The notes beneath the pieces are model-generated. The model was given only the letters and a program-made list of their open reading frames with translations. It was not told the DNA's origin and made no database searches. A program made the position numbers and the translations under genes. DNA of 60,283 nucleotides, from positions 1-60,283 of the IMG/VR virus record IMGVR_UViG_3300021086_000005; one strand, written 5' to 3'. Origin of the DNA: a virus. Lineage: Duplodnaviria > Caudoviricetes. Below, piece after piece: positions 1 through 60,283 of this stretch (positions are counted from its first letter, which is position 1; every line of letters begins with the position of its first letter).

Positions 1-128
1 CACTGCGGCCGACGGACTGACCTCGTGTTCCGCAACTGGCTCCGCAACCAATTCGATCAAGTCAAGGAGATCCTCATGGCCACCCAGGCCGACATCGACG
101 CCATCACCGCCCAGCTCACCTCGTTCCA
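1..128. repeat. Terminal overlap copy 1 (circular contig); matches 60156..60283 except A103 vs C60258
   Basis: Direct comparison of both ends, 127/128 identical. Confidence 0.95.
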
Positions 129-285
129 GGCCGCGATCACCGGGGACGTCTCGGCCCTCGCCGCCGACGTGGCCGCGATCCAGGCCGCAGCCGCGAGCCT
201 GGCGACGAACGTGGGCAACCTCGGCACCACCGTGGGCACCGTGACCGCGCTCGTGCCGGCACCGCCCCCGCCGCCGGCTGTCTGA
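76..285 (+). CDS. Small coiled-coil protein at end of lysis cassette (alternative GTG start at 25)
   Basis: AAGGAG RBS before ATG76; follows the holin across the circular junction. Confidence 0.65.
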   Translation: MATQADIDAITAQLTSFQAAITGDVSALAADVAAIQAAAASLATNVGNLGTTVGTVTALVPAPPPPPAV

Positions 286-330
286 CCCGCCGGTTCCCGA
301 GACGGCCGCTGGTCCCCCAGCAGCGGTCGA

Positions 331-376
331 CGGCCCCCGTGCTCCCGCTTCGGCGGTTGAGCACTGGGGCCGTTTT
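331..376 (+). terminator. Intrinsic terminator ending the late operon
   Basis: Imperfect stem CGGCCCCCGTGCTC-CCGC-TTCG-GCGG-TTGAGCACTGGGGCCG followed by TTTT, between convergent genes. Confidence 0.75.
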
Positions 377-387
377 GGCGCGCCCGG

Positions 388-747
388 TCAGGTCTCGTCT
401 GTGGTGGTCCTCGCGTCTTCCGCGCGGGTGATCTTGCCGGATAACACCTGCGACCGCACCGACCCGTGCCGCTCACACCCGGTGCTTTCCGCGAACACCC
501 GCGCACCGCACCGGCACGTCCAGTTGCGGGCCCTCCACCGGCGGCGCAAGTAGGTCAGACTGACCGGCCACACGGACCGGCCCTCGACATGGCCCTTCGT
601 CACAATGTCTCCTCCCAGTAGGACAGCGGCCCGATTCGTCGGGGCTGTTTCGTGCGCGGTGTAGGTGAGGCTTTCGGCGTCCGCCACCAGATCGGCGAGC
701 CGGGCCAGGATCGTCTCCGCGCTGAGATCCTCAGGTCGCGGCGCCAT
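388..747 (-). CDS. Hypothetical protein with C-terminal Cys/His cluster
   Basis: ATG747 overlaps end of upstream XRE gene; CRCG...CERH motif. Confidence 0.5.
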   Translation of the reverse strand: MAPRPEDLSAETILARLADLVADAESLTYTAHETAPTNRAAVLLGGDIVTKGHVEGRSVWPVSLTYLRRRWRARNWTCRCGARVFAESTGCERHGSVRSQVLSGKITRAEDARTTTDET

Positions 748-1084
748 CACTGCCCACAGTGTTGAGAGCGGCTTCGACGTGCCCCAGCCGTTCGTCGATC
801 TGGCGTAGCAGGCGCATCTCCACCGAGTCAAACGCGCGACGCTGGAGTGCGAGGTCCAGCAATTCTGGCGCACTCGTCCCCAGCGCCTCGCAGATCTCAA
901 CGAGGCGCGGAATCGAGCACAGGCGGATTCCCTGCTCGTAACCGGCGTAGGTATTGACCGGCATCTGTGTCTGCATTTGCTTGATCAATTCTGGGCGCGT
1001 CCAACCAACACTTCCACGGGCCCGTCGGAGTTCGTCGCCGATCGCCCGAACGATCGCCCGATCGGCGCTGTCCTCAGCCTCCAT
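731..1084 (-). CDS. XRE-family HTH regulator
   Basis: IGDELRRARGSVGWTRPEL...TYAGYEQGIRLCSIPRLVEICEALG. Confidence 0.85.
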   Translation of the reverse strand: MEAEDSADRAIVRAIGDELRRARGSVGWTRPELIKQMQTQMPVNTYAGYEQGIRLCSIPRLVEICEALGTSAPELLDLALQRRAFDSVEMRLLRQIDERLGHVEAALNTVGSDGAAT

Positions 1085-1595
1085 CGCAATGGTGCTCCTC
1101 CGGCTCGGACGGCACGAGTTCCTCGGCACGCGCGACGATGTCGCTGAACTTGCGACCGAGGATTTCACAGAAGGCGATCAGCAGGGGCAGCGGATATGAC
1201 TCCCTCCGGGCCAGCTCCACACGCGACACCGTCGAGGCCCACATTCCGAGCCGCCGAGCCGCTTCGGTCTGTGTCATCTGCGCCTCGCGCTCCTCGCGCA
1301 GCAGCCGGCACACCGTTTCGATCCTGGCATCAGCGATTGTTTGCAGGTCGCTAGGTAAGCCGGGCACGAACGCGGCCACGCCCGGACTTTCTTCGGGCTC
1401 GTCAGCGTTCTTCGCGTGACGCAAGCCCCAGGGGCCCCGGAATTCCACCCCGGCCTGCGCCAGATCCTGGTGGACAGTCCCATAACTGACCTTGACCTGG
1501 GCCGCTATCTCCCGAACGGTGAGGTTCTCGTCCCTGTACATCCGGACCTCGTCGGCGATGCGAGCCGCTCGCGCTTCCTGCTTTTTCGTGCCCAC
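1074..1595 (-). CDS. Double HTH protein (N-terminal HTH + C-terminal XRE)
   Basis: LTVREIAAQVKVSYGTVHQDL and MTQTEAARRLGMWASTVSRVELARR; start uncertain (ORF open to 1652). Confidence 0.8.
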   Translation of the reverse strand: MGTKKQEARAARIADEVRMYRDENLTVREIAAQVKVSYGTVHQDLAQAGVEFRGPWGLRHAKNADEPEESPGVAAFVPGLPSDLQTIADARIETVCRLLREEREAQMTQTEAARRLGMWASTVSRVELARRESYPLPLLIAFCEILGRKFSDIVARAEELVPSEPEEHHCDGG

Positions 1596-1754
1596 TGGTG
1601 ACGTGCATTCCTCTCGGCTCGACGGCTGGTCATCGGGCGCGGTGACGCCCACGTTCTCGTGGCTCGGCCTCCCGGATCACGGCGCCAGCGCACAGGGCCA
1701 TGGCGAGCACGTCCAGGACCAGCAGCACAACACCGACCGGGTGCGGGACCTGGA

Positions 1755-1982
1755 TCACGGCTTGCGGTACTCGGGCGGGCTGATGATCCGGGCGTCGTCG
1801 ACCATCAAGGTGCACCACACGTACGGCGCGAGGTCGTCGCACACCTGGTAGGTCCGGGAGCCGGTGCCGCGCTCGTAGTAGCAGACCCGGCCGGTGCGCG
1901 CGACGCCCTCGACCCTGTAGGTCATGGCGAGGCCGATCGGCGGGCGACGGTCGGCGTCGATCTGGTGCTGCGTCGCTGCCAT
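1755..1982 (-). CDS. Hypothetical protein
   Basis: Member of tightly overlapping leftward operon. Confidence 0.5.
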   Translation of the reverse strand: MAATQHQIDADRRPPIGLAMTYRVEGVARTGRVCYYERGTGSRTYQVCDDLAPYVWCTLMVDDARIISPPEYRKP

Positions 1983-2359
1983 CACTGCTGCGCCTGCCTG
2001 CTCGACGCCAGCATCCGGGCCAGTACGCGAGTGCAGGAGACGCACCGGGGCAGACGTGTGCCGTCCTCCAGGCCCAGTTTGTCGACCAGCGCGTTCCAGC
2101 CGTCCAGCGTCAGCGCGACCGGCCGCCCAAACCACACGTCGAGGATCGGTCCGGCTGGCACGTAGTGCGACTTAGCCAAGGTCAGCGAGGCTGCCCAGCC
2201 GCCGTGGGTCACAGCGGGAGCGGCAGGGTCGGGGACTACCGCTCCCGCCGTGGGTTGGGGGCCGGGGGCAGCGTGGTGCTGGGTCGCTGCCCCCGGCTGC
2301 GCGGCGGGGTTGGAGGCGGCGAGGGGCACCGCACCCGCCGCGCGCTCGGGGGATGTCAT
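1982..2359 (-). CDS. Hypothetical protein (Pro/Ala-rich N-terminus, Cys motif)
   Basis: ATGA overlap with upstream gene. Confidence 0.5.
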   Translation of the reverse strand: MTSPERAAGAVPLAASNPAAQPGAATQHHAAPGPQPTAGAVVPDPAAPAVTHGGWAASLTLAKSHYVPAGPILDVWFGRPVALTLDGWNALVDKLGLEDGTRLPRCVSCTRVLARMLASSRQAQQ

Positions 2360-2547
2360 TGCAGCTCGCCTTGCGCCACACCGATCGCTGCGCCGAGCTT
2401 GACCCGGATCTCCTGCGCGGTCAGGGCGTCGGCGCAGCCCGTGACAGTGACGTCCTCCCAGGTGAGAGCCATCGTGATCTTGTCACTGCCATGGATGGTC
2501 TCGAAGACCAGCACTCCATCGGCTAGGACTACTCTCCACGTGGCCAC
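2356..2547 (-). CDS. Small hypothetical protein divergent from the XRE-DUF5753 gene
   Basis: GGAGGT RBS before GTG2547. Confidence 0.55.
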   Translation of the reverse strand: MATWRVVLADGVLVFETIHGSDKITMALTWEDVTVTGCADALTAQEIRVKLGAAIGVAQGELQ

Positions 2548-2564
2548 GGTCACCTCCGGACTGC

Positions 2565-2668
2565 TGTCACATCTGTCACGTGACAGCATGAGTGTCACGT
2601 GACAGTATGGCAATGGCCCATTCGGGGGATCGTGTAAACGGCTCGACCAGCAAGTAGGCTTTGTCACA
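2565..2668. promoter_or_regulatory. Operator region with TGTCACGTGACA palindromes between divergent genes
   Basis: CTGTCACGTGACAG 2573-2586, TGTCACGTGACA 2593-2604, TGTCAC half sites at 2565 and 2662. Confidence 0.65.
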
Positions 2669-3516
2669 TGACCGTGAACAGGGGTGGCGCAGGGGCTGCG
2701 CACGAGCTCGGCGCCGGCCTCCGGGCACTGCGCGAGCGTGCGGAACTCACCACTCGCGCGCTCGCCTGGCGCGTCGAAGCGTCCGCGGCCAACGTCAGCA
2801 ACTGGGAACGCAGCGAACGCCTTCTATCCGAAGAGCGCCTGATCAAGATCCTCGAAGTGCTGCAAGCTCCCGACGATGAGCGCGAACGCCTGCTCGGTCT
2901 GCGCCGGCAAGCCGAAGGGCCTGGACAGCTCGTGTCCGGCGCGCCCAGCATCGGACCACAACTGGCGAAGCTGATCGAGCACGAGCAGGTCGCCCGCAGC
3001 ATCACCGACGTCGCACCACTGCTGATCCCCGGGTTGTTGCAGACCAGTGACTATGCCCGCGCCACCCTCACCGACCAGCGGGACGTCGATACACGGATTG
3101 CACTACGGATCGGGCGCCGCGATGTCCTGACCCGCACACGGCAGCCTGCCGAACTGGTCGCGCTGATCGACTCGGAGGCGCTGATTCGGCCGGTCGCGTC
3201 ACCGCATGTCATGGCGGACCAACTGCGACACCTGCTGCGCATGGCCGAACTGCCCAATGTCACGATCCAGTTGGTATCGAGCACGGCGTCGGGCTACAAC
3301 CCGATGCTGACCGGGCCGTTCATCCTGCTCGAATTCCCCACCGCGCCGCCGATCGTGCATGTGGAGCACTATCAGGCCAGCGCGTTCATCTGGGAGAACG
3401 AAGACGTCCACGGCTTCCAAGCCGCGGTCGAGAAGATCCACAACGTGGCGATGACCCCGGCGGACACGGCCAGGGTCATCGCGGAGCTCGTCAACGGAAT
3501 GGAGCCGGAGACATGA
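2668..3516 (+). CDS. XRE HTH + DUF5753 protein (WhiJ/Scr1-like)
   Basis: N-terminal HTH, LLIPGLLQTSDYARA, QLRHLLRMAELPNVTIQLV motifs; followed by DUF397 genes. Confidence 0.9.
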   Translation: MTVNRGGAGAAHELGAGLRALRERAELTTRALAWRVEASAANVSNWERSERLLSEERLIKILEVLQAPDDERERLLGLRRQAEGPGQLVSGAPSIGPQLAKLIEHEQVARSITDVAPLLIPGLLQTSDYARATLTDQRDVDTRIALRIGRRDVLTRTRQPAELVALIDSEALIRPVASPHVMADQLRHLLRMAELPNVTIQLVSSTASGYNPMLTGPFILLEFPTAPPIVHVEHYQASAFIWENEDVHGFQAAVEKIHNVAMTPADTARVIAELVNGMEPET

Positions 3517-3701
3517 TGACAGTACCAATTCAGACGGCCCGCTGGCGCAAGTCCAGCCGGTCCAGCAGCAACGACACCTGCGTGGAGCTCGTGCACACGC
3601 TCGATCAGGTTCGGGACAGCAAGAACGTAAACGGCCCGACCCTTCGGATCAATGCCGCTGCTCTCGTGGCTGCGGTGAAGGGCAACCGGATCAGCAGGTA
3701 G
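3513..3701 (+). CDS. DUF397 protein
   Basis: WRKSSRS...CVEL...VRDSKN..GPTL signature. Confidence 0.9.
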   Translation: MMTVPIQTARWRKSSRSSSNDTCVELVHTLDQVRDSKNVNGPTLRINAAALVAAVKGNRISR

Positions 3702-3758
3702 CGCGGAGATTCAGCGGCAGAAGGTGCTGCGCAGCCGAAGCGATTGGAAGTGAGAGTG

Positions 3759-3929
3759 ATGGAACACGCGACCTGGCGTAAGTCCACACGCTCGGGCTCG
3801 CAGTCTAACTGCGTGGAGCTAGCAGCGCACGGTGCGGTGAGGGACAGCAAGAACCCGACTGGACCTGTCCTGAGCGTGGATATCGCGGCACTCGTAGCCG
3901 CAGTGAAGGCTGGCCACGTCAGCCAGTAG
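3759..3929 (+). CDS. DUF397 protein (second paralog)
   Basis: WRKSTRSGSQSNCVELA...VRDSKNPTGPVL. Confidence 0.9.
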   Translation: MEHATWRKSTRSGSQSNCVELAAHGAVRDSKNPTGPVLSVDIAALVAAVKAGHVSQ

Positions 3930-3937
3930 CACCGATC

Positions 3938-3976
3938 GAACGCCCCCGGCATCCGCAAAGGAAGCCGGGGGCGTTC
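3938..3976. terminator. Hairpin terminator after DUF397 pair
   Basis: GAACGCCCCCGGC...GCCGGGGGCGTTC 13-bp stem. Confidence 0.7.
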
Positions 3977-3999
3977 CGCTGTCGCCACGGGTTAGACTG

Positions 4000-5159
4000 C
4001 TGGCGCCAGGCTGTCGGCAGCTGGCGACAGCGCTAGTTATTTGGACGCCCCCCGGCGGTGCTACCAACACCAACCGGGGGACTTGATCGCCCCAGGAGGC
4101 GACCCGCATGGATCGTAGTGTCACCACTGGCGACGCCACGTGAGCACCCTGGCGCCAGTCGTCGATCAAATCCGCCAGGAGTTCGCCAGGGCCGACAGCG
4201 ATCGCCAGCCCCGCCCTGGCCGCCCCGCCCTCGTGCAGCTCACTGGCGCCACCGACTACCGGGTACGCAAGGCTCTGGAGACCATCGAGCGGGACCTGGC
4301 GCCAGAGCCGCCGCCAGTCGCTGAGATGTCACCAGTGGTCGCCAATCCCGAACCTGCCGCTGTCGCCAGCGCTGGCGAGCCGATCGCCAGCCCACCGATT
4401 CACCGCGGCTGGCTGGCACTGCTGGCGCTGCCCGCTTTCGTGGCGGTGTGGGGCGGCTGGGTCGGGCTCGGCGCCCTAGCCGGGTTCGGGCCGGTAGCGC
4501 TACTCCCCGGCATCGCGGACCACTTCACGGTGAACCTGGCGGTCACGCTGCCGGCCGGCATGGAGGTCTACGCGGTCATCGGCCTCCGGGTGTGGCTGTC
4601 CAGCCGGACCCGGACCGAACGCACCCGGCGGTTCGCCGCCTGGTCGAGCTGCGCAGCACTGCTGGTCGGGTGTTCCGGGCAGGTCGCCTACCACGTGCTG
4701 GCCCGACCCGCGACGGGTGCACCACTGGGCGTCACGGTCGCTGTCGCGTGCCTGCCTGTCGCGCTGCTCGGCATGGGTGCGGCCCTGTTCCACCTGGTCG
4801 CCGACGACCAGCGCGGTATCGCTGGCGCCAGCAGGCCCGCCAGTTCCTGATCGACCCACCAGCCGCTGGGCGGCGGCACACAGGCCTCGAAACCAGGCCG
4901 CCGCCCAGCGAACCACCTCGCAAGGAGGCACACCCATCATGGTCGAAAATGACCATGGCGCGGACGTGACCGCGCGGTCATTCACTCCGATGGCGGACAC
5001 CTGGCGCCAGCGGGTCGCCAGCCTGGACTCCGCGGCGCACCCGTCTGGGGACATCGACGCCGCCGCGACTGCCAAGGCCGGGCCGCTGGCGGTCCTGACG
5101 ACAGCGCTGGCGAAGGTCCTGGCGCCAGTCGGCGCCAGGCTGGCGACCACTGGCGCCAG
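4000..5159. repeat. Dispersed palindromes CTGGCGCCAG (7 perfect copies plus many half sites)
   Basis: Copies at 4000, 4149, 4296, 4822, 5001, 5119, 5150. Confidence 0.85.
4140..4850 (+). CDS. SpdA/DUF2637-like plasmid spread membrane protein
   Basis: N-terminal helical RPGRPALVQLTGATDYRVRKAL, about four TM segments (WLALLALPAFVAVWGGWVGLG...GQVAYHVL...LPVALLGMGAALFHL); context upstream of TraB. Confidence 0.65.
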   Translation: MSTLAPVVDQIRQEFARADSDRQPRPGRPALVQLTGATDYRVRKALETIERDLAPEPPPVAEMSPVVANPEPAAVASAGEPIASPPIHRGWLALLALPAFVAVWGGWVGLGALAGFGPVALLPGIADHFTVNLAVTLPAGMEVYAVIGLRVWLSSRTRTERTRRFAAWSSCAALLVGCSGQVAYHVLARPATGAPLGVTVAVACLPVALLGMGAALFHLVADDQRGIAGASRPASS

Positions 5160-5172
5160 GTGTCGCCCATGA
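4939..5172 (+). CDS. Small hypothetical protein of the transfer module
   Basis: AAGGAGG RBS; ATGA overlap with transglycosylase gene. Confidence 0.55.
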   Translation: MVENDHGADVTARSFTPMADTWRQRVASLDSAAHPSGDIDAAATAKAGPLAVLTTALAKVLAPVGARLATTGARCRP

Positions 5173-5690
5173 CTTGGCACGGCTGCCTGTGGAAGATCAC
5201 CGTCCTGCTCGGCGGGGTCGCGCTGATCGGCGCCACAGTCCGTCCTCACGGCGGGATCAGCGCCGCCTTGACGGGCGCACAGGGGCCCACCTCGGTGGCC
5301 GGGATTCCCGCGCGCTACCTCGCCGATTACCGGGCGGCCGGAACGATGTGCCCGCGGCTGGACTGGGCGATCCTGGCGGGCATCGGCGCGGTCGAGACCA
5401 ACCACGGCCAATCACCCCTCCCCGGTGTGGCTTCGGGTGCGAACTTCGCTGGCGCGGAAGGCCCGATGCAGTTCCTGACCAGCACGTTCGCGTCGGTCCG
5501 TGCCCGGCACCGAGACGTCGGCCCAGACATCTACAGCCCGGACGCGGCGATCCCCGCTGCTGCGCACTTGCTGTGCGACAACGGCTACTCCACCAACCCC
5601 TACGGCGCGATCTGGACCTACAACCACGCCGACTGGTACGTGCGCGAGGTCCGGGCTCGCGCAGCCGGTTACCGCGCGGTCGGCACCTAA
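5169..5690 (+). CDS. Secreted/anchored lytic transglycosylase (SLT-like)
   Basis: N-terminal hydrophobic segment; WAILAGIGAVETNHG (catalytic Glu), GAEGPMQFL, AIWTYNHADWYV. Confidence 0.85.
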   Translation: MTWHGCLWKITVLLGGVALIGATVRPHGGISAALTGAQGPTSVAGIPARYLADYRAAGTMCPRLDWAILAGIGAVETNHGQSPLPGVASGANFAGAEGPMQFLTSTFASVRARHRDVGPDIYSPDAAIPAAAHLLCDNGYSTNPYGAIWTYNHADWYVREVRARAAGYRAVGT

Positions 5691-5746
5691 ATGCCCCCTC
5701 CAGTACGCAAACCGTCCATACGGACCACAACGAAAGGTCAACAACG

Positions 5747-5905
5747 ATGATCACTCCTACTCCCACGAACCGCCGGCTGGCTTGGGTGCTGCGCATCGGC
5801 GGCGGCGGCCTCGCGCTGCTCCTGGCGGTCGGGTTCGGCGTGCAGGTGCAATACGACCACCACATCATCGCCCTGGCGCCCGCCGTATCCGCCCAGCGCG
5901 CCTGA
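5747..5905 (+). CDS. Small single-TM protein (Spd-like)
   Basis: GAAAGG RBS; hydrophobic LAWVLRIGGGGLALLLAVGFGV. Confidence 0.55.
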   Translation: MITPTPTNRRLAWVLRIGGGGLALLLAVGFGVQVQYDHHIIALAPAVSAQRA

Positions 5906-5938
5906 ACGCCCCGCCAGCAAGCCCAACCAGCGAAAAGG

Positions 5939-6106
5939 ATGAATAACAAGATCATGAAGAGACTGTCAACGCCGGCGAAGGTACTGCTCACCGTCGTCCT
6001 GGTCGCCCTCGCCTACGGCGTGGGCCAAGCGCGACTGGCGCAGGGCGTGAACCCCGACGTGCTGCACCTGGACACCCACCCCACCGCTGTCGCCGCGCAG
6101 CACTGA
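5939..6106 (+). CDS. Small single-TM protein (not in ORF track)
   Basis: Manual translation MNNKIMKRLSTPAKVLLTVVLVALAYGVGQARL...QH*. Confidence 0.5.
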   Translation: MNNKIMKRLSTPAKVLLTVVLVALAYGVGQARLAQGVNPDVLHLDTHPTAVAAQH

Positions 6107-6177
6107 CCCGCTGGGTGCGCGCCTGTGCATCGGGCGACGGTGCGCACCCAGCGGGCCCACTGGACAGGAGAGACGAA

Positions 6178-8376
6178 ATGAGCACCGAGTCGGATAACGC
6201 GAACGTAGAGCCGGCGGGCGAACTGGCGAACGTGCGATACCTGCCGGTGCGCACCGACACCACGGCCGTCGAGGACGTCGTTGACGGCGTGATCTGCGAC
6301 CAGGACGAATACGACCGGCTGACCTCCCTGCGCGGGCAGGCGGGCAGGCTCGTCGCGCGGGCAGTGCGGGTGGTGACACCGGTCTCCGACCCGGCTGACC
6401 TGCGCCGCGTGGCTGGCGCGATCTGGACCGGCCACGCGGTGTGGGCACGGCGGATCGCTGACGGCGCCGGCCACGCGATGATCCGCCGCGAGATCGACGC
6501 CGCCCGGATGACCGGCGACCTGGTGGCCCTCGCCGCGACGCATGACCGGCTGGTAGCCGCCCAGCAGCGGAGGGCGCAGCGACTGAACCACGCCCCGCAG
6601 ACCGTGTGGGCGCTGCTCAAGGCCGCCGCGCTGATCATGGCTTCGCTGCTGGTGGTTGCGGTCGCGGTCGGCGGGGTCTGCGCCATCTACCACCCGCTGG
6701 GCGTCGGGTGGTCGGACTGGTGGGGTCTGATCGGCGACGGGATCAACCTCGCGGCCACGGTGACCGTGATCGCGGTCAACATCGCCCTGTGGGGCACCGT
6801 GCCGGCCTGGCTGGTGGCCGCGTACCGCACCGGCCGTACGCAGGTCGCCGCACCGACGTGGATGGCGCCGGCCGGCCACGAGGGTGTCGACGGGCGGGAG
6901 ATCCTGCCGACCGCGGACATGATCCTCTCGGCGCTGGCCCACCTCGGCATCGCGGCGCTGGACAAAGCGTTCAAGCAGGGATTCGGCACCACGAAATGGC
7001 CGCTACAGATCTTCGAGGGCCCGGTCGTCGCCGATGGCCTGGGGTACATGGCCCGGATTCGCCTGCCGCAGGGTTGCGACGTCGAGAAGGTCGTGGCACG
7101 CAAGGCGACGCTGGCGCACAACCTCGTCCGCACCCAGCGGGAAGTGTGGATCACAGAGCCTTCGGCGGCTGTCCTCGGCCTGTGGATGGCCAACCCTGGC
7201 GCGCTGTCCGGCGCGGTGCCCGAGTGGCCGCTGCTCGCCGAACTGGAGACCGCCCAGACCGACTACTGGAAGGCGGTCCCGGTCGGGTTCGACCTGCGCG
7301 GGGACGTCGTCAACGGCCGGTTCTTCGAGTGCAACTGGGCGCTGGGCGGGGCGATGGGCTCGGGTAAGTCCACGCTGGTCATCGTGGGGGTCCTCGGCGC
7401 GATGCTGGACCCGCTGGTGGAGATCGACGTGTTCGTGTGCGCCCCGAATGCGGACTACGAGCCGATGCGCGCCCGCCTGCGGACGCTGGAGACCGGCACC
7501 GGTGACGACGTGCCCGATGCGGCTGTGGCCTGCATGCAGGAACTGTACGACTCGATCGAGTATCGGGGTCGGGCGCTACAGGACAAGACGATCAACAAAG
7601 AGGGGGCCCGGTCGATCACGCGGGCCATGGCCCGGCGAGACCCCCGGTTGCGGCCCCGGATCGTGATCATCGACGAGTGCCAGCGGGTTTTCGCCGACCA
7701 CGACAAGGTCGACAAGGTCAGCAAGAAGGGCCTGTCGCGCGGTGAGATCGCGACCGATGTCGCGGTGCAGTTGGTCAACGCGGGCCGCAAATACGCCATC
7801 ACGCTGATCTTGCTGACCCCCGAGCCGACCGGGAACAGCCTCCCCCGCAAGCTGATGACCGTGTTCACCCACAAGGCGTGCGGCGCGATCGGTGACCAGA
7901 CCAGCAACGACGCCGTGCTGAACACCGGGAGCTACAAGGCCGGGATCAGCGCGGTAGGACTGGACCCGAAGACGGACGACGCGCTCAACGACTGCGGCAC
8001 GCTGATGACCAGGGGTTTCATGGGCAAGCCGGGTTTGCTGCGGAGCTGCTACGTGGGTCCGGCCGACGCGGCACGGGTCACGGCCCGCGCGATGCAGCTA
8101 CGGGAAGGTCACGCGCCGGCTGCGATCGAGGCGCCCCGCGACGTGCTGGCCGACGTGGAGACCGTGCTCCGCGGTGGCGACGTCAAGGCCAGCGACGTCG
8201 CGGCGAGGCTGCGGAACCTGGCACGGGGTGATCCGCAGTACGCCGATCTAACCGCCGAGGGGCTGGCCGCGCTGCTCGACGACCTGGACGTGCCGGTGCG
8301 GCTGAAGGACGGTTACCTCACGGTGCGTGTGGCTCGGGTTCGGGCCGCGATCGCCGAACGGGAGGCCAGCGAGTAG
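6178..8376 (+). CDS. traB: TraB-type FtsK/SpoIIIE conjugative dsDNA translocase
   Basis: N-terminal TM helices, Walker A GAMGSGKS, Walker B IVIIDE, C-terminal winged-helix-like region; AGGAG RBS. Confidence 0.85.
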   Translation: MSTESDNANVEPAGELANVRYLPVRTDTTAVEDVVDGVICDQDEYDRLTSLRGQAGRLVARAVRVVTPVSDPADLRRVAGAIWTGHAVWARRIADGAGHAMIRREIDAARMTGDLVALAATHDRLVAAQQRRAQRLNHAPQTVWALLKAAALIMASLLVVAVAVGGVCAIYHPLGVGWSDWWGLIGDGINLAATVTVIAVNIALWGTVPAWLVAAYRTGRTQVAAPTWMAPAGHEGVDGREILPTADMILSALAHLGIAALDKAFKQGFGTTKWPLQIFEGPVVADGLGYMARIRLPQGCDVEKVVARKATLAHNLVRTQREVWITEPSAAVLGLWMANPGALSGAVPEWPLLAELETAQTDYWKAVPVGFDLRGDVVNGRFFECNWALGGAMGSGKSTLVIVGVLGAMLDPLVEIDVFVCAPNADYEPMRARLRTLETGTGDDVPDAAVACMQELYDSIEYRGRALQDKTINKEGARSITRAMARRDPRLRPRIVIIDECQRVFADHDKVDKVSKKGLSRGEIATDVAVQLVNAGRKYAITLILLTPEPTGNSLPRKLMTVFTHKACGAIGDQTSNDAVLNTGSYKAGISAVGLDPKTDDALNDCGTLMTRGFMGKPGLLRSCYVGPADAARVTARAMQLREGHAPAAIEAPRDVLADVETVLRGGDVKASDVAARLRNLARGDPQYADLTAEGLAALLDDLDVPVRLKDGYLTVRVARVRAAIAEREASE

Positions 8377-8379
8377 CGA

Positions 8380-8524
8380 AAACGGCCCAGAAGGACGAGT
8401 GACTCACTCCGCTCACTTGACTCACTTCTGGGCCGTTTCCGCAGGTCAGACCGAGTGAATGGGGCAAGTGACGCAATAAGTGGATTTCCACTTGCCTGCG
8501 GCCGACTCACTTGCGTGGCCACTT
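8380..8524. repeat. clt-like locus: GACTCACT(T) repeats plus 14-bp inverted repeat
   Basis: GACTCACT 8401, GCTCACTT 8411, GACTCACTT 8419 and 8504, CCACTT variants 8488 and 8519, inverted (A/G)AGTG(A/G) copies at 8397, 8453, 8466, 8478; IR 8380-8393/8425-8438. Confidence 0.7.
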
Positions 8525-8821
8525 CCGGGATTGGATGCACACAGTAACCGAGAACGATCGCCGATCAGGCCGGTGCAGCACACCAGCGGCGATGAGCACG
8601 ACCAGCACCGCCGGCAGGAGGACGGTGAGCCGGTACAGGACCGGGCCGGCCTGGGTCTCAGCGAGGGCCGACAGGAGCGCGAGGCAGGTGAGCCACGTGA
8701 AGACGATGCCGGCGAGCACGAGGAGTCGGACGTCGTTGGCCAGGCGTGCCCGCGTGTCTGGTTCGTTAGCGCGGCGTTTTCGCGTCTTGGATCTTGATAC
8801 GAGGCCCTGGCAGGGCTCTGA

Positions 8822-8857
8822 GCTCCTCCAGTTGGACTCGAACCAACAACCCTTCGG
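8822..8857 (-). other. attP: attP core = 3' half of a tRNA, most likely tRNA-Asn(GTT)
   Basis: Minus strand CCGAAGGGTTGTTGGTTCGAGTCCAACTGGAGGAGC: variable loop, T-arm GTTGG-TTCGAGT-CCAAC, acceptor 3' strand ending GGAG as in actinobacterial tRNA-Asn; ~140 nt past integrase stop. Confidence 0.8.
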
Positions 8858-8999
8858 GTTGAGGTCCATGATTCCCCTCAGTGTCGTCCGATGCCATGTA
8901 ATGCCCTTGAACTGCTATGGAGCAGGCTACCACCGTCTTGCCAATGTCATCCGGTGACGCTCATTACCCGTGGTTTCCGAGGCGTTTTCGCGTCTTTGA

Positions 9000-10208
9000 T
9001 CATGACTCTTCGGCCTCATCCAACATGCCCTCGAGCATCGCCGCGGTCGCCTCGTTCGCGATGCGCTTCGGGATGTAGTGCTTCTCCGCAACCGCCTTCG
9101 TGTTGCCGAGCTGGTTGGCCACGTCCGACACGCTCCCCCCGGCGCCGTCGATCACATGGGCCACGGTCTTGCGGAACACGTGCGACGTGACCCACGAATA
9201 GCCCGTCTCGTCGAACCCCTGCCGCAGCCGCTTCCCCGCGTTCGACGGATCCAGCCAGCCGCCATCCCAGGCCGGCCACAGCGCTCCCCCGCCGCTCGCC
9301 AGCTTCCGGCGGCGCCACATCGGCACCGACCACGCCGGCACCCGCAGCACCAAGCCAGCGGCGTTGCCCTTCCGCAGCCGTCGGCGCACGAGGCCCTGCC
9401 CGGTGACGCGGATGATGTGCCAGTCGATCCGCACGATCCGCTCGGCCGGATCGACCTCGTCACCGGAGAGGGCGAGCAGTTCGCCGATCCGGATCCCGGT
9501 GGCCAGCATCCCCTCGTACTGGTCGGGCAGGTCGGTCCACACGTCGACCCGCTTGGCCATCGACCGACCGAGTTCGTCGTGGGCCTTGGTCGCGGCGAAC
9601 GCCTGAAGCTTGAGGTACAGGTCGCGGCGCTGCTCGGCGTCCAGCGCCCGCACCTCCTTGGCCTCGCCGCGGGGGATCCGCGCGACCGACCGGACCGGGT
9701 TGTGGGTCAGCGCGCCGTGGCGCACGGCGAAGTCGCACACCGACGACAACACGCTGCGCACCGTCTTGGCGGTGTCGGCGCTCCGCTTGTCGTGCGCCCG
9801 TTTGATCATGGTGTCGCAGGTGCCGGCGCTGATCTCGGCGTCGCTGGTGAGTAGCTCCCCCATCGCCGGGATGATCCAGTTGTTCAGCGCGCCCCGGTAG
9901 ACACGGGCGGTGGCGGGCGAAGTGTCGCCGAGCCGGGAGGCGCGCTCGACCTCCTCGTGCCACCGGTCGCACACGAACGCGAACCGGCTGCGGGAGGTGA
10001 TCGTGCCGCTGGTGACTTCGTCGGTGAGCGTCGCGAGGGCTTTCTTGATGGCGCGTTCGGCGGCGGCGCGGGTTGTGCCGGCGCGGCGGACGTGTTTGAT
10101 CGCGCCGCTGCGGACCCGGAATCGGCAGCGTGCTTCCCACCGTTTCGGGCCAATTTGGACGTAGGTGATGTTGCCGGCGGTGCCGATGGGGAGCGGGGGC
10201 CTGGCCAT
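9000..10208 (-). CDS. int: Tyrosine integrase
   Basis: TGIRIGELLAL, SHVFRKT, QLGN, EKHY catalytic motifs; N-terminal arm-binding domain. Confidence 0.95.
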   Translation of the reverse strand: MARPPLPIGTAGNITYVQIGPKRWEARCRFRVRSGAIKHVRRAGTTRAAAERAIKKALATLTDEVTSGTITSRSRFAFVCDRWHEEVERASRLGDTSPATARVYRGALNNWIIPAMGELLTSDAEISAGTCDTMIKRAHDKRSADTAKTVRSVLSSVCDFAVRHGALTHNPVRSVARIPRGEAKEVRALDAEQRRDLYLKLQAFAATKAHDELGRSMAKRVDVWTDLPDQYEGMLATGIRIGELLALSGDEVDPAERIVRIDWHIIRVTGQGLVRRRLRKGNAAGLVLRVPAWSVPMWRRRKLASGGGALWPAWDGGWLDPSNAGKRLRQGFDETGYSWVTSHVFRKTVAHVIDGAGGSVSDVANQLGNTKAVAEKHYIPKRIANEATAAMLEGMLDEAEES

Positions 10209-10278
10209 TCGATCTGTCCCTCAGACTGGAGCGAGTTGCCGGCCAGCGGCCCGGGGTCCTGGGGCCGCTGGCCGGCGT

Positions 10279-10560
10279 CTAGTGGTCGCTGTCGGCGTTT
10301 GATCGGAGGCCGCGGAGGCGCTGCTCCGCGTGCTGCTGGCGGACCTCCTGGTTCGCTAGGGCGGTTGCGTCGGCGATCTCGTGGGTGTGGATGATTAACC
10401 AGGCCAGCCACGTCGCGGCGGCGATGACGATTAGGCAGACGGCGGGCACATTCCAACGCGGTATTGGGTCGGTGAAATCGATCGCCAGCACGATGGCTGC
10501 TACCGTAGTTGATGCGATTGCGACTGCACGAGCGACGCTGCTGCGTCGGTGTCTGCCCAT
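10279..10560 (-). CDS. Two-TM membrane protein between repressor and integrase
   Basis: GGAGGA RBS before ATG10560; two hydrophobic helices. Confidence 0.6.
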   Translation of the reverse strand: MGRHRRSSVARAVAIASTTVAAIVLAIDFTDPIPRWNVPAVCLIVIAAATWLAWLIIHTHEIADATALANQEVRQQHAEQRLRGLRSNADSDH

Positions 10561-10679
10561 GTGACCGTCCTCCTGGGTAGTCCTCGTCTTCGCCGCCTCC
10601 ACGTGGCATGTTTCCGATCGCGTCACCCGTTAGCAGTCTTACTGGCGAGTAGACACCCGAAGGGCGTAGGGGTCGGTCA

Positions 10680-11102
10680 CTAGTTTTCGGGCCGATCGGA
10701 CGTACGGGACTTAGGCCGAACGCGGATACTGTTGAGCACCCGGATGCGTGCCTCGAGTAGGCGATCGGCCATGTCGAGTCCGTAACTCTCCGTGTCGACG
10801 ATATGGAGTTCATCGAGGATCGCGGCGGCCGGGTCGACAAAAGCGGGTCCTGGTTCGGCAGTCGCTGTCGGTTCTCGACCGGCCAGCACGGCACGCATAC
10901 TGCCTGGCACCCAGGCGAGCGCTCGCTCGATCTTTCCCCGGGTGGCACTGGAGACGCGTTCGCCTCGCTCCAGTCGTCCGATGGTCTTTGCTGAAACGCC
11001 GGCCGCAGCAGCGAGTTCTTCCTGCGTGTCGTAGCCGAGCGCGGTGCGCCGACTGATCACGTAGTCCGCGAGCCGGCGAGGGTCCTGACCGGTCATGGGC
11101 AT
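10680..11102 (-). CDS. Immunity repressor (XRE HTH)
   Basis: TQEELAAAAGVSAKTIGRLERGE; divergent from cro. Confidence 0.85.
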   Translation of the reverse strand: MPMTGQDPRRLADYVISRRTALGYDTQEELAAAAGVSAKTIGRLERGERVSSATRGKIERALAWVPGSMRAVLAGREPTATAEPGPAFVDPAAAILDELHIVDTESYGLDMADRLLEARIRVLNSIRVRPKSRTSDRPEN

Positions 11103-11196
11103 GGCCGTCCTATTGGGTCCTTACCTGTCCGCTGCCTACTGTCTCAGAGACGCACCGTGGTCAGTCAAGTTGCGTCCGTAACAGTCTGAATCTGGG

Positions 11197-11225
11197 TTGT
11201 TAAAAGTCCGAAACTGTCCTACGCT
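11197..11225 (+). promoter_or_regulatory. Early lytic promoter, probably leaderless into cro
   Basis: TTGTTA-17 nt-TACGCT, ATG11233 seven nt downstream. Confidence 0.55.
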
Positions 11226-11232
11226 GACCCCC

Positions 11233-11493
11233 ATGCCGAAACCAGCGGGTTCAGTGATCCGCTCCCTACGCCAGCAGCGCGGCATCAAGACGGGCGCGCT
11301 CGCGACACGGCTGGGGATCACTCGACAGCACATGACCAACATCGAATCCGGCTGGAGCACCTCCGCTTCCATCGAACTGCTCAACCGGATGGCAGAAGTG
11401 CTGAACGTTGAGGCCAGCGCCCTAGTGGAGCCGGACCCGGGCGGCCGGGATCACGACACGCCGGACCCGGGCGACTCGGCGCTGGCCTCATGA
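11233..11493 (+). CDS. Cro-like HTH protein
   Basis: IKTGALATRLGITRQHMTNIESG. Confidence 0.8.
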   Translation: MPKPAGSVIRSLRQQRGIKTGALATRLGITRQHMTNIESGWSTSASIELLNRMAEVLNVEASALVEPDPGGRDHDTPDPGDSALAS

Positions 11494-11711
11494 GCGAATC
11501 AGTGGACATCGCTGACCCGGCCGTCCGGCGCCGCGCCTGGTCGCCCAGAGAGGTCGCCGCCCAACTCGGCATCAAATACAAGTCGGTGCTGCGCCTGATC
11601 CAGTCCGGCGACCTGGGCGCCCTGAAGGTCGGGCAGCACTACATCGTCCCGGACGTCGCACTGGAGCGCTACCTACGCTCCGCGCGGCCCGATGCGCGGG
11701 ACGCCTCGTGA
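11490..11711 (+). CDS. xis: Excisionase (HTH_17-like)
   Basis: WSPREVAAQLGIKYKSVLRLIQSGDLGALKVGQHYIVP. Confidence 0.85.
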   Translation: MSESVDIADPAVRRRAWSPREVAAQLGIKYKSVLRLIQSGDLGALKVGQHYIVPDVALERYLRSARPDARDAS

Positions 11712-11842
11712 CCGGCCAGGGCGACGACGAACTCCTCCAGCGCGTCACCGAACTCACCGACACCGCGAAGGAACGAGCCGCGCGGGACAAGGCCGCCGAG
11801 AAGGCCCGTGACGCGGTGCAGGACCAGCACGGAAAGAGATAA
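11708..11842 (+). CDS. 44-aa charged peptide
   Basis: GTGA overlap with xis; manual translation. Confidence 0.45.
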   Translation: MTGQGDDELLQRVTELTDTAKERAARDKAAEKARDAVQDQHGKR

Positions 11843-11913
11843 CCCACAAGCGCGGCCCGCCTCCTCTTGCAGGAGTCGGCGGGCCGCTGACCACCACGGA
11901 GGAGCAACTCCAG

Positions 11914-12084
11914 ATGGCTGACAAGAAGGTACCGCCCAAGTCCAGCAAGGCAACCAGCGTGCCGCCCCCGAAGACCAAGTACATCCCGCCGCACGAGGAG
12001 GTCTGGAGCGATGCGACGCAAGCCGCGGTCGACCGGCACCTCCACGGTGCCCCCGACAACGACCGCCGAGCAGGTGACCGGTGA
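11914..12084 (+). CDS. 56-aa hypothetical protein
   Basis: GGAGGAG RBS; TGATG coupling to next gene. Confidence 0.5.
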   Translation: MADKKVPPKSSKATSVPPPKTKYIPPHEEVWSDATQAAVDRHLHGAPDNDRRAGDR

Positions 12085-12230
12085 TGGCCAAGGACAAGGA
12101 CAAGGCCGCGCAGGTCCATCGGGACGCCGTGAAGGACGCCTTCGCGAAACGGGAGTCAGCAGCGGCGCACGACCGGGGCGTGGCCGAGCGGCTGGCGAAG
12201 GTCATCAAGGAAGAAGCCGAGAAGAACTGA
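12084..12230 (+). CDS. 48-aa charged peptide
   Basis: MAKDKDKAAQVHRDAVKD...; coupled start. Confidence 0.5.
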   Translation: MAKDKDKAAQVHRDAVKDAFAKRESAAAHDRGVAERLAKVIKEEAEKN

Positions 12231-12244
12231 CCTGAAACGAGTAC

Positions 12245-12272
12245 GGGGCCAGTGCCCTCAGCACTGGCCCCG
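12245..12272. terminator. GC hairpin in early operon
   Basis: CGGGGCCAGTGC-CCTCA-GCACTGGCCCCG. Confidence 0.55.
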
Positions 12273-12295
12273 CCGAACACCTGAAAGGACCCGGA

Positions 12296-12739
12296 ATGTC
12301 CGACCTCGATCTTACCATCGCTACCCGGTGGACCCGGTCGCTGTGCAATCACGCCGACCAACACGGCCTGGGGAACACGCTTTCTTCGATCAAGCCGCCG
12401 CAGTATGACTACGACAAGCCCCACGTCCAGATCTACCCGCACGCCGATGCCAGCCACCTCGCGGCGCTCGTGCGGTGGCTCCCGACCCTCGCGAACGTGG
12501 TCGTCACAGTCACCTGGGCGGAAGAGCGGAACCTGCACCTGCTCGCGACCGGCGCGATGGACGACGAGGCCGTGACCGGTGTCGTGGCTCTGCTCGACGG
12601 TGCGGACCGCGAGTTGGTCGAAGCGAACTGCGCGGCCGGTAAGGGCGACGAGATCCCGGTGGAGTTGTTGCTGTCGTTGGTGTCCGCGTCCGCCGCCGAG
12701 TCCCGCACCGACGACACCACCCTGGCCGGTGTGTCGTGA
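12296..12739 (+). CDS. Hypothetical protein
   Basis: GAAAGGA RBS; operon packing. Confidence 0.65.
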   Translation: MSDLDLTIATRWTRSLCNHADQHGLGNTLSSIKPPQYDYDKPHVQIYPHADASHLAALVRWLPTLANVVVTVTWAEERNLHLLATGAMDDEAVTGVVALLDGADRELVEANCAAGKGDEIPVELLLSLVSASAAESRTDDTTLAGVS

Positions 12740-12969
12740 TCGACCCGCTGCAAGGACTCATCGAGATGTTCGGCGCGGCCAACGTGGTCATCATCGGCGA
12801 GCACCCCGCGACGCACTTCCACCACGCCGGCGAGACCGACGATCTGGTGATCGGTCACTACATCGATGACGACCCGAGCACGGGTGTCGTGGTGGCAACG
12901 GATTCCGCAGGCATCGAGTGTCCTGTGGCTGCGTCAGTGCTCGTGCCGTGGACCGGAGGTGTGTCGTGA
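12736..12969 (+). CDS. Hypothetical protein
   Basis: GTGA overlaps at both ends. Confidence 0.6.
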   Translation: MIDPLQGLIEMFGAANVVIIGEHPATHFHHAGETDDLVIGHYIDDDPSTGVVVATDSAGIECPVAASVLVPWTGGVS

Positions 12970-13259
12970 GCGACTTCGACTACGGCCCGATCCAGACCTA
13001 CGAGATCACCTGGAAGTCCGGCCACATCGAGACCATCCAAGCGCACCAGGTCGCCTGGCCATTCGGCGACAGCGGCTTCTTCATCGGCGCCGCGCTGGGT
13101 GTAGCCACCAAGGACGAGCCGCGCATCCGATTCCACGGCGAGTTCGACGGGCACTGGAGGCTCGTACTGGACGCACCGGTCGACGAGATCCACACGATTC
13201 GGCTGCTGCCGCAGGTGGTTGAGTCGATTCCGACCGACAAGACGGAGGTCGTGTCGTGA
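12966..13259 (+). CDS. Hypothetical protein
   Basis: GGAGG RBS + GTGA overlap. Confidence 0.65.
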   Translation: MSDFDYGPIQTYEITWKSGHIETIQAHQVAWPFGDSGFFIGAALGVATKDEPRIRFHGEFDGHWRLVLDAPVDEIHTIRLLPQVVESIPTDKTEVVS

Positions 13260-13759
13260 TCATCGGTATCACCACCGTGCACGCCGGGGACCTCCTGTTC
13301 TGGGGATTCCTCGCGGTCGGACTGTGGCTGCTGGGTCATCTCGGCCGGCGCCTGATCGACCTGTGGATCGACAGCATGGCCCGCCAGTCCACGATGGACC
13401 AGCACGCCGCCGACGCGCTCCAGCTGGCCGCCAAGTCGCCGTACGTGGGGTTCGACGACCCGCCGGAGATCGCACCCGAGGACGAGCCGTCGTGGGGCGG
13501 GAAGGCCCCGCACGACTCGGGAGTGCGGCACCTGTTCGGGCTGCACGAGCCATCCGTGGTGCTCGGCGGGAACCCCGCGCGGCTCGACATGACCGGCCTG
13601 ACGCCGGCCAACGGTGTGCTGCTCACCGCGACACCACCCGAGACTGAAGCCGAGACCAGCGGCCGGCACGCCCTCACCGAATCGATGCCTGCCGTGGTGG
13701 ACGACGACCCGGCTATGGCTGCCCTGGCAGTCGTGTCCGGTGGGGACGGTACGACGTGA
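13256..13759 (+). CDS. Membrane-anchored hypothetical protein
   Basis: N-terminal TM helix; GTGA overlap. Confidence 0.6.
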   Translation: MIIGITTVHAGDLLFWGFLAVGLWLLGHLGRRLIDLWIDSMARQSTMDQHAADALQLAAKSPYVGFDDPPEIAPEDEPSWGGKAPHDSGVRHLFGLHEPSVVLGGNPARLDMTGLTPANGVLLTATPPETEAETSGRHALTESMPAVVDDDPAMAALAVVSGGDGTT

Positions 13760-14136
13760 CGCTGGACGCCTTCCCGCGACGGTCCTTCCCGTGCGACGAA
13801 TGCCCGATCCGCGCGGACAACGCCGACAACCCCAAGTCGAAGTTCCCGGCCGGCCGCTGGGAAGCCCTGTCCGTGAGTGTCAACGCCCCGCAGTTCGGCG
13901 AGACGATGTTCGGGTGCCACAAGGGCGCTCCGGGCACGGATGAGGATCTGGCGTGTGCTGGCTGGCTCGTCCAGTTCGGCGGCGGCCATCCCACGGTCCG
14001 GCTGGCCGTGGTCACCGGTCGGCTGCCGGTCGAGGCGCTGTCGCCGGGCGCGAACTGGCCGCCGCTGCACGAGTCGTGGGCGGCTGTGGTCGAGGCTCAG
14101 ACCTCCGGACCGGGCGACTTGGAGGAGGCGTCGTGA
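13756..14136 (+). CDS. DUF6283-like Cys-rich protein
   Basis: PCDECPIRAD, FGCHKG, ACAGWL motifs. Confidence 0.7.
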   Translation: MTLDAFPRRSFPCDECPIRADNADNPKSKFPAGRWEALSVSVNAPQFGETMFGCHKGAPGTDEDLACAGWLVQFGGGHPTVRLAVVTGRLPVEALSPGANWPPLHESWAAVVEAQTSGPGDLEEAS

Positions 14137-14351
14137 ACCTTCCCCTTCCCGGTGCCATCGTGCGGGTCGACGCCACCATCGAAGACCACCACATCGACGA
14201 CTGTGCCGTGATCGAGCACGTCCACACGCGGCACGGTGAGTTGTGGGTCGAGCTGCTGCCGTGGATCGAGCGGTGGTCTTACGGGGACTCGGTCATCGTG
14301 CGGGCGTCTGCTGTTCAGGTGATCGCTGGACGACCGGAGGTGGCCCGGTGA
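14133..14351 (+). CDS. Hypothetical protein
   Basis: GGAGG RBS + GTGA overlap. Confidence 0.55.
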   Translation: MNLPLPGAIVRVDATIEDHHIDDCAVIEHVHTRHGELWVELLPWIERWSYGDSVIVRASAVQVIAGRPEVAR

Positions 14352-14508
14352 CCGGAGTCGTGATCGCTACTGTCGCCGGCTCCGTCATCGGCGCGTTCTG
14401 GTGGCTGGTGGAGCAGTACGGCGGTGTCCAGATCCGCTCATCGCGACGACCTGTTGAGCCGCTGCACGAGGCACAGCACCGGGTGAGCGACAGCGGGGAG
14501 CGGGGCTG

Positions 14509-14991
14509 ATGTCCATTTATGGGTCCACGTGGGACACCGACGCCGACGACCACGAACAGGATTGTGCACGGTGGGTCGAGTGCAGTTGTCCCGACTCGCG
14601 TACCGCTCACGGTCGGTGGATGGGCGGCAACGACGGCCGGCACTGGCGCTACGACGGAAACCTTCCCTGCTCGTGCCTTTGCGGGCCGATCGTCTACCAG
14701 GGCAGCCACATCCTGCCGTCCGATGAGGATCGACGTGGTGGCTCGTTCGGGTTCGGGGAGATCGCCGGCTTTATCACCCGCGACGGACGGGATGACGGCC
14801 CGGAGGACGAGGACCAGCCGTGGCCCTACCTGCGGGTCACGATGCACACGGAGGACATCGACGAGCCGCAGGATGTGGTGCTCGACGGACCGCTGATTGA
14901 GTCCTTGACGGACTACCTCGTGGCTTTCCGGGAGCGTCGACACGGACAGGCGCCGTCTGGGGACGTGTACCCGCTGGCGGTGCCGCAGTGA
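14509..14991 (+). CDS. Hypothetical phage protein
   Basis: MSIYGS... ORF overlapping methyltransferase start. Confidence 0.65.
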   Translation: MSIYGSTWDTDADDHEQDCARWVECSCPDSRTAHGRWMGGNDGRHWRYDGNLPCSCLCGPIVYQGSHILPSDEDRRGGSFGFGEIAGFITRDGRDDGPEDEDQPWPYLRVTMHTEDIDEPQDVVLDGPLIESLTDYLVAFRERRHGQAPSGDVYPLAVPQ

Positions 14992-16511
14992 TCACCGTGA
15001 CGGACCTGTTCTGCGGTGCCGGGGGTTCCGGTCTCGGCGCGACCAGCGTGTCCGGTGTCCAGCTCGTCATGGCTGCGAACCACTCGCCGCGCGCTATCGA
15101 GACCCATCAGCTCAACTTTCCGGCCACCGACCATGACTGCGCGGACATCTCCCAGGTCAACCCGCACCGCTACCAGTGGACGAACATCCTGTGGGCGTCA
15201 CCGGAGTGCACGAACCACTCCGTCGCCAAGGGCCGCAAGACATCGGCACAGCAAGCCGGACTGTTCGGCAACGACGACACCGCACTGGCCGAGCGAAGCC
15301 GATCAACGATGTGGGACGTTCCCCGATTCGCGGAGGTACACAGATACGACGCGGTGATCGTCGAGAACGTGGTCGACGCCGCGAACTGGCTGCCGTTCAA
15401 GGCGTGGCTCATGTCAATGGATGCGCTCGGCTACGACCACCACATCGTCTACCTCAACTCGATGCACGCTCCCGCGATCAACGCACCGCGGGCGCCGCAG
15501 TCGAGGGACCGCATGTACGTGTGCTTCTGGCGCAAGGGCAACCGCGCGCCGGATCTCGACGTCCGGCCGGCTGCGTGGTGCGACGAGTGCGGTGTCGAGG
15601 TCCGGGCTGTCCAGTCGTGGAAGCGCGGCACCCGGTGGGGCCGTTACCGCGCGCAGTACGTGTACCGGTGCCCTTCGATCGCGTGCCGGCACGCGATCGT
15701 GGAGCCCTACGTCCTTCCCGCCGCCGCGGCGATCGACTGGTCCCTGACCGGGCAGCGGATCGGCGACCGGCTCAAGCCGTTGGCGCCGGCCACGCTCGCG
15801 CGGATCGAGGCCGGCCTGAAGCGGTACGCGACGGCTCAGCTCGTGCCGGCCGGCGGGACGTGGAATCAGACCGCGCAGCCGGTGGACTGGCCGATGCGGA
15901 CCCGCACCACGCGGGAGACGGACGGCCTACTGGTGCCTGTCGAGGGACGCCGAGGGGTCGCGGCCGGCCCGGTGGAGCGTCCGATGCGGACGCAGACCAC
16001 GCGTCATCAGGATGCGTTGGTAGTGCCGTACTACTCGGCCGCCGCCACGGCCGCGCCGTCGTCGGAGCCGTTCGGCGCGCTGACGACCCGCGACCGGTAC
16101 GGGCTGGCGTTCGTCGCAGAGTTGCGCGGCGGGGGTTCGACCGCTCGCGATGTGCGGGAGCCGCTGTCCACTGTGTGCGCATCCGGGAACCACCACATGC
16201 TGGTCCGGCAGAACACGCCGCGCGGCGATCCCGGCCAGATGTGCACGCCGGTCACTGAGCCGGCCCGGACGATCACGACCGCCGGCCACCAGTCCCTCGT
16301 CGGGTGGCCACACGAGGTGCCCGATGTGGACGACTGCCGGTTCCGGATGCTGGCTGTCCCGGAGATCCAGGCGGCCATGGCGTTCACGCCGGAGTACGTC
16401 GTGGTCGGCAGCAAGCGGGAGCAGGTCAAGCAGCTCGGGAACGGTGTCACGCCGCCGGCGGCCGAGTTCCTGATCCGCGCGATGGTCGAGTCGCTGGGAG
16501 CTGCGTCGTGA
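14988..16511 (+). CDS. DNA (cytosine-5) methyltransferase
   Basis: DLFCGAGG (motif I), ASPEC (IV), VENV (VI), QSRDR (VIII), QLGNGV (X). Confidence 0.95.
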   Translation: MITVTDLFCGAGGSGLGATSVSGVQLVMAANHSPRAIETHQLNFPATDHDCADISQVNPHRYQWTNILWASPECTNHSVAKGRKTSAQQAGLFGNDDTALAERSRSTMWDVPRFAEVHRYDAVIVENVVDAANWLPFKAWLMSMDALGYDHHIVYLNSMHAPAINAPRAPQSRDRMYVCFWRKGNRAPDLDVRPAAWCDECGVEVRAVQSWKRGTRWGRYRAQYVYRCPSIACRHAIVEPYVLPAAAAIDWSLTGQRIGDRLKPLAPATLARIEAGLKRYATAQLVPAGGTWNQTAQPVDWPMRTRTTRETDGLLVPVEGRRGVAAGPVERPMRTQTTRHQDALVVPYYSAAATAAPSSEPFGALTTRDRYGLAFVAELRGGGSTARDVREPLSTVCASGNHHMLVRQNTPRGDPGQMCTPVTEPARTITTAGHQSLVGWPHEVPDVDDCRFRMLAVPEIQAAMAFTPEYVVVGSKREQVKQLGNGVTPPAAEFLIRAMVESLGAAS

Positions 16512-16567
16512 TCACGGGCATGGCCACGGCGCCCGACGTGGTGTCCGGGCGCCGTGGGGTAGAGAGG

Positions 16568-16705
16568 TCAGAAGATCGGCTGAATGTCCTCATCGGTCGC
16601 CGTAGCTTCGACTGCCTCCGTGGGCACGGACACGGTCGTCAGGATGTTGCTGGCGTCGTAGATCGCGTCGCTGACGGTGTTGGTGAAGGTGCGGTTCGCG
16701 GTCAT
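16568..16705 (-). CDS. 45-aa peptide with its own consensus promoter
   Basis: GGAGGA RBS, MTANRTFTNTVSDAIYDAS...QPIF*. Confidence 0.55.
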   Translation of the reverse strand: MTANRTFTNTVSDAIYDASNILTTVSVPTEAVEATATDEDIQPIF

Positions 16706-16735
16706 GGTGTCCTCCGTGGCTCTCGGTATGGACTG

Positions 16736-16764
16736 AGCGTATGCCTACGCCGTAGGCATGTCAA
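16736..16764 (-). promoter_or_regulatory. Sigma70-type promoter with palindromic operator in the spacer
   Basis: TTGACA-17-TACGCT on minus strand; ATGCCTACG-C-CGTAGGCAT at 16741-16759. Confidence 0.8.
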
Positions 16765-16770
16765 GGGCCG

Positions 16771-17001
16771 TCAGCCGCTCCGTGGGCGCGGCCTGGTCAG
16801 CCGCCCCGCCTCGTCAGCCGCCTTGAGCGTGCGCCGCACGATCTCGCGGGCCAGGCCAGACCGTTCAGCCAGTGCCATCGTCGGGATCCCGGCGTTCCAG
16901 CCAGCCACGACAGCCTCATGTAGCTCGGTGTACAGGGTGTCGGCGCGCTCCCGGGTGCGCTTCCAGGAGCGGCCGAGTCGCTCAATCTGCTCCTCGTCCA
17001 T
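16771..17001 (-). CDS. Small HTH regulator
   Basis: LHEAVVAGWNAGIPTMALAERSGLAREIVRRTL. Confidence 0.7.
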   Translation of the reverse strand: MDEEQIERLGRSWKRTRERADTLYTELHEAVVAGWNAGIPTMALAERSGLAREIVRRTLKAADEAGRLTRPRPRSG

Positions 17002-17051
17002 GTCCGCATGGTCTCACAACGGCATCGGCCTATCAAATAGGCATATGCCTG

Positions 17052-17080
17052 TTGACACGAGGATGACGTATGCATACGCT
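17052..17080 (+). promoter_or_regulatory. Sigma70-type promoter with related operator sites
   Basis: TTGACA-17-TACGCT; nearby GCCTAT..ATAGGC, AGGCATATGCCT, ATGCATACGCTGTTGGCAT. Confidence 0.8.
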
Positions 17081-17125
17081 GTTGGCATACAGCAAGGGCC
17101 ACGATCTCTGATCGGAGCAGCCGAA

Positions 17126-17566
17126 ATGACGAACTCGATCACCGTCGAACCCCTCAGCCACTACCTGCGCAAGGAGGCCCAGCGCGAGACGGACCCCAAC
17201 CACCTCGCCGTCGTGCACACCCAGTCGCTCGGCACGCTCATCGCGATCGTCGACACCACCGACGACGTCACCGAGGCGTACCGCATCGCCCGCGACTTCG
17301 CGCCCACCGTCGGCGCCGAGGTGCTGATCCGGTCCAGCTACCGGCCCACCGTCGTCGGCAAGGACGTCGCCGCCGTGGTGATCGCCGACCCCCGCAACCA
17401 GCCCACCGGCTGCGACACCTGCACCAACGGCTGCTACTGCGAGATCGGCACCGCTGGCTGCGAGCACTGGGGCTGCTGGGCCAGCCGCGACAAGGCGACC
17501 TGCCCGTCGGCCAAGCCCTACCGGGACGCCCTCTACGTCAAGTACCCCCGCCTGGCCCGTCTCTGA
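17126..17566 (+). CDS. Hypothetical protein with Cys-rich C-terminus
   Basis: GGAG RBS; CDTCTNGCYC...CEHWGC; strong high-GC codon bias. Confidence 0.7.
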   Translation: MTNSITVEPLSHYLRKEAQRETDPNHLAVVHTQSLGTLIAIVDTTDDVTEAYRIARDFAPTVGAEVLIRSSYRPTVVGKDVAAVVIADPRNQPTGCDTCTNGCYCEIGTAGCEHWGCWASRDKATCPSAKPYRDALYVKYPRLARL

Positions 17567-17639
17567 CCTCCCGTGTCGGGCCCGAGTGTGACGGGCCCGG
17601 CGCAGGACGCCAGAGCGCCACGATCCCGAAAGGACCCCG

Positions 17640-17816
17640 ATGGACTCGATCACCACCACCAACCACCTGGGCCAGACCGTGACTCAGGTCCCCGGCCAGC
17701 CCGGCACCGTCACCAACGGCCGCCCCACCGAGCGGGTCGCCATCCACAACCCGGTGACCGTCGACCCGTTCGCCGGCATCCCCGGTGCCTACAACGACGA
17801 GGACGGTGCCCTGTGA
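17640..17816 (+). CDS. 58-aa hypothetical protein
   Basis: GAAAGGA RBS; manual translation. Confidence 0.55.
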   Translation: MDSITTTNHLGQTVTQVPGQPGTVTNGRPTERVAIHNPVTVDPFAGIPGAYNDEDGAL

Positions 17817-18037
17817 ACGCCCTGGACGCGGCGATCGCGGAGACGAGTAACTCCGCCATTGGCGCGACCGTTTCCTTCTTCGAGTACGACTACCGCGGGG
17901 GCGTCGCGGGCGTGCTCTCTGGTGAGGTGATCGGCTACGTCGGCACCCACACGATGCGCATTGAGACGCTGCTGGCTTCCGGGCGCCAGGTGTTCCGTCG
18001 TACGCCAGTCCAACTCGCTCGGGACGGTGCCCTGTGA
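17813..18037 (+). CDS. Hypothetical protein bounded by a 16-bp direct repeat
   Basis: GTGA overlaps; GGACGGTGCCCTGTGA at both ends. Confidence 0.55.
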   Translation: MNALDAAIAETSNSAIGATVSFFEYDYRGGVAGVLSGEVIGYVGTHTMRIETLLASGRQVFRRTPVQLARDGAL

Positions 18038-18276
18038 GCGACGACATCATCCTGTACCGCCTGCCAGAGCAGGCCGAGACGGAGTTCAAGCTCCTGATCG
18101 CCGAGGGCGCGCCGGTCGACTACGCCGCCGAGGGTGCCGCTCGGATCGCGGTCGCCGAGGAACTCCGGATGTTCGTTGCCGAGTTTGAGGCGACGCGCTC
18201 GTCCGGGCTCGGTTACGCCGTGGATGCCCTCCGCGCTCGCGCCAAGTACCTGCACCCGGAAGGGGCCGAGTCGTGA
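18034..18276 (+). CDS. Hypothetical protein (paralog of next gene)
   Basis: RIAVAEELR...LHPEGA. Confidence 0.6.
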   Translation: MSDDIILYRLPEQAETEFKLLIAEGAPVDYAAEGAARIAVAEELRMFVAEFEATRSSGLGYAVDALRARAKYLHPEGAES

Positions 18277-18548
18277 CCGCCTACGAACTGCCCGATCGCG
18301 CGATTGTGCGGCTGGCCGCGTTCCTCATTGGCAAGCCGCTCGGTCCGGAATACCCGGCCGGTGGCGAGGTGACCGAGGTGGCCCGCGAGCTGCTGGACGA
18401 GTCCGTGCGGATCGCCATCGCCGAAGAGTTGCGGGTGCAGGCCGAGGTGCTTGCACAGCGCAAGATCGGGTCGTCGCTGATCGACACGCTGATCTCGATA
18501 TACCGCGAACGGGCCGACCACCTGGACCCGGAAGGGGCAACGAGATGA
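18273..18548 (+). CDS. Hypothetical protein (paralog of previous gene)
   Basis: RIAIAEELR...LDPEGA. Confidence 0.6.
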   Translation: MTAYELPDRAIVRLAAFLIGKPLGPEYPAGGEVTEVARELLDESVRIAIAEELRVQAEVLAQRKIGSSLIDTLISIYRERADHLDPEGATR

Positions 18549-19054
18549 CCGAGTTCCGCCAGATTGACTCAGGCTTCGCGGCATGCGCCGTATGCGACGA
18601 GGTCGTTCCGTTCTGCCGCTCGTTGCAGAAGATGCGCAAACCATGCCCGATCCGCGTCCACGGCCCGCGCGGGAACCGCTGCTCTGGCAGTCATCAGGTT
18701 GGCCGCGACTGGGTCACGGCGAGCCATCTGCCGACATGGGATGAGATGTCCGACCTGGACAAGGGCTGCGCGCTGCTGTTCACGTGGAAGGTTTCGCGGG
18801 AACGGTCCTACATCTACGCCCGCGACAACTACCCAGCGAGCTATCGGGAGCACCCGCTGCTGGTCGCGCTGGACCGCAAGGTGGCTTGCCGGCATGCAAC
18901 GGCGGTGGCCTACGACGGCCGCGACCGCTATCACCCTTGGTTCGTCAGGGCCGACGATGCTGTGACCGAGCGGATTGGCCGCACGGAGTACGACCGGCTG
19001 TATCAGTTGGCGCTCGTCGCCGATCGTGCATGTGTCGGCGGTGAGCCCCGATGA
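18545..19054 (+). CDS. Hypothetical protein with N-terminal Zn-binding motif
   Basis: CAVC...HGPRGNRCSGS. Confidence 0.55.
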   Translation: MTEFRQIDSGFAACAVCDEVVPFCRSLQKMRKPCPIRVHGPRGNRCSGSHQVGRDWVTASHLPTWDEMSDLDKGCALLFTWKVSRERSYIYARDNYPASYREHPLLVALDRKVACRHATAVAYDGRDRYHPWFVRADDAVTERIGRTEYDRLYQLALVADRACVGGEPR

Positions 19055-19446
19055 CCTCGACGCTGCCCGTGTCGGATAGTCGGATACCCACCGACACAAT
19101 GCTGGATTCCCTACCGACGTTGGCCCTGGCGACGGACTGCCCGCGCTGTGTGTGGCGAGACTACGGCGTCCACGGCCTGGGCTACTTCGCAGGCGACTAC
19201 CCGGATCGGATCGACGAGACCGGCCAAGAACTGCTGCGTCCGCTGCTGATCGCGGCGTGGCGTCGGCACGGCTACCACGTGACGCTGCTGTGCCACCACG
19301 ACTGTGCCGCTGACCTGGCGTCCGTGGATGGACCGTCGGACGAGGTGTACGTGGCGGTGCGGCAGGAAGCGGCGGACCGGCTGCCCTACGCCGCTGAGTT
19401 CGCTGAGGCTGCCGACTTGTCCGCCGAGTACCAGCGGGGTGTGTGA
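19051..19446 (+). CDS. Hypothetical protein
   Basis: Overlapping operon member. Confidence 0.55.
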   Translation: MTSTLPVSDSRIPTDTMLDSLPTLALATDCPRCVWRDYGVHGLGYFAGDYPDRIDETGQELLRPLLIAAWRRHGYHVTLLCHHDCAADLASVDGPSDEVYVAVRQEAADRLPYAAEFAEAADLSAEYQRGV

Positions 19447-20138
19447 CTGATGAGCGATCGAGACTACTGAGGGACATCATGACTGCGATCTTGTTCTGCG
19501 ACACCGAAACGACCGGCCTTGCGCTCCACGACGACATCTGGGAGTTCGCGGCGATCCGCCGAGAGACCGACGGCACCGAGACCGAGCACCACCTGTTCAT
19601 CGACCACGACGAGCGGAAGTGCCGCGCCCTGCCGGACTCGTTCCGCGCCGACCACGAACGCCGCTGGCCACGCGACGCCGACGTGACCACGCGACCCGAA
19701 GCGGCTCGCATCATCCACCAACTGACGCAGGATCGACCGCACATCGTCGGTGCGGTCCCGAACTTCGACACCGAACGGCTCTCGATCATGCTCCGCATGT
19801 ACGAATTCGAGCCGAACTGGCACTACCACTTGGTCGACGTCGAGAACTTGGCCGTTGGCTGGCTGGCCGCTCGTGGCCATGCGGTCGCGCTGCCGTGGGA
19901 CTCCGACGCCATCTCTGCGGCCTGCGGTGTGATGGTGCCGATCGAGGAGCGGCACACGGCGATGGGTGATGCCCGTTGGGCACGCGCGCTGTACGACGCG
20001 GTCTGTCTTCCGCGAACCACATTCGGCGGCGATCACCCAGCGGGCTGCACCTGCACATGGTGTGTCCCGACACCGGAGCAGTCCGCTGAGGCGGCCGAGA
20101 TGCTGCGCCGTCCGCAGGTCGAGGGAGGGCCGTTCTAG
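19443..20138 (+). CDS. DnaQ-like (DEDDh) 3'-5' exonuclease
   Basis: FCDTETTGL, GAVPNFD, RHTAMGDA. Confidence 0.85.
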   Translation: MTDERSRLLRDIMTAILFCDTETTGLALHDDIWEFAAIRRETDGTETEHHLFIDHDERKCRALPDSFRADHERRWPRDADVTTRPEAARIIHQLTQDRPHIVGAVPNFDTERLSIMLRMYEFEPNWHYHLVDVENLAVGWLAARGHAVALPWDSDAISAACGVMVPIEERHTAMGDARWARALYDAVCLPRTTFGGDHPAGCTCTWCVPTPEQSAEAAEMLRRPQVEGGPF

Positions 20139-20923
20139 TGGCCACAGCAACCGTTGCCCGTCGCGGCATCACCTTCAATGAGGGCAACCACCGGTACAGC
20201 ATCGACGGCCGGTACGCCACCGCGGTCACCACTGCACTCAAGGGCATTCCGAAGGACGCGCTCGTCCGGTGGGCAGCCAAGACGGTAGCCGAGTATGTGA
20301 CCGACAACATCCACGACGTCAAGCGGATGCTGGACACGTCCGGCGCCGGGTTCACCACGCACTTCCTGACCGAACTGCCGAACCAGAAGCGGGACACCGC
20401 CGCCGTCCGAGGGACCGCGGTGCACGGATTCGCCGAGCGCGTCATCCGAGGCGAGGAAGTCGAGGTGCCCGACCACCTCGTGCCCTACGTCGAGGGCTAC
20501 CTGCACTTCCTGGAGGACTTCGAACCGGTCACCATCCACGAGGAACTCGTTGTCGGCTCGCGGGAGCACATGGTGGCCGGTCGGCTGGACTCGATTCAGC
20601 ACATCCCGGCCTACGGGATGTGCCAGGTGGACTACAAGACCTCGTCCGGGGTGTACGGCGAGCACGCCTTGCAGGTCGCGGCCTATCGGCACATGGAGAT
20701 CTGTGTTGTCGACGGCGAGGAACAACCCAATCCGGTGGTAGACCACACGTTCGTGCTGCACATCATGTCGGGCGAGTACGCCCTGATCCCGGTGCAGGCC
20801 GGCAAGGACGAGTTCGGCCTGTTCCTCACTGCGCTGGCCAACTACCGGCAGAACGTGATGTCCCACCGCCTCAACAAACTGATCGGCGAGCCGGTCGACC
20901 CACCACGCCGGGAGATCGAATGA
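20138..20923 (+). CDS. PD-(D/E)XK recombination exonuclease
   Basis: RGTAVH, AGRLD, VDYKTS, LQVAAY; adjacent to ERF. Confidence 0.85.
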   Translation: MATATVARRGITFNEGNHRYSIDGRYATAVTTALKGIPKDALVRWAAKTVAEYVTDNIHDVKRMLDTSGAGFTTHFLTELPNQKRDTAAVRGTAVHGFAERVIRGEEVEVPDHLVPYVEGYLHFLEDFEPVTIHEELVVGSREHMVAGRLDSIQHIPAYGMCQVDYKTSSGVYGEHALQVAAYRHMEICVVDGEEQPNPVVDHTFVLHIMSGEYALIPVQAGKDEFGLFLTALANYRQNVMSHRLNKLIGEPVDPPRREIE

Positions 20924-21561
20924 ACATTCACGAGGCACTTCTGGTCGTCCGCCGCGAGGTCGGCGCGGTCGGCAAGAACTCCTACAACGACTTCCACAAG
21001 TTCAAGTTCCGGGGTTACGAGGAAGTGCTGAACAAGGTTGGTCCGGCCCTCCTGGCAGCCGGGGTGAACTGCGTCCCGGAATTGAGATCCCTGGAATCCC
21101 GCGATATCACCACCGAGAAGGGCAAGCGGGCACGTGAGGTGACGGTCACGGTGGCCTACCACTACACGGGACCGGAGGGAGACGAGTGGGTGGCGCTCGT
21201 CCCTGGCGAGTCGTCGGACACCGGGTCGTCGGCGGTGTCGAAGGCCATGTCAGTGGCCCTGCGCATCGCCCATATTCAGGCGCTCCAGATCCCTCTCGCG
21301 ATGACCGATCCGGAAGCCGGGTCGATGCAGCGCGCCGACGACCCGATGCGCAAGGTGAAGGACGACATCTGGGCCGAGGCCGAGAAGCAGGGATGGATCG
21401 GTGAGAACGGCGAGTTCGTCCGTCTGTCCGACGAGTTTGCCGAGTGGAGTCGCGGCGAGACTGCTCTGACCGACGCCACGCAGGAGCAGCTCGCGGAGTT
21501 CCTCGTTCATCTGCGTCCCCACAAGAAGATGAGCCGTGCCCGTGGGACCGGTGAGGCATGA
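20920..21561 (+). CDS. ERF-family ssDNA annealing protein
   Basis: VGKNSYNDFHKFKFRG...GESSDTGSSAVSKAMSVALR...DPE. Confidence 0.85.
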   Translation: MNIHEALLVVRREVGAVGKNSYNDFHKFKFRGYEEVLNKVGPALLAAGVNCVPELRSLESRDITTEKGKRAREVTVTVAYHYTGPEGDEWVALVPGESSDTGSSAVSKAMSVALRIAHIQALQIPLAMTDPEAGSMQRADDPMRKVKDDIWAEAEKQGWIGENGEFVRLSDEFAEWSRGETALTDATQEQLAEFLVHLRPHKKMSRARGTGEA

Positions 21562-21905
21562 CCGACAACCCGCTGAACCCGGTGCAGATCGAGCAGGCCA
21601 TTCGGGCCTGCGCCGACCGCATCCACAAGGGCGTCACGATCGTGACCAACGCCGAGGCCGAGTTCCGGCGCACCGACCGCGACTACGACACGGCCTACGC
21701 CAAGGCGTACATGGCGTACGAGGGGCCCGCGCACGAGAAGCGTTACGGGGCCGATCTGAAGACGATGCAGGTCCGCGAGGTGCGCGACGTGGCCGAGTTG
21801 GCGTTCAAGCACGCCGAGCGCACAGCACGAGCCGTCGAGGCCGAGCTGCGCGCGTGGCAGTCGGTGGGCGCGTCCGTGCGCACGATGTACGGGGCCCAGC
21901 AGTGA
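21558..21905 (+). CDS. Actinophage helical hypothetical protein
   Basis: LNPVQIEQAIR...LRAWQSVGASVRTMYG. Confidence 0.7.
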   Translation: MTDNPLNPVQIEQAIRACADRIHKGVTIVTNAEAEFRRTDRDYDTAYAKAYMAYEGPAHEKRYGADLKTMQVREVRDVAELAFKHAERTARAVEAELRAWQSVGASVRTMYGAQQ

Positions 21906-22044
21906 TCCCCGACCGTCGTCACCGTCGCATCCGTGGCTTCCTCGCACACCTCACCTGGCCACTGCGCCGACGTGGCAAGAAGAAGTGGTCCGAGCAGGAC
22001 CAGAACGCGTTCGAGGTCTGGGCCGACGCCAAGCGGGAGACGCC

Positions 22045-22413
22045 GTGACGCCGCAGCGGATTCAGCGTAAGCGCACGAAGGGCTACCGGATGCCCGAAGG
22101 TGCCGTGTACGTCGGCCGCCCGAGCAAGTGGGCCAACCCGTACGGGATCGGCTATGTGGTCAGCGAAACGGGACTGATCCCCCGTCAGTTCACGGTGGAG
22201 TCGCGGGAGCAGGCAGTGGGATTGTTCGCCCGCTGGCTGCACGGGGATGTGTCTGTGGCGCGGTCCGGCTATAACCTGCACCGCTCGCCGCCCGCACTGG
22301 ATGAGATCCGCGCGGAACTGGCCGGGAAGAACCTGGCGTGCTGGTGCTCGTTGGATCAGCCTTGGTGCCACGCGACCGAGCTACTGCGTGTCGCGAACGG
22401 CGGTGCATCGTGA
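22045..22413 (+). CDS. DUF4326 protein
   Basis: PQRIQRKRTKGYRMPEGAVYVGRPSKWANPY...LAGKNLACWC...CHA. Confidence 0.9.
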   Translation: MTPQRIQRKRTKGYRMPEGAVYVGRPSKWANPYGIGYVVSETGLIPRQFTVESREQAVGLFARWLHGDVSVARSGYNLHRSPPALDEIRAELAGKNLACWCSLDQPWCHATELLRVANGGAS

Positions 22414-22913
22414 AGCGTTCCCGTATGCCCGACCGCACCGGTGAGATCGCCAGAACCTCACCGCTGCGCCGGACCCCGCTGGATCGCGGTACCCCGAGAT
22501 TGCGCTCCAGCGGCCCGATCAAGGCCAAGCGGGCAGTCGTCAGCCGCGAGGAGCGGTCGGCGCGGCTGCTCGTCAAGCAGCGGTCTGGCGGCTTGTGCGA
22601 ACTGGTGCTGCCGGGCTGCACCGTCTGGGCCACCGACTGGTGCCACCGCATCGCGCGAGGTCGAGGTGGTCGTTGGACGGCGAGCGATGGTTTGGCCGGC
22701 TGCCGCTCCTGCCACCAGGCCACGACGAACACGAACGGGCGCCGCGCCGAGTACGAGCGGGCCGGGTACATCGTCCGCACGGGTGGTGACACCGCTGCCA
22801 TTCCTGTCCTGATCGGACCGCAGCGGCATCGCGTGCTGCTCACCGACGACGGCCTCTACGACTACCTGCCGACGATTTCGCCGCTGTCCGACTACCAACC
22901 GAAGGGGGCATGA
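22410..22913 (+). CDS. HNH-like nuclease
   Basis: RSGGLCE...C...HRIARGRGG...CRSCH. Confidence 0.7.
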   Translation: MKRSRMPDRTGEIARTSPLRRTPLDRGTPRLRSSGPIKAKRAVVSREERSARLLVKQRSGGLCELVLPGCTVWATDWCHRIARGRGGRWTASDGLAGCRSCHQATTNTNGRRAEYERAGYIVRTGGDTAAIPVLIGPQRHRVLLTDDGLYDYLPTISPLSDYQPKGA

Positions 22914-23230
22914 CCATGACCGCCGACGTCAATGCCGCAGCGATCGTGATCCACGATCATCTGTGCGGCTGCGACCATCCGAACCTATGCCCAGACGTGG
23001 CCGCCGAGCCGTGCATGGATGCGGCGGCGGAAATCCTCGCCTCCCCTGCGGTACCAGCAGACGACGAAGCCGCCAAACGATGTCCATCATGCGAGCACAC
23101 GATGGGCTTTCACCAGCCGGAGGGCTGCTGGTACACGGTCACCGACGGTAAGCCCGGAGGCAATCTCGTATGTGTGTGCGAGGTATCCATCGGCGCTCTT
23201 GCGGCTCTGAGGGAGGGACAGCAGAAGTGA
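22910..23230 (+). CDS. Cys/His-rich hypothetical protein
   Basis: CPSCEH...H...GC...CVC. Confidence 0.55.
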   Translation: MTMTADVNAAAIVIHDHLCGCDHPNLCPDVAAEPCMDAAAEILASPAVPADDEAAKRCPSCEHTMGFHQPEGCWYTVTDGKPGGNLVCVCEVSIGALAALREGQQK

Positions 23231-24051
23231 GCGACGAAGCCGAACGAGAACTCGTCCAGTTGCGGGCGCAGTTGGCGTCGGCGCTCGGCGTCCGGGTGGG
23301 CTCCAATGACACGATGCTCGCGGCTACCAGGCGACTCAGGGACGAGCACGAGAAGTGGGCCGCCGCCATCGCGGAGACAGCGGTCCGACTGTCCGATGCG
23401 GGCTACCACGGCCAGTCGGTCGACTCGGTCACTCGCCTCATTGCCGATCGAGCGGAACTGGCGGCCCGTGTGGACGAACTTCAGGTGGAGCGGGACGACC
23501 TCGACCAGGAGTTGGACGCCGAGCGGATCTCCAAGCCAGCGCTGGCAATGATGCAGAACGCAGACCTACGGCAGTTGTGCACCGCACTGTGGGACCTGTG
23601 CAAGAAGACCACGCGGATCGCGATGGCGGCTCGCTGCAAGGGCTGCCACGACGACGGCAAGGAGCTGGCTGCCCTCCGTGCATCGGCTGTCGTGCTACCC
23701 GAGCACGCCTACGGGCACATCGCCAATGCGCTCGCAGACAGCCCGCACTTGTCCGACATGGAGGTGTTGGCCGCGCTGGGCGTGATCACGAAGCTACTCG
23801 ACTCCTGGCGCCCTGCCACAGTAGAAGCCGCACCGACGGCTGGGATAGCTTTCGCTGACGAACTGTGGCCGCCAGTCACACAGCCGGACCGGGGAGCGCT
23901 GACCGCAGTGCTGGCTTCAGCGATCTGCCGACGCAGCGACCCAAATATGGACGACGGGCTGACGCCGACCATGACTGGAGCCGAGGCCGCCTACTACGTC
24001 GATGCCCTGCTCGCTCGCTACGACATCCGCGAGCGGGGTGAGACGGCATGA
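23227..24051 (+). CDS. Coiled-coil hypothetical protein
   Basis: GGAGG RBS; heptad-like segments. Confidence 0.6.
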   Translation: MSDEAERELVQLRAQLASALGVRVGSNDTMLAATRRLRDEHEKWAAAIAETAVRLSDAGYHGQSVDSVTRLIADRAELAARVDELQVERDDLDQELDAERISKPALAMMQNADLRQLCTALWDLCKKTTRIAMAARCKGCHDDGKELAALRASAVVLPEHAYGHIANALADSPHLSDMEVLAALGVITKLLDSWRPATVEAAPTAGIAFADELWPPVTQPDRGALTAVLASAICRRSDPNMDDGLTPTMTGAEAAYYVDALLARYDIRERGETA

Positions 24052-24248
24052 GCGATCCGACTCAGGAGAACCGCGCCATCCTCATCTCTCAGTTCGCCGC
24101 CGCTGGCGTTTCTGACCCGGACATCGCCGACCGGCTGGGTATCACGCCTGGCTCGGTTGCCTATCTGCGGCGACGGAACGGCATACCGGCCGGCGAGCGC
24201 CGCTGGTTGCCAGTGAGCGAGCCAGAAACGGCGGGTGATCAGTCGTGA
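24048..24248 (+). CDS. Small HTH protein
   Basis: GVSDPDIADRLGITPGSVAYLRRRNGI. Confidence 0.7.
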   Translation: MSDPTQENRAILISQFAAAGVSDPDIADRLGITPGSVAYLRRRNGIPAGERRWLPVSEPETAGDQS

Positions 24249-24535
24249 GCCTCGCCGAGGACCTCGTCACCGTAGCAGCGCAGGCGATCCGGGACGCCTA
24301 CGACGAGGATTGCAACGCGCTGGCAGCCGGACAAGCCGTAGCAGATGGGTGGTGGACATCCGAAGCGCAAGCCGCTGTCGTGGCTGTCCTGAAGCGACTC
24401 GCCGCCAAGCCTGATGGCTACCTACGCCACCAGGAGGACGGCGGCATCACCTACACCCGGACGTTGCGGGAGTTGGCCGCCGAGATCGAATCCGCCGCTT
24501 TGGGTGTCCCACAGGCAGAGAAGCCGCAGCCATGA
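24245..24535 (+). CDS. Hypothetical protein
   Basis: Overlapping operon member. Confidence 0.55.
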   Translation: MSLAEDLVTVAAQAIRDAYDEDCNALAAGQAVADGWWTSEAQAAVVAVLKRLAAKPDGYLRHQEDGGITYTRTLRELAAEIESAALGVPQAEKPQP

Positions 24536-24756
24536 CCGCGCGGGTCACGATTCGCTACCGGAAGGCGCTCGACGGCCGGGAGCCGGCCGAATCGCTGTCG
24601 TCACCCGAGCGGGAGCGGCTGATGCGGGTGCTGTGCGCGCTGGGCTGGACGGATGTCCACATCGCCATGCACACCCTGTGGACCGTCTACACCGTGGTGC
24701 GCATCCGGGAGCGGCTCGGGCTGGTCCAGAACAAGCAGAACACGACCGCCGCATAG
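24532..24756 (+). CDS. Small HTH protein
   Basis: GWTDVHIAMHTLWTVYTVVRIRERLGL. Confidence 0.65.
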   Translation: MTARVTIRYRKALDGREPAESLSSPERERLMRVLCALGWTDVHIAMHTLWTVYTVVRIRERLGLVQNKQNTTAA

Positions 24757-24786
24757 CGCGTCGGTAGCACAGAGAGGAGTCGAGAC

Positions 24787-25224
24787 GTGGCCGTTTCCCG
24801 CCGCCTGCGGTTCGAAGTACTTCGCCGCGATGGCCATGCCTGCCGCTACTGCGGCCGTACGGCTCCCGAAGTCCAGTTGACCATCGACCACGTCATGCCG
24901 GTCACGCTGGGCGGTAACGATGACTTGGCCAACCTGGCCGCGGCCTGCTCGGAGTGCAACTCCGGCAAGGGGTCGACGTCTCCCGACTGTCACCACTGCG
25001 AGGGTGCGCTCAACGACTTCTTCACTGACTTCTTCGGACCAGACAAGTTGGCCGCGGAGACCATCGAGTACTGCGTCGGCGAGGCCGAAGCCCGCGGCGG
25101 ATTCGGGGAGCGATGGCCAGGATGTCCACGATGGATGCTCGCGTTCATGGGGGCCGTCATGGACCAACGCGACACCATCGGTCAACTGGAGTGGTACGCC
25201 GAGCACCCACGGACCGGTGTTTGA
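24787..25224 (+). CDS. HNH endonuclease
   Basis: RRDGHACRYCG...IDHVMP...NLAAACSECNSGK. Confidence 0.9.
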   Translation: MAVSRRLRFEVLRRDGHACRYCGRTAPEVQLTIDHVMPVTLGGNDDLANLAAACSECNSGKGSTSPDCHHCEGALNDFFTDFFGPDKLAAETIEYCVGEAEARGGFGERWPGCPRWMLAFMGAVMDQRDTIGQLEWYAEHPRTGV

Positions 25225-26216
25225 TGGCCCGCTCGTATGCGCGGATCATGACCGCGATCTGGCGGGATGGCGACTTCCTGGCCTTGACCGAGCGCGCCCA
25301 GCGGGTGTTCCTGCTACTGGTCACCCAGCCGGACATCAGCGCGGCGGGCACACTGCCGCTGCGTGCCCGCCGCTGGGCGTCCTACGCCAAGGACTCCACC
25401 GGCGCGAGCCTCGCCGAGGGCCTGAAGGAGTTGGAGCAGGAGCGGTTCATCGTGGCGGACAAGACGACCGAGGAACTGCTCGTCCGGTCGTTCGTGAAGT
25501 GGGACGGCGGCTACGGCAACCGCAAGCGGGTGCCGGTGATCCAGTCGGCCGCGGCGGACGTGACCTCCGATGTGATCCGGAAGGCGCTGCGGATCGAGTT
25601 CGAGAAGGTCGGATTGCCTACCGCCCGACTCGCCGATGCAGTATCCGATAGTGCATCCGATGCCGTATCCGATGGGGCATCGGTGGTCAATCTGGCCGAA
25701 GTTCGTGAGGAACGCCAGGAAGCGCTGTTGTCCCAAGTGGATGCGCTATCGGATGGGATAGCCGATGCGGTAACCCGTTCTGACAGGGTTGTGGGTGGTT
25801 ACGTAAGTTCTTCAGTATCCACAACCCACAACCCACAACCCGTTCCGCCTCCGGCGGGAGCGGACGAGCCGCTCGGCACGCAGGCGATCGTCGCGGACTG
25901 GATCGACGGCTGCCGGAAACGGCCACCACGCAACGTCATCGGCCAGATCTCCAAGCACGTCAAAGCGCTCCTCGAAGAGGGCATCGACCCGGTCGACGTG
26001 CAAGCCGGACTTGCCGAGTGGGCCAGCAGGTCCGGCTTGCACCCATCGACGCTGCCGTCCGTCGTCAACGGCGTCATGAACCGCTCGACCCGGCCGCCAG
26101 TGGCGATTGCGAAGCCGTCCACCACCGATGCCCGCGTAGCCGCCGCGCAAGCCCTCAAGGCCCACTTCGTCACCGAACCCGCACCATTCGCGCTCCCCAC
26201 CGGAGGTGTCTCGTGA
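25224..26216 (+). CDS. Replication initiator protein
   Basis: MARSYARIMTAIWRDGDF...AQRVFLLL N-terminus typical of actinophage initiators; internal iteron-like repeats. Confidence 0.7.
   Translation: MARSYARIMTAIWRDGDFLALTERAQRVFLLLVTQPDISAAGTLPLRARRWASYAKDSTGASLAEGLKELEQERFIVADKTTEELLVRSFVKWDGGYGNRKRVPVIQSAAADVTSDVIRKALRIEFEKVGLPTARLADAVSDSASDAVSDGASVVNLAEVREERQEALLSQVDALSDGIADAVTRSDRVVGGYVSSSVSTTHNPQPVPPPAGADEPLGTQAIVADWIDGCRKRPPRNVIGQISKHVKALLEEGIDPVDVQAGLAEWASRSGLHPSTLPSVVNGVMNRSTRPPVAIAKPSTTDARVAAAQALKAHFVTEPAPFALPTGGVS
25633..25841. repeat. Iteron-like repeats (probable origin) inside initiator gene
   Basis: 12-nt-period (AT)CCGAT repeats 25633-25675, inverted ATCGG copies, ACAACCC x3 at 25821-25841. 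Confidence 0.6.
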
Positions 26217-26794
26217 TGACTCCCGAGCAGGTCATCGATCTGCTGTCGCTCGCCGCGCGGTTCGACCAGCGCACCGTGGGCGACGAGGACGTTCGGGCGT
26301 GGGGTCTGATCGCCAACGAGCAGGACTGGCACCCGAGAGCCGCAGCCCGCGCGCTGGTCGACCACGCCACAGTGGACCCGACGCCTGTTCGGCCGGCGCA
26401 CATCACGGCGATCCTGGCCGCGGTGCGCAAGGAGATCCGATCCCGGTTCACCGAGGACGTGTGCCCGCCAAGGGAGCTGACCGACGATCCGCAGGCTGAG
26501 ATTGAGTGGCGTCGTCAGCGGGTGGCCACGTTCGTGGCCGCTGCGTTCGAGGCGTGGTCGAGGCGTGAGGCGATCCCGCATCCGGCGCAGCGCCACGAAC
26601 TCGGCGAGACGGAGCGTCCGCAGTTGACCCGGCAGGTCCGGGAACTGGTCGCTGGGTTCTCGCTCCCGCCCGATGTGCAGCGCGAGCGGCAGGCCAAGCC
26701 GGACACACCGGAGCGGGTGGCCCAGCGCGCCGCGGCAAGAGCCGCACTCGACGAGAAGCGCCCAGCCCTCGACGCCCTGCGGGCCGATCCATGA
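26216..26794 (+). CDS. Putative helicase loader / replication accessory protein
   Basis: MTPEQVIDLLSLAARFDQRTVG...AW; position after initiator. Confidence 0.55.
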   Translation: MTPEQVIDLLSLAARFDQRTVGDEDVRAWGLIANEQDWHPRAAARALVDHATVDPTPVRPAHITAILAAVRKEIRSRFTEDVCPPRELTDDPQAEIEWRRQRVATFVAAAFEAWSRREAIPHPAQRHELGETERPQLTRQVRELVAGFSLPPDVQRERQAKPDTPERVAQRAAARAALDEKRPALDALRADP

Positions 26795-26985
26795 GCCGCC
26801 ACCTGCACTCCGTCACCGCCCCGGTGGCCGAGGACCTGGCGGCCCAGGACGACAGCCTCGACCACCTGTGTCCGCATTGCGGCGCCGAGCGGGACGCCTA
26901 CTGCGTGAACCCGCTCACCGGCCGGCACCTGCACGGCCGGGTCAGCCACTTCCAGCGCATTCCAGTCCGGACGGAGGACGCGTGA
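26791..26985 (+). CDS. Zinc-finger protein
   Basis: CPHCGA...YC...H..R. Confidence 0.7.
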   Translation: MSRHLHSVTAPVAEDLAAQDDSLDHLCPHCGAERDAYCVNPLTGRHLHGRVSHFQRIPVRTEDA

Positions 26986-27145
26986 CCCCGGACCCCGGTG
27001 CCTGCCTCCGTCACTGCCACCAATGCCGCTGCTGCCTCGAAGCCGCTCTGTCTCGATGCCGCACAGTGGGGGACGTGTGGGAGATCAACAACCGCTTGGA
27101 CGCGATAGACGCCGCTCTCGAAGCCACTGACCGAACGGAGACGAC

Positions 27146-27496
27146 ATGACCACGACAGGGCTTCACCTCAACGGCTGCCTGGGCTGCGACCACGACCCCG
27201 ACGCCTACCCGTCGTGCTGGACCGATGAGCAGGTCCGCGAAGACCAGGCACGCTTCACCTTCGGACCGGCCAGTCGGCACGTCGAGCAGCCGGGGCCGAT
27301 CCCCAACAACCGGCCCTCGATCCAGTCCCTCGTCCGCGCCGACCTCGAGGAGCGCGAGCAGGTGGGCATTCAGCGCTACGGAACCCCGTTGCAGGCGTTC
27401 AACGGCCGCGACGCGCTGCGTGACGCCTACGAGGAAGCGTTGGACCTCGCGTGCTACCTGCGACAGGCCATGGCCGAACGGGAGGTGCGGGCATGA
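27146..27496 (+). CDS. All-alpha NTP pyrophosphatase-like (MazG superfamily) protein
   Basis: REQVGIQRYGTPL...DAYEEALDLACYL. Confidence 0.6.
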   Translation: MTTTGLHLNGCLGCDHDPDAYPSCWTDEQVREDQARFTFGPASRHVEQPGPIPNNRPSIQSLVRADLEEREQVGIQRYGTPLQAFNGRDALRDAYEEALDLACYLRQAMAEREVRA

Positions 27497-27680
27497 CGCG
27501 CCCTCAGGCCGCAGCGCGTCACCGCTACACCCGACCCGACAACCTCACCGACACCCTGCCGTGGCTCCTCCCGCACCCTCCCGAGTGCCCGGAGTGCTTC
27601 CAGCGGTTGGTGGCCCAGTGGCTCCTTCAGACGCTCTCTCCGTGCCCTCAGGTGTCGTGCCCGCACAGAGGAGGGCAGAC

Positions 27681-28010
27681 GTGAGCCCTGACGAGTGCCG
27701 TCCAGTGGAGGTCACCGTGGACGGCCAAACGGAGACGGTCCGTGTGCACGGCGGCGCACCGATGGGGCCGCACGCTGCAGCAGCGATGAGCGTCCTCGTC
27801 CAGGCTGTTCGTGACCGGCTGGCGACCGCTGGCGTGTCGATTCGGCAAGCGGCCCTGCAGGTGATGCGAGAGCACTGGCCTGCAGACGGCCGGTGTCGGT
27901 GCGGGTGGTCTGCAGAGAACGCGACGTTGTGGTCGGTCCACATGCTGCAGGCCCTCGATGAGGCTGGCGTGCTGCTGCCCCTGGATCAGCGGATGGCGGA
28001 CCAGCCGTGA
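27681..28010 (+). CDS. Hypothetical protein
   Basis: GGAGG RBS; CRCG...H motif. Confidence 0.5.
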   Translation: MSPDECRPVEVTVDGQTETVRVHGGAPMGPHAAAAMSVLVQAVRDRLATAGVSIRQAALQVMREHWPADGRCRCGWSAENATLWSVHMLQALDEAGVLLPLDQRMADQP

Positions 28011-28192
28011 CCACCCACGACTTCACCTCTGACCAGATCACCGAGTCCATTGCGTTCGCCATCCGGGAACGCGACTTCGTCGTGGTGCCTGGCCTAGTCG
28101 GGCTGCTGGCCCTTCAGGACCCTGATCGGGCGCTGGAGGTCCTCGACACGTTCAAACTGGCACAGGTCATCGGCAAGGCGAGCCAGTCGTGA
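28007..28192 (+). CDS. Hypothetical protein
   Basis: GTGA overlaps. Confidence 0.55.
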   Translation: MTTHDFTSDQITESIAFAIRERDFVVVPGLVGLLALQDPDRALEVLDTFKLAQVIGKASQS

Positions 28193-28554
28193 CCGGTCAG
28201 GCAACCCGCGAGCACGCCATGTCGGAGTACGACTTCCAGCGCCGCGTCATGGACTGCGCGAAGCTCCACGGCTGGAAACGCCTGCACATCAGGGCCTCCC
28301 CGCAGCGCTTCGGCCAGTCGTGGCGTGTCCCGTACGAAGGTGACAGCGGTCTGCCGGATTTGATCCTGGCGCGTGCCGGCATGGTCCTCCTGGCCGAACT
28401 GAAGACGGCGACCGGCAAGACGACGCCCGAGCAACAGGCGTGGCTCGCGGCGGCCGGCGTGAACGGACGGCTGTGGAGACCCGCTCAGTGGAACGAGATC
28501 TTGGCTGAGCTTTCGGCCACCCCACGCCCCGAGACCGAGGAGACCCCGAAGTGA
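28189..28554 (+). CDS. VRR-NUC nuclease / putative Holliday junction resolvase
   Basis: GLPDLIL...LAELKT..GK..PEQQAW. Confidence 0.85.
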   Translation: MTGQATREHAMSEYDFQRRVMDCAKLHGWKRLHIRASPQRFGQSWRVPYEGDSGLPDLILARAGMVLLAELKTATGKTTPEQQAWLAAAGVNGRLWRPAQWNEILAELSATPRPETEETPK

Positions 28555-29147
28555 GCGACACCCTGCACGAAGTCCTAGCCCGAGGGATCGACAAGGGGTT
28601 GCGGGACGTCGGCGCCGAACTGTCCGGCTGCACCCCGTCGATGCTGACCGGCCACGTGATCCGGGAACTGCGGGACGCCGGTCTGCATCCGGGGCCGAGC
28701 CGGAAGCGCACCCCGTCCGCCACTGAGCCGCAGTGGCGCATCGGTATCGAGGTCCCGATGCGGCTCCCGGGCGACCAGCGGCACGACCTGTTCGAGCGCG
28801 TCGCCGCGCTGGCCCACGGCTGGGAACCGGAGGACCGGGGACGGCTGGGACGCGAACGTCTACGGCTGCCCGGTCGCCGATGACGCGCCGGACCACTTCC
28901 ACCCGGCACTCGACGAGCGTGACGCTGCCGTCCGCGACTCGGAGCACCTGCGGTCCCTGCTGGTCTGGTCCTGACGGAGCTGCTGCGCGGCGGCACGACC
29001 TACCGAGATCGCTGCCAGGCTGCGTATGCGGCACTGGCGCCGGACGGTACGGCCGTGTGCGCCCATGCGTGGCCGCGTGCCCTCCTGGAGTGCCCGAAGT
29101 GCGACGCGCCTCCTGCGGCTACCCCACGACCGGAGGAGCAGCGATGA
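28551..29147 (+). pseudogene. Hypothetical gene broken by two apparent frameshifts (or sequence errors)
   Basis: Removing one G at ~28838 and adding one nt at ~28966 gives one ORF ending in the ATGA overlap with 29144. Confidence 0.5.
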
Positions 29148-29434
29148 CGCCTGCTGGGCAGATCACGAGCGACATCAAGTGGCTCCTGTCCGATGCCGGA
29201 CTCGACCATTCCCCGGTCTTCCGCGTCACCACCAAGTCCGTGGACACCAAGTTCGAGACGGTGGTGTCTGGCTGCCGAGCCGATAGCGCACAGCGGGCAC
29301 TGGAGGAGTACGCCCGCAACCATCACGACGTCAGGTTTGACCGCCGCGTGTTCGACGGCGCGCTGGTCGTCATCCAGTCGGCCGTCCCGCCCTCCAGCGC
29401 CTCCGTGGCGCCCCAACCAGAGGAGACCGAGTAG
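29144..29434 (+). CDS. Hypothetical protein
   Basis: GGAGGAG RBS. Confidence 0.55.
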   Translation: MTPAGQITSDIKWLLSDAGLDHSPVFRVTTKSVDTKFETVVSGCRADSAQRALEEYARNHHDVRFDRRVFDGALVVIQSAVPPSSASVAPQPEETE

Positions 29435-29692
29435 ATGGACACCCAAGAGCACCCCGGCGAAGCTCAGGCGCTGCCGGGTGTCCGGGTAGGTCAGATCTGG
29501 CGCGAGGTCGACAAGCGCAAGGGCCAGCGGGAGCGCCGCCGGTTCGAGGTAACCGGGCTGGGCTTGGGCGATGTCTACGGGCACATGCTCAACCCGGAGG
29601 GCCTGGTGGTCGGCGGGGACCGGAGCTTGGCCCGCGAGACGTTCGAACTGCGGTACGTGCTGGTGTCCGAGGGCGGTGCACCCGATGCCTGA
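29435..29692 (+). CDS. Hypothetical protein
   Basis: GAGGAG RBS; VRVGQIWREVDKR. Confidence 0.55.
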   Translation: MDTQEHPGEAQALPGVRVGQIWREVDKRKGQRERRRFEVTGLGLGDVYGHMLNPEGLVVGGDRSLARETFELRYVLVSEGGAPDA

Positions 29693-29882
29693 CGAGACTG
29701 TTCCGGAACTGATCTGCACGCTGCCCGCTGACTACCCGCATCGGGAGTTGGTACTCAAGGCTGCTCGTCACGCCTACAAGGTGTTCCCGAAGGCGCTGGC
29801 CGACTGGTGCGCCTACGGCGTCCTACAGGCCCCGTTCGAGGGTTGGGACATCCGAGCACGAGCGATCCTGGAGCAGCCATGA
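29685..29882 (+). CDS. Hypothetical protein
   Basis: Operon packing. Confidence 0.5.
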   Translation: MPDETVPELICTLPADYPHRELVLKAARHAYKVFPKALADWCAYGVLQAPFEGWDIRARAILEQP

Positions 29883-30010
29883 CCGCCCTCGCCATAGCCC
29901 TCGCGGCGGTGGCACCCCTCGTCGCTGCCCTCGCTGCCTGGTGGGTCGTCCGGATCACCATCCCGACCGTGCGGTACTGGCGGTCCCGGCGGCGCAAGGA
30001 GATGCCGTGA

Positions 30011-30277
30011 TCACGCGAACCGGAACCGCCCCACCAGCTCCCCACCCTCCATCCGTGCTGTCCCCATCTCCCGTATCCGCTGAGCCGACGCCCCACCCGC
30101 TTGGAGGGACTGGTGGGTCAACCGGACCAGCACCGGCAGATGCGCGGGTGCGTCGTCCGCGATCCACACGGCGGTCTTCGAGGCGGTCGCCAGAAGGGCG
30201 TTGGCGTCGAGGTCCCGGTACCAGCGGACTGCTGTGCCACCCCAGTCGGTGGTCACTGTCGTGGCGATCGTGGACAT
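30011..30277 (-). CDS. Hypothetical protein, probably leaderless
   Basis: TTGACG-16-TACCGT ends 6 nt before ATG. Confidence 0.55.
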   Translation of the reverse strand: MSTIATTVTTDWGGTAVRWYRDLDANALLATASKTAVWIADDAPAHLPVLVRLTHQSLQAGGASAQRIREMGTARMEGGELVGRFRFA

Positions 30278-30342
30278 GGATCGACGGTACTACCGCAGGT
30301 CACAGCGTCAAGGGTGCGGCAACGGTGCCCGCACCCGTCCGG

Positions 30343-30777
30343 TCAGGCGGCGAGGTCGAACACCGCGAACGGGTCAGCGGGCTTCGGGCTGACCGTGGCC
30401 ACGCTGGCGACCGGGAACCTGGTCCAGCCGACGAACCACTCGGCGGCCAGCAGGTGAAAGCACCGGCGCCCGTACTGCCCGGCCTTGCAGGAGCACGACC
30501 CGGCGAGGGCGTTGACCTCGTAGTTCACGGAGCCGTCGGTGGACACGGCCAGGTAGACGGTGGGGGTGACGGGAACGATGGCGCCATCCTCGATGAGTTC
30601 GACGGCCTTGTCGACCTGCGTGGTGGGGTCGGTGCGGGCGGCGATGATGGCGGCTTCGGCGATCTTGGCGGCGCAGACCGGGCCGAGACCGGCGGCGACG
30701 GACTTGGTGGAGCGGAGGAGGCGACCGCAGCGGTGGCAGTGGGTGGTGGTCTGGCTGGCGGTCCCGCTCTGTGTCAT
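30343..30777 (-). CDS. DUF6011 + SWIM zinc-finger protein
   Basis: CHRCGRLL...SVAAGLGPVC and CSCKAG...CFHLLA. Confidence 0.8.
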   Translation of the reverse strand: MTQSGTASQTTTHCHRCGRLLRSTKSVAAGLGPVCAAKIAEAAIIAARTDPTTQVDKAVELIEDGAIVPVTPTVYLAVSTDGSVNYEVNALAGSCSCKAGQYGRRCFHLLAAEWFVGWTRFPVASVATVSPKPADPFAVFDLAA

Positions 30778-30845
30778 GACACTAGAGTAGCTCATGTGTC
30801 ATGACACATGCAAGGGTTTCAGTCCAACAGGTGTCATGACATAAT
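30771..30845. promoter_or_regulatory. Divergent promoter with three GTGTCATGACA(C) operators
   Basis: Sites 30771-30782, 30793-30810 (18-bp perfect palindrome), 30831-30841; minus-strand TTGCAT-17-TACTCT. Confidence 0.8.
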
Positions 30846-30851
30846 GGTAAG

Positions 30852-31043
30852 ATGACAGGCAGAGTCGGACGAGGCACCGCACGCCAAACCGTCCGCATCG
30901 ACCACGAACGGTGGGACCGGTTCGAAGCAGCCGCGAAGGCTATCGACACCGACCGATCGAAGCTGATCAACGACTTCGTTGCCTGGTTCATCCGCGAACC
31001 CGGCGCGAAGGCCCCGAAGCGTCCCGAGAGGACAGAGCCGTGA
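30852..31043 (+). CDS. Ribbon-helix-helix-type DNA-binding protein
   Basis: RQTVRIDHERWDRFEAAAKAIDTDRSKLINDFVAWF. Confidence 0.7.
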   Translation: MTGRVGRGTARQTVRIDHERWDRFEAAAKAIDTDRSKLINDFVAWFIREPGAKAPKRPERTEP

Positions 31044-31585
31044 AGCTCACCGCGCTGGCTGTCATCGCCGGCGTCTTGCTATCCCTGACCGCCTGCCAGG
31101 CCGCGGCCGGCAGCACCACCCCGGCCGCGACGGTCGCTGTCGTGACCTCCGGTTGCCACGCAGGTACGGACGCCGGCCAGCCGTTGCCGGACCCGCACTG
31201 CACCCCCGGAGCCACCAACCCAGCAGTGACCCCAGCGACGATCCACGCGACGATCTGTGTGTCGGGTTGGACCGCGACTGTCCGTCCGCCGCAGTCGTAC
31301 ACGGAGCCGCTGAAGCGCTCGGGCATCCACCAGTACGGCTACACCGACACCCGCTTGTCCAGCTACGAAGAAGACCACCTGGTGTCGCTTGAACTGGGCG
31401 GCTCACCCCGTGACCCGCGCAACCTGTGGCCCGAACCGGGCAGGTCCCCGAACGTGAAGGACCGGGTGGAATCGGCTGCGCATTCGGCGGTGTGCTCGGG
31501 TCGCCTGCCGCTCGCTGCTGCGCAGGCCGGGATCGCTGCGGATTGGGTGACGCTGGGACGCCAGTTGGGGGTGAAGATCCCGTGA
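31040..31585 (+). CDS. Putative lipoprotein with HNH-like nuclease motif
   Basis: Signal peptide with lipobox LTAC; YEEDHLVSLELGGSP.DPRNLWPE. Confidence 0.7.
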   Translation: MKLTALAVIAGVLLSLTACQAAAGSTTPAATVAVVTSGCHAGTDAGQPLPDPHCTPGATNPAVTPATIHATICVSGWTATVRPPQSYTEPLKRSGIHQYGYTDTRLSSYEEDHLVSLELGGSPRDPRNLWPEPGRSPNVKDRVESAAHSAVCSGRLPLAAAQAGIAADWVTLGRQLGVKIP

Positions 31586-31754
31586 CCGACCATGCAGGGG
31601 GCAGCTTCCTTGTCCCCGCCGTGCTCCATGCCGTGCTGCTCGGCGCCCTGGTCGACGAGATCACCGCGAACACCGACGTTCGCGCCTGCGACTACGACAC
31701 GGGGGTTTGTTCGTGCGACCGCCGCTCGACGTGCCGAGCACCGAAGGATGGGCT

Positions 31755-32222
31755 ATGACCGATGACCTCGCTGCTCGTCTCCTGGCGGCTATCGAAGAGA
31801 CCGAGAAGATCGCGCAGGCGATTCCGGAAAGCCGGCGCGGTTGGCGCTACGACGGCTTGGTTGTGCTGGTCGCCGCTGGTGACCCTCGCACCGCCGAGCG
31901 GGTTGCTGTTGGTGCCTGCGACTACGCCATGGACCCGGCTGTAGGCCACCACATCGCCCGGCAGCACCCGCGCGCAACCCTGATCCGCTGCGCAGCCGAC
32001 CGGAAGATCGTGGCCCGCCACGTCAAGGTCACCGAGATGTGGAACGAAGACGACGACCGTGGACTGTTCGACGTGGACCTGTGCGGGACCTGCGCCTACG
32101 GCCGGAGCTGCGAGCACTGTTTCAGTCGGGAAGACTTGCCGCTGGTCGCGTGGCCATGCCCGACTCTCCGTGACCTGGCTGAGGGCTACGGCTTGTCCAC
32201 TGGGGTGGCATCCGATGGCTGA
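31755..32222 (+). CDS. DUF6221-like protein
   Basis: HIARQHP...CAADRKIV...WPCPTLRDLA. Confidence 0.7.
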   Translation: MTDDLAARLLAAIEETEKIAQAIPESRRGWRYDGLVVLVAAGDPRTAERVAVGACDYAMDPAVGHHIARQHPRATLIRCAADRKIVARHVKVTEMWNEDDDRGLFDVDLCGTCAYGRSCEHCFSREDLPLVAWPCPTLRDLAEGYGLSTGVASDG

Positions 32223-32375
32223 CGACCTGGAGTTCCTGGCGCAGGAACTGTGGCCCAACGAGGTCTATCGGGATGCCGGCTTCTTCGACTTCGTGACGCT
32301 TCAGAACGCTGTGTTCAAGCCCACCGAGAAGCCAGGGGTGGTTGACGATGAGTGCGAGTGAATGGAGCCCGACCC

Positions 32376-32774
32376 ATGGCTAAGACATTCCGTGGACCCG
32401 GCGACGACACCGGTCCGGTCGTGTGGATGCACGGCGACGGCACCGTGACCGACGTGACCTACCAGGGCGTATCGCTGCGCAACTGGGTCACTGGTGTCGC
32501 TCTGAAGTCCTCCCCAGACCGCATGACCATGGTTGATCTGTCCTTGGTCATCACACAAGTCCGGATCATCGACGCGCCCCCAGCGGCGCCCAGCCTCGAC
32601 AAGCCGGCTCCCGACGGCCGCGACCGCAACGGGGAGCCCCTGAACCACACCGCACGGGAATGCCCGCAGCGCATCGAGGTCACCACCGCGACGGACCCCG
32701 ATCGTGTCTGGCTGCACGGGGACTGCGAGAACCCCGTCGGTGTCCCGTCGCCCGCCACGCGGGATCAGCCGTGA
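32376..32774 (+). CDS. Hypothetical protein with C-terminal H/C module
   Basis: HTARECPQRIEVTTATD...WLHGDC. Confidence 0.6.
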   Translation: MAKTFRGPGDDTGPVVWMHGDGTVTDVTYQGVSLRNWVTGVALKSSPDRMTMVDLSLVITQVRIIDAPPAAPSLDKPAPDGRDRNGEPLNHTARECPQRIEVTTATDPDRVWLHGDCENPVGVPSPATRDQP

Positions 32775-32891
32775 CGGACATCATCGACTTGATTGACCAG
32801 GTCACTGCACCCACCTGCGGCTCGTGCGCGAAACCACTGCGGCCAGACGGCACCCGGACAACATCGCTGGCGAACAGCGGTGGTTCGTCGG

Positions 32892-33146
32892 TCATGCTGG
32901 CCACACCTGCCCGTCCAGCTGGTTGACCTCATCCCGCACGATCGCCCGGATACCGAGTTCAAGCGCCCGTTCCGCGCTGACCGGTTGTCCGTCGAGCAGC
33001 ACCTGAATCGAGCCGATCACGTGCGGACGTGGCGGCGAATCTGGCTGACAAGCTCCGTGTAGGTAGACCGGCTGCTCGTCTGTGCCTGTGGTGACGTCAC
33101 AGCGTTGCGGGCAGTCCGCGGCAGGATGGCCGAACTCCTGGGTCAT
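32892..33146 (-). CDS. Hypothetical protein sharing the H/C module with 32376..32774
   Basis: HPAADCPQRCDVTTGTD...YLHGAC. Confidence 0.6.
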   Translation of the reverse strand: MTQEFGHPAADCPQRCDVTTGTDEQPVYLHGACQPDSPPRPHVIGSIQVLLDGQPVSAERALELGIRAIVRDEVNQLDGQVWPA

Positions 33147-33373
33147 TGCGGTACCACCACTCCGGCGTCAGCGGCGAGCACAGCAAGGATCGACTGGGTC
33201 GCCACCAACCACTGGCCACCCGCCTTGACGACACGCGCAGGGAAAGTGCCAGATTTCGCCATCTCATACGCAGTGGTACGGCCAATACCAAAAACCAGAC
33301 CAGCCTTCGCCACCGGAACCGCAGCAGGCCACTGCCGAATCTCGTCATAAGTAAAGGTTGTAGCCGTCTTCAT
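33143..33373 (-). CDS. Second excisionase-like HTH protein
   Basis: VPVAKAGLVFGIGRTTAYEMAKSGTFP..VVKAGGQWLV. Confidence 0.75.
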   Translation of the reverse strand: MKTATTFTYDEIRQWPAAVPVAKAGLVFGIGRTTAYEMAKSGTFPARVVKAGGQWLVATQSILAVLAADAGVVVPQ

Positions 33374-33495
33374 ACCACCCAGCATACCTTCCCTATCAAC
33401 AAAACCCAGGATTGCCCAACCCTCCAAAACAGACCTACCCTGCGCCCAACCGGCCGTGATCATCACGCGCCAGCAGTGAACGCAGGGGGTGGGAC

Positions 33496-34035
33496 ATGAC
33501 TGACAGCCCCACCCTTGAGCCCAGCGACCAGCCCGACGAATCCCCCTGGACCTGGACCCCTAGTTCAGGAACCCCTAGCAACCGCGCCGAGACCGCAGCG
33601 CGCCGCGCCTGGGTCGTGAAGCACCACCACGAGGGCTGGACTTTCGACAGCATCGCGAAGGCGCTCAGCGTCAGCCAGCCCCGCGCCCACGAGATCTACT
33701 GGGACGCGATCAACGCCGTCGAGGGGCCACCCGTCAAGGCCGTGAAGGCCGCACACGCCGAAATACTCGGCGAAGTCATCCGGGTCGCGAACGAGGTGAT
33801 GGCCACCGCGCACATCGCGCATTCGAACGGCCGAGTCGTGATGATGACCGACGAGGACGGCGCGGAAGTCGCGGTGCAGGACGACGGCCCGAAACTCGAC
33901 GCTGGCCGCACGATCATCGCCGCGTCCGCTCGGCTGATGAAGATGCTCGGCGGTGACGCGCCAACGCAGGTCGAGTCCGAGGTGTCGGTGCTGCGCTACG
34001 AAGTCGTGGGCACCGATGTGGGCGGTGTGGTGTGA
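33496..34035 (+). CDS. terS: Probable terminase small subunit
   Basis: N-terminal HTH, C-terminal LGGDAPTQVE; first late gene upstream of TerL. Confidence 0.65.
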   Translation: MTDSPTLEPSDQPDESPWTWTPSSGTPSNRAETAARRAWVVKHHHEGWTFDSIAKALSVSQPRAHEIYWDAINAVEGPPVKAVKAAHAEILGEVIRVANEVMATAHIAHSNGRVVMMTDEDGAEVAVQDDGPKLDAGRTIIAASARLMKMLGGDAPTQVESEVSVLRYEVVGTDVGGVV

Positions 34036-34180
34036 CCGCCTTCTCGGAGCGTCGCATCGGTAACTGGACGTTCACCGCCTACGGGCAAGTGATGCCGCTG
34101 CCCCCGGATCTGACCGGCCGTGTGAAGCAGCAGGTGCCGAACCGGGTTGACCGGCGCCGCGCGGCACGAGCAGTGAAGCC

Positions 34181-34399
34181 ATGACGACGTGGACGGTGTT
34201 CGTCTGGGGCTTCGGCACTGCATCCGTGTGCGCGGTGATCCTGTTCGCGGCGTGGACTCGCCGGACCCGTCGCCGCGCGCTCCCGTCGCCGCTGGTCTAC
34301 GCCAAGCCGCTGACCGACGGGCAGTACGACGAACTCGCAGCGGAGTGGGCCATCACCGTGGCGAGGCACACTGACCGTGCCGCACGGGTGCGGCCATGA
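34181..34399 (+). CDS. Small membrane protein
   Basis: N-terminal TM helix. Confidence 0.55.
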   Translation: MTTWTVFVWGFGTASVCAVILFAAWTRRTRRRALPSPLVYAKPLTDGQYDELAAEWAITVARHTDRAARVRP

Positions 34400-34695
34400 C
34401 CGCCGCGTTGGCTGTCGGGACGCAGCCAATCGACTACGCCCCGTACAACGGGTACTCAATCTACTGGCTGTCCCTCGTCGGCGGGTTCATCGCACTGTTC
34501 CTGCCGGTCGAACTCCACGCGATGGCATCCGGTCACCCAGAAAATACGTTGAGCGCACAGTTTTGGCGCATCGGTGACGTCGTCGCAGGCCAACCGATCG
34601 CGCAGTGGTCGGCCGAACACTGGTGGATGGCGATCGTCGTTGGGCTGCTGTTCTCGTGGTTAATAGTCCATTTCGACTTCGGACTGCTCCGATGA
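34396..34695 (+). CDS. Two-TM membrane protein
   Basis: Two hydrophobic segments; ATGA overlaps. Confidence 0.6.
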   Translation: MTAALAVGTQPIDYAPYNGYSIYWLSLVGGFIALFLPVELHAMASGHPENTLSAQFWRIGDVVAGQPIAQWSAEHWWMAIVVGLLFSWLIVHFDFGLLR

Positions 34696-36104
34696 CCGCG
34701 GCGCTCGCGGACCGCCCGGTGCACGTGGTGCGGTACGAACCCCGCGGCGCCGCACGGGACCTCATGTCCAACCGCGAACCCGTCGTGCTCCTCAGCGGAC
34801 CGGCCGGCACCGGCAAGAGTTTGGCCGCCCTGTTCAAGCTCCACCTCGCGTGCCTGCAACGCCCGGAGCTCCGCGGACTCATCGTCCGCCAAACCCACGT
34901 GTCGCTCACCTCGACGACGCTGATCACGTTCGAGCAGGAAGTCATCGCCGCCGCACTAACCCAAGGCATCGTCCGCTGGTTCGGTGGCAGCTCCCGCCAA
35001 CCCGCCGCGTACCGGTACGCCAACGGGTCCAGCATCGTCGTCGGCGGCTTGGACAAACCCGAGAAGTTCCTGTCGTCGCAGTACGACCGGGTCGTGGTCG
35101 ACGAGGCAACCGAGATCACCGAGGGCGCACTCGAAACGCTGATCACCCGACTCCGTGCCCCGACCCCGACATACAAGCAGATCGTGTTGTGCTGCAACCC
35201 CGACGCACCGCAGCACTGGCTGAACCAGCGCGCCACCAAGGGTGCCCTGCCGATGCTCCACTCGCGGCACCGCGACAACCCGGCCTACTTCAACCCTGAT
35301 GGGTCGATGACCGCGCGCGGCGCCGACTACATGCTGAAGCTCGACGCCCTCACCGGTGTCCGGCGGCTGCGGTACAGGGACGGCATCTGGGCCGCGGCTG
35401 AGGGTGTCATCTACGACACGTTCGACCCGAATCTGCACCTCGTGCCATTGCCCACCTTCAGCGCTGACACCGAACTGTGCTCCGCTGGGCTGCCGTGGTC
35501 GTGGATGAGGTTCTGGGCGATCGACTTCGGATATACCCACCCCTTCGTGCTGCAACGGTGGGCACTCGACGCGGACGGCCGCATGTGGCGGTACGCCGAG
35601 ATCTACCGCACCCAACGCCTCGTTGAGGACCACGCCGCCGACGTGATGGGGCAGGTATCCCGCGAAGGCCGCGCCGAGGACGGCATGGCCGGGAAGCGGC
35701 AGTGGACCGAACCGCAACCGCAAGCCGTGGTGTGCGACCACGACGCCGAAGGCCGCGCCACCTTCGAAGAGAAAACCGGGCTGCCGACGACCGCGGCGAA
35801 GAAGGCCGTCAAGGAAGGCATCGAGGCCGTCAAGTCCCGGCTCAAGGTCGCCGGCGACGGGAAGCCGCGCCTGTTCCTGGTTCAGGGCGCCTGCACCAGC
35901 CGTGACCAGTCGCTGATCGATCGGACGATGCCGACGTGCACCGAGGACGAGATCGGTAGCTACGTGTGGGACGGCCGCAAAGGCCGCGACACCGACGGCA
36001 AGGAGCAGCCGGTCAAGGTCGGTGACGACGGCTGTGACACGAAGCGGTACGCGGTCGCGCATGTCGATTTCGGCCGGACGAAGTGGATGAGGTGGGTCGC
36101 GTGA
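34692..36104 (+). CDS. terL: Terminase large subunit
   Basis: Walker A GPAGTGKS, Walker B VVVDEA, CNP, nuclease IDFG...DDGCDTKRY. Confidence 0.95.
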   Translation: MTAALADRPVHVVRYEPRGAARDLMSNREPVVLLSGPAGTGKSLAALFKLHLACLQRPELRGLIVRQTHVSLTSTTLITFEQEVIAAALTQGIVRWFGGSSRQPAAYRYANGSSIVVGGLDKPEKFLSSQYDRVVVDEATEITEGALETLITRLRAPTPTYKQIVLCCNPDAPQHWLNQRATKGALPMLHSRHRDNPAYFNPDGSMTARGADYMLKLDALTGVRRLRYRDGIWAAAEGVIYDTFDPNLHLVPLPTFSADTELCSAGLPWSWMRFWAIDFGYTHPFVLQRWALDADGRMWRYAEIYRTQRLVEDHAADVMGQVSREGRAEDGMAGKRQWTEPQPQAVVCDHDAEGRATFEEKTGLPTTAAKKAVKEGIEAVKSRLKVAGDGKPRLFLVQGACTSRDQSLIDRTMPTCTEDEIGSYVWDGRKGRDTDGKEQPVKVGDDGCDTKRYAVAHVDFGRTKWMRWVA

Positions 36105-36421
36105 CCGTCCTAACCAACGGCGCACCCGTCGTCCACCGCGGCTCCGTGCTGTCCGCCTACCTACCGAAGCCGCGCATAAAGGCCGACAACCGCAGTCACC
36201 CCGCGGCGCCGGCCCGCGAGCGTGTCTCACTGCGCACCCGGTTGCGTGGCCACGCCGGGGCGATCAAGGACTTCGTCGTCACCACCGTCGCGTTCGGATT
36301 CGGTGTCACCGCCGCGTTCCAGTGGCACCCGTGGGCCGGGTTCCTTTCCATCGGCATCAGCCTGTTCCTGATCGACCACGCTGTGGATCGTGGGGAGGCG
36401 CCGGATGTCGGCACTCCGTAA
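36101..36421 (+). CDS. Small membrane protein before portal
   Basis: Two C-terminal hydrophobic segments. Confidence 0.6.
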   Translation: MTVLTNGAPVVHRGSVLSAYLPKPRIKADNRSHPAAPARERVSLRTRLRGHAGAIKDFVVTTVAFGFGVTAAFQWHPWAGFLSIGISLFLIDHAVDRGEAPDVGTP

Positions 36422-37709
36422 CCTCACCCGCCGCCGGCCGGCCAACCTCGCTCCGACAGGCCAGCAGCCACGCGTCCCGATGGTGGGCAAAGGGTTCCGC
36501 GCTGCGATGACATCCCTATACGGCACCAGCGACGCCGAGCAGCAGATGGAGATGTACGGACGCTCCGGGACCTTGTTCTCGACGGTGTCGTTCAACGCCG
36601 GCTCGTTCTCGACGGTGCCATGGCGCATGTTCCGCACCCACGACGGCCGCGGCCGTATCTCCGGGCCCGACCCGCGCACCGAAGTCACCAAGCACGCCGC
36701 GCTGGACATGTGGCGCAAACCCAACAAGTGGATGCCGGGCCAACTGTTCCGGGAGTCGTTCGGGCAGCACGTCGAACTGACCGGGCTCGGATTCTGGGTG
36801 ATCTCGTTCGCCGGGTCCATCCCCGCATCGATGTGGCCTGTGCGGCCGGACCGGATCCAACCGGTCCCGGACGTGAAGGAGTTCATCGCTGGCTGGGTGT
36901 ACACCGGGCCGGACGGGGAAACGGTGCCGCTGAAAACCAACGAGGTGATTTGGCTGCGGCAACCCGCGCCACTCAACATCTATGGCGGTATGGGCGCGGT
37001 GGAGCCGTTGATGCCGGACATCGAGTCGTCGCGGTACATCTCGCAGTGGCAGAGGAACTTCTTCCAGAACAGCGCGAACCCCGGCGGGTTCGTCCAGTTC
37101 CCGGAGGGCGTCAGGCTCAGCGACGAAACTTTCGATGACCTGGTGGAGCGGTGGGCTGAGCAGCACCAAGGCATCCAACGCGCACACCGGGTGGCGTTCC
37201 TCGAAATGGGCGCCACGTTCCAGTCCAGCGACCTGTCGATGCAGGACATGCAGTTCTCCGAACTGCGCCAGGACGGCCGGGACATCATCTATGAGGGCTA
37301 CGGCACCTCCAAAGCGATGCTCGGCGTGGTGGAGGACGTCAACCGCTCCAACATCGAGGGCTCCGAGTACATCTACGCCCAGTACCGGTTGACATTGAAA
37401 CTGATGCGGGTGCGGGACGTGTTGAACACCCAGTTCCTGCCGCTGTTCGGGTCGACCGGTGGTGGTGTCGAGTTCGACTTCGACAACCCGGTCCCGAAGA
37501 ACTGGCAGGCCGACGCCGCGACCACGAACGCCAACGCGAGCGCGGCCGCGAAGCTCGTCGCCGCCGGTTACGACCCAGATGATGTGGCGAAGGCGATGTC
37601 GCTGCCGAACATCAAGCACACCGGGGTGATCCCGGCGACGGTGATGCCGCCGCAGCTTCCGGCTGGCGAAACGTACGAGCCCGCCACTACCGAGAAGGAG
37701 GCGGCGTGA
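36405..37709 (+). CDS. Portal protein (HK97-like)
   Basis: MWPVRPDRI, RNFFQNSANPGG, DMQFSELR motifs. Confidence 0.93.
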   Translation: MSALRNLTRRRPANLAPTGQQPRVPMVGKGFRAAMTSLYGTSDAEQQMEMYGRSGTLFSTVSFNAGSFSTVPWRMFRTHDGRGRISGPDPRTEVTKHAALDMWRKPNKWMPGQLFRESFGQHVELTGLGFWVISFAGSIPASMWPVRPDRIQPVPDVKEFIAGWVYTGPDGETVPLKTNEVIWLRQPAPLNIYGGMGAVEPLMPDIESSRYISQWQRNFFQNSANPGGFVQFPEGVRLSDETFDDLVERWAEQHQGIQRAHRVAFLEMGATFQSSDLSMQDMQFSELRQDGRDIIYEGYGTSKAMLGVVEDVNRSNIEGSEYIYAQYRLTLKLMRVRDVLNTQFLPLFGSTGGGVEFDFDNPVPKNWQADAATTNANASAAAKLVAAGYDPDDVAKAMSLPNIKHTGVIPATVMPPQLPAGETYEPATTEKEAA

Positions 37710-38044
37710 TGGCCGACCGGTCCATTCACGACTTCACCGTCACGCTCAACACCCGCGACACGAAGGCCGCGAAGGTGGTACTGCACCTGGACCGCGACGG
37801 CCAGCCGCGCCTGACGATCGCGGTCGGCACGGACCAGTTGGTGTGGGTGTGCGAGGACGACGACTACTTCACGCAGGGCTACCGGTCGACGTTGGCGCGC
37901 ACGATCGTGGACTGTCACACCGCTGGCTGGTCGTTCGAGTTGTTGGCGCGGGAGTTGGGTGTGTCCGTGGCGCAGGCCGAACAGATCCACGCGGACGCGG
38001 TCGCGGAAGCCGCCGAGAAGGCACTCGCCGGGGTGGGTGCGTGA
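37706..38044 (+). CDS. Hypothetical protein inserted in head module
   Basis: GGAGG RBS; C-terminal HTH-like GWSFELLARELGVS. Confidence 0.55.
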   Translation: MMADRSIHDFTVTLNTRDTKAAKVVLHLDRDGQPRLTIAVGTDQLVWVCEDDDYFTQGYRSTLARTIVDCHTAGWSFELLARELGVSVAQAEQIHADAVAEAAEKALAGVGA

Positions 38045-38274
38045 TGGGCGTGTCCCGTGGCCAGATCGAGGTGGTGTCCGATCAGGAACTGCCGCATGTG
38101 CAGGTGCTTCGGCTCCAGTCGGGCGACGTGGTGGTTTTCCATGTCGACCAGCGCATGAGCGATGAGATGTACGACCACACCATCACGCAGACCAAGGAAC
38201 AGTTCCCGGGCCACCAGGTGCTTGTCCTCGACGGCGGCATGAAGCTGTCCGTGGTGCGAAGGGACGGCGATTGA
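38044..38274 (+). CDS. Hypothetical protein
   Basis: Coupled to neighbours. Confidence 0.55.
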   Translation: MGVSRGQIEVVSDQELPHVQVLRLQSGDVVVFHVDQRMSDEMYDHTITQTKEQFPGHQVLVLDGGMKLSVVRRDGD

Positions 38275-39452
38275 TGCCCGCCATCGGTTCGCACAGCACC
38301 GCGACGGTCGACACGCCTTGGGACGGGCCAGCCGCGGTCGCGGCGATGCCCGCCGAGTACGCGACTCTGCACTACTGCCACGCCTGGTGGTCCCAGGACG
38401 CCGCCGATTCCAGCCACACCGCTGGTGACGGTGACGCCGACGACCAGAAGGGTTCGTACAAGTTTCCGCACCACACCACGAAGGGCGGTCCGGCGAACAT
38501 CCCCGGCTGCCGTAACGGCTTGGCGCGGCTGGAGGGCTCGTCCATCCCGGACGGCGACAAGCCGGGGGTGCGGTCGCATCTCCAGGCGCACATCAGCGAC
38601 GCGAACAAGGGATCGGACAACATGCGGAATGTCATCGTGATCCCCGGCGAGTTGCGTGCCTTCCGCACGGCCCGCCCGGTCGCGTCGCTGCGGCAGGGAC
38701 GCAACGACTGGTTCCGGTTCGAGAACGCAGCCGACGACGGCCCGGCGAAGGTGTTCATCTACGACGAGATCGGCTACTGGGGTGTCACCGCCTCCGACTT
38801 GGTCGCGGCACTCACCCAACTGAACTCGCCGGCGATCGAACTGCACATCAACTCGCCGGGTGGGGATGCGTTCGACGGCATCACGATCATGAACGCGTTG
38901 GCCTCGCACCCGGCGTCGGTGCACGGTGTGATCGACGGGTTGGCGGCGAGTGCGGCGTCGATCATCGCGATGGGTTGTGACTCGCTGACCGTGATGCCCG
39001 GTTCGCAGGTGATGATTCACAACGCGTCGGGGATGTGCATCGGGAACGCCGCCGATATGAAGCAGATGGCGGGTGTCCTCGACGGACTCGACGGAAGCCT
39101 CGCCGGTCTGTACGCGCAGCGCGCCGGTGGGGATGTCGCGACGTGGCGGGCAGCGATGGCCGCGGAGACCTGGTACACCGCCGACGAAGCCGTCGCGGCA
39201 GGACTGGCTGACCACGTCGGCGGACCGCAGCGCGCACCTGCCGCCATGCCGGACAACTCGTGGGACCTGTCCATCTATGCCTACGCCGGCCGGGCGCAGG
39301 CCCCAGCCCCGGTGCCGCCGGTCGCGGTCAGCCCCCCGGTCGTGCCGGTGGCGCCGGTCCCAATCCCTGAACCGGTCGCCCCAAAGGTCGACATCGCAGC
39401 AGCCGTCGCCGCGCTCCGCGGCGCGTTCGCAACCGAAGGAGGCGCGGCCTGA
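38274..39452 (+). CDS. ClpP-type head maturation protease with N-terminal extra domain
   Basis: INSPGG, AASAAS, MIHNA, ETWYTADEAV..GLAD. Confidence 0.92.
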   Translation: MPAIGSHSTATVDTPWDGPAAVAAMPAEYATLHYCHAWWSQDAADSSHTAGDGDADDQKGSYKFPHHTTKGGPANIPGCRNGLARLEGSSIPDGDKPGVRSHLQAHISDANKGSDNMRNVIVIPGELRAFRTARPVASLRQGRNDWFRFENAADDGPAKVFIYDEIGYWGVTASDLVAALTQLNSPAIELHINSPGGDAFDGITIMNALASHPASVHGVIDGLAASAASIIAMGCDSLTVMPGSQVMIHNASGMCIGNAADMKQMAGVLDGLDGSLAGLYAQRAGGDVATWRAAMAAETWYTADEAVAAGLADHVGGPQRAPAAMPDNSWDLSIYAYAGRAQAPAPVPPVAVSPPVVPVAPVPIPEPVAPKVDIAAAVAALRGAFATEGGAA

Positions 39453-40825
39453 TGACCGCTCCAGCCATCCCCCAGACCGCCGCCGAGTTCGAAGACGCCC
39501 TCGCCGACGGCCCCCGCGTCACCAAGATGATCGCCGACGGCGAGTTCGGGGCGTTCACCAAGGCATACGCCGAGAAGATGACCTCGAAGAACGAGGAGAT
39601 CGTCACCCAGTTCCACGAGCAGCTCCAGGCGGGCCTGCGGGACTTCCTCATCGAGTCGGGTGAGAAGGTCGGGAAGCTGGACCTGTCCGATGTGCGCAAG
39701 GCGAAGGCCGGCCGGCGCATGGGACTCACGAACCAGGACAAGGGGCAGTTCCACAACCCGAAGGCACCCGGCGCCGCACTGGACAAGCTGTACGAGACCC
39801 CGGTGGACTTCTTCCACACCGCGTGGCACCTCAACGCGGAGATGCTCCCCAACGGTGACGAACTGCGGGCACGCGCCGGGAAGCACCGGGAGATCGTCAA
39901 CGCCGCCTCGTCCGCGATCCCGTCGGACGGCGGGTTCCTGATCCCGGAAATCCTGCGGTCGGAGATCCTCCAGCTCGCGCTCGAAGGCGCCGTGGTCCGC
40001 CCGTACGCCACCGTGATCCCGATGGACTCCCTGAAGGTCCCGATCCCCGCGGTCGACGAGTCCAGCCGTGTGTCGAGCATTTTCGGTGGCATCACGTTCC
40101 AGTGGACCCCGGAAGGCGCGCCGCTCACCGACACCAGCGCGAAGTTCGGGCAGATCACGCTGGACGCGAAGAAGCTCACCGGCTACGCCGGCATCCCCAA
40201 CGAACTACTGGCCGACTCGGCCGCGTTCACCGCATGGTTCCAGGCGAAGTTCCCCCTCGGCTGGGGCTGGTTCGAGGACCTCGGATTCCTCACCGGTGAC
40301 GGTGTCGCGAAGCCGCAGGGCATCGTCACCGCGCCCGGCGCGGTGCTGCAATCTCGGGGCACGTCGAACACGATCGTCTACGACGACATCGTCAAGATGT
40401 ACTCAAGGATGTACCCGTCGTCGATGCGGAACGCCCGCTGGGTCGCGGCGATCGACACGTTCCCGCAGCTCGCGGAACTGTCGTTCACCCCATCTGGTGG
40501 TTCGACTCCGGTGCCGGTGATGTTGTGGCAGATGAACGCGATCGGCGCGCCGGTGCTGACGCTGATGGGCCGGCCGATCGAGTTCACCGAGAAGGTCGGG
40601 CCGCTCGGCTCGCAGGGCGACCTGGGTCTGTACGACTTCTCCGAGTACCTGATCGGTGACCGGCAGGCCATGCAGATGCAGTCCAGCAACGATTACCTGT
40701 TCGGGACGGACAAGACGGCGTTCCGGGTGATCGGCCGCGTGGACGGTCAGCCGTGGCTGCGGACCGCGATCACCCCGGCGAACGGATCAGCGAAGACGTT
40801 GTCCCCGTACGTGGTGCTCGTCTGA
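39452..40825 (+). CDS. Major capsid protein (HK97 fold)
   Basis: DGGFLIPE, FLTGDG..KPQGI, TAFRVIGRVDGQP. Confidence 0.95.
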   Translation: MTAPAIPQTAAEFEDALADGPRVTKMIADGEFGAFTKAYAEKMTSKNEEIVTQFHEQLQAGLRDFLIESGEKVGKLDLSDVRKAKAGRRMGLTNQDKGQFHNPKAPGAALDKLYETPVDFFHTAWHLNAEMLPNGDELRARAGKHREIVNAASSAIPSDGGFLIPEILRSEILQLALEGAVVRPYATVIPMDSLKVPIPAVDESSRVSSIFGGITFQWTPEGAPLTDTSAKFGQITLDAKKLTGYAGIPNELLADSAAFTAWFQAKFPLGWGWFEDLGFLTGDGVAKPQGIVTAPGAVLQSRGTSNTIVYDDIVKMYSRMYPSSMRNARWVAAIDTFPQLAELSFTPSGGSTPVPVMLWQMNAIGAPVLTLMGRPIEFTEKVGPLGSQGDLGLYDFSEYLIGDRQAMQMQSSNDYLFGTDKTAFRVIGRVDGQPWLRTAITPANGSAKTLSPYVVLV

Positions 40826-40830
40826 TCGAC

Positions 40831-40858
40831 CGCCCGGCGGTCACCCCGGCCGCCGGGC
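40831..40858 (+). terminator. Hairpin after capsid gene
   Basis: GCCCGGCGGTC...GGCCGCCGGGC followed by ACCTTT. Confidence 0.5.
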
Positions 40859-40895
40859 ACCTTTGTTCCACCGGAACTGAAACGGAAGGCTCGAC

Positions 40896-41405
40896 ATGCT
40901 GAAGCTCGGATACACCGTCGACATCGGACCACTGTGGGCACCGGTCGACCTCCACACGGCCGGTGCGACTGGTCTGCGGGTCTCACTGAAGAACGCCCGG
41001 TCCTGCATCTTCGTCGTGTCCCTCGCCGCCGCGGCGTCCGGCACCGACGACCTGGTGTTCACCCTCAACGAGCACACCGCGAAGACCGCTGGCACCACAC
41101 AGGTGTTCTCGAACATCACCACCGCGTGGGTGAAGTCCGCGACGACGCTGGCCGGTACCGAAGCGTGGGTGAAGACCACCCAGGCGGTGGGGTCGACGTT
41201 CACGCTCCCGGGCGCCACGTACGCGACGAAGCAGGTGGAGCTGGCGATCCAGGTCAATGCCCCGGATCTGGATGCGACGTTCAACTACGTGTCCCTGTCG
41301 GTCGCCGCGACCGCAGTGGTCGCTCGGCTCGGTTCGGGTTTGACGCTGCTGACGGACTTGCAGAAGCGGTTCGACCCGGCGTCGATGCCCGCGACCCTGG
41401 TGTGA
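40896..41405 (+). CDS. Virion protein (possible capsid decoration)
   Basis: Beta-rich, directly after MCP. Confidence 0.55.
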   Translation: MLKLGYTVDIGPLWAPVDLHTAGATGLRVSLKNARSCIFVVSLAAAASGTDDLVFTLNEHTAKTAGTTQVFSNITTAWVKSATTLAGTEAWVKTTQAVGSTFTLPGATYATKQVELAIQVNAPDLDATFNYVSLSVAATAVVARLGSGLTLLTDLQKRFDPASMPATLV

Positions 41406-41417
41406 GCGGAGGGAATC

Positions 41418-41756
41418 ATGCAGGACTTTGGTGGTCACCCGCCGTTCGCGCACAACCCGCACGTCTACGACGGTGTGGACCCGGCCGGGAATCCGGCGAC
41501 GGCGATGGTGGTGCACAGCGGTGCCATCGTCGAGGCACCGGTGGTCGAAGACGCACCGCCCATCGAGCCCGACGAGGACGCATCGACCGATGTGGACGGC
41601 GACGGCCAGATCACCGGCTACGAACTGTTCACGAAGGCGGACCTGGTCACCGAGTGCGAGAACCGGGGGCTTCCCACGTCGGGGAATAAGCCGGATCTCG
41701 TGGCCCGGTTGCAGGAAGCGGACAAGCCCGCGGCGCCGGTTGAGAACGGCGGCTAG
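41418..41756 (+). CDS. SAP-domain protein
   Basis: TKADLVTECENRGLPTSGNKPDLVARL. Confidence 0.75.
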   Translation: MQDFGGHPPFAHNPHVYDGVDPAGNPATAMVVHSGAIVEAPVVEDAPPIEPDEDASTDVDGDGQITGYELFTKADLVTECENRGLPTSGNKPDLVARLQEADKPAAPVENGG

Positions 41757-41758
41757 CG

Positions 41759-41968
41759 ATGGCTGGTAACGGGGGTGCCGGGTGGTACGGACTGCTCGGC
41801 ATCCTCCAAGCCGGCCGGGAGGTGCGGCGCGAGTTCCGGGAACGTGACCCGGTCGCCTGCCCGCACTGCGGCGAACCCGTCCGGGCCGGCGGTGAGGACG
41901 GTGTCCTGTTCTGCAAGTTCGACGGCTGGCGGTGGGACGGCAGCGTAGAGGACGCACAACCGCGTTGA
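41759..41968 (+). CDS. Small Zn-ribbon protein
   Basis: ACPHCGEP...LFCKFDGW. Confidence 0.65.
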   Translation: MAGNGGAGWYGLLGILQAGREVRREFRERDPVACPHCGEPVRAGGEDGVLFCKFDGWRWDGSVEDAQPR

Positions 41969-41989
41969 CATTGATGAAGGGAGGACAGC

Positions 41990-43834
41990 ATGAGCGCCAC
42001 GGGCTACACGGGCAGCGACCCGGCACTCGTCAGGAAGATTGGCGACACGATGACTGGTGCGCTCGTGCTGTCGGCGGACCCACTGCTCCCGCTGGGTGCC
42101 GCGACGAGACAGTACGTCCTCAATGCCCTCTCTAGCGAAGGCGTCGGCGAACTGAGCGCCGCCAACAATCTCAGTGACGTCGCCAGTGTGCCAACTGCGC
42201 GAACCAACCTCGGGCTCGGCGGGGCAGCCACGGAGAACGTGGGCACAACGGCCGGTACCGTCGCGGCGGGCAACGATTCCCGCATCACAGGCGCGATCCA
42301 GTCCGGCGCAACAGCTGGAGGCGACCTGGGCGGCACACTGCCCAGCCCGACCGTGGTCGCGACACATCTCGCCTCTCCGCTACCCATCGCCCAGGGCGGC
42401 ACCGGGTCAGGCACCCAGTCCTTCGTGGACCTGACCACCGCGCAGACGGTGGCCGGGGTCAAGACGTTCAGCTCGGCGCCGATCGTCCCGAGCGCCTCGT
42501 TTCCCGAGTCCGCTGTGGCAAACCTGACTACCGATCTGGCCGCCAAGGCCACAGACACGGCGGTCGTGCACCTCGCCGGCACCGAAACGGTGACCGGTGC
42601 GAAGACCTTCACCGCCGCGCCCGTCGTGCCCGCTGCGGCGTTCCCTGAATCTGCCGTGGCAAACTTGACGACAGACCTCGCTGCGAGGCTGGTCTCGGCG
42701 AACAACCTGTCCGACGTGGGTAACACCACGACCGCACGCACCAATCTCGGCTTGGCAACGGGTGCAACGGCCGCGATCGACACCACCGCATCGGATATCG
42801 CGGCTCTCGGGACTCAGGCCGCGGGGGCCACGGGCAAACTCGCTGACGCCGGGCACGTCCACCAGATGCCGCGCCTGGACCAGGTCGCCACACCAACGGC
42901 TGCGGTGGGGCTGGGTTCCCAGAAGGTCACGTCGCTGGCCAACGGCACGGCGGCTACTGACGGTGCTGCGTTCGGGCAGATCCCGGTTGCTGGCACGGGC
43001 GCCACGAACTTCACCGTTGGGAACGCCACCGTGGCAGGCGATCTGGCAGGGACGCTACCCAATCCGACAGTGGCGAAGATCAACGGTGTCGCCATCCCAG
43101 CGAGTCCGGCCGCCACACTGCTGTCCGCGCTCGCCGGGCCACCGGTTTTCGCGGAGAGTTTCGGGGGCACCGTCGCCGCCAACTGCGACACCACTACCAG
43201 CAACTACACCAGCAGTCCCGGTGGTAGTTCCAACAACTTCGCCGGCGCTACCGCAGTGTTCGCTGCGGCCGGTGCTGACGGATACGGGCACTGCGCCAAG
43301 GTTTCCATCCCCGCCGGAGCAGGAGCGTTCGCTTTCCTGGGTACCGGGATCTCGCCGTCGCAAAGTCTGCTGTACCTGCGCCAGTACGTGCAGGTGCCGA
43401 CGCTCGCGTCGTCTCCGGTACCGATCGCGACCCTGAAGAACGGTGGCATCAACGGGACGCACTTGGGACGGATACAGATCTCCAGCACCGGCACCGGCAG
43501 TCACGTGCAGTTGCTCGACGGCTCGGACGCGGTCGCCGCTACCAGCACTCTGGCGGTGGTCGCCGGGGCGTGGATCAGGCTGGAATGGAAGGCGAACCCG
43601 GCCGGCAGCACCCAAACACTGAAGATCTTCACTGGTGCCAATTTGCACACCACGACCGTCACCGAAACCTTGTCGGCCGCGATGGGAAGCAGCAACGTCG
43701 ATTACCTGGAGCACGGCCCGACATCCAACCCGGTAACCCCGGCCACATTTTCGGTGCTGTACGACGAGGTATTGGTCCTGGTCGACGGCTATCCCGGGCC
43801 GCTGCTCCGGGCCTGGGTCAACTCCGGTACATAG
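41990..43834 (+). CDS. Fibre-like virion protein with internal repeats and C-terminal beta-sandwich
   Basis: Repeated NNLSDV...ARTNLGL, FPESAVANLTTDLAA, GDL.GTLP.PTV. Confidence 0.7.
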   Translation: MSATGYTGSDPALVRKIGDTMTGALVLSADPLLPLGAATRQYVLNALSSEGVGELSAANNLSDVASVPTARTNLGLGGAATENVGTTAGTVAAGNDSRITGAIQSGATAGGDLGGTLPSPTVVATHLASPLPIAQGGTGSGTQSFVDLTTAQTVAGVKTFSSAPIVPSASFPESAVANLTTDLAAKATDTAVVHLAGTETVTGAKTFTAAPVVPAAAFPESAVANLTTDLAARLVSANNLSDVGNTTTARTNLGLATGATAAIDTTASDIAALGTQAAGATGKLADAGHVHQMPRLDQVATPTAAVGLGSQKVTSLANGTAATDGAAFGQIPVAGTGATNFTVGNATVAGDLAGTLPNPTVAKINGVAIPASPAATLLSALAGPPVFAESFGGTVAANCDTTTSNYTSSPGGSSNNFAGATAVFAAAGADGYGHCAKVSIPAGAGAFAFLGTGISPSQSLLYLRQYVQVPTLASSPVPIATLKNGGINGTHLGRIQISSTGTGSHVQLLDGSDAVAATSTLAVVAGAWIRLEWKANPAGSTQTLKIFTGANLHTTTVTETLSAAMGSSNVDYLEHGPTSNPVTPATFSVLYDEVLVLVDGYPGPLLRAWVNSGT

Positions 43835-43870
43835 CCCACTCGAATCGCCTAAACCGACAGGAGGTGCACG

Positions 43871-45247
43871 TTGACCACAGTAGTCCAAGGGCAGGCCGTC
43901 ACTCTTGAGGCAGCCTTCTTCCAGTACAGCGGTGGACCTGCTGTCGACGTCACGAACCTCACTGTGCAAATCGCCACCGTGGCAGGCGCCACTATTGTCG
44001 GCCCGACCAGCACAGGCATCGTGCACATCGCCACTGGTATCTACACGTACGTGTGGGCGACGGCGCTGATTCTCACGCCCGGTGACTATGTGGTTGCGTG
44101 GGTGGCGACTCAAACGTCGGCCAGCGAGATTGTTACCGTGCTGTCCGCGACAGCGGGTCCTCTTGCGCCTGTCGAGGTGATGTACGCGACCCGCGAGGAA
44201 GTGAAGTCCGCATTGGACGTTCCTGAGACCTCGCGGAGCAACATGCAGATCGACCGTGAGATCCAAGCAGCCTCGCGCAGCATCGAAGGCGACGTCCTCC
44301 GCTACTTCTATCCGTCGGTCAGCGTTCAGACGTTCGACTGGCCGGATCACCAGTTCGCGGCGCCGTGGCGGCTGTGGCTCGACCAGCGCGAGCTGACGTC
44401 GGTGACGCAGGTGTTGGCGGCTGGCGTGGACATCACCTCGTCGGTGATGTTGCGCCCGGATGACGCACCACTGCGCGGTATCCCGTACACGAAACTGGAG
44501 ATCGACCTATCGTCGAACTCGGCGTTCAACGCTGGCAACACCTTCCAGCGTTCCATCAGCGTGGCTGGCACGTTCGGCTACTGCGCGGCCGAGCACTCTG
44601 CCGGGACGATGGTGTCCGCGTTCACCGACCTCATCGGTACGACCGGTACGTGCACGGATTCGAACCTGCTCGGTGTCGGCTCGATCATCCGCGTCGACCA
44701 GGAACGCATGATCGTCACCGGTAAGGCTATGGCGGCGACGGGGCAGACATTGGCCGCGACCATCGCGGCACAAGCCAACGCCACCACCGTCGGTATCCAG
44801 TCCGGTGCCGCTGTCGACACCGAAGTCATCATGCTCGACTCCGAGCAGATGCTGATCACCGACATCGTCGGGAACAACCTCACGGTGATCCGGGCGTGGA
44901 ACGGCACCGTGCTCGCGCAACACACCACAGGTGCCGCCGTCAACGCGCCCCGACTTCTCACGGTGCAGCGCGGCGTGCTCGGCACCACCGCAGCCACCCA
45001 CAGCGCGAACGCGTCCATCAACGTGCACGTCGTGCCATCCCTGGTCCGGGAATGGTGCATCGCCGAAGCCCTCAACACGCTCGTCCAATCGAGGCGCGGC
45101 TACACCACCATCGTCAAGCGGTCCGCCGGCAACAACGCCGGCCCCGGTGACCCACTCGACATCTCCAGCGCCCTGGACGACCTGCGGCGGCGTGGACACA
45201 CCCGGTACCTGCGGATGCGGAAACGCACCGCGGCAAGGCTGGTGTAG
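43871..45247 (+). CDS. Extended head-to-tail adaptor
   Basis: MYATREEVKSALD...IDREIQAASRSIE core plus N-terminal Ig-like and inserted beta domains. Confidence 0.65.
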   Translation: MTTVVQGQAVTLEAAFFQYSGGPAVDVTNLTVQIATVAGATIVGPTSTGIVHIATGIYTYVWATALILTPGDYVVAWVATQTSASEIVTVLSATAGPLAPVEVMYATREEVKSALDVPETSRSNMQIDREIQAASRSIEGDVLRYFYPSVSVQTFDWPDHQFAAPWRLWLDQRELTSVTQVLAAGVDITSSVMLRPDDAPLRGIPYTKLEIDLSSNSAFNAGNTFQRSISVAGTFGYCAAEHSAGTMVSAFTDLIGTTGTCTDSNLLGVGSIIRVDQERMIVTGKAMAATGQTLAATIAAQANATTVGIQSGAAVDTEVIMLDSEQMLITDIVGNNLTVIRAWNGTVLAQHTTGAAVNAPRLLTVQRGVLGTTAATHSANASINVHVVPSLVREWCIAEALNTLVQSRRGYTTIVKRSAGNNAGPGDPLDISSALDDLRRRGHTRYLRMRKRTAARLV

Positions 45248-45249
45248 CG

Positions 45250-45720
45250 ATGAGCTCCCCGATCGGCCTGGACGTGGCGTCGCTCCTCAGCTCCCTGACC
45301 TCGCTGGCGTTGGCGACAGGGCAGTTCGTGTCGGTGTCCGGGCATGAACCTGCGTCGCCACCGGCGCAGGGTGTGACGTCGGCGATCTGGCTGGCCGCGA
45401 TCGGCCCGGCCAAGAAGGTCAGCGGACTGTCCGCGACCGCTGGGCTGGTGGTGTTCACGCAAAGGATCTACAACCCGCCGACGACGGGCGACATGGATCT
45501 GATCGACCCGATGGTCGGTAACGCCGCGGCGCAGATGATCGGCGTGTTCTCGGGCGCCTTCACGCTCGGCGGTTCGGTGTTCATGGTGGACCTGTTTGGT
45601 TCCAACGGGACGGCGTTGGCGGCGAAGGCGGGTTACGCGAATCACGGTGGCACGAACTATCGGATCATGGACATTGCGATCCCGTTGGTGATCGACGGCG
45701 TGTGGACGCAGGTGCCGTGA
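45250..45720 (+). CDS. Tail terminator-like protein
   Basis: Position; GHEPASPP...FTLGG...YRIMDIAIP. Confidence 0.6.
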   Translation: MSSPIGLDVASLLSSLTSLALATGQFVSVSGHEPASPPAQGVTSAIWLAAIGPAKKVSGLSATAGLVVFTQRIYNPPTTGDMDLIDPMVGNAAAQMIGVFSGAFTLGGSVFMVDLFGSNGTALAAKAGYANHGGTNYRIMDIAIPLVIDGVWTQVP

Positions 45721-45910
45721 TGACCCTGTGGCAGCACCTGATTCCACCGTTCGACACGTGGTGGCCCAACGAGTACGCGGCCGTCTGGTGGGGCCTGCCA
45801 GCCGCCGCGCTCACGTTGTGGCGCTCGATTCAGGCGCACCGGAGCCGGAAGTCGCTGCACGCCAAGCTCGACGAACTGCACACGCACCTCAGAATCGGGA
45901 CGGAGGACTG

Positions 45911-46864
45911 ATGGCCAAGACAAGCGGTCTCGGCGACAGGGTGTGGATCTCCGGTGTCCCCGTCTCGGGTGACGTGCAAACCGTGGCTCTGACGATGCCC
46001 GCGTCGCCACTGGACATGACCGGCATCGACAAGTCGGCGCACGAACGCATCCTTGGGCTGCGGGACGGGAAGATCGCGCTCTCGACCTACTTCAACTCGG
46101 CAGCCGGCGGCATCCACACCGTCCTGAAGACACTGCCCCGCACCGATGTGATCGGCAGTTACTTCCGTGGCTACGGTCTCGGTAGCCCGTGCGCGTCTGT
46201 GGTGTCGGTGCAGTCGAACTACGACCCGACGCGCGGTGTCGACGGAAGCCTGATCTTCAAGGCTGATCTGCTGGGCGACAAGTACGCCTTGGACTGGGGT
46301 GTGCAGCTCACCAACGGCCCCCGCACCGACGTCGCCGCCACCAACGGCACCGGTGTCGACGGCGGCAACAGCTTCAACACACCAGCCATCCCCGCCTCAC
46401 TGACCCCGGTGACGAACACGTCTCCGTTGTCGGCGGTGGTCGTGATCACCGGCGGCACCATGACCAACGTGTCGGTGAACGGTGTAACGGTCGGCGCGGG
46501 CGCCGGAACCTACACGGTCCCCCCGAACGGCACCATCACCCTGACCTACACCGTCGCGCCGACGTGGACATGGTCGCTCCAGACCGCCTTCGGGTTCCAG
46601 GCGTTCCTGCACGTGTCGGCGTTCGTCGGAACCGACGTGACCGTGAAGTTGCAGGACAGCGCGGACAACGTGACGTTCGCGGATGTCGCGTCGGGCGCGT
46701 TCGCACAGATCACGTCCGGCACACCGCAGGGCCAGCGGATCGCGGTCGGCGGCACCGCGGTCCTGCGCCGCTATGTGCGGGCCAGCACGGTCACCACGGG
46801 CGGATTCACTTCGGTCACCTTCGTCGCGTCGGTGACCCAGAACCTGGGAGTTGTGACGTTCTGA
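45911..46864 (+). CDS. Tail tube-like protein with C-terminal extension
   Basis: MAKTSGLG...DMTGIDKSAHERILGLRDG. Confidence 0.65.
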   Translation: MAKTSGLGDRVWISGVPVSGDVQTVALTMPASPLDMTGIDKSAHERILGLRDGKIALSTYFNSAAGGIHTVLKTLPRTDVIGSYFRGYGLGSPCASVVSVQSNYDPTRGVDGSLIFKADLLGDKYALDWGVQLTNGPRTDVAATNGTGVDGGNSFNTPAIPASLTPVTNTSPLSAVVVITGGTMTNVSVNGVTVGAGAGTYTVPPNGTITLTYTVAPTWTWSLQTAFGFQAFLHVSAFVGTDVTVKLQDSADNVTFADVASGAFAQITSGTPQGQRIAVGGTAVLRRYVRASTVTTGGFTSVTFVASVTQNLGVVTF

Positions 46865-47103
46865 TGGCTATAGGACAGCGTGACGCGAAAGTCAAGATCA
46901 AGCTCGGGTCGGCAGGGACCGACAACTCTGTCGTCGTCAACGGCGTCGAAATCAGAGACCTCGTGGTGTCCGTGACCGTGACGCGTGACCAGCGCGGTTA
47001 CACCACGGCCGTCCTCGAACTCATCGGCGTCGAGCTGGACGCCGAGACCGAGCAGGCAATCGCCACCATCCTGCCGCGCGACAAACCACAGCAGGTGGCG
47101 TGA
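46864..47103 (+). CDS. Hypothetical protein
   Basis: TGATG coupling. Confidence 0.55.
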   Translation: MAIGQRDAKVKIKLGSAGTDNSVVVNGVEIRDLVVSVTVTRDQRGYTTAVLELIGVELDAETEQAIATILPRDKPQQVA

Positions 47104-47516
47104 TGGCCGAACAAATGCACTGGACCATCGACACCCCGATCGCCACGCACTGGCGCAACGCCAGTTGCGAGGAGATCGGCTGCATCGACCACCACAACGG
47201 GTGGCGCATCCGCATGGACACACTCCCCGCCGAGATGCAGCACGCCGTCAAGACCAGCGGCCGGCACTGGAGCGAATGCGTCATCGACGTCGACCCCGAC
47301 ACCGCTGAGAAGTACGACCCGCCGGCCGTGTACTTCGTGTTCGAGGCCGGGCAGGCGTGTTTCAAGACGTCCCAACACAAACTGCCGACCGGCAGGCCGG
47401 AACTGTACGTGGTTCGGGACCGGGGCACAGCGCACCGGTACGACCGGAGTGATCAGTGGGCTGACGACTGCGCCACCCACACCAACAAGATCGTCAGCAT
47501 CATTGAGAGAGGGTGA
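47100..47516 (+). CDS. Tail-region hypothetical protein
   Basis: ASCEEIGC...FVFEAGQACF. Confidence 0.6.
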   Translation: MMAEQMHWTIDTPIATHWRNASCEEIGCIDHHNGWRIRMDTLPAEMQHAVKTSGRHWSECVIDVDPDTAEKYDPPAVYFVFEAGQACFKTSQHKLPTGRPELYVVRDRGTAHRYDRSDQWADDCATHTNKIVSIIERG

Positions 47517-47926
47517 GTTCGTTGGCGAAGAGTACCGGCCTCGGCTGGACCACTATGACCGTCGTCAAGTCGGACGGTAGCACCGTGGTCGACATCAGGA
47601 ATGACTGCACCAACCTGGACTTCATGACACCCAGGGCCGTGCAGGACGTCACGGGTATTGACAAGTCGGCGCACGAGCGGCTGTTGCTGCTCGGCGACTT
47701 CACCCTCAACCTGTCCGGCGTGTTCAACGCGGCCGTGTCGCACCTGGTGTTCCGCGACCTCGGTACGGGCACCACTACCCGCGCCGCGAATATCGTGGTG
47801 AACGGCGCGACGTTGGCCAACAACTGTGTCATCACCGACTACCCGATCACGCGTTCCACAAACGGTGACCTGACATGGAAGGTCCCAATGGCGCTCGCCG
47901 ATGGCGCGGTGCCGACGTGGTCGTGA
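47513..47926 (+). CDS. Major tail tube protein
   Basis: LAKSTGLG...DVTGIDKSAHERLLLLGD...LADGAVPTWS. Confidence 0.7.
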   Translation: MSSLAKSTGLGWTTMTVVKSDGSTVVDIRNDCTNLDFMTPRAVQDVTGIDKSAHERLLLLGDFTLNLSGVFNAAVSHLVFRDLGTGTTTRAANIVVNGATLANNCVITDYPITRSTNGDLTWKVPMALADGAVPTWS

Positions 47927-47947
47927 CCAGATAGGACGGAGACTTCC

Positions 47948-48319
47948 ATGCCGGTTCAGGGTGGGTTGTTCGACGGTGGCTGGGAAACCGGCATGACCGA
48001 ACTGGTCGTGGACATCACCAGCGCGGTCGCTGACACCGCGCTGGACACGTGGCGCACCAACCTTGAAGCGAACATCCGCGTCAACCACAACGAGTACATC
48101 TCGACCACGCGGGTGGATGTGACGGACACGAAGGCGACCGCGCATGACGGTGGCAACGTGTACGGCCCGTGGCTTGAGGGTCAGGGCAGCCGGAACTTCC
48201 CGGTGACCCGGTTCAAGGGCTACGACTCGGCGCGTGAGGCTGCGGAGAAGGTTGGTGCGCAGGCAGACGAGATCGGGGAGCCGGTCGTGGTGAGGTTTGT
48301 GGAGGCGATGAACGCATGA
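47948..48319 (+). CDS. Tail completion (HK97 gp10-like) protein
   Basis: VYGPWLEGQGSRN..TRFKGY. Confidence 0.6.
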   Translation: MPVQGGLFDGGWETGMTELVVDITSAVADTALDTWRTNLEANIRVNHNEYISTTRVDVTDTKATAHDGGNVYGPWLEGQGSRNFPVTRFKGYDSAREAAEKVGAQADEIGEPVVVRFVEAMNA

Positions 48320-48747
48320 GCGGCTATGTAGTTCCGCGAACCATCCTCAAACTCGTGTTCGTCGATGCTGAATACGAGGGCATTGAGGTACGGGTCAAGA
48401 AGCTGTCGGTCGGGGAGGCGTTCCGGGCGACGGACCTCCGCTGGCAGAACCCCACCGACACGGTCGAGGACATCAAGGCCCACCTCGCGGAACTACACAC
48501 CATGTTCGTCGAGCACCTCGTGGACTGGAACCTCACCGAGGAGGACGGAACTCCCGTTCCGCGAACCTTCGAGGGGCTGCGCGGACTGGAGGGCGAGTTC
48601 GTCGGTTTGCTGATGGGGACGTGGCTCGACACCGTCCACGGAGCGTCGCGCCCTTTGCCGAAGCCATCCGGAAGTGGCGGTTCGTCGCCGCCGACGGAGG
48701 TGGAAGAGATGCTGACGGAAATCCCATCGGAAAGCCTCGCGAGCTAG
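48316..48747 (+). CDS. Tail assembly chaperone (gpG-like)
   Basis: LVDWNLTEEDGTPVP; upstream of tape measure. Confidence 0.8.
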   Translation: MSGYVVPRTILKLVFVDAEYEGIEVRVKKLSVGEAFRATDLRWQNPTDTVEDIKAHLAELHTMFVEHLVDWNLTEEDGTPVPRTFEGLRGLEGEFVGLLMGTWLDTVHGASRPLPKPSGSGGSSPPTEVEEMLTEIPSESLAS

Positions 48748-48887
48748 TCGAGTCGGAACGGGTGCTGCGGTTGTTGCAGCGGTTCCCCGCCTACACGCTC
48801 TCGACGCTGTTGGCTGAGAGTTCGGATCTGTTGCGGCACGTGGCGATTGCTGACTATGGGTTGGAGGTGAATACCGATGGGCAATGA
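48651..48887 (+). CDS. -1 frameshift extension of tail chaperone (gpGT-like)
   Basis: In-phase slippery heptamer C CCT TTG at 48651-48657; -1 frame open to 48887. Confidence 0.7.
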   Translation, partial: PFAEAIRKWRFVAADGGGRDADGNPIGKPRELVESERVLRLLQRFPAYTLSTLLAESSDLLRHVAIADYGLEVNTDGQ

Positions 48888-51800
48888 GGTCGTAATTGAG
48901 ATATCTGCGCTGGACAAGACGCAGCCGACCAAGGATGAACTGAAGGCGTCGTGGCAGACGTTCGAGAAGTCGTTCGCACCGATCGGTATCACCGCAACCA
49001 ACCCGATCAACGAGGCTTTCCTGGCTCAGGTGAAGGCTTCGCTGAAGACGATCAGCAAGCAGGCCCTTGAGATCCCGGTCAACGCCGACACCGCGCCGTT
49101 CCTGGAGCAGCTCGACGCGACCCTCGGTGAACTGTCGGGGATCGCCAGGGCTGATATCCCGGTTGAGATCGCGAACGCCGCCGAATACCGGGCGTCCGTT
49201 GAGGAACTGGTGGCGCAGGTCGGCCAGGAGGTCAGAGAGACCATCATCGTGGAAGCGGACCCGTCGTCGCTGGCCGCGTTGAAGATCCAGACACAACAAG
49301 CCGCTGACGAAGCCGCCGCTGCTGCGTCGGCCGCGGCGCAGCAGGAGTCGAAAGCCCAACAGGAGTTGGCTGCCGCGCAGGCGACGGCGAACGCTGAGCC
49401 GACAACCAAGTCCCAGTTGGCGTTGGCAGCGGCAGAGGATGAAGCGGCAGCTGCGGGGGTAGCGAACTCGAAGGCTCAGGCGGATCTGGGGGCTGCTGAG
49501 GCTGTTGCTGCGTCGGCGTCAGCGGCGCTCGCGAAGAGTGAGGATGTCGCGGCTACCGCGTCCCGCGGGTTGGGTGCCGCGATGGGCCCCATGTACATGC
49601 TGATGAACGTCGCGCAGATCGCGATGATGGGCATGTTCATGACCACAGGGTCGACTGCTGCCGCGACGCAGGACTTGTCGCAGCAGATCATCGCGTTGGG
49701 TGCCGCGACAGGTTCAACGGCGACGTCGATGCTCGGTGGTAACGCGTCCATGCAGAAAATGTCTGGGGACCTGCTGATCCTCGGGCAATCGGGTTCGCAG
49801 TTCGCGCAGTCATATTCCGGGAGCATCGCGACAGCAACAAGCTACACGAACGGTTTGCATACCCAGCAGGCGCAGTTGGGTTCGCAGATGATGACGATGA
49901 CGCAGATCGGTGAGGATGCCGCGATTTCCCTTGCCGCAGTCGGGGATCAGGGCATGGACACCACCATGTCCGTCAAGGACCTGACGGATTCGGTGAACGG
50001 GAATCATGATGCCTACACGAAGCTGTCGCCGGCAGCGAAGCAGGCGGTGGACCAGTACAACGCGTTGAACAACATTGTGCCGCAGGCGGACAACGCGCTG
50101 GCTGGGATGAAGGCGACGGTCGCGGCGAACCAGAACGCTTTGGCGGCGCTCGGGTTCACGATGGACGCCGGCCAGCAGGCCGCGAACGGCTACGGGTTGG
50201 CGATTCAGGCAGCGTCGAAATCAATCGCTGAGGCGACATCCGGCGCGACGTACATGGAGAACGCGACCGACAAGGCCAGCATTACTGCCGGTCAGGGTGT
50301 GCAGGCGTGGAAACAGTTGCAGGCCGCAGTGACGACGGCTGGGCAAGCCTACGACTCGGCTGGCTTGGCTGTCGCGAACGCTGAGCATGGTGTCACGACA
50401 GCGAGTCAGGGTGTCGCTGCGGCTGTCCACAGTGAACAGCAGGCCGTCCTTGCGGTGACGACGGCGCAGAAGGCGTACACGAACGCTGTCTACCAGGAAA
50501 CGCAGGCTCAGCAGGCGGTAACGGCGGCTCGGGCGACGGCTCAGCAGCAGTTGATCAGCCTCAAGTTGCAGTCCGACTCGGCGGCGCAGTCGGTGGATCA
50601 GGCGAACCTATCCCTGTACCAAGCGACCCAGGCCGCTGCTGCGGTGGGTGTGAACAGTGGGAACGCGCAGGGTTTCGCGGACGGGCCGATCAACGCCGCG
50701 AACGCCGCCCAGGTCGCTGCCGCTGACGCCCTGATCGCGGCGCAGAATCAGGTGGCGTCGTCCCAGGATGCGAGCACTCAGGCTCAAAACGCCCTGAACA
50801 CGGCCCGGGCGCAGGGTGTCGACAACAACCCGCAGGTCCTGTCGGCTGAACACGCTCTGGCGCAGGCACAGGACGGTGTGCAGACCGCTGCTCAGGGTGT
50901 CACGAACGCCGAGTACGCGCAGCAGCAAGCGGTACAGGCGGTCGCGAACGCTGACTACGGGTTACAGCAAGCCGAGCAGGGTGTGACGCAGGCTGAGCAG
51001 GCGCGGGCAGCGGCTGCGACGGCGTTGACGACGGCGACGGATGCGTCGTCCCGGTCGACGGATCAGAACACGGTGATTGGTGCGCAGAACCGGCAGATGT
51101 TGGAGAACATTTTCGTTGCCTACCGGGACGCGACCGGGTCGGAGCAGATCGCCGCCGCAGCGACGCAGCAAGTCGGGCAGCAGATGGGGTTCACGTCCGA
51201 CAAGATCGGCGGTGTTCTCAACAGTCTCAACGGGCTGAACGGCACCAACACCCAGTTCAGCATCACGGGTACGCCGAGCCTGAACCCGCAGCAACTCACC
51301 CAGGTCGGCCAGGAACTGGGGATGAACTTCGCGCAGATCGAGGCGCTCCTCCCAGCGCAGGCAACCCGGCGGGCGAAAGCCACGGGTGGCCCAGCGGACG
51401 GCATGGTGTGGGTCGGTGAGCAGGGCCCGGAACTGGTCCGCTTGGCGCCGGGGTCGTCGGTGATGCCGCACGCGAACTCGATGCTCGCAGCGTCGCAGGG
51501 CTACGCCAACGGCGGCACGGTGGGTGCCCTGGGCATGAACTTGCCGATCGCGGCGCAGTGGGGCGCGCTGGACGTTGCCGGGCAGATGTTGCACGCGTTC
51601 GGTGGGCCTGCTGTGACGTTGCCGGCAGCGGCTGCGGTGGACTGGGGCGCGTTCTCCGCTGCGTCCGGTCTGGGCGGCGGCGGTGGAGGCGGCGGCGGGT
51701 CGTTGGCGGCGTCCAGTGGGCTCGCGTCGGCTGCGCAAGCCTATGCATCGTCGATCCTGTCCCAGTATGGCTGGGGCCAGGACCAGATGCCCGCGTTGAT

Positions 51801-52257
51801 CAAATTGTGGAATCAGGAGTCCGGCTGGAACCCCTACGCGGTCAACCCATCGTCTGGGGCGTACGGCATCCCGCAATCGTTGGGGCACGGGCATCCCTAC
51901 AACCTGGGTGACTACATCGGGCAGGTGAACTGGGGAGAGGCATACGTCAAGGGCCGCTATGGCTCACCGAACGCGGCGTGGGCGCATGAGCAGGGGTTCA
52001 ACTGGTACGGCAACGGTGGCCCGGCATCCGGTTGGGCCGGGATCGGTGACGGTGGCCCGGAAGTGGTACACCTGCCGAACGGCAGCACGGTGATGCCGGC
52101 CGCGAACAGTCACTCGGCGGGGACCTCCATCAACGTCGAGGTCGGCATCGTCTTCGGCGGCAACACGGACAGCGCTATGGCGTCGGCGTTTATGAAATTG
52201 GTGAAGGCCGGGAGTATCCAGCTCACCGCGAACGGGCAACGAGTGAAGGTCGGATAG
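48877..52257 (+). CDS. Tape measure protein with C-terminal lytic transglycosylase
   Basis: 1126 aa Ala/Gln-rich; VGEQGPELV; LWNQESGWNPYAVNPSSGAYGIPQ. Confidence 0.9.
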   Translation: MGNEVVIEISALDKTQPTKDELKASWQTFEKSFAPIGITATNPINEAFLAQVKASLKTISKQALEIPVNADTAPFLEQLDATLGELSGIARADIPVEIANAAEYRASVEELVAQVGQEVRETIIVEADPSSLAALKIQTQQAADEAAAAASAAAQQESKAQQELAAAQATANAEPTTKSQLALAAAEDEAAAAGVANSKAQADLGAAEAVAASASAALAKSEDVAATASRGLGAAMGPMYMLMNVAQIAMMGMFMTTGSTAAATQDLSQQIIALGAATGSTATSMLGGNASMQKMSGDLLILGQSGSQFAQSYSGSIATATSYTNGLHTQQAQLGSQMMTMTQIGEDAAISLAAVGDQGMDTTMSVKDLTDSVNGNHDAYTKLSPAAKQAVDQYNALNNIVPQADNALAGMKATVAANQNALAALGFTMDAGQQAANGYGLAIQAASKSIAEATSGATYMENATDKASITAGQGVQAWKQLQAAVTTAGQAYDSAGLAVANAEHGVTTASQGVAAAVHSEQQAVLAVTTAQKAYTNAVYQETQAQQAVTAARATAQQQLISLKLQSDSAAQSVDQANLSLYQATQAAAAVGVNSGNAQGFADGPINAANAAQVAAADALIAAQNQVASSQDASTQAQNALNTARAQGVDNNPQVLSAEHALAQAQDGVQTAAQGVTNAEYAQQQAVQAVANADYGLQQAEQGVTQAEQARAAAATALTTATDASSRSTDQNTVIGAQNRQMLENIFVAYRDATGSEQIAAAATQQVGQQMGFTSDKIGGVLNSLNGLNGTNTQFSITGTPSLNPQQLTQVGQELGMNFAQIEALLPAQATRRAKATGGPADGMVWVGEQGPELVRLAPGSSVMPHANSMLAASQGYANGGTVGALGMNLPIAAQWGALDVAGQMLHAFGGPAVTLPAAAAVDWGAFSAASGLGGGGGGGGGSLAASSGLASAAQAYASSILSQYGWGQDQMPALIKLWNQESGWNPYAVNPSSGAYGIPQSLGHGHPYNLGDYIGQVNWGEAYVKGRYGSPNAAWAHEQGFNWYGNGGPASGWAGIGDGGPEVVHLPNGSTVMPAANSHSAGTSINVEVGIVFGGNTDSAMASAFMKLVKAGSIQLTANGQRVKVG

Positions 52258-52264
52258 GAGTGCG

Positions 52265-52789
52265 ATGAGTCTGCACCGCTACAAGATATGGAACTCGCCT
52301 ATGGTGTCGACGGCGGCGATGATCCCGGTGACGACGGGATCGTCGACAGCGAAGACGATGCTTCAGTTGGCTATTCCCGCGTCGCGGACGATCACGATCA
52401 TCTCGTGGGGCTGGGAGATCGACGCATTGCCCACGACGACGCTGACCGGTCGGATCGAACTGATCGAAACCGACGTAGCGGCGACCGTGACCGCACACGC
52501 GGCGTCCGGTGTGCAGCCGCTTCTACCGGGTGTGCCGGCGAGCCTGCTCACGCTGGGTACCTCGGCGACCGGCTACACGGCCACTGTGGAGGGTTCGCCC
52601 GTGACGACTCGCACGTTCGACCAGGACGAGGTCAACGGCGCCACCTATCTGGGAATGACCCCGGCCACCGACCAGTACCAGTTCATGCAGGACGAACGGC
52701 CCGTGGTGGCGGTGTCGAAGTTCCTCCGGGTCCGGGCAACGTTCGGGTCGCCAGTGAACATGTTGTGCTGGGCCGTCGTCGAAGAATAG
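52265..52789 (+). CDS. Minor tail protein
   Basis: Position after TMP; AGGAG RBS. Confidence 0.6.
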   Translation: MSLHRYKIWNSPMVSTAAMIPVTTGSSTAKTMLQLAIPASRTITIISWGWEIDALPTTTLTGRIELIETDVAATVTAHAASGVQPLLPGVPASLLTLGTSATGYTATVEGSPVTTRTFDQDEVNGATYLGMTPATDQYQFMQDERPVVAVSKFLRVRATFGSPVNMLCWAVVEE

Positions 52790-52795
52790 GGGCTG

Positions 52796-55486
52796 GTGGT
52801 GGCGTCGACTGCGGTACGCGTAGACCGGTGGCTGGAGCGTGGCTCCCCGGTCGTCGTTGGCGTGCCCGGCGGTTCCGGGACCGGTGGTGGTGGGGTTCCG
52901 ATCCTGACGCAACAGTTCGGCACGAACTTGTTGTTGTCGGTGCAGATCGCGTGGGGCGCGAACTTGGCGGCGGACGAGTCGACGTGGACATGGGTGGATG
53001 TTTCCCACGATGTGCAGTACCAGCAGAAGGTCGTGATCAAGGTTGGGCGGGCGGACTGGGCCAGCACTCCGCAGCCGGCGACGGTGGACTTTACGTTGGA
53101 CAACAGGTCCGGCGCGTACAGCAAGGGCCCGCAGTCCCCGAACTACCCGTTTGTTCGGCGCGGAACCCCGATCCGGGTCGTTGTCTCCTACAACGGTGCG
53201 GCGGCCACAAGGTTCGACGGGTCCGCGGTCGGGTTCACGCCGGACTGGGATACGTCCGGTAGCTACGCGGTCGTAGCGGTGCAGGCGGCCGGGTCGAAGC
53301 GGCGGCTGAACCAGGGCTCCGAAGTGCTCCAGTCGACACTGAGGCGCTCGATCCCGACGTTGGGGAATCTGGTGGCGTACTGGCCGTGTGAGGACGGCAC
53401 CGCGACCGGCAGCCTGAAGTCGGCGATCGGTGGGCAACCGCTCGCGATCTCCGGGACGCCACAACTCGCCGCGTATTCGGCGTTCGCGTGCAGTTCGCCG
53501 ATTCCGACGTTCGCCACGGACTCGTGGTCCGGGCAGGTCCCGTCCTACCTAGACAGCGGCTCGGGGCAGGTTCGGTTTATTATGAACATACCGACCGCGT
53601 CGCCGCCACCGGACCAGGCTCCGCTGATCTCGTTGAGTACCGCAGGTTCCATCGCTCGGATCGAACTGCGGTACATATTCGGGGGACTGCTCAGGCTGAT
53701 CGGGTTTGACCGCACCGGGGCGACCGCATTCGACAGTGGCACGCCAACCTTCGCGGTGCTTGGCGTTCAGACGCGGCTCTCTGTGCAGTGGACCACTAGT
53801 GGTGGCAACACAACGTTCACGTTCAGCCAACTGAACGTGAACGTTGGCTCCGGCGGTGCCGGCTACTTCAACGTGACCGCGACTGGATGGACAGTCAAGG
53901 GCGTCACCAACATTTCGGTTGCCGCTGGGGGCAACCTCGCGGGCGTCAGCATCGGGCAGATCTACGTGCAGAACCAGAACGATGATATCTTCATCCTCGC
54001 GAACCAGCTCAATGCGTTCAACAACGAGGGCGCATCGGATCGAATCAAGCGGCTGTGTACCGAGCAGGGCGAGAAAGTCACTGTGCACGGCGGGTTCAAT
54101 CAAGGCGTAATGGGGCCGCAAGCCCAGGACACGTTCATCAACCTCCTCGAAGCTGCTGCGACGGTTGACCAGGGCTACCTGTGTGACGGTGTAGCCCCGG
54201 GTCTCACCTATTTCACCCGTGACAGCCTGGAAAACCAACACATCCAACTCCCGTTGGCCGCGAACCTGGGGCAGATCGAACAACCCGTCACACCCGTTGA
54301 CGACGACCAGGCCACGATCAACTCTGTCACAGCGGGCCGCCCCAACGGCGCCACCGTCACCGTCTCGGATCTGACCGGGCCGCTGGGTGTCAACGCCGTC
54401 GGCACCTACACGGCGTCGATCACCGCGAACTGTGAATGGGACGCGGCACTGGCCGATCTCGCCGGGTGGCGAGTCCACCTCGGGAATCTGGACGAATACA
54501 GGTATCCCACACTAAACCTGGCGCTGCACCACCACCCGGAGCTGCTGCCGTACTGGCTGAAAATCCTCAGTGTCCTCGCCGGCCGCGTCGAAGTGACCGG
54601 GCTGTCGACGATCCGGAAACAGCACAGCACCACGACGGTGCGGCTATTCGCCGAGGGCTGGTCGGAGACGATCGACCAGTTCACGTGGACGATCGCGATG
54701 AACTGCACCCGGTGGGAGCCGTGGCGGATGATCCAACTCGCCCAGGACGTCGGCGACACCAACGAGTTCCTGGGGCGCCCTGACACCGACGGGTCCACTA
54801 CGGTCGGCGACACACCAGTCGGGGCAACGACCATGACAGTCACCACCCCAACCGGACCGCTGTGGATTCAGGGCTCAGGTGACGACTTCCCGTTGGATGT
54901 CAACACCAACGGGTGGCAGACCACCGTCAGCAGCATCGGGGCACCCCTCCCGGTCAACGCGAACTCTACGTTCGAGGCGGGTATCACGCCGTGGACCGTG
55001 GGCGGTGGCACCCTGGTCCAGTCCAGCACCCAGAAGCATTCCGGGGCTTTCGCCGCGAAAGTCACACCGGATGGTGTGTCGGCGAACAACGACATCATCA
55101 GCGAACAACTGGCGATAACCCCGGGGCTTGCCTACTCCGCGACCGCGTGGGTCTGGTTCACGTCGGGTGTGACGAGCAACTACTCGACGTCGATCGCCTG
55201 GTATGACAGCACTGGCACGTTCATCTCTACGGCGTCGACGTTCGTATCGGTGTCCGCGACCACCTGGACCCAGGTAACCGGCACGTTCACCGCACCAGGG
55301 AACGCGGCCTTCGCGGCGATCGTGCCGCTGCTGCAAGGCACCCCGGCCGCAGCGCAGATCTGGTACGTGGATGACGTGTCAGTACCTGGCCGGCAACAGG
55401 TGTTGACCCTCGCGTCACCGACGCCTGCCGATATCCCTGCTGGCTCACCGGTTTCGGTGTGGCTCCCGACCTTTCTGACGATGTGA
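52796..55486 (+). CDS. Minor tail/baseplate protein with LamG-like and carbohydrate-binding domains
   Basis: TLDNRSG.YS, LVAYWPCEDG, NANSTFEAGITPW...WYVDDVSV. Confidence 0.75.
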   Translation: MVASTAVRVDRWLERGSPVVVGVPGGSGTGGGGVPILTQQFGTNLLLSVQIAWGANLAADESTWTWVDVSHDVQYQQKVVIKVGRADWASTPQPATVDFTLDNRSGAYSKGPQSPNYPFVRRGTPIRVVVSYNGAAATRFDGSAVGFTPDWDTSGSYAVVAVQAAGSKRRLNQGSEVLQSTLRRSIPTLGNLVAYWPCEDGTATGSLKSAIGGQPLAISGTPQLAAYSAFACSSPIPTFATDSWSGQVPSYLDSGSGQVRFIMNIPTASPPPDQAPLISLSTAGSIARIELRYIFGGLLRLIGFDRTGATAFDSGTPTFAVLGVQTRLSVQWTTSGGNTTFTFSQLNVNVGSGGAGYFNVTATGWTVKGVTNISVAAGGNLAGVSIGQIYVQNQNDDIFILANQLNAFNNEGASDRIKRLCTEQGEKVTVHGGFNQGVMGPQAQDTFINLLEAAATVDQGYLCDGVAPGLTYFTRDSLENQHIQLPLAANLGQIEQPVTPVDDDQATINSVTAGRPNGATVTVSDLTGPLGVNAVGTYTASITANCEWDAALADLAGWRVHLGNLDEYRYPTLNLALHHHPELLPYWLKILSVLAGRVEVTGLSTIRKQHSTTTVRLFAEGWSETIDQFTWTIAMNCTRWEPWRMIQLAQDVGDTNEFLGRPDTDGSTTVGDTPVGATTMTVTTPTGPLWIQGSGDDFPLDVNTNGWQTTVSSIGAPLPVNANSTFEAGITPWTVGGGTLVQSSTQKHSGAFAAKVTPDGVSANNDIISEQLAITPGLAYSATAWVWFTSGVTSNYSTSIAWYDSTGTFISTASTFVSVSATTWTQVTGTFTAPGNAAFAAIVPLLQGTPAAAQIWYVDDVSVPGRQQVLTLASPTPADIPAGSPVSVWLPTFLTM

Positions 55487-55496
55487 GGAGCCCGAC

Positions 55497-55961
55497 ATGG
55501 CTGTAGCGGCGGGTCAAAAGCTCCGCGCATCCGACCTCGCGGTGGCGGCGGCGTCGGGTATTCAAACCGACTCCGGGACGTGCGCGAGCGCGACCTACAC
55601 CGGGACCCGGACGGGCACAGCGAATGTGGCAGGGACCGCGTTTTCCGCGCCCAACTCCGGGAACATCATGGTGCTGTGGGCGGCTGGTATCAGCATCGTC
55701 ACTGGCGGGTTCGTCTTGGTTTCGTTCCAGATAGCTACCGGCGCTGTGATCGGGTCCGGTTCAGTGATCCAGGCCGCGTCCGACAACATCCAGGTTCAGG
55801 GCACGGCAACGGCGGAGACGTCGGAGTCCACGTTCTACCCGATCTCCGGGCTCACTGCCGGGGCGAGTTACAACATCCAGTTGATGTACAGAATCGGCGG
55901 CGGCGCCACGAACTCGACTATCAACCGGCCGCGCGTCGCGGTGACGCCACTGTTGGCGTGA
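55497..55961 (+). CDS. Minor tail protein
   Basis: MAVAAGQKLRASDL N-terminus; GAGGAG RBS. Confidence 0.65.
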   Translation: MAVAAGQKLRASDLAVAAASGIQTDSGTCASATYTGTRTGTANVAGTAFSAPNSGNIMVLWAAGISIVTGGFVLVSFQIATGAVIGSGSVIQAASDNIQVQGTATAETSESTFYPISGLTAGASYNIQLMYRIGGGATNSTINRPRVAVTPLLA

Positions 55962-56059
55962 GATAGTTACACCAAGGTAGAGGTATCGAAGAGATGGTTC
56001 GCGACGGCATGGGAGCACTGTCATGACAGTCCACTCCAGACACAGCGGCGGGAGGTCCT

Positions 56060-56308
56060 GTGCTCACGGGAATCGCGGCGCTCATCACCGCAATATCCGG
56101 TTTGATCGTCGCCGCGACCAGTGCCGTCGGCATGGTGGTCGTCGCGCGCCGTACATCACCACGGGAGCGGGACGAAGCAGCCCGCACAGCGACGCAACAG
56201 GCCCTGAGTCCGGGATCTCAGGTCGAGGCGGAAGCTGCGGCGCTGATCGAGATCGCCAACGTGAAGCGGGGGAGGCGAATCCGACGTGACCGACGAGCCC
56301 ACCGTTGA
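56060..56308 (+). CDS. Membrane protein of lysis region
   Basis: GGAGG RBS; N-terminal TM. Confidence 0.55.
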
Positions 56309-56948
56309 ACAGCAGCAGGTGGCGCACGGCGCCGCGGTCGATGCGCGGCACACCAGCGCTCACCGTCTGTTCGTCGGGTTCGGCGCGCTGCTTCTACTCG
56401 GCTTGATCTGGGCCGGGTGGGGTGTGTGGTCGCTGTCCGAACGCGGTGACGCGCTGGCTAGCCAGCAGCAGTCCGCAGCGACCATCGCGCAGCAGTTGGC
56501 GACGCAGGTCCGGCAGCTCGGCGCCACGCCTGTGGTGCAGCCGCCGGCACCGGTGGCTGGCCCTGCCGGCGCGCAGGGTGCGGCCGGACAGAACGGTGTG
56601 AACGGGGTCGGCGTTCCGGGGCCGGCCGGCTCACCCGGGTTGCCGGGTCCGACCGGGCCTTCCGGCGGTCCGGGACTGCCAGGAGGTGCGGGCGCCCCTG
56701 GCGCGAACGGCTCACCGGGCCAGGACGGAGCAACTGGACCGGCGGGGCCGACCGGAGCGCAAGGTCAGCCCGGCGCGGCTGGTTCACCCCCGGCGGGGTG
56801 GTCGTGGCAGGACCCGAGTGGCACGACGTTCCGGTGCGCGCGGGACAGCGGCTCGACGAACGCGTCCCCGACATACACGTGCACCAGTCAGGCACCGCCG
56901 ACCGCTACGACGACGACACCGCCGCCGCTTCTACCTATTCCAACCTGA
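56286..56948 (+). CDS. Membrane-anchored collagen-like protein
   Basis: TM helix, coiled segment, long G-X-Y run, Cys-containing tail. Confidence 0.8.
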
Positions 56949-56959
56949 GGGAGAGCACC

Positions 56960-57982
56960 ATGACCGCACCACGCACCGCTGGCAGACTGGGCCGCAAGCC
57001 GAACGAGGGCAAGCCCCGTATCCGTCTGACCGCGGACCACGTCCCGGCTGCCTACTCGCCGCCGCCGTCGCTGGACCGCTACTCGGCGATCGAACTGGCC
57101 CTGTGGGGTATGGACGCCAACGCCGACTGGGGCTGCTGCACCATCGCTGACGGTGACCACGAGGACAAGGCCGCGGAAGCGGCGGCCGGGAACGCGGTGG
57201 TCGCCTCGACGGATGCCGAGATCCTGGCGATCTACTCGGCGGTGACCGGCTTCGATCCGAATGCGGGGCCGCCCGGGAACAACCCGACGGACAACGGCGC
57301 GGTCATGCAGGATGTCAGGTCCTACTGGCAGAAGACCGGGTTCACGCTCGGTGGCCAGTCGCACAAGATCCTGCTGTTCGCCGAACTGGACGTGCACAAC
57401 GACACGTTGGTGCGGTGGGCGCTGGATCAGTTCGGCGCGGTCGGCATCGGCGTCAACTTCCCGCGCAGCGCGATGGACCAGTTCAACGCCGGCCAGCCAT
57501 GGAACACGTTGACGAACGACGGCGGCATCGAGGGTGGCCACGCGGTCGCTGTGGTGGGCTATGACGGCACCTACTGGTATGTGGTGACGTGGGGCCAGAT
57601 CCAGAAGGTGACCCCGGCGTGGTGGCGCGCCTACGTCGAAGAGGCGTGGACCGCGCTGACGGCTGACTTCGTGAACGCGCACTCGGGTGACGACCCTCTC
57701 GGCGGCACGCTGTACGACCTCGGCGCGCAGTTCGCTGCGGTGACCGGCAAGCCCAACCCGGTGCCTGCTCCTGCCCCGCCGACGCCCGCGCCCAATCCGG
57801 CACCGACTCCTGTGCCTGTGCCGCCCAGTCCGGCACCCACTCCCTCACCGAACCCAGGCCCGACACCTGCGGATGAGGCGTTCGCGGCGATCCTCCACAA
57901 GTGGGTCACGGAACGGCATGTCGGCGAGAACCACCACGTAGCGGTTGCGGCGAAGGTGTGGATGGAAGCGGAGGGACTGTGA
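56960..57982 (+). CDS. Papain-like cysteine peptidase with Pro-rich linker
   Basis: WGCCTIA (Cys), GGHAVAVVGYD (His), VVTWG. Confidence 0.75.
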   Translation: MTAPRTAGRLGRKPNEGKPRIRLTADHVPAAYSPPPSLDRYSAIELALWGMDANADWGCCTIADGDHEDKAAEAAAGNAVVASTDAEILAIYSAVTGFDPNAGPPGNNPTDNGAVMQDVRSYWQKTGFTLGGQSHKILLFAELDVHNDTLVRWALDQFGAVGIGVNFPRSAMDQFNAGQPWNTLTNDGGIEGGHAVAVVGYDGTYWYVVTWGQIQKVTPAWWRAYVEEAWTALTADFVNAHSGDDPLGGTLYDLGAQFAAVTGKPNPVPAPAPPTPAPNPAPTPVPVPPSPAPTPSPNPGPTPADEAFAAILHKWVTERHVGENHHVAVAAKVWMEAEGL

Positions 57983-58274
57983 TGGACCAGAAGCCGAGCG
58001 TCGGCAGGGTCGTCCACTACGTCAGCCACGGCACGCCAGTCCGAGTTGACGGCACGCAGGCGTTCTACCCACGGTGCCGCGCGGCGTGATCACGGAGATC
58101 GCCTACGCGGACCAGCAGTGCACGCAGCCGACCGGTGATGTTGGCCTGTGCGTGCTCAATCCGACCGGCCTATTCTTCCACTCGCTGGCCAACGGTGGCA
58201 GTACGCACGACGCCGACGAGGGTGGAACTGGTGGCTACGCGCCAGGTTCCTGGCACTGGCCGGAGCGTGTGTGA
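57982..58274 (+). pseudogene. Small phage protein split by 1-nt deletion (or sequence error)
   Basis: MDQKPSVGRVVHYVSHG...CRAA* continues as VITEI...VGLCVLNPTGLFF...WHWPERV after a shift at ~58086. Confidence 0.65.
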
Positions 58275-58753
58275 TGGTCATGACGTGGCTGCACAAGAAC
58301 AGCGACGAGGACACCCGCTTCGTCACTCGCCTGCTCCTCCGCACCCGGGAAGTCTTCCCGCAGCAATACCCGCTGTCCTCCTGGCAGCTCGCCGACATCC
58401 TGACCCAGATCGGCATGGAGTTGAAGGGGCACACCGAAACTGACCCGCAGTGGTACGCCCAGCGGTACATCGACCTCGGCGCCTACCTGAACCAGCACGA
58501 GGTGGCCAGCGGCTTGGAGCCGGTCTACCGGCCGCACGTCCCGCCGCTGTTCCGGTTGTGGTACTGGCTGCGCCGCAAGCAGGTCTACGTCATCCCACCG
58601 CCGATCGACATTGTGTTCACCGCGCCACCCGGACCGGGCTCGGAGTGTGTGTTCGTCGATGTCGAGCAGGGCGCCCGTTCCGTGCGCGTCGATTCGTGGG
58701 TGGACCGCCCGGACGGCACGGTGGCGCTGCGACTCCCGGCAGGAGGTGGGTGA
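58274..58753 (+). CDS. Hypothetical protein
   Basis: Coupled ORF; C-terminal PPGPGSECVFVDVE. Confidence 0.55.
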   Translation: MVMTWLHKNSDEDTRFVTRLLLRTREVFPQQYPLSSWQLADILTQIGMELKGHTETDPQWYAQRYIDLGAYLNQHEVASGLEPVYRPHVPPLFRLWYWLRRKQVYVIPPPIDIVFTAPPGPGSECVFVDVEQGARSVRVDSWVDRPDGTVALRLPAGGG

Positions 58754-59085
58754 TGACGGATCAAGGACCGGCGAACTACCAGCGCGCCACATCGCCGACC
58801 GATTACGGCATCACCGACGCGGTGGACATTGGTCACGGCACCTGGATCTCGTTCATGCGTGACCGCGACGGCAACGAGATCGGCATCAACGAGTGGCACA
58901 ACTGCAAGCACGACTTCACCGCCGGGTCGGTGTACTTCGACAACGAGGCAGCCCGACGTGCGTGGCCCGTCGGACAGTTCTGGACCGTTGAGCAGCGGGA
59001 GCCGCTGACGATCTCGCCATCCGTGGCTTGCGGTACCTGCGGCCACCACGGCTTCATTCGCAACGGACAGTGGGTGCCGGCATGA
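58753..59085 (+). CDS. DUF6527-like protein
   Basis: PLTISPSVAC..CGHHGFIRNGQW. Confidence 0.7.
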   Translation: MTDQGPANYQRATSPTDYGITDAVDIGHGTWISFMRDRDGNEIGINEWHNCKHDFTAGSVYFDNEAARRAWPVGQFWTVEQREPLTISPSVACGTCGHHGFIRNGQWVPA

Positions 59086-59978
59086 GCATCCTCTTCGACG
59101 GCACCAACCATCCGAGCTCGCAGCAGGTGATCGATGCGGGCTGCGTCGGAGCCCTGATGTACGGCGGCACACCGCAGTACAGCAAGAACTTCACGCCGGC
59201 CCAGTACCGGGACTACAAGGCGCGCAACCTGTTGACCGCGTTCGCGTTCGAGATCGACGCCAACGACATGAACGGCGCCCAAGCCGCTGGAGCGGCGCAC
59301 GCGGCATCGTTGCTGGCGAACCTGCGCAGCGGCGGCGTGGCCAACACTGAACCGGTCTGCTCGACGGTGGACAAGCACATCACCGCAGCGAACATCCCGC
59401 TCGCTGTCCAATACCAGCGCGGGTTTTACCAGTACGTCAAGGGCAACGGCTGGGCCGGTCCGGACGGGGGCTACGGCTTCGCCGAGTTCCTCGTCGCGAT
59501 CCATGACGCCGGGGTCGCGGACTGGTACTGGGGCGCCGGCCAGCGCTCCCTGCTGCCGCCCTACACCAACATCTGGCAAGACAACACCGGAGTGATCAAC
59601 GTCGGCGGCTCGGCCGATGACCGCGACTGGATACTGATACCCCTGGAGGGAACCATGGACTGGACCGACGTACGCCCGAACCCCATCTACAACCCGGCGA
59701 TCACCGATCCGGCCGACGAGCGCAGCCACCCGAACTACACGGTGGACCAGTACATGCAGGGCTCCTGGGTGAGGACCCTCATCCTCCCGGCCATGGCTGC
59801 CCAGCTCGCAGGTCTGGTCGCTGCGGTCAGCGCACTCACTGCGGCCAACGCCGCGAACCAGCCGGTCACCAAGGCCGAACTGACCGCGATCGTGGATCAG
59901 GCTGTCCAGCAGCACGTCCAGATCACCGGCACGGTGCAGATCACGCCCGCGCCGCCAACCTCCGGAGGCACCCCGTGA
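59082..59978 (+). CDS. Endolysin, DUF1906/GH25-like glycoside hydrolase
   Basis: KNFTPAQY, CSTVD, GGYG, WQ...INVGGSADDRD; followed by holin. Confidence 0.75.
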   Translation: MSILFDGTNHPSSQQVIDAGCVGALMYGGTPQYSKNFTPAQYRDYKARNLLTAFAFEIDANDMNGAQAAGAAHAASLLANLRSGGVANTEPVCSTVDKHITAANIPLAVQYQRGFYQYVKGNGWAGPDGGYGFAEFLVAIHDAGVADWYWGAGQRSLLPPYTNIWQDNTGVINVGGSADDRDWILIPLEGTMDWTDVRPNPIYNPAITDPADERSHPNYTVDQYMQGSWVRTLILPAMAAQLAGLVAAVSALTAANAANQPVTKAELTAIVDQAVQQHVQITGTVQITPAPPTSGGTP

Positions 59979-60175
59979 TCGCCCGCTACCGCAAGGCCCT
60001 CGCCGCACTGTTCGGCGCCCTCACCCCGGCCGTCGTCGTGTTCGTCCTCGGCCTGGTCGGGGTGCACGTCGATCCGACCGTGGCCGCGGCAATCTGCACC
60101 GTGCTGGCAACCGGGCTGACCATCCTGGTGCCGGCGAACGCACCGAAGCCGGCTGCACTGCGGCCGACGGACTGA
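59975..60175 (+). CDS. Holin (two TM)
   Basis: RYRKALAALFGA...TILVPAN. Confidence 0.75.
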   Translation: MIARYRKALAALFGALTPAVVVFVLGLVGVHVDPTVAAAICTVLATGLTILVPANAPKPAALRPTD

Positions 60176-60283
60176 CCTCGTGTTCCGCAACTGGCTCCGC
60201 AACCAATTCGATCAAGTCAAGGAGATCCTCATGGCCACCCAGGCCGACATCGACGCCCTCACCGCCCAGCTCACCTCGTTCCA
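60156..60283. repeat. Terminal overlap copy 2
   Basis: Same sequence as 1..128. Confidence 0.95.

Follow-up and report, generated by a model that had tools for sequence, protein, structure and literature searches.

The array of short repeated words that begins just past the stop codon of a traB-like gene in this virus genome is most probably the clt locus of the adjacent TraB translocase, and we estimate the probability of this reading, which rests on sequence analysis, at about 75%. Such a locus had been put forward in the original prediction, and the interpretation is supported at this level. The array abuts the stop codon of a TraB homologue and is made of short words in both orientations. 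Its layout recurs in 116 of 135 relatives as well as in plasmids pSVH1 and pSG5, and the word co-varies with the C-terminus of the protein. TraB is reported to assemble at clt on 8-bp repeats through helix α3 of its C-terminal wHTH, and the clt loci of pWTY27, pJV1 and pIJ101 are reported as direct and inverted repeats beside tra (PMC4170104, PMC3583192, PMC4447253). The window analysed here, 60,283 nucleotides in length, is the entire virus record.

The traB-like gene and its repeat array

The traB-like gene, encoding an FtsK/SpoIIIE-type dsDNA translocase, is located on the plus strand at positions 6178–8376 (ATG at 6178, 732 residues; the longest open reading frame starts from a GTG at 6115) and ends with a TAG codon at 8374–8376. 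The 732-residue form (on record as P0002) contains a Walker A motif, GSGKST, and a Walker B motif, IIDECQ. Two long hydrophobic stretches, a putative N-terminal membrane anchor, can be read from the translation, and the AlphaFold2 model, which has a mean pLDDT of 74, contains long helices. The protein is matched by PHROG 1358 (FtsK/SpoIIIE-like, 3.1e-9) and by the PDB profile of FtsK (1.3e-4), while Pfam and NCBIfam hold no family that matches it above cut-off, merely a sub-threshold match to Zot. A Foldseek search with the model finds FtsK motor domains (1.5e-14, TM-scores of 0.60–0.63 normalised to the target) and also the conjugation coupling protein TcpA.

In tblastn searches, 29 actinomycete plasmid records are matched by the phage protein. 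The alignment with pSVH1 TraB has an E value of 8e-10 and 23.9% identity over residues 276–642, and that with pSG5 TraB an E value of 1e-9. Judged from these alignments, the phage gene is a distant homologue of the traB genes of the two plasmids, and TraB of pSVH1 has been characterised experimentally as a conjugative translocase. Among 8,000 scored candidates, 97 are relatives at E ≤ 1e-5, mainly from Pseudonocardiaceae, Streptosporangiaceae and Streptomyces. The closest of them (P0003–P0007, with 59–79% identity) are found in metagenomes only, and the named relatives, at about 40–45%, belong to Amycolatopsis, Kibdelosporangium, Prauserella, Lentzea, Streptosporangium and Streptomyces.

The C-terminal region of TraB (residues ~656–731, positions 8143–8373 on the plus strand) is predicted to form a winged-helix-like domain, based on the topology of its AlphaFold2 model and on structural matches. 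The last 94 residues are modelled with a pLDDT of 88.8 and the topology H-H-H-H-β-β-H, and the top matches of the C-terminus in the PDB are winged-helix proteins, all of them weak (E ≥ 0.06): the C-terminal domain of Cdt1, Sso10a, MarR, PadR and TcpK. With the co-variation described below, the domain is proposed to be the reader of the repeats.

The array covers positions 8397–8524 and, by motif count, contains ten copies of the word YCACTY on the two strands, six on the plus strand (8404, 8413, 8422, 8488, 8507 and 8519) and four on the minus strand (8397, 8453, 8466 and 8478). The order is one inverted copy, three direct copies (8404, 8413 and 8422, with 9-nt spacing) and a conserved 14-nt element, followed by three inverted copies (8453, 8466 and 8478) and finally three direct ones (8488, 8507 and 8519). 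The fuller form of the word is (G)A(C)TCACTT(G). As is usual for clt loci, the words are on the same replicon as traB and adjoin it, the first copy being 21 nt past the stop codon. With ten cores in 128 nt, the array falls within the clt pattern of several short words (about 7–9 bp), direct and/or inverted, in ~50–200 bp, and it is more degenerate than that of pSVH1 (three exact 8-mers in the phage array, as against five in pSVH1). It had been claimed that about ten copies follow the traB stop. This holds for the 6-nt core, with ten in 8397–8524, and fails for the 8-mer, of which there are three exact copies.

The first four copies are enclosed by a hairpin with perfect 14-bp arms (8380–8393 and 8425–8438), located by an inverted-repeat search and in the sequence itself. 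The near-palindrome GAGTGACTCACTC (8397–8409) is inside it, just as the original prediction had described. At the other end, a small minus-strand open reading frame that is convergent with traB (8507–8740; its start is uncertain, and the longest open reading frame extends to 8869) reaches with its 3′ end into the last two copies. Its product would have two hydrophobic helices; it belongs to no Pfam, NCBIfam or PHROG family and has no homologue in the 156 traB loci. We treat this frame as context of the array and, at most, as a candidate for membership in the module.

A genome-wide count of the 8-mer, suggested as a check on the clt assignment, places all three copies of GACTCACT in the record, counted on both strands, within 8377–8535. 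Counted in the same way, this region holds 3 of the 6 copies of CTCACTT, 4 of the 11 copies of TCACTT and 7 of the 30 copies of [CT]CACTT, where 0.08 would be expected from the density. YCACTY occurs 67 times on the two strands of the record, with 57 copies outside the array. For this core, which was defined post hoc from the sequence in view, the chance expectation is ~0.13 per 140 nt, compared to the ten copies counted in 8397–8524, and no 140-nt window of the record is richer in it than the array. On the other hand, when exact 6- and 7-mers are counted in 200-nt windows, the array is no outlier within its own record: its four copies of AGTGAG are matched by 17.5% of the control windows from the same record, and its three copies of GACTCAC by 30.5%. 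This is because denser arrays of other words are present elsewhere in the record.

The record contains at least three further word arrays. One of these is located upstream of traB and has the word CTGGCGCCAG. It lies within a gene for a 236-residue protein on the plus strand (4140–4850), and it is denser than the array after traB, which points to another DNA-binding system in the same module. The 236-residue protein belongs to no known family, with no match in Pfam, NCBIfam or PHROG. The gene is found upstream of traB in 16 of the 156 loci and is probably part of the transfer module.

The traB reading frame is intact, and every column that is invariant in alignment A1 is kept. The suggestion that the traB-clt module is still functional is plausible in light of this intact frame and the complete array. 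Among the open reading frames scanned in the 1–12 kb region, neither a GntR-type kor/traR regulator nor a recognisable spd was found, and the module may therefore be incomplete. A megablast search with positions 5900–10300 against phages and plasmids gave no match, and an Rfam search of 8200–9100 gave a single match, at chance level (E 0.98).

Layout and co-variation in the TraB family

Loci with TraB relatives were collected from metagenomes (31), genomes (80) and IMG/VR (45), giving 156 in all; the closest relatives, P0003–P0007, are not among them. Together with the phage record, 136 loci include the whole 3′ end of the gene and no less than 300 nt beyond it, 135 of them with a clean protein. 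The most frequent 6-mer, with the strands pooled, was counted in a window of 235 nt starting 15 nt before the traB stop, and 6,252 windows from the same loci served as controls. At least four copies of one 6-mer follow the stop in 86% of the 135 loci, compared to 27% of the controls. The difference becomes larger at higher thresholds, with at least five copies in 77 of the 135 loci (57%) and 6.4% of the controls, and at least six in 39% and 2.2%, respectively.

The word itself varies by clade. GCCTCC is used in 42 loci, AGTTAG in 10, CGGGGA in 9 and CAGGGA in 8, and the other words include GGGTTA, CGTAAC, ATTAGG, ACGGAG, AGTGGA and CAGTGA. The same architecture is thus combined with element-specific words in the relatives, as it is among clt loci. 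In pSVH1, four copies of GACCCGGA and one inverted copy are located 16–115 nt past the traB stop, and in pSG5 there are five copies of CCCGGAC downstream of traB. GACCCGGA is the reported TraB recognition sequence of pSVH1 (PMC5133688). On these counts, a word array after traB is a trait of the whole TraB family.

Anchoring of the downstream regions on a shared motif reveals a stereotyped layout. The stop codon is followed by a GC-rich hairpin, two or three direct words with 8–9-nt spacing, the element (C/G)TTTCCGCAGGTCA, one or more inverted words, and direct words. In the phage record, the 14-nt element TGACCTGCGGAAAC is found in exact form on the minus strand at 8435–8448, between the two halves of the array, and it overlaps the right arm of the hairpin. 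With up to three mismatches, TGACCTGCGGAAAC is present within 350 nt past the traB stop in 84 of the 136 loci, compared to a background of 0.07 per 360 nt elsewhere in the loci. It is positioned 147 nt past the stop in both pSVH1 and pSG5, and the sequence beyond its borders is not conserved.

The purine-rich form of the word is always on the 3′ side of TGACCTGCGGAAAC, which means that, relative to traB, the unit as a whole has opposite orientations in the clade of this phage and in the Streptomyces-type clade. Of 24 distinct loci with the element oriented as in the phage record, 15 have at least two same-strand words in the preceding 40 nt, and 8 have three such words there. The phage record also has three same-strand words before the element, with spacings of 9 and 9. 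A role of TGACCTGCGGAAAC as part of a promoter was considered and rejected, as no –10 box is conserved at a constant distance from it and as both of its orientations relative to the flanking genes are found. It appears in no paper found by a literature search. Our guess is that it serves as a loading or bending site within clt.

The relationship between the word and the protein was analyzed with 105 non-redundant proteins, for which pairs of loci were binned by the identity of their motor domains. Among pairs matched for motor-domain identity, those that share a word have an identity in the last 78 residues that is 6–14 points higher than those whose words differ, the values for same and different words being 0.42 and 0.33, 0.48 and 0.34, 0.49 and 0.35, 0.51 and 0.45, and 0.59 and 0.52 in the successive bins. 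The corresponding differences in two control regions (the membrane region and residues 300–380) range from –6 to +9 points and are 2 points or less in 7 of 10 bins. The word therefore appears to co-vary with the C-terminal domain of TraB and not with the two control regions. This evidence is supportive rather than decisive, since the pairs of loci are not phylogenetically independent.

In the aligned C-termini, the residues of the wing sort by word class. D/N-G-Y is found with xAGTGx words, N-R-W with TTA-containing words, and G-K/R-M with GGGAGG/CAGGGA. The C-terminus most similar to that of the phage TraB, with 49% identity, the highest of 29, is from a locus (L033) with the word AGTGGAT/ATCCACT, and this variant of the word is present in the phage array at 8478–8493.

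Short repeated words beside genes are typical of operators and iterons too, and the words could belong to a protein of the module other than TraB. Candidates would be a repressor of the kil-kor type, a protein that initiates replication or acts in partition, and the protein encoded by the small convergent open reading frame. RepAM of pMEA300 is reported to bind 8-bp repeats (PMC2440964) and SpdA2 of pIJ101 a palindrome (PMC4170104), the phage record itself has the additional arrays noted above, and in pCM32 the array is located between traB and a primase-polymerase gene. However, the position of the array is fixed to the traB stop whatever gene comes next, and the word tracks the C-terminus of TraB and not the two other regions of this protein. 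Moreover, the phage record and two of the other loci (L132 and L153) share the upstream word CGCCAG and the gene there, yet differ in their downstream words, and the equivalent words of pSVH1 are reported TraB sites (PMC5133688). We consider it unlikely that another protein is the reader.

The region between the convergent genes also has a strong potential for RNA structure. The extended arms of the hairpin (8376–8393 and 8425–8442) are 18 nt long, 94% complementary and 31 nt apart, and the RNA fold of 8365–8535 has an energy of –72.9 kcal/mol (z = –3.6), with 1 of 200 shuffled sequences being equally stable. With a GC-rich hairpin directly after the stop in many of the relatives as well, the region could be merely a terminator or an RNA structure, and the repeats a by-product of one long imperfect hairpin. 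Six of the ten copies (8453–8524) are outside the hairpin, however, and direct copies at 9-nt spacing cannot pair with each other. The words change by clade while their number, order and spacing are kept, which a terminator would not need. In addition, there is no T-tract 3′ of the hairpin, and a simple promoter and terminator scan of 8200–9100 gave 0 sites of each. A structure of this kind as the whole explanation is quite improbable. With the array read as clt, the hairpin of the first copies probably doubles as the transcription terminator of traB.

The phage genome and its attachment site

The first 128 nt of the record recur at its end with 99% identity. The virion genes in the record encode a terminase large subunit, a portal, a ClpP-type prohead protease and an HK97-type capsid, and there are also genes for a protein of tape-measure size (1,128 residues) and for a tail protein with a carbohydrate-binding domain. 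The lysogeny genes are those for a tyrosine integrase, a cI-like and cro-like HTH pair, and an HTH_17 excisionase-like protein. The overlapping ends together with the capsid, portal and terminase genes indicate that the traB-clt module is phage-borne. Based on this gene content, the replicon would be a seemingly complete, 60-kb genome of a temperate tailed phage from soil that integrates into tRNA-Asn. Accessory genes of temperate phages are often located between the late or lysis end and attP, and this is where traB and the array are placed. Assignment of the replicon as an AICE, which is described as Int, Rep and Tra modules in the absence of virion genes (PMC3218068), was rejected. Int and Tra are present, yet so are the terminase, portal, prohead protease, HK97-type capsid and tape-measure-sized protein.

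The attP core was located by BLAST on the minus strand at 8822–8860, and it corresponds to the 3′ part of a tRNA-Asn(GTT) gene, from the anticodon loop to the acceptor end. This segment matches the 3′ part of tRNA-Asn in four of five actinomycete genomes and a tRNA-Leu gene in the fifth. The best match is 95% over 37 nt, with the differences in the acceptor stem, where the phage sequence presumably matches its true host. This segment occurs once in the record, and a complete tRNA is absent from the 60,283 nt. Contigs of a possible source run break at 8822–8851, with a loose end and alternative sequence to the left of 8822, the outcome expected if the phage and a host tRNA have the att core in common. 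In three other soil runs, 8304–8447 is uncovered and relatives of the int/attP region are deep, though this comes from contigs only and carries no weight.

Two copies of an exact 16-nt repeat on the minus strand, AAGACGCGAAAACGCC, flank the attP core (8773–8788 and 8981–8996). They are part of a 33-nt direct repeat (8765–8797 and 8973–9005, 85% identical) and are 34 and 121 nt from the core. At least two matches to AAGACGCGAAAACGCC with three or fewer mismatches are obtained in 17 of 100 shuffles, so that exactness and placement carry the argument, not the count. The integrase gene is located next to them on the minus strand (9000–10208), and its product is matched by Phage_int_M (1.2e-8), Phage_integrase (1.6e-4) and PHROG 1 (1.4e-30). 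No relatives of this integrase were found in IMG/VR.

Lambda-type integrases bind repeated 8–10-bp arm sites in both orientations, generally up to about 150 bp to the left or right of the crossover core (as in lambda and L5). The array is flanked by traB and int, with attP separating it from int, and the original prediction had named integrase arm sites as the finding that would overturn it. This alternative is disfavoured by the position of the attP core with its own flanking repeats. We regard it as very improbable that the YCACTY words are arm-type sites, as they are 297–425 nt from the core and beyond an open reading frame, outside the arm-site range, and as the same array layout follows traB in relatives while a homologue of the phage integrase is found within 6 kb of traB in none of the 156 loci. 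The AAGACGCGAAAACGCC copies, by their sequence and placement, are the better candidates for integrase arm sites.

TraB proteins in other viruses were sought in two collections. The phage TraB has no match at E ≤ 1e-5 among 50,697 deposited phage records. With pSVH1 TraB as the query, 87 of these records are matched, weakly, and they are cluster-J-like mycobacteriophages, Bacillus phages and Streptomyces phage Mischief19, all with the annotation "FtsK-like DNA translocase". A scan of IMG/VR with the single TraB protein gave no match, and an alignment-based scan of the same collection found 45 records with TraB relatives. A PF05065 (HK97-type) capsid is encoded in 23 of the 43 records searched (the two with the weakest matches, L155 and L156, were left out), including both that have direct terminal repeats. 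One of these two (L153) has the same clt layout. Phage genes homologous to those of the present record are within 6 kb of traB in four loci (L132, L018, L140 and L051). TraB is absent from five capsid-related virus records, four of them fragments and one 94% complete, which suggests that the module is accessory in this phage lineage. A literature search found no paper on phage-borne TraB beyond citations of pZL12.

Proposed function and comparison with known systems

We infer binding by TraB, hexamer loading and DNA transfer from the features described above. The C-terminal winged-helix-like domains of the TraB subunits would read the YCACTY / (G)ACTCACTT words, which are arranged around the one invariant 14-nt element with opposite orientations on its two sides. 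A TraB hexamer would assemble at the array on the double-stranded, circular form of the replicon, and the FtsK-like motor would drive the DNA across the membrane into an adjacent hyphal compartment or cell. For a 60-kb temperate phage that integrates into tRNA-Asn, the excised prophage would thereby gain a second, virion-independent route of spread.

A broader proposal is more tentative, and we consider it possible but doubtful. A tailed temperate actinophage may have acquired, beside its attP, the conjugation system of actinomycete plasmids that needs a single protein (traB with clt), so that its excised dsDNA genome could be pumped from hypha to hypha without virions, as a "conjugative prophage". 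Such a life-style may have arisen repeatedly; 23 of the 43 TraB-bearing IMG/VR records encode an HK97-type capsid, among them both records that have direct terminal repeats. The same proposal would make TGACCTGCGGAAAC the site at which all pumps of the TraB family are loaded, from pSVH1 to the phage.

To our knowledge, the clt loci defined so far are few, and all of them are on Streptomyces plasmids. As far as can be judged from sequence, the phage array adds a new member and a new word to the clt class, although the TRS tables in the supplements of the published papers may list some of the words. What appears to set this clt apart is its location in a tailed phage that integrates, together with the invariant element at its centre. 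The general signature of a clt would be clade-specific words around one invariant element, directly after traB, and it is readable in well over a hundred elements of Pseudonocardiaceae, Streptosporangiaceae and Streptomyces. The table of words and domains could be used to work out the code by which the winged helix of TraB recognises its words. If active, the module in a seemingly complete tailed phage would blur the distinction between transduction-type and conjugation-type spread in mycelial bacteria, and it would also allow mobilisation of the chromosome from the prophage.

The clt/TRS region of pSVH1 provides the closest comparison for the array. In both systems, direct and inverted short words begin within about 20 nt past the traB stop, span ~100–150 nt, and are followed or interrupted by TGACCTGCG(C/G)AAAC, and the two translocases are homologous. 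However, the word of the phage is different from GACCCGGA and more degenerate, and the phage unit is inverted relative to traB, with the element on the minus strand. The TraB proteins have 24% identity over the motor domain, and a phage is being compared with a small rolling-circle plasmid.

The clt loci of pWTY27, pJV1 and pIJ101, which were defined by experiment as acting in cis in transfer, resemble the phage array in having 5–9-bp direct repeats and imperfect inverted repeats. That of pWTY27 is located at and just past the 3′ end of tra, as in the phage (PMC3583192). In contrast, the words of the phage are unrelated to those of the three plasmids, and the clt of pIJ101 is positioned near korB and not after tra. 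A shared invariant element is not mentioned in the available parts of these reports.

KOPS and SRS are purine-rich words of ~8 bp that are read by the γ domain of FtsK and SpoIIIE, respectively. KOPS are dispersed and polar along the chromosome, and they orient a motor that is already loaded. The phage system is similar in that short words would be read by the C-terminal winged helix of a hexameric FtsK-type pump, an analogy that is also drawn in the TraB literature. In comparison to KOPS, the phage words are clustered at one place, in both orientations around a central element.

A phage-borne FtsK-type ATPase is also encoded by Mycobacterium phages Wanda, Baka and Omega and by Streptomyces phage Mischief19. 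Among the matches listed, these actinophage translocases have E values of 8e-7 to 1e-3 with pSVH1 TraB, at no more than 43% query coverage, and we know of no clt described for the FtsK-like translocases of isolated actinophages. The nearest precedent known to us for the present genome is pZL12, an actinomycete element that is likewise both phage and tra-bearing. It is a Streptomyces plasmid-phage whose major tra gene is reported to be needed for conjugal transfer (PMC3583192). pZL12 is an extrachromosomal plasmid-prophage with parAB, whereas the present phage would integrate into tRNA-Asn.

A central 14-nt element in the word arrays

The candidate clt downstream of traB (8397–8524) is an array of a short clade-specific repeat, or word, with the core YCACTY in the window. 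At the centre of this array is a near-invariant 14-nt element, TGACCTGCGGAAAC, located at 8435–8448 on the minus strand. The same element is central to the post-traB word arrays in 84 of the 136 loci drawn from L001–L156 (loci encoding TraB relatives) and the window. It is also found in the plasmids pSVH1 (at about 4009) and pSG5 (at about 4057). Both orientations of TGACCTGCGGAAAC relative to traB are seen across the loci, and the purine-rich form of the word is constantly located 3′ of the element, whichever way it faces traB. A literature search found no paper containing the TGACCTGCGGAAAC sequence.

Integrase region, record ends and other palindromes

The attP core is formed by the 3′ part of tRNA-Asn(GTT) (8822–8860, minus strand). 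An exact copy of AAGACGCGAAAACGCC is found on each side of this core (8773–8788 and 8981–8996, minus strand), and one of the two copies overlaps the stop codon of the integrase. Relatives of the int-attP region (window 8736–10300), about 85–95% alike, are deep in three further soil runs (X2, X3 and X5), and the traB part is thinly covered there, with 8304–8447 having no cover, in a descriptive comparison based on contigs only. The minus-strand ORF at 10279–10626, located between the integrase and cI-like genes, weakly matches SLATT_1, a two-helix effector domain (E value of 9.6e-4, sub-threshold).

The record carries a direct terminal repeat of 128 nt (1–128 and 60156–60283, 99% identity), as is usual for assemblies that are circular or terminally redundant. 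Positions 14988–16511 encode a C-5 cytosine DNA methylase (PF00145, E value of 2.8e-20). Homologues of this gene, with 41–72% identity, are located 1.3–3.4 kb downstream of traB in five of the 156 loci (L058, L077, L108, L045 and L066).

Two other sets of palindromes have an operator-like arrangement. Three copies of TGTCATGACA (30772, 30797 and 30832) and a half-site (30852) are found in region 30772–30857. The first two are inside the 5′ end of ORF 30343–30795 (minus strand) or just upstream of it, and the third, together with the half-site, is in the gap ahead of the divergent plus-strand gene 30911–31585. Two copies of TGTCACGTGACA (2574–2585 and 2593–2604), with several half-sites (region 2440–2670), are located upstream of the HTH_31/DUF5753 gene (2668–3516), which is followed by a DUF397 gene (3513–3701).

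The region upstream of traB

Immediately 5′ of traB, the ORF 5160–5690 weakly matches SLT, a lytic transglycosylase domain (E value of 7.6e-4; 19.5 bits, below the cut-off of 21.3), and two of the 156 loci have homologues near traB. A helper that opens the cell wall would suit a transfer module.

A second word array, denser than that after traB, is located at 3950–5200 and holds 32 CGCCAG/CTGGCG hexamers, out of 120 in the whole record. It includes seven perfect palindromes, CTGGCGCCAG (4000, 4149, 4296, 4822, 5001, 5119 and 5150). Some of the palindromes and words are within the gene for a 236-residue protein (4140–4850) and some are beyond it. The CGCCAG word is common to relatives having this gene (28 copies in L051, 19 in L132 and 16 in L153), and other loci have different words in the equivalent place (25 copies of GTGGGA in L113 and 21 of CTCCAG in L033). 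SpdA2 is reported to have its palindrome within its own gene (PMC4170104), and the upstream array of the window, with its 236-residue protein gene, is reminiscent of that arrangement.
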